From the NCBI RefSeq assembly GCF_000012285.1, contig NC_007181.1, positions 450,001 to 482,000 on the forward strand: a stretch of DNA of 32,000 bases. The letters are read 5' to 3'. This document shows positions 1-32,000 of the stretch, in pieces. The position numbers and the translations under genes are program-made. The stretch's first letter is position 1. The number at the start of each line of letters is the position of its first letter. The DNA comes from Sulfolobus acidocaldarius DSM 639. Lineage in GTDB: Archaea; Thermoproteota; Thermoprotei_A; Sulfolobales; Sulfolobaceae. Below the pieces are notes generated by a model. That model saw only the letters and a program-made list of their open reading frames with translations. It was not told the DNA's origin and searched no databases.

Positions 1-867
1 TGCATCTCCTCTGTTTACCATATCTTTAACAAGCCTATCAACTTGCTTTCTTATATCTTGGTTTATCTCTCTCTCAGTGAAAAAGCTAAATAATGCGGTA
101 ATTGAAATTGATTGCGCAGCTAGATTAAGATCTAAATCATGAAGAGTTACTGTAATAGTTATATCCTTTTCCTTCTTAATAGAGCCTGTAGGAATATCAA
201 CTTGTCTAACAACTTCAATATCATAGCTCTTTGCACCTTCAAACCCCTTGGCTCTTCCTACCTTTGTAACTTCACCGGTTTCAGCATCTATCCATATTAC
301 ATCACCTTTCTTTACATTCAATTTCATGAACTGTTCAGCAATTGCATCACCAACATTTAAGGTTCGTTCATCGTCCTTAGTACTTAAAACGATCTGTGCT
401 TCTCTCGGAGAAACGTAATATGGATTGTACCTACTTCTGGCTACCTTAAGTTTGACGTCCTTAACTACACCTTCATAGACTGTTCTTTTCTGCTTTATCC
501 TAACTCCCATTGACTTTCTAATAACTTGCGTTAGTATCTCAGTTTTCTTGAGCTCTGTAGAATAAACCTCAGAGGCATTTATAGTGGTAAATGGGGTATC
601 CTCTCCTAGCTCTTTTGCAATGGCTACAGCCAATGCTGTCTTTCCTGTTCCTGGTGGACCTACGAAAAGTATTCCCTTACCTGCCATTTTACCTTGTCTA
701 ATTAACTGAACCACTATACCAGATGCCTCTCTGGCTTCAACTTGTCCTACTAGACCATCTGCAATGAACTTTGCTTTACCCTTCTCGTCTAAACCTAAAC
801 CAGTTATATGACTGTGTATACTTGCTTTTTCCCTTTCTATTTTCTTAATCTCTCTTATCTGGGCCAT
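1..867 (-). CDS. RuvB-like AAA+ ATPase (TIP49 / Pontin-Reptin family), N-terminal 289 codons; the C-terminus lies beyond the window edge
   Basis: Absent from the ORF track because it is edge-truncated. Manual minus-strand translation from the ATG at 867 gives [30 protein letters not shown]...[26 protein letters not shown]...VNRGDA. It has the TIP49 N-terminal HSHIxGLGL motif and a Walker A GPPGTGKT. The frame stays open to position 1 (867 nt = 289 codons). Confidence 0.85.
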
Positions 868-872
868 TCCAT

Positions 873-886
873 AAATTATATAAAAG
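873..886 (+). promoter_or_regulatory. TATA-like box (AAATTATATAAAAG) upstream of the C/D sRNA and pfkB-dbh unit
   Basis: TTATATAAAA at 876..885 is centred about 26-30 nt upstream of the C box at 911, which is typical archaeal TATA-to-TSS spacing. This rests on position and composition only. Confidence 0.35.
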
Positions 887-910
887 AGTGGATTTTTGAA
901 ATTTACTTAA

Positions 911-959
911 GTGATGACGATCTTTGGGTCTGAATTGTGAGGATGTGGCGGCTAACTGA
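911..959 (+). ncRNA. C/D box sRNA (2'-O-methylation guide), canonical 49-nt core
   Basis: C box GTGATGA 911-917; 12-nt guide CGATCTTTGGGT 918-929; D' CTGA 930-933; 3-nt linker ATT; C' GTGAGGA 937-943 (one mismatch to RUGAUGA); 12-nt guide TGTGGCGGCTAA 944-955; D CTGA 956-959. This is the exact 7+12+4+3+7+12+4 archaeal layout. Confidence 0.7.
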
Positions 960-972
960 GAGGTAGGTAGGA

Positions 973-1836
973 ATGAAACCACTTCACTTGTCAGTAGGCA
1001 GGATAAACATTGATATTATAGCTAAGATTAACAAAATACCTGATATCGATGAGTTTGAAACAACAGATACACTAGAAATTTTACCAGGTGGAGCAGCAGT
1101 TAATTATGCTGTAGCTATAAACAAATTTGGTCACAGTATTAAGATTTTATCTAAGATAGGCAAAGATTCACTTGTGTCTTATGTACTAGAAAGGATAGCA
1201 GAAATGGGAGTAGGACTTGATTACGTAGAGGAAACAAACTTACCACAGAGCATGGCATTAATATTTTTGAGAGATAACGGAAGCATTTCAATGGTCAGGA
1301 AGCTAGGCTCTTCAATTCTCCTTGATAAAGAGGATATAAAGAAAGTCTTCGGGCTATTTGATGTTATACATTTTGCTTCAATTTCTCCGGATATTGTTGT
1401 TAGGGATCCTTACGCTAAACTTATAACTTATGATCCAGGTCCAAATAGTTCAAAAATTCCTGAAAATTTTGGGAATGCAGATATAATATATTTGAATGAG
1501 AGGGAAAGCACTAAGGTTAAGATAGAAAGTCTTAAAGCACGATTGATCGTAATAAAAATGGGATCGAAGGGAGCTAAAGTAATATCAGAAAATGAAGAGT
1601 GCTATTGCGAGCCATATAAAGTTCAAACTGTTTTAGATACAACAGGTGCTGGAGATGTTTTTGACGCCGCATTTAATTATGCGTATGTGCAGGGATACTC
1701 AATAGAGGATACTCTTAGATTCGCTGTAACTGCCTCTGCACTAAAAGTAATGAGAATAGGAGGGATAAATTCTCCCACTAGAGAGGAAGTTATGAATGCC
1801 TTAAATGCTTATACACCAAATACTAAATGTAAATGA
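973..1836 (+). CDS. PfkB-family carbohydrate/nucleoside kinase (ribokinase-like)
   Basis: 287 aa. The C-terminal PfkB signature DTTGAGDVFDAAF is present, along with an N-terminal GGAAVNYAVA sugar-binding region. A GAGGT Shine-Dalgarno-like motif sits at 960-964. Confidence 0.8.
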   Translation: MKPLHLSVGRINIDIIAKINKIPDIDEFETTDTLEILPGGAAVNYAVAINKFGHSIKILSKIGKDSLVSYVLERIAEMGVGLDYVEETNLPQSMALIFLRDNGSISMVRKLGSSILLDKEDIKKVFGLFDVIHFASISPDIVVRDPYAKLITYDPGPNSSKIPENFGNADIIYLNERESTKVKIESLKARLIVIKMGSKGAKVISENEECYCEPYKVQTVLDTTGAGDVFDAAFNYAYVQGYSIEDTLRFAVTASALKVMRIGGINSPTREEVMNALNAYTPNTKCK

Positions 1837-2897
1837 TAGTGATATTCGTTGATTTTGATTATTTCTTCGCACAAGTAGAGGAAGTATTAAACCCACAATA
1901 TAAGGGAAAACCACTGGTAGTTTGCGTATATTCCGGTAGAACCAAAACGAGTGGGGCTGTAGCCACCGCGAATTATGAGGCAAGAAAATTAGGAGTAAAG
2001 GCGGGAATGCCTATCATAAAAGCTATGCAGATTGCACCTAGCGCAATATATGTGCCTATGAGAAAACCGATTTATGAGGCATTCTCAAATAGGATAATGA
2101 ACTTGTTAAACAAACATGCTGATAAAATTGAAGTAGCCAGTATAGATGAGGCTTACTTAGACGTAACTAATAAAGTAGAAGGAAACTTTGAAAATGGAAT
2201 AGAATTAGCTAGGAAAATAAAGCAAGAGATACTTGAGAAAGAAAAAATAACAGTCACTGTCGGAGTCGCACCTAACAAAATTTTGGCAAAAATAATTGCT
2301 GACAAAAGCAAACCTAATGGTCTTGGTGTAATTAGACCGACAGAAGTACAAGATTTTTTGAATGAATTGGATATTGACGAAATTCCGGGAATAGGAAGTG
2401 TTTTGGCTAGGAGACTAAATGAATTAGGCATACAGAAATTGAGAGATATTCTAAGTAAAAATTACAATGAACTTGAGAAGATTACCGGAAAAGCAAAAGC
2501 CTTATATCTACTAAAGTTAGCTCAGAATAAATATAGTGAACCTGTAGAAAATAAAAGTAAAATTCCTCATGGAAGATATTTAACTTTACCCTATAACACA
2601 AGAGATGTGAAGGTTATATTACCCTACCTAAAGAAGGCTATTAATGAAGCATACAATAAGGTTAATGGTATTCCAATGAGAATAACTGTTATAGCTATTA
2701 TGGAAGATCTAGATATTCTAAGTAAGGGAAAAAAGTTTAAGCATGGAATATCTATAGATAATGCTTATAAAGTTGCTGAGGATTTACTTAGAGAGTTGCT
2801 GGTCAGAGATAAAAGAAGAAATGTACGAAGAATAGGAGTAAAATTAGATAACATAATAATCAATAAGACAAATTTATCTGATTTCTTCGACATTTAA
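1833..2897 (+). CDS. dbh: Y-family DNA polymerase IV (Dbh / DinB homolog)
   Basis: 354 aa starting MIVIFVDFDYFFAQVEEVLNP..., with SIDEAYLD catalytic motifs. From memory it appears to match S. acidocaldarius Dbh along its length. Its ATG overlaps the pfkB stop (ATGA at 1833-1836). Confidence 0.95.
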   Translation: MIVIFVDFDYFFAQVEEVLNPQYKGKPLVVCVYSGRTKTSGAVATANYEARKLGVKAGMPIIKAMQIAPSAIYVPMRKPIYEAFSNRIMNLLNKHADKIEVASIDEAYLDVTNKVEGNFENGIELARKIKQEILEKEKITVTVGVAPNKILAKIIADKSKPNGLGVIRPTEVQDFLNELDIDEIPGIGSVLARRLNELGIQKLRDILSKNYNELEKITGKAKALYLLKLAQNKYSEPVENKSKIPHGRYLTLPYNTRDVKVILPYLKKAINEAYNKVNGIPMRITVIAIMEDLDILSKGKKFKHGISIDNAYKVAEDLLRELLVRDKRRNVRRIGVKLDNIIINKTNLSDFFDI

Positions 2898-3314
2898 TTG
2901 CAACGAGTTAAGGATTTTGCTTAAATCAGGATTTCCGTACGCGTAAACGTAATTTATAAAACCTCTTACTCCCCTTTGAGAAGTATCAACGTCCTTTAAT
3001 ATCTCTATATCGAAGTAAAATGGTATCCTATCTGTAACTGACCTATTATCTATATGTATTATCTTTGATAGTTTATCCATGTCTTCTTTAATAGCACTCA
3101 CTTCAACCACTGCCTTCTTTCCTTTAATAGCAGTTATATCATTCATTATCTCATTATATTTATCCAACACCAATACAAGTCTAGCCATTCGTCCTCCTGG
3201 AACATCCTCATAAAAATTTAGTGATAGTAGATATTCCCTATTCCTAGTTATAGGCAATATTATTAATTCCTCTACTCCTAGTATGTTCACGACAGGTTTT
3301 ATTTTCACATTCAT
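2874..3314 (-). CDS. Hypothetical soluble protein (146 aa), no family recognised
   Basis: Intact ORF with a GGGGTGA Shine-Dalgarno-like motif about 7 nt upstream of the ATG. No TM segments or motifs that I can name. Its 3' end overlaps the dbh 3' end by 24 nt. Confidence 0.55.
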
Positions 3315-3328
3315 TATTATTCACCCCA

Positions 3329-4336
3329 ATGATAGAGATAGATGGTTCCTTTGGAGAGGGTGGTGGACAGATACTTAGAACCTCATTAACTTTATCATCC
3401 CTTACTAAAAAACCCTTCAGAATATATAATATTAGAGCTAACAGACCTAAACCCGGCTTACAAAGACAACATCTAACTGCAGTAAATGCTGTAAAAATAT
3501 TAACAAATGCCACGGTAAAAGGAGATTACGTAGGCTCAACAGAGCTAATATTTAGTCCTGGTGATATACAAGAAAAGGGAGACTTCGTCTTTGATATAGG
3601 CACTGCGGGAAGTACGACATTAATACTTCAAACAATCCTACCACTCCTTTTGAACAGAAAACTTACTGTAACAATCAAAGGTGGTACAGATGTACCAAAA
3701 TCACCCTCAATTGATTACATAAGGTTAGTGTTCAGCAAAGTTTTAGAGAGAATTGGTATAAGTTTTAATGTAGAATTAATAAAGAGAGGACATTATCCAG
3801 AGGGAGGAGGAGAAATCAGAATAAGTAACGTAAGGGGAGAGCCACAACGCTTTTCTATAACTGAATTTGGACAGTTGGAAGGATTTGTAGGCATATCTCA
3901 TGTTTCATCTTTACCTGTGCATATAGCAGACAGACAAAAATCATCTGCAGAGAAAATCCTTAGAAGACTTAAGGATAAAATAGATATTCGGTTAGATGTT
4001 AGAGAAGGTGAAATAAGTAAAGGGAGTGGTATATGTCTATCTGCAATAGGTAAGTACGGGATAATTGGAGCTGATGCGTTAGGTGAGAGGGGTAAAAGAG
4101 CAGAAACTGTAGGAGAAGAAGCTGCTCTAAAACTTTTAGAGGAGCTTAAGACCAATGCAGCCTTCGATAGCCATATGGGTGATATGTTAATGCTGTATGC
4201 CAGTCTATATCAAGGCGAATATACGGCGTCAAAATTAACCTTACATTCAATAACGAATGAGAAAGTCATAAGAAAATTCATTGATATTAAAGGCGAAATA
4301 AAGGGAAGCAGTCCCTTCCTTTTTAGGGTACAATAA
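3329..4336 (+). CDS. rtcA: RNA 3'-terminal phosphate cyclase
   Basis: 335 aa with the N-terminal [20 protein letters not shown] motif typical of RtcA and a matching length. TTTTATTTT lies about 28 nt upstream of the ATG, consistent with a leaderless-type promoter. Confidence 0.9.
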
Positions 4337-5327
4337 CTGCCCTTCCTACTACCTTACCTTCAGTTACATCAGTAATAGCCTCATTTATATCCTCTAGCTT
4401 ATACACCGTGGTAAGTGTATCAATCTTACCCTTTAAATAAATATCTAAAATATGTTTTAGATCTTGAAGGCTACCATAAAGTATCCCTCGTATTCTTAAA
4501 CCTCTAAGAACTAGTAATTGTTCTTCCGCTCTAAGGACTCCACCAAATTCCCCAATTATTCTTAATTCGCCTTTTTTATTCAAGAGCCAGGGTGATTCGG
4601 CTAAGGTTCTCGTTGAGCCTACATAATCTAAAATATAATCGAATTTCTTCCCTGGGAGCAGAGAAAGATAACTATCTTCTTCTCGCTTAATTGATATAAC
4701 TTCATCTGCACCTAATTTTTCTGCACTATCAAGTTTTAGTTGATTCTCACCAATTACTGTAACATCCACATTTTTTAGCTTCAAAAGCTGTAAAGCTATC
4801 AGTGCTACGGCACCAGTTCCTATTATCAGGACTTTAGAATTCTCTTCTAAATCCTTAACACTATTATAAGCAGTCAACCCAGCATCGGCAAGAGGTGCTA
4901 ACTTTATTGGATCTGAGGTATTAACCCTAACCAGATTGTCGCCATCAGGAATTTTGACATATTCAGCAAATCCTCCGTTAAGGTTTACTCCTATAACTTT
5001 CACTTTTTCACAAAATTGATACTCTTTAAATTTACAGTATTTACAATTTTTACAACCAAAGGCGTTATATACTAAAACTAGATCATTTTTCTTAATTTTA
5101 TCATGGTTGCTTTGAAGTACTCTTCCAACAACTTCATGACCAAGTATTATGGGAAGATTTACCTGAATCTGAGAATCCCATTCTCCCATAGCTATATGTA
5201 TATCTCCATGGCATAATCCAGTTGCCGTCACTTGTAATAAAACTTCAGAGCTCTCATTTATTGAAGGAGAGTCAACCTCTGATATTCTCAGTGGTTTTTT
5301 ATATTCTTCAAGAACTGCTGCCCTCAT
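4323..5327 (-). CDS. Zn-dependent alcohol dehydrogenase (medium-chain dehydrogenase/reductase family)
   Basis: 334 aa. Catalytic Zn ligands are present in GLCHGD and GHEVVGRV. A structural Zn Cys4 motif is present ([15 protein letters not shown]), as is a GTGAVA Rossmann motif. Confidence 0.85.
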
Positions 5328-5332
5328 TTATT

Positions 5333-6616
5333 TTACCAACCAGACTTAAGATACGCATTAATTTCCCAATCAGTAATTTCGCCCTCATAATCCTCTATTT
5401 CTTTGTTCTTTAATTCAACAAACGTATTTATGATCTCCTGACCTAAATTATATTTTAATTTTGTATCTTTATCTAAACTCTTTACCGCTTCCCTCAAACT
5501 CGTAGGAAGTATACCAAGGCTTTGATTTACTTCCACATCTAAGTTTCTCTCTATCCCATCTATACCTGAAAATATTAGGGATGATAGTAGTAGATAAGGA
5601 TTCGCTAAAGGATCTGCTAGCCTAAACTCTATGATACCATAATCCTTGTATGTCACTGGTATCCTTAGAACAAAGTGTCTTTCTGTGCCTACTCCCATAA
5701 TTGTAGGAGTAACTACCTCTTTAAACCTCTTATAGGAATTGATTGTAGGTGAAGCTATAGCAATTATGGACGGTAAGTGTTCTATTATACCTGCAATAAA
5801 ATTATATAATATCTTACTTAACCCTAGACCTTTACTATCATTTGCGTCAACTCCCACCGGATTGTTATCCTTGTCTAGTATTTTAAGGAAAATATCCATG
5901 CTACTGCTAGGATAGTTCCTAAATGGTTTTGGCATAAATGTCGAATAAGCATTATACAATCTAGCTGTGTCTCTTATAGTTTCCCTTGCGAATATTAAAG
6001 AGTCTGCAGCTTCCAATACATCGCTCAATGAAAATGTGATTTCGTATTGACCAGGACCATAGTGTTTATTTACTGATTGTACTTTTATGTTACTACTTCC
6101 GAGATTTTTTATGAGATCTTTTAATAGGTTTTGTTCCTCCATTAAGCCTTCTAAGGAAAATGCTCTAGCTTCGTCTGCGGGAACCGCTCTACTATCCTTA
6201 AACTTTATCAGATAGAATGTTGGCTCGAATGCAACTTGTAACTTTAAACCTACTTCTTCCAACTTCTGTATTCCTTTAATTAATAAGGATCTTGAGCATA
6301 AGGGATGAGGGGACCCATCGATTTGTGTTAAATAGCTTAATACTCTACCTGTTCTTTCTAGATAAGGGATTACACTAAATGTGGCTAAATCTGCCTGTGC
6401 AAACATATCCGCATATGTTGATCTTATAGGTTCATCTCTGTAGTCAAGTAGAATCAATGATTCAGAGTATTCGACTCCCCTCTCATTTAGAACTTTTTCA
6501 AATTCTGCTCTTCTCAGGGAGCGACCCCTTACATTTCCAAGTATATCTACAAACACCACTCTAACATAATCTATTCTTCCAGATTTAAGTAGCTCCAATA
6601 TTTCATCCTTAAGCAA
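5333..6616 (-). CDS. Glutamine synthetase-family (GS-like) protein with diverged active-site motifs
   Basis: 427 aa. GS-like blocks FMPKP, NSYKRF and [13 protein letters not shown] are present, but the ATP/metal signatures are altered (see findings). The start is TTG according to the track. It lies 5 nt upstream of the ADH gene. Confidence 0.7.
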
Positions 6617-6671
6617 TCTGATCGGATTTAAATAAGACTATACATATAAAAATGTTTAAGATAAGCACAAT

Positions 6672-7448
6672 TTACTTTCTAATATCTAGGACAACATGAT
6701 AGGTCTTTGGATTAACGCTTCTTACGACCCTTGCGAATTCGACATTAGGGTACTTTCGTTTAGCTATTTCCACAGGATCTTCGTTTTCATTAACTGACAC
6801 CTCGTCATATAAATGCAGAACACCATCCTTCCTAAGCCTTTCGATAGCTACTTTGTAAGCTTCATAAGACCTTTCAGGCAATGGAGATATTATTCTATCT
6901 GCAACTGGCAACGAATAAATTTTCTTAAAAGCATCTCCGTAAATTGGTATTACATTAAATGTTTTGTTCAAGTCCACATTAACCATCATATAATAGTAAG
7001 CATAAGGATTAATATCTATAGAATAGACTACGCTGGGTTTTCCTAAAATACTCGAGATAATTGAAAAAGGACCGAATCCTGAAAACATGTTTATAATTGT
7101 TTCACCCGGCTTTACCAACCTTGCCACTCGCAAATGCTCGTAGGATAATTTAGAGGAGAAAAATACCTTCGTTACATCGAGAGCGAATTTACAACCGTTC
7201 TCCCTATATATCGTTTCACTTCGTCTTTCACCTGCTAAATGAATGGTCGTTGATAATCTATAATCTCCATTTATATCTCTATATCTACCCCAGACACTTT
7301 TCACATAATTGATATTCTGCATAATTTGCTCTGCGTATTTCTTAACTTCCTCAAGATTTTCATTAAATGGAATTCCAATTAATGCTATATCTCCTAAGAT
7401 CTCAACTTTTTTCCAAACTCCTAAGTCTCTCGCCAACTTTTTTATCAA
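6672..7448 (-). CDS. Trm5/TYW2 (Met-10+ like) family SAM-dependent tRNA-modifying transferase
   Basis: 258 aa with [11 protein letters not shown] (SAM-binding) and [20 protein letters not shown] motifs. The short form lacks the N-terminal D1 domain, as in Taw2-type enzymes. The start is TTG (7448 or 7436, uncertain). Confidence 0.7.
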
Positions 7449-8550
7449 TTTCTTCGACCCTCTTTATGGCTTCTTCTACATCCTTTAAACCTACATTTAA
7501 TGGCACACCACCATCTAAAACTGCCTCACCATTCACGAAAACTGTCTCAATATTATAGCCACCGTAAACTAGATTATCGTATGGAGATGCATAATCTAAT
7601 GGGAATGAGGGTGGCTCCCTGAATTCAAGCACAATTATATCTGCTGACGAATCTTTCAGAAATACTCCTGCGTTTATATTCAATTGCTTATAACCCCATT
7701 CAGTTACAGCCTTAAACGCCTCTTCAGAAGTAAGTAATAATCTGTTAACTGCAACGGACATTTCATGTCTTAAATCGAAATTTGGAACTAAGTCTAAAGC
7801 CATAGAAGGTTTAAGTTCACTGAGTGGAAATATAGATGTTTCAAATGATGGAGTGAAACTTAATTTCAGATTATTGTTTTTAACTGTGTCAAAATCTCCT
7901 CTCCCACCTCCTCCTAGTGCTATAACCGTGTTTGGGATATCCTTGAATTGACTTAAATCTACGTGTCTGTCAACGAGTACAGGTATCTTATATTCTCTAG
8001 CTATTTCAAAGACTTCAATTGAATCCTGAGGTTCACATAAACGTAATATAACGTTATTTGAACCTTCATGACTCCATCTATTGTATAATATTCTAAACTC
8101 TTTTTCCCAATTTTCAGGCGAGTTATTACAGCCAACAGGAACTGCGATTATAGGCTTTAGCCCTACATTTATCACAGCCCTTGCAACATTATCATTATAT
8201 CTATCACTAAATACAACTGTTGTAACCCCTGTTCTCATTAAATGATATGCACCAAGTAATGCAAAATAGTATACATCAGACTGAGACATCGTAGACATTA
8301 AACTGTTAGCATTTATCCTACCAGAGAATATCCTGTATCTAAATGGGTATAGAGAAATGTAAGTATGCAAAGTAATGAAACCCGGTGCAACTAACCTATC
8401 CCATCCTCCCACATTCAACTCCGCGTCCTCATAACCAATGGGCTCCTCTTGACTTACGACATCTATCTTTGATCTATCCACACCTATGTAAATCTTCTTC
8501 AAAGGTTTTTCAGCACCTAGTACTATTCCTCCCCTTATTATGGTCTTCAT
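7402..8550 (-). CDS. Amidohydrolase-superfamily protein (nucleoside/MTA-deaminase-like fold) with a degenerate metal motif
   Basis: 382 aa. The N-terminal beta-sandwich lead-in (IIRGGIVLG...[11 protein letters not shown]...[12 protein letters not shown]) resembles the amidohydrolase PGFINTHTH block, but only one His is retained. Confidence 0.55.
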
Positions 8551-8629
8551 ATTTTAAAACTTCATAAAGGAGATATTAAAAAGTGATTAGAAACAGTAAA
8601 TACCCTTATCTCATCTAGAGAAGTATGAA

Positions 8630-8720
8630 TGCGGCCGCCGGGATTCGAACCCGGGATTGCTGGCTTTCCACTCTAAAGAATGGGAGGCCAGCGTCCTAAT
8701 CCAGACTAGACGACGGCCGC
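8630..8720 (-). tRNA. tRNA-Gly (anticodon CCC) with a ~15-nt intron after position 37 (about 8666..8680)
   Basis: The reverse complement folds as a cloverleaf: acceptor GCGGCCG/CGGCCGC, D arm GTCT-AGTCTGGATTA-GGAC, anticodon stem CTGGC/GCCAG, T arm CCGGG-TTCGAAT-CCCGG, discriminator A. There are 22 nt between the anticodon stem halves, i.e. a 7-nt loop (CTCCCA..A) plus a 15-nt intron. CCA is not encoded. Confidence 0.9.
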
Positions 8721-8756
8721 AATATTAATATCTTTTTCAAGCCTATTTAACCTTTA

Positions 8757-8805
8757 ATGATGAAAAGAGGGTCGCATGATAGATGATGACCGCTGGAAAT
8801 ACTGA
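8757..8805 (+). ncRNA. C/D box sRNA (2'-O-methylation guide), canonical 49-nt core
   Basis: C box ATGATGA 8757-8763; 12-nt guide AAAGAGGGTCGC 8764-8775; D' ATGA 8776-8779 (degenerate); linker TAG; C' ATGATGA 8783-8789; 12-nt guide CCGCTGGAAATA 8790-8801; D CTGA 8802-8805. An AT-rich ATATTAATAT lies about 27 nt upstream. Confidence 0.65.
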
Positions 8806-8835
8806 AATAAGTATGTAATAAAGTATAAGCCGTGA

Positions 8836-8927
8836 TGCCGCCGCGGGGACTTGAACCCCGGACAACCCGGTCACTGCGAGTATTAAAAACTTCAGCCGGG
8901 CGCTCTCCCGGGCTGAGCTACGGCGGC
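8836..8927 (-). tRNA. tRNA-Phe (anticodon GAA) with an ~18-nt intron after position 37 (about 8872..8889)
   Basis: Reverse complement: acceptor GCCGCCG/CGGCGGC, D arm GCTC-AGCCCGGGA-GAGC, anticodon stem CCCGG/CCGGG, loop CTGAAG..A, T arm CGGGG-TTCAAGT-CCCCG, discriminator A. There are 25 nt between the anticodon stem halves, i.e. a 7-nt loop plus an 18-nt intron. Confidence 0.9.
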
Positions 8928-8980
8928 ATTATTATTATTTACATATGACTTTATAGGTTTATTGGTTATTATTTTATCTT

Positions 8981-9069
8981 AAGGGGTCGGGCGACACCCT
9001 ATAGAGATTCCCTAATCATGGGGGATTACAGTGAAATAGGGTCTCCAGAGGCCCCTACACTAATTTTTT
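8981..9069 (+). ncRNA. Candidate structured sRNA, H/ACA-box-like pseudouridylation guide hairpin
   Basis: A GC-rich island in AT-rich spacer. Lower stem AGGGGTC (8982-8988) pairs with GGCCCCT (9050-9056) and is followed directly by ACA (9057-9059). Upper stem is ACCCTAT (8996-9002) / ATAGGGT (9036-9042). Tandem G.A/A.G (9004-9005 vs 9033-9034) is K-turn-like. Apical stem is ATTCCC/GGGGAT. A T6 run lies at 9064-9069. There are 14 nt between the upper stem and ACA. Confidence 0.45.
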
Positions 9070-9106
9070 AAGTAATTGTTTGAATACCTTTTTAACCAGA
9101 TTCTAG

Positions 9107-9649
9107 GTGCTCAGCGTGTATAAAGTTTTGCTAATTAGACTTACCAACCTAGATAATCTGATAGTAAATAGTGTAAGAACACATCTAATGAATATGGGAT
9201 TTGAGGTTGAAGTAAATGAGGAAATTTTTCATTTGAATGCTGAGTTATTTAATTGGGAAAGATGGCAGTATAATGCTGATAAATTATTACAGTTAGTTAA
9301 ACTAACCTTTGAAAGATACCCTTACGATGCCGTTATAGGTATAGGAGAAGCAGATGGTTTTTCAGATGGTCTTAATTTTGTCTTTGGTCTTTCTACGAAA
9401 AAATATGGTTTAGTTTTTCTATCCAGATTAAAGGAGGAATTTTATGGTAGAGTAATTAACTCAAGTCTGTATATAGAGAGAACTCTAAAGGAAGTTACAC
9501 ATGAATTAGGTCATACCTTAGGATTAGGTCATTGTAATAATAAGGAATGTGTTATGAACTTCAGTGTTTCAGTAGAGGATGTAGATAAAAAAGGCAAATA
9601 CTTTTGCACATCATGTTCCGATAAATTAAATATCAACAACAAATCTTAA
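9107..9649 (+). CDS. amzA: Archaemetzincin (peptidase family M54)
   Basis: HELGHTLGLGHCNNKECVMNF...CTSC matches the archaemetzincin HExxHxxGxxHC...C..C zinc motif. The start may be GTG 9107 (track) or GTG 9116; the TTTTAA at 9091-9096 fits a leaderless start at 9116. Confidence 0.85.
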   Translation: MLSVYKVLLIRLTNLDNLIVNSVRTHLMNMGFEVEVNEEIFHLNAELFNWERWQYNADKLLQLVKLTFERYPYDAVIGIGEADGFSDGLNFVFGLSTKKYGLVFLSRLKEEFYGRVINSSLYIERTLKEVTHELGHTLGLGHCNNKECVMNFSVSVEDVDKKGKYFCTSCSDKLNINNKS

Positions 9650-10045
9650 AATATAAGTTCCATCGTTCTGACTTATCAGCATCTCATGGTATGTCATTGC
9701 TTTCACTACAGTTCTCCTTTCATGTTTTTCAGGATTGAACTTTTCACCATATGCTTTGCCCTTGAGGGTCATATTGTTTAAATCTATACTAACCTTAAAT
9801 TTACCAAATAAAAGTAAATCTGAATCATAATATACGAGTAAACTTTCTATCCACCTATATAATAAGTTCTCTAAATCTGAACCTATCTCCTCTATCTCTA
9901 CCTCCACCTTATATTCTATTTTACTTGTATCAGTCATAACTTCAAAAACGGCTAGTGCTGCGCTTTCAAATGCCTCCTCTAAACTTCTACCATATGCTAT
10001 TATTCCTATATCTGCAGTGTGATCAAAGAACTCGAATCGAGTCAT
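9626..10045 (-). CDS. Archease (RtcB tRNA-ligase activator/chaperone family)
   Basis: 139 aa with the N-terminal FEFFDHTADIGI motif and C-terminal KAMTYHEM, both typical of archease. Confidence 0.85.
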   Translation of the reverse strand: MTRFEFFDHTADIGIIAYGRSLEEAFESAALAVFEVMTDTSKIEYKVEVEIEEIGSDLENLLYRWIESLLVYYDSDLLLFGKFKVSIDLNNMTLKGKAYGEKFNPEKHERRTVVKAMTYHEMLISQNDGTYILRFVVDI

Positions 10046-10109
10046 AAATTATATAAACTTTATATGCATTTAACATTATCGAGGAAATATGGGTGGAAGA
10101 CAAAGAACA

Positions 10110-10141
<32 letters not shown>

Positions 10142-10145
10142 AGCT

Positions 10146-10154
10146 AAGAAAAAA
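10146..10154 (-). terminator. Oligo-T run (TTTTTTCTT on the minus strand) 5 nt after the last stop of the membrane-protein operon
   Basis: Plus strand AAGAAAAAA at 10146-10154. Archaeal transcription typically terminates at oligo-T tracts. The call rests on position only. Confidence 0.4.
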
Positions 10155-10158
10155 GCTT

Positions 10159-10317
10159 CTACTGGTGAACAAACCGCTCAAAGATAATTTTTACGACTAT
10201 ATAAATTATAACAGCTACAGTTATACCACTTACTAAAATTTGAACGTTTTTAGTGTAAATATACACTAGTATTGAATTTAAAAGTAATAACATACTGACT
10301 AAAAGATAAGACTTCAT
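10159..10317 (-). CDS. Small two-TM membrane protein (52 aa), third gene of the Ced-like operon (CedA1 or CedA2; name assignment uncertain)
   Basis: Not in the ORF track (<60 aa). Manual translation gives MKSYLLVSMLLLLNSILVYIYTKNVQILVSGITVAVIIYIVVKIIFERFVHQ*. A GGTGA Shine-Dalgarno motif lies 5 nt upstream of the ATG, in the 15-nt gap after the 260-aa gene. Confidence 0.6.
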   Translation of the reverse strand: MKSYLLVSMLLLLNSILVYIYTKNVQILVSGITVAVIIYIVVKIIFERFVHQ

Positions 10318-10332
10318 TGTTCTCACCGTTTC

Positions 10333-11115
10333 CTAAAATACGTCAATTATTAATGGTAATCTACTACCGTAGCCTGATACTAGACTAGCAACGCCCATAC
10401 TAAAGCCTACTAGTATAAAAATATAAATAACGGGACCTATTACGAGAGATGTAATGATAGATGGTACTACATGCACATAATAATCAATAATTGCACTGGC
10501 ATTCTGTGGAGGAGTGTTCAGTTCTTGTGTAGGAAGCATTTGGAAAGCTGCTAGAAATTGAGGCAAATATGGTAAACCTACATAAAAGACTATACCACTT
10601 CCTATAAAGGCACCACCTACACTTCTTCCTATTCTAAATGGTATGGACAAAAATAATACTCCTGTCGCAATAAACACAGCCACGTATTGATATACTATTT
10701 TAGAGACAGCTATAAGCGTTGAAGTAAATGTTAGTGCAGAAGTGATTACAGTTAGAAGAGCACCAAATGGTACTACTTGAATTAAAGCTGAAACTTCAGG
10801 TACTGCATTACTGGCAGTTAATATTGTTTTAACCATTAGATAGAGAGATTGTTCTATGTATAGAATATTGTTTAACCAACTAAAATAGCCGTCCCAGGTA
10901 ACACCGAGAAGAGAGAGTAATTCCCCAAGGAACAATAGAACACCTAAATATATAGAATTCCATACAACTACGTAAATTGAGTCAGTAATCAGTCTCGGTG
11001 CCCATTTTTTTACACCGTATACAGGTACTGGTAATGCGTAAATTGCAGCACCAATAAAATAAGTCAATGACGCTAATAACTGTGAATAAAATAAAAGTTG
11101 AAAAGGATTTAGCAT
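10333..11115 (-). CDS. cedA: Polytopic membrane protein (6-7 TM), VirB6/TrbL-like; probable CedA of the crenarchaeal DNA-import (Ced) system
   Basis: 260 aa, hydrophobic almost throughout, with no soluble domain. Its start codon abuts the stop of the upstream 78-aa gene (TGAATG). The position next to cmk in an S. acidocaldarius-type context matches my recollection of cedA. No search was run. Confidence 0.65.
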   Translation of the reverse strand: MLNPFQLLFYSQLLASLTYFIGAAIYALPVPVYGVKKWAPRLITDSIYVVVWNSIYLGVLLFLGELLSLLGVTWDGYFSWLNNILYIEQSLYLMVKTILTASNAVPEVSALIQVVPFGALLTVITSALTFTSTLIAVSKIVYQYVAVFIATGVLFLSIPFRIGRSVGGAFIGSGIVFYVGLPYLPQFLAAFQMLPTQELNTPPQNASAIIDYYVHVVPSIITSLVIGPVIYIFILVGFSMGVASLVSGYGSRLPLIIDVF

Positions 11116-11352
11116 TCATGACACCTGAGAAGCTATATAAGATATTAGATAGAATATCGTACTTCCTATTGCGAGAAAGAACGCAGCTATTATAGCGTCT
11201 TCTAATAAGTCTTGTCCTCCTCTTTTTATCCTGAAAATAGGTATAGGCGATCCTCTAAGAGCCCAACCTATAGCCCATGCCAATATAAATAAACTCCAAC
11301 CTATCTCTGTAACTGTACTTGTTAAATTTTCAATAAAGGTTACAAGGGTCAT
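11116..11352 (-). CDS. Small two-helix membrane protein (78 aa), VirB2/TrbC pilin-like architecture; first gene of the Ced-like operon (CedA1 or CedA2)
   Basis: MTLVTFIENLTSTVTEIG-[WSLFILAWAIGWAL]-RGSPIPIFRIKRGGQD-[LLEDAIIAAFFLAIGSTIFYLISYIA]SQVS: two hydrophobic helices joined by a basic loop. Confidence 0.6.
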   Translation of the reverse strand: MTLVTFIENLTSTVTEIGWSLFILAWAIGWALRGSPIPIFRIKRGGQDLLEDAIIAAFFLAIGSTIFYLISYIASQVS

Positions 11353-11361
11353 TTATCATTC

Positions 11362-11380
11362 AGGATAAATATTTAATAAA
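11362..11380 (-). promoter_or_regulatory. TATA-like element (TTTATTAAATATTTAT, minus strand) for the membrane-protein operon
   Basis: It occupies -28 to about -13 relative to the ATG at 11352, starting immediately after the cmk stop codon. This suggests an independent, near-leaderless promoter. Confidence 0.35.
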
Positions 11381-11929
11381 TCAATGGGACAGAGCCGAGT
11401 GTAAGTTTTTACGTGAGATAACTCCTAATATGATATCTGCAACATCCTCCGGTAATAAGTAGCTTGTATTTATTACTAGGTCGAAAACCGACAAGTCTAA
11501 TATGTCTATACCATAATATCTCAAAAACCTTTCCCTATGACTCCTCTCACGTTTTATAATTTGAATTATTGCCTCGTCTTCAGAAATATGATCTCTGCTA
11601 GCTATTCTCTTGGCTCTAACATCAAGAGGAGCCCTTAAATATATAGAGAGATCAGATAGATTATGAAACAACCAACCTCCTATATGGGACTCGATTATTA
11701 CATTGTCTTGACTTTTAATTAATTTGAACATCTCTAAATCTATTTTTTTATCTATTTCGAAATCGTCTTCAGCTAACTTATTTAATTTTACAATATCTAT
11801 GTTCATCCGCTTAGCTAGATCTCTAAAAATTAAACCCGCTGATACGTATTTAATTGAAAGCTTTGATGATAATATTTTTGCTACAGAAGATTTACCGCTA
11901 CCAGGCGGACCACTTATTATAATTTTCAT
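11381..11929 (-). CDS. cmk: Cytidylate kinase (archaeal type)
   Basis: 182 aa with P-loop [12 protein letters not shown]. Length and position after rpl34e are as in the conserved archaeal cluster. Confidence 0.85.
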
Positions 11930-12189
11930 GAAATCCCTCTTATAGTCATTTTAATTAGAGATTCTAGGCATTTATGACATAAGTATCCGCCATAAACCCT
12001 TTCTGGTCTTTTCTCCGTCTTGCTATATTTATACGTATAATTATTTTTCACGCCATTTAATGGTTTCTTACACATACCACAGCGTGCAATATTGTCTTTT
12101 CTTCTTTCATAATGTATCGTTGATTTCCCAGAGGGTAGCTTAACAAAGACTTTCCTAAATGACCCTGATCTTTGTTGTGGTGAAGGCAT
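11926..12189 (-). CDS. rpl34e: 50S ribosomal protein L34e (eL34)
   Basis: 87 aa; a basic N-terminus and the C..C...C..C zinc-ribbon pattern (CGMCKKPL...CHKC) are typical of eL34. Confidence 0.9.
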
Positions 12190-12211
12190 AATAAAATGTT
12201 CAGATTATAGC

Positions 12212-12646
12212 TTAAATAAGCTTTGGTCTTCTCAACGATAGAGGAGTAAATACCAAAAATGATACTATGTAAACAATTAATGTACTTATAGCTGGTTTAC
12301 CGCCTACAGCAGCTGTTAATGGTGACTCATAGGGAAAATATACATATGGTGGCACTATCAAGTATAAAATGAGGAATAACCCCACTATGTAAGTGGCCAT
12401 CATAAGCATAGATTGCAAAAACATGTAGCCACGAAGCTTAGATTCATATACGTTTAATTCTTTTGAAACACTCTTCATAGCTTTACTTCTCCTTTTAGGA
12501 GAAGAAATAGAAGAAATTCTTTGTTCATACTTCTTAATATATTCAATAGTACTCTTCATCCTCGATTGAAGATAGAACCTGTATGCCAAATAGACTATCA
12601 TATTTAAAACGAAAGATATACCAATTATGTAAAAAATTGTTATCAT
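12212..12646 (-). CDS. DUF106 / EMC3-TMCO1-like membrane protein (archaeal Oxa1-superfamily insertase candidate)
   Basis: 144 aa with the order TM1, then a ~55-aa K/R-rich predicted coiled-coil hairpin, then TM2 and TM3. It occupies the conserved slot between adk and rpl34e. Confidence 0.55.
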   Translation of the reverse strand: MITIFYIIGISFVLNMIVYLAYRFYLQSRMKSTIEYIKKYEQRISSISSPKRRSKAMKSVSKELNVYESKLRGYMFLQSMLMMATYIVGLFLILYLIVPPYVYFPYESPLTAAVGGKPAISTLIVYIVSFLVFTPLSLRRPKLI

Positions 12647-12660
12647 AGAAGTTCACACAA

Positions 12661-13248
<588 letters not shown>

Positions 13249-14640
13249 TTACTCACCCACAATTCTCTTTAACAATGGATACATCTCTAATGTTCTCTCA
13301 TACGCTAATAAGTTATAGTACTGCATAGCTATGGTAATAGCTAATAATAGACCTACACCTGTACCATAAGTACCCAAGAAAGTTGCTACTACAGCAATTA
13401 AACCTACAATTAAAGAACTAAAGAAGCCCAATGCATATATATACTTGCTTAATATCCCCTCTATTATCCTTGGATTAGTTCTCATTCCAGGTATTTCTAT
13501 ACCGGATCTAATCATTTGCTCAGCCTGTGTCTTAGGATCTAATCCTGCAACATCTATCCATAACATACCGAAAACTATTGAGAGAACAATAAATACTGCA
13601 GCATATATTGCTGCTCCTACTGGATCTACTACTAAAGCATATACACTATGAGGAACTCCCTGCGGCGGGAAGAAAAATGCGTTAGCAATATCTGTAAGTA
13701 TTCCTGAGGCTGAATTTGAAATGGAATTTGCTAAAGATGCAAAAAGTTGAATATCAGCACCTAACACGCTTACAAATATAACAGGTATGCTACTTACATA
13801 TAGAAAGTTCAGTGGAACTGTTGTTCTTATTCCCCTTAATCTTTGAGTTGTAACGGGAATGTAAATGTTAGTATTAACCAAATATACTATCAGGATAGTT
13901 AAACCAACAGTAGCTATCAAACCAATTAAATCTGGTTGATATGGAGTCGTAGAGCTTGTATTTAGGACTATTTCTTGTAAGTTCCTTCCCGATGTGATAT
14001 AACTTACTAATAGAGGGAAGAAACCTACAGGTAAGTTCTGACTCTGTACGGAGACTATTCCAAACATGTTCCAAAATATCACTTTCATAATTCCTGCCAT
14101 TATGAACAAACTTACACCAGATCCTAGTCCCCAACCTTTTTGTATCATCTCGTCAAGCAAGAGTATAATGTAGCTTGCAATTATTAGCTGGACAACCACT
14201 ATTATAGGTAGTAATATATTACTTGTAGCCCTAGTAAAAACATATCCGAATAAAGAAGACTCCACTATAATAAAAATTAGCGCCAATGCTTTTTCTGCCT
14301 GTGTAAATTTAGATTTCCCTTCTTGAGTTGTTAAATCTACATTTATTAGTTTAGAACCAACAAGTATCTGCATTATTAAACCTGAAGTAATTACAGGACC
14401 TATTCCAAGTTGCGCAAGTGTACCCTGTGATGAGGCAAAAATTATCTGTTGTGCTAAAAAGTTACTTAGAAAAGAATTAGAAGAGGTAACACCATATAAA
14501 GGAATTGACGCCATCAATAAGTATACTATCAATCCTATAAATGTCCATAAAAGTTTTCTAGTTAATGTAGGCTTATCTTTCGGCTTAGAAACCGCTGGAA
14601 GGTTTTCTCCCATCTTGGCTAGAAAGTCCATGAAACCCAT
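13249..14640 (-). CDS. secY: Preprotein translocase subunit SecY
   Basis: 463 aa, about 10 TM segments, conserved position after rpl15, SecY-like N-terminal region. Confidence 0.95.
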   Translation of the reverse strand: MGFMDFLAKMGENLPAVSKPKDKPTLTRKLLWTFIGLIVYLLMASIPLYGVTSSNSFLSNFLAQQIIFASSQGTLAQLGIGPVITSGLIMQILVGSKLINVDLTTQEGKSKFTQAEKALALIFIIVESSLFGYVFTRATSNILLPIIVVVQLIIASYIILLLDEMIQKGWGLGSGVSLFIMAGIMKVIFWNMFGIVSVQSQNLPVGFFPLLVSYITSGRNLQEIVLNTSSTTPYQPDLIGLIATVGLTILIVYLVNTNIYIPVTTQRLRGIRTTVPLNFLYVSSIPVIFVSVLGADIQLFASLANSISNSASGILTDIANAFFFPPQGVPHSVYALVVDPVGAAIYAAVFIVLSIVFGMLWIDVAGLDPKTQAEQMIRSGIEIPGMRTNPRIIEGILSKYIYALGFFSSLIVGLIAVVATFLGTYGTGVGLLLAITIAMQYYNLLAYERTLEMYPLLKRIVGE

Positions 14641-14656
14641 TATAATCTAAAAAAGC

Positions 14657-15091
14657 CTATTCACTTGAGGTTAATATAATTTCTCCTCCGATTTCTTTCA
14701 CTCTTTCTTTAGCTTTTTCAGTAGCTTTAGCGACTTTTATTACTAGCGGTAACCTTAAATTGCCTCCTCCTAACAATTTATCGTAACCATATTTGGCTAA
14801 ATCAACTACCTTCTTACCATTTTCTTCTTCTATTTTAATTTTATCATTATCGATATACTCCTGTAACTTTCGAAGACCAATAGCATTAACCAACTTCGAG
14901 GTCGGATTCCTAAATCCATGCTTGCCATACCAGCCCTCTCCAAATTTTACCGTCCATGACCACTTCTCCTTATGCATTCCTATTTGCCTACCTCCCTGAG
15001 CGCCTCTATCTCTGTGCTGACCCTTTGTTCCCCAACCATGAGTTCTATAACCCCTATACTTCCTGCTCTTCTTCTCTTTTCTCACTACCAT
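14657..15091 (-). CDS. rpl15: 50S ribosomal protein L15 (uL15)
   Basis: YRGYRTHGWGTKGQHRDRGAQGG motif; cluster position. Confidence 0.95.
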   Translation of the reverse strand: MVVRKEKKSRKYRGYRTHGWGTKGQHRDRGAQGGRQIGMHKEKWSWTVKFGEGWYGKHGFRNPTSKLVNAIGLRKLQEYIDNDKIKIEEENGKKVVDLAKYGYDKLLGGGNLRLPLVIKVAKATEKAKERVKEIGGEIILTSSE

Positions 15092-15092
15092 A

Positions 15093-15578
15093 TCATACCA
15101 TCCTCCTAATTAGCTCATTAATCTTATCTCCTCTATATCCAAACTCTCCTCCAGCTCTAAAAGGTCTGCTTACCTTACCTTTAAATCCTCCCTTAGGTGG
15201 ATGAAGCCTTATAGGTAAACTAAATATTTCATCAAGCTTATTCAATCTAAGCTTACCGTCTTTTATACTCTCTACAAAGCTTTGAAAATCTACATTTAAT
15301 TTGTCCTTTACATATTCTTCATTAACTTTCTTACCTCTAGAGATCTCCAGTTTAGATACCAATAAACGTAATCCTTCATCATTGAGCTCTCCCCATGTAA
15401 CATATGATGAAACTAAATTTAGCATACCTTGTATTGATGAATCTTTAGGATATATCATCGCATTAAATGCATTCTTTAATCTCAGCATACTCAATGTATC
15501 TTGAATATACCAGGGAGTTGCCGCCCAACCTCTTATTCTAATTACTCCTATCAGTTCATTCACTTCATTCTCCCCCAA
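15093..15578 (-). CDS. rpl30: 50S ribosomal protein L30 (uL30)
   Basis: VIRIRGWAATPWYIQDTLSMLRL motif. The track start overlaps the rps5 3' end by 19 nt, so the start is uncertain by a few codons. Confidence 0.9.
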   Translation of the reverse strand: MGENEVNELIGVIRIRGWAATPWYIQDTLSMLRLKNAFNAMIYPKDSSIQGMLNLVSSYVTWGELNDEGLRLLVSKLEISRGKKVNEEYVKDKLNVDFQSFVESIKDGKLRLNKLDEIFSLPIRLHPPKGGFKGKVSRPFRAGGEFGYRGDKINELIRRMV

Positions 15579-16219
15579 TCTACAGGTGTTACGAATCTAT
15601 ATGTATTGTATAATGCAATATATGCTGCCTTTATGAAATTTTCATGCGTATATGTTGACCCTTTAGTCCTAGACCAAACATCCTTTAGACCTGCTAAAGA
15701 TAAGAAAGTTTTGAGAACAGATCCAACCACTAATCCAGTACCCTTTGGAGCAGGAAGTAAGGTTACTTCTACACTTCCAGCTTTTCCCGAAACTATAAAT
15801 GGTAAACTATGAGACTCACCACAAGTGCACTCCCAGCTTCCACATCCTCTTCTTACTGGTATAATTCTCATTTTGGCATCTCTTATGGCCTTTTGAATAG
15901 CCACACGTAACTGCTTCGCCTTTCCTGTTCCATAACTAATATATCCGTCCATATTACCCATCACTATTAGAACCTTATACCTTGATAATTCACCAGCATC
16001 AGTCTGTTTCTGAACAATACCAATATCCACAATATCATATCTCAACTTAGGCAATAACACATCAACTATTTCAGGCTCCACTATGGGTAGATTCCTTTCG
16101 AATAACTCCTTCATAGAATTAATTTTTCCTTCTTTGATAAGCTGCCCTACTTTAGTTCTCGGTTTCCAATCCTCTAATTTGATAACAGGAACTTCCTCTG
16201 ACATCTCACTTACCACCAT
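15560..16219 (-). CDS. rps5: 30S ribosomal protein S5 (uS5)
   Basis: dsRBD plus the S5 C-terminal domain (GTGLVVGSVLKTFLSLAGLKDVW). Confidence 0.95.
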   Translation of the reverse strand: MVVSEMSEEVPVIKLEDWKPRTKVGQLIKEGKINSMKELFERNLPIVEPEIVDVLLPKLRYDIVDIGIVQKQTDAGELSRYKVLIVMGNMDGYISYGTGKAKQLRVAIQKAIRDAKMRIIPVRRGCGSWECTCGESHSLPFIVSGKAGSVEVTLLPAPKGTGLVVGSVLKTFLSLAGLKDVWSRTKGSTYTHENFIKAAYIALYNTYRFVTPVDWGRMK

Positions 16220-16799
16220 TTTCCTTAATCTTATTTAACACTTCCTCAAAGTGTTGAGGAAGCAAGACAGGGTCAAGACCCCTCTGAATGTATGAACTGA
16301 AAAGCTTATTGTATAATTCTTGGTTCTCATTTTTCAATTTTTGAGCATAGGCAGATATATGGCTGCCATTAACTCTGTCTTTCAATTTACCTAAATCGCC
16401 AACGGGAACCTTTAAGCCCGCGTCTATTGCACCTTTAATCACTGCAAATATCCTCCCTCCTTTTACAGGTACAAATAAGCCAATATCTGAAACAGCAGCT
16501 TTCACACCAGATTTAACGGCTCTTAATCCTGCTAGATAACCAGTAAGATATGCTGCAGGTGTATTATTAGTATCCCCTTTCCAACCATATTTCTTTACTA
16601 GTTCTATAGAGTGAGCATAAGCTATCATTATATCTCCTTTTTGATCAAACTTACTCACACTTACTATTACGTACTTATTAGTTAACCTGGGAACAAACCT
16701 TATTGCATTATTAATAACATAAGTATATCTCGTATAATAGTCTGTTTTTCCTTCTCTTCTCCTTCTAAACTTTATCCTATAATTAGGTCCCTGTGTCAT
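16206..16799 (-). CDS. rpl18: 50S ribosomal protein L18 (uL18)
   Basis: FRRRREGKTDYYTR N-terminus typical of archaeal L18/L5e. Confidence 0.95.
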   Translation of the reverse strand: MTQGPNYRIKFRRRREGKTDYYTRYTYVINNAIRFVPRLTNKYVIVSVSKFDQKGDIMIAYAHSIELVKKYGWKGDTNNTPAAYLTGYLAGLRAVKSGVKAAVSDIGLFVPVKGGRIFAVIKGAIDAGLKVPVGDLGKLKDRVNGSHISAYAQKLKNENQELYNKLFSSYIQRGLDPVLLPQHFEEVLNKIKENGGK

Positions 16800-16802
16800 T
16801 TG

Positions 16803-31741: not shown

Positions 31742-31826
31742 TTTTAGAATGTATATTTCTGATAGGAAAAAGAATTTTCGTCCCTTAAGTCCGTTTAGAA
31801 GCTAAAAATAATTTCAAAACCAATAA

Positions 31827-32000
31827 TCAAAATAGCTCTTCGACTTCCCTAAGATTATTTACTACATAATCAGCATAGAGTTCTGCGAACTTAACCTTAT
31901 TTTTTCTATCCACTAAGATGGATTTAAGACCAGCCTTCTTAGCGGCTAAACAGTCCTTTATAGGATCATCTCCAATCATTAGGCATTGAGATGAGAATAA
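31827..32000 (-). CDS. HAD-superfamily hydrolase, C-terminal 57 codons (N-terminus beyond the window end)
   Basis: Not in the ORF track (edge-truncated). Manual translation gives ...LFSSQCLMIGDDPIKDCLAAKKAGLKSILVDRKNKV...EVEELF*. MIGDDPIKD..AKKAG is HAD motif IV. Confidence 0.7.
   Translation of the reverse strand, partial: LFSSQCLMIGDDPIKDCLAAKKAGLKSILVDRKNKVKFAELYADYVVNNLREVEELF

What the first reader, a model, noticed from the sequence alone, without database searches (positions are those of the whole stretch)
10146..11380. Three-gene all-membrane operon appended to the SecY-Adk-Cmk cluster: T4SS-like DNA-transfer (Ced-type) module
Seen in sequence:
- Three consecutive minus-strand ORFs encode only hydrophobic proteins: 78 aa with 2 helices, 260 aa with 6-7 TM, and 52 aa with 2 TM (absent from the ORF track).
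- They are packed as one unit. The first junction is TGAATG with zero gap at 11115/11116. The second is a 15-nt gap carrying a GGTGA Shine-Dalgarno motif.
- The unit has its own A/T-rich TATA-like element in the 28-nt gap after the cmk stop, and an oligo-T run 5 nt after the last stop.
- There is no soluble domain, ATPase or enzymatic motif.

Established knowledge (from memory, unverified): in S. acidocaldarius a polytopic membrane protein flanked by two two-TM mini-proteins next to cmk (locus tags around Saci_0567-0569) was characterised as CedA/CedA1/CedA2. These form the membrane part of the Crenarchaeal exchange-of-DNA system, which imports DNA between UV-aggregated cells. Later structural work related these components to bacterial conjugation parts (VirB6-like channel, VirB2-like pilin). 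The VirB4/HerA-like ATPase CedB is encoded elsewhere, which is consistent with no ATPase here.

Inference: this locus is that module. It is housekeeping-embedded, lacks mobile-element context, and would be annotated as 'hypothetical membrane proteins' by standard pipelines.
Basis: partly seen in the sequence, partly recalled or inferred. Interest (0 to 1): 0.88.

Follow-up and report, generated by a model that had tools for sequence, protein, structure and literature searches.

The report
Known Sulfolobus Ced DNA-import genes

Summary
Three packed minus-strand ORFs encode hydrophobic proteins of 78, 260 and 52 aa. The junctions are TGAATG and a 15-nt gap holding GGTGA. A 28-nt A/T-rich gap follows cmk, and a T6 run follows the last stop.

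All three proteins score above the curated cut-offs of the NCBIfam equivalog models for CedA1, CedA and CedA2. They are also letter-for-letter identical to the S. acidocaldarius proteins named CedA1 (AAY79961.1), CedA (AAY79960.1) and CedA2 (AAY79959.1). The window is therefore S. acidocaldarius itself, and this is the locus saci_0569-0567 on which the Ced system was defined experimentally.

CedA1 matches the solved A. pernix CedA1 conjugation-like pilus (PDB 8DFU, E 9e-22). The gene order SecY-Adk-TM protein-L34e-Cmk-CedA1-CedA-CedA2-archease is kept in four other Sulfolobaceae genomes.

The VirB6 likeness of CedA could not be shown significantly with my tools. TrwI/VirB6 is only the best-looking of many non-significant fold hits, so that point rests on published profile comparisons.

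Verdict: already known, low interest.

The parts
11116..11352 (-). cedA1 (saci_0569), 78 aa. Two-helix hairpin, VirB2-like Ced pilin or pseudopilin.
   Evidence: NF041797 Ced_CedA1: 131.2 bits against a cut-off of 100. Identical to AAY79961.1, CEDA1_SULAC. PDB 8DFU A. pernix pilin: E 9.4e-22 over residues 3-75. 63-72% identical in L001-L004.
10333..11115 (-). cedA (saci_0568), 260 aa. Polytopic membrane protein, proposed VirB6-like DNA channel.
   Evidence: NF041796 Ced_CedA: 338.8 bits against a cut-off of 330, full length 1-259/259. Identical to AAY79960.1, CEDA_SULAC. AF2 model pLDDT 82.6, all-helical. The N-terminal hairpin is homologous to CedA1.
10159..10317 (-). cedA2 (saci_0567), 52 aa from the ATG. 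Two-TM mini-protein.
   Evidence: NF041798 Ced_CedA2: 98 bits against a cut-off of 80. The 52-aa form is identical to AAY79959.1 / WP_011277461.1, and the 55-aa GTG form is not in the collection.
11353..11380 (-). 28-nt cmk-cedA1 spacer. TTTATTAAAT lies at -28..-19 from the ATG. Inferred TATA box of a leaderless or short-leader UV-inducible transcript.
   Evidence: Sequence read directly. The function is inferred. Separate regulation from the upstream cluster is suggested by published UV induction of cedA1 and cedA2, while secY serves as the housekeeping control (PMC6101591).
10323..10327 (-). GGTGA Shine-Dalgarno-like motif ahead of cedA2, inside the 15-nt spacer.
   Evidence: Sequence read directly. 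The function is inferred.
10149..10154 (-). T6 run starting 5 nt after the cedA2 stop. Inferred archaeal oligo-T terminator.
   Evidence: Sequence read directly. The function is inferred from general knowledge of archaeal termination at oligo-T.
11381..11929 (-). cmk, archaeal (d)CMP kinase. Upstream neighbour, context only.
   Evidence: TIGR02173: 201.9 bits against a cut-off of 102.1.
9626..10045 (-). Archease-family protein. Downstream neighbour, context only.
   Evidence: NF001617: 213.7 bits against a cut-off of 126. Conserved downstream of cedA2 in L001-L004.

Best explanation
This is the cedA1-cedA-cedA2 operon of Sulfolobus acidocaldarius (saci_0569, saci_0568, saci_0567). It encodes the membrane and pilin part of the Ced system (Crenarchaeal exchange of DNA), a chromosomally domesticated relative of type IV secretion / conjugation machinery.

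Shown here: the identity of all three proteins, the packing of the genes, the conserved gene order, and the homology of CedA1 to a solved conjugation-like pilin.

Taken from published experiments: after UV damage the genes are induced in a TFB3-dependent way. Ups pili aggregate the cells. CedA (polytopic, VirB6-like) forms the channel in the recipient membrane. CedA1, and probably CedA2, form a VirB2-like pilus or pseudopilus. [quoted passage not shown] Deleting cedA, cedA1 or cedA2 abolishes DNA exchange.

Inferred from the sequence only: transcription starts from a TATA-like element in the 28-nt spacer after cmk; cedA is translationally coupled to cedA1 (TGAATG); cedA2 initiates from an SD-like GGTGA; transcription ends at the T6 run.
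For: - NCBIfam equivalog hits are above cut-off for all three proteins.
- All three are identical in sequence to S. acidocaldarius CedA1, CedA and CedA2.
- The window's Adk is 100% identical over 194 aa to PDB 1NKS.
- CedA1 hits the A. pernix CedA1 pilus 8DFU at E 9.4e-22.
- The CedA profile's N-terminus hits the same pilin at E 2.8e-6.
- The order cmk-cedA1-cedA-cedA2-archease is conserved in Metallosphaera, Acidianus and two Sulfolobaceae MAGs.
- All 21 CedA homologues found come from Sulfolobaceae-type sources and carry one Pfam family, PF27251.
- No transporter or permease family is hit by sequence or by fold.
- Literature: locus tags and deletion phenotypes (PMC11823120); pilus structure and T4SS homology (PMC9905601); UV/TFB3 induction (PMC6101591); import-only role of CedA in S. 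islandicus (PMC11868833).
Against: Nothing argues against the identification. Several points of mechanism remain weak or open:
- The VirB6 relationship of CedA is not significant in my own tests. No Pfam TrbL/VirB6 hit appears at E <= 1, and Foldseek gives TrwI/VirB6 7o3v_J only at E 0.79, probability 0.57, TM 0.38.
- CedA2 has no detectable similarity to CedA1 or to any PDB chain.
- Ced pili have never been seen in Sulfolobales.
- The promoter and terminator assignments are inferred from sequence only.
- The known DNA-damage element A(N)TTTC is absent from the 200 nt upstream of cedA1.
Confidence: 0.97

Rival explanations
1. The three genes encode an unrelated small-molecule transporter or permease with two accessory subunits, and are merely adjacent to cmk.
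For: All three proteins are purely hydrophobic and lack soluble domains. My fold search gave no significant match to anything, VirB6 included.
Against: The proteins are identical to the experimentally characterised CedA1, CedA and CedA2 and score above the equivalog cut-offs. CedA1 is homologous to a solved pilin. No transporter family is hit by Pfam or NCBIfam or Foldseek. Published deletions abolish DNA exchange.
Confidence: 0.01
2. The module is part of a conjugative mobile element (a DNA-exporting T4SS of an integrated plasmid) and not a host DNA-import system.
For: The homology is to conjugation components: VirB2-like CedA1 and the published VirB6-like CedA. In S. islandicus, CedA1 and the paralogue CedE also affect export.
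Against: The surrounding 32 kb is housekeeping only. It holds ribosomal proteins, SecY, Adk, Cmk, IleRS, Dbh, tRNAs and archease, with no integrase, relaxase or VirB4. The position is the same in five Sulfolobaceae genomes. Published assays show that cedA is needed in the recipient for import and not for export.
Confidence: 0.01
3. In Sulfolobales, CedA1 and CedA2 do not build an extended pilus. They act as membrane-embedded subunits or a short pseudopilus of the CedA channel. This is a variant of the main mechanism and not a different identity.
For: Ced pili have never been observed in S. acidocaldarius, and cell contact is made by Ups pili. The authors themselves propose pseudopili. CedA1 and CedA2 were reported to form a membrane complex with CedA.
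Against: CedA1 matches the A. pernix pilus subunit over nearly its whole length (residues 3-75, E 9.4e-22), so its ability to polymerise is probably kept.
Confidence: 0.45

Closest known systems
Ced system of Sulfolobus acidocaldarius: CedA1/CedA/CedA2, saci_0569-0567 (van Wolferen et al. 2016; Recalde et al. 2025, PMC11823120)
   Same: Identical protein sequences, the same gene order, and the same neighbours cmk and archease. This is that locus.
   Different: Nothing differs.
A. pernix CedA1 pilus (PDB 8DFU) and the Ted system of Thermoproteales, TedA/TedB/TedC (Beltran et al. 2023, PMC9905601)
   Same: CedA1 aligns with the 8DFU pilin over residues 3-75 at E 9.4e-22. It has the same two-helix hairpin and no signal peptide.
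   Different: CedA2 has no counterpart in A. pernix or in Ted. TedC has a cleaved signal peptide. Ted components show no sequence similarity to Ced. No pilus has been seen in Sulfolobales.
Bacterial type IV secretion / conjugation inner-membrane parts: VirB6/TrbL (e.g. TrwI of R388, PDB 7o3v) and VirB2 pilin
   Same: CedA is a polytopic helical membrane protein of about 260 aa, paired with a small two-helix pilin and a VirB4-like ATPase. Its N-terminal hairpin resembles the pilin, as reported for VirB6 and VirB2. TrwI/VirB6 has the highest probability and TM-score among my Foldseek hits.
   Different: DNA moves inward (import), and the cargo is chromosomal DNA. There is no relaxase, VirB3, VirB8 or outer-membrane complex. 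The genes are chromosomal and syntenic, not on a mobile element. No Pfam TrbL/VirB6 match was found, and the fold match is not significant (E 0.79, TM 0.38).
CedE (NF053657), a CedA paralogue described in S. islandicus (PMC11868833)
   Same: The window's CedA hits the CedE model over its full length (164.8 bits), so the two families are paralogous.
   Different: The score is far below the CedE cut-off of 400, while the CedA model is passed. CedE is encoded elsewhere and is reported to act in both import and export.

Membership tests
Ced DNA-import system (Sulfolobales) | CedA: polytopic membrane protein of about 260 aa matching the CedA equivalog model | tested here: met
   NF041796: 338.8 bits against a cut-off of 330, model positions 1-259/259. 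Identical to CEDA_SULAC / AAY79960.1.
Ced DNA-import system (Sulfolobales) | CedA1: two-helix protein of about 75-80 aa matching the CedA1 equivalog model and the solved Ced pilin | tested here: met
   NF041797: 131.2 bits against a cut-off of 100. Identical to AAY79961.1. PDB 8DFU at E 9.4e-22.
Ced DNA-import system (Sulfolobales) | CedA2: two-TM protein of about 50 aa matching the CedA2 equivalog model | tested here: met
   NF041798: 98 bits against a cut-off of 80. Identical to AAY79959.1 / WP_011277461.1.
Ced DNA-import system (Sulfolobales) | The three genes form one unit, conserved in order in related genomes | tested here: met
   cmk-cedA1-cedA-cedA2-archease is found in L001 (Metallosphaera javensis), L003 (Ca. 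Acidianus copahuensis), and L002 and L004 (Sulfolobaceae MAGs).
Ced DNA-import system (Sulfolobales) | A VirB4/HerA-like ATPase CedB (and CedD) encoded in the same genome | not testable with these tools
   Only a 32-kb window is available, and none of the 25 proteins scanned in it is an ATPase of that kind. The literature places cedB at saci_0748 and cedD at saci_0667 in this organism.
Ced DNA-import system (Sulfolobales) | UV/DNA-damage induction, and loss of DNA import on deletion | not testable with these tools
   Experimental. Published for this very locus: induction above 4-fold that depends on TFB3, and no recombinants from crosses of two cedA, two cedA1 or two cedA2 deletion strains.
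VirB6/TrbL family (T4SS inner-membrane channel) | Sequence-profile match to Pfam TrbL/VirB6 | tested here: not met
   hmmscan of CedA against Pfam-A at E <= 1 returned only a spurious SLATT_fungal hit. The profile search of PDB found no VirB6 chain.
VirB6/TrbL family (T4SS inner-membrane channel) | Fold similarity to a solved VirB6 (TrwI, 7o3v) | tested here: inconclusive
VirB2-like conjugative pilins | Homology to a pilin whose filament structure is conjugative-pilus-like | tested here: met
   CedA1 against the 8DFU pilin: E 9.4e-22. The structural equivalence of 8DFU to bacterial conjugative pili comes from PMC9905601. For CedA2 there is only a sub-threshold TraA hit (TIGR02758, E 0.017, 15.4 bits against a cut-off of 76.55).

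The most novel reading that the evidence does not exclude
The one point not already settled in the literature concerns regulation. In S. acidocaldarius the cedA1 promoter has been squeezed into a 28-nt spacer and lacks the Orc1-2/DDRE hexamer A(N)TTTC. Two of four related loci carry that hexamer at exactly -52 from cedA1. UV induction here may therefore run through a different, still unidentified regulator or element lying inside the 3' end of cmk. A second open possibility is that CedA2, which is restricted to Sulfolobaceae and has no detectable homologue in any solved structure, is a divergent second VirB2-like pilin.
Probability: 0.3. Interest if true: 0.3.

Novelty: already known. Interest (0 to 1): 0.08.

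Why it matters
The Ced system is biologically notable. It is a domesticated conjugation-type machine that imports chromosomal DNA for repair in hyperthermophilic archaea. This locus, however, is the very one on which the system was defined, in the model strain, and current NCBI models already name all three genes.

Tried and rejected
- Pfam-A scan of the three proteins gave nothing above threshold. The local copy lacks PF27251, which the precomputed tables assign to every CedA homologue.
- The genome-contig scan with CedA did not return the source genome itself, only four relatives at 36-43% identity. The organism was identified instead through the exact-sequence look-up and the Adk match to PDB 1NKS.
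- The profile of 20 CedA homologues against PDB sequences found only the CedA1 pilin and no VirB6.
- CedA2 against PDB and against CedA1 showed no similarity at all.
- The search for the DNA-damage hexamer A(N)TTTC upstream of cedA1 found none on either strand within 200 nt. This agrees with Le et al. 2017.
- The founding paper (van Wolferen 2016, PMC4780597) is not held in the library, so its content is cited only through later papers.
- ARAGORN found no tRNA in the window, whereas Rfam found two.

Full report
**1. Observation**

The region holds three consecutive minus-strand ORFs:
- 11352..11116, 78 aa.
- 11115..10333, 260 aa.
- 10326..10159, 55 aa from a GTG, or 52 aa from the ATG at 10317.

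- The cmk stop TGA is followed by a 28-nt A/T-rich spacer (TTTATTAAATATTTATCCTGAATGATAA) and the first ATG.
- The first stop and the second start abut as TGAATG at 11116/11115.
- The second stop is followed by GAAACGGTGAGAACA (15 nt, containing GGTGA) and the ATG of the third gene.
- The last stop TAG is followed by AAGC and then TTTTTT at 10154-10149.

All three products are strongly hydrophobic. GRAVY is 0.93, 1.08 and 1.40, with 9, 16 and 5 charged residues. Pfam finds no enzymatic or ATPase domain in any of them. An AlphaFold2 model of the 260-aa protein, built on 20 homologues, has mean pLDDT 82.6 and pTM 0.76. It is entirely helical, with six long helices and two short ones, which fits 6-7 membrane spans.

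**2. Identity**

NCBIfam equivalog models name all three proteins above their curated cut-offs:

| Protein | Model | Bits | Cut-off |
|---|---|---|---|
| 78 aa | CedA1 (NF041797) | 131.2 | 100 |
| 260 aa | CedA (NF041796) | 338.8 | 330 |
| third protein | CedA2 (NF041798) | 98.0 | 80 |

The CedA match covers the model end to end. The CedA2 match starts at residue 4 of the GTG form, which is the ATG.

An exact-sequence look-up shows the three proteins are letter-for-letter the S. acidocaldarius entries 'DNA import protein CedA1' (AAY79961.1, CEDA1_SULAC), 'CedA' (AAY79960.1, CEDA_SULAC) and 'CedA2' (AAY79959.1, WP_011277461.1). The 55-aa GTG form is not in the collection, so the 52-aa ATG start is the accepted one.

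The adenylate kinase two genes upstream is 100% identical over 194 residues to PDB 1NKS. From my own knowledge, 1NKS is the S. acidocaldarius enzyme. The window (35.6% G+C) is therefore S. acidocaldarius. The locus is saci_0569 (cedA1), saci_0568 (cedA) and saci_0567 (cedA2), as tabulated in PMC11823120.

**3. Context**

The neighbours on the same strand are:
- upstream: SecY, Adk, a 144-aa membrane protein, L34e and Cmk;
- downstream: an archease-family protein.

The remaining scanned ORFs of the 32 kb are housekeeping or have no family match. They include ribosomal proteins, IleRS, isopropylmalate-type dehydrogenase, Dbh/DNA polymerase IV, RNA 3'-phosphate cyclase, Taw21 and archaemetzincin. 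Two tRNAs and a C/D-box sRNA are also present. None of the 25 proteins scanned is a VirB4/HerA-like ATPase, an integrase or a relaxase.

tblastn of the window proteins against four related loci shows the same order in every one: SecY-Adk-TM144-L34e-Cmk-CedA1-CedA-CedA2-archease. The loci are Metallosphaera javensis, Ca. Acidianus copahuensis and two Sulfolobaceae MAGs. CedA1 is much better conserved (63-72% identity) than CedA (36-43%) or CedA2 (36-44%).

**4. How it works**

Shown here:
- CedA1 is homologous over nearly its whole length to the A. pernix pilin of PDB 8DFU (E 9.4e-22).
- The N-terminal hairpin of CedA is homologous to CedA1. This appears as cross-hits of the NCBIfam models, a BLASTP E of 3e-5, and the CedA profile hitting 8DFU at E 2.8e-6. 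It reproduces a remark in PMC9905601.

From published experiments on this locus and its orthologues:
- The genes are induced more than 4-fold after UV, in a TFB3-dependent manner (PMC6101591).
- Deletion of cedA, cedA1 or cedA2 abolishes recombinant formation without affecting aggregation (PMC11823120).
- CedA is needed for import, not export.
[quoted passage not shown] CedA/TedA are related to VirB6, and CedB to VirB4 (PMC9905601).
- CedD (saci_0667) and CedE are additional components.

Inferred from the sequence only:
- A TATA-like TTTATTAAAT at -28..-19 drives a leaderless or short-leader transcript.
- cedA is translationally coupled to cedA1.
- cedA2 initiates from the SD-like motif.
- Transcription terminates at the T6 run.

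**5. Tests that did not add support**

The VirB6 relationship is therefore consistent with my data but not independently demonstrated by it. It rests on the published HHpred chain CedA-TedA-VirB6 and on published superpositions.

CedA2 shows no similarity to CedA1 or to any PDB chain. It has only a sub-threshold hit to the F-type TraA pilin model (E 0.017).

**6. Regulation**

The DNA-damage element A(N)TTTC, bound by Orc1-2 in S. islandicus, includes the cedA1 promoter there among its targets (PMC6061795). In this window it is absent on both strands from the 200 nt upstream of cedA1. This matches the statement of Le et al. 2017 that the ced loci of S. acidocaldarius lack it (PMC5817253). In two of the four related loci the hexamer sits at exactly -52 from cedA1. 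This is a small, already recognised open question.

**7. Verdict**

Three corrections apply:
- Current NCBI models name these genes.
- CedA1 is a pilin and not merely a membrane subunit.
- CedD and CedE have since been added to the system.

The locus is the type example of a known system in the model organism. It is already known and of low interest as a finding.

Noticed in passing
window 8630-8927: Rfam finds two tRNA genes of 91-92 nt on the minus strand (8630-8720 and 8836-8927), presumably intron-containing. ARAGORN missed both. They flank a C/D-box sRNA, sR20, on the plus strand (8753-8807, 66.8 bits against a gathering score of 44).
   Followed up: no
window 11353-11552; L002 and L004 upstream of cedA1: There is no A(N)TTTC DNA-damage hexamer on either strand within 200 nt upstream of cedA1 in this window. 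This agrees with Le et al. 2017. In L002 and L004 the hexamer sits at exactly -52 from the cedA1 ATG, and in those relatives the cmk-cedA1 spacer is about 60-75 nt instead of 28 nt.
   Followed up: partly
window 10333-11115 compared with 11116-11352: The N-terminal two-helix hairpin of CedA (about residues 7-69) is homologous to the whole CedA1 pilin: NCBIfam cross-hits, BLASTP E 3e-5, and the CedA profile against 8DFU at E 2.8e-6. This reproduces a published remark that the channel and the pilin share ancestry.
   Followed up: yes
L001-L004 compared with window 10159-11352: Conservation within the operon is uneven. The CedA1 pilin is 63-72% identical across Sulfolobaceae genera, while CedA is only 36-43% and CedA2 36-44%.
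   Followed up: no
window 12212-12646 (-): A 144-aa membrane protein lies between adk and rpl34e. It is conserved in that position in all four related loci (34-42% identity) but matches no Pfam or NCBIfam family above threshold.
   Followed up: no
window 1833-2897 (+): A Y-family translesion DNA polymerase (DNA polymerase IV / Dbh type, NF002292, 598 bits) lies about 7 kb beyond the 3' end of the ced operon. No functional link was examined.
   Followed up: no
window 10159-10317 (-): CedA2 gives a weak, sub-threshold hit to the F-type conjugative pilin model TraA (TIGR02758, E 0.017, 15.4 bits against a cut-off of 76.55). It shows no similarity to CedA1 or to any PDB chain.
   Followed up: partly
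window 2874-3314 (-), 26159-26911 (-), 31139-31741 (-): Three ORFs of 146, 250 and 200 aa have no NCBIfam match at E <= 1e-10.
   Followed up: no
CedA homologues P0003, P0006-P0025: All CedA homologues carry a precomputed Pfam family, PF27251, that is absent from the local Pfam-A copy. This explains the empty Pfam result for CedA. Older GenBank records (strain SUSAZ, Sulfurisphaera javensis) still label the protein hypothetical.
   Followed up: no
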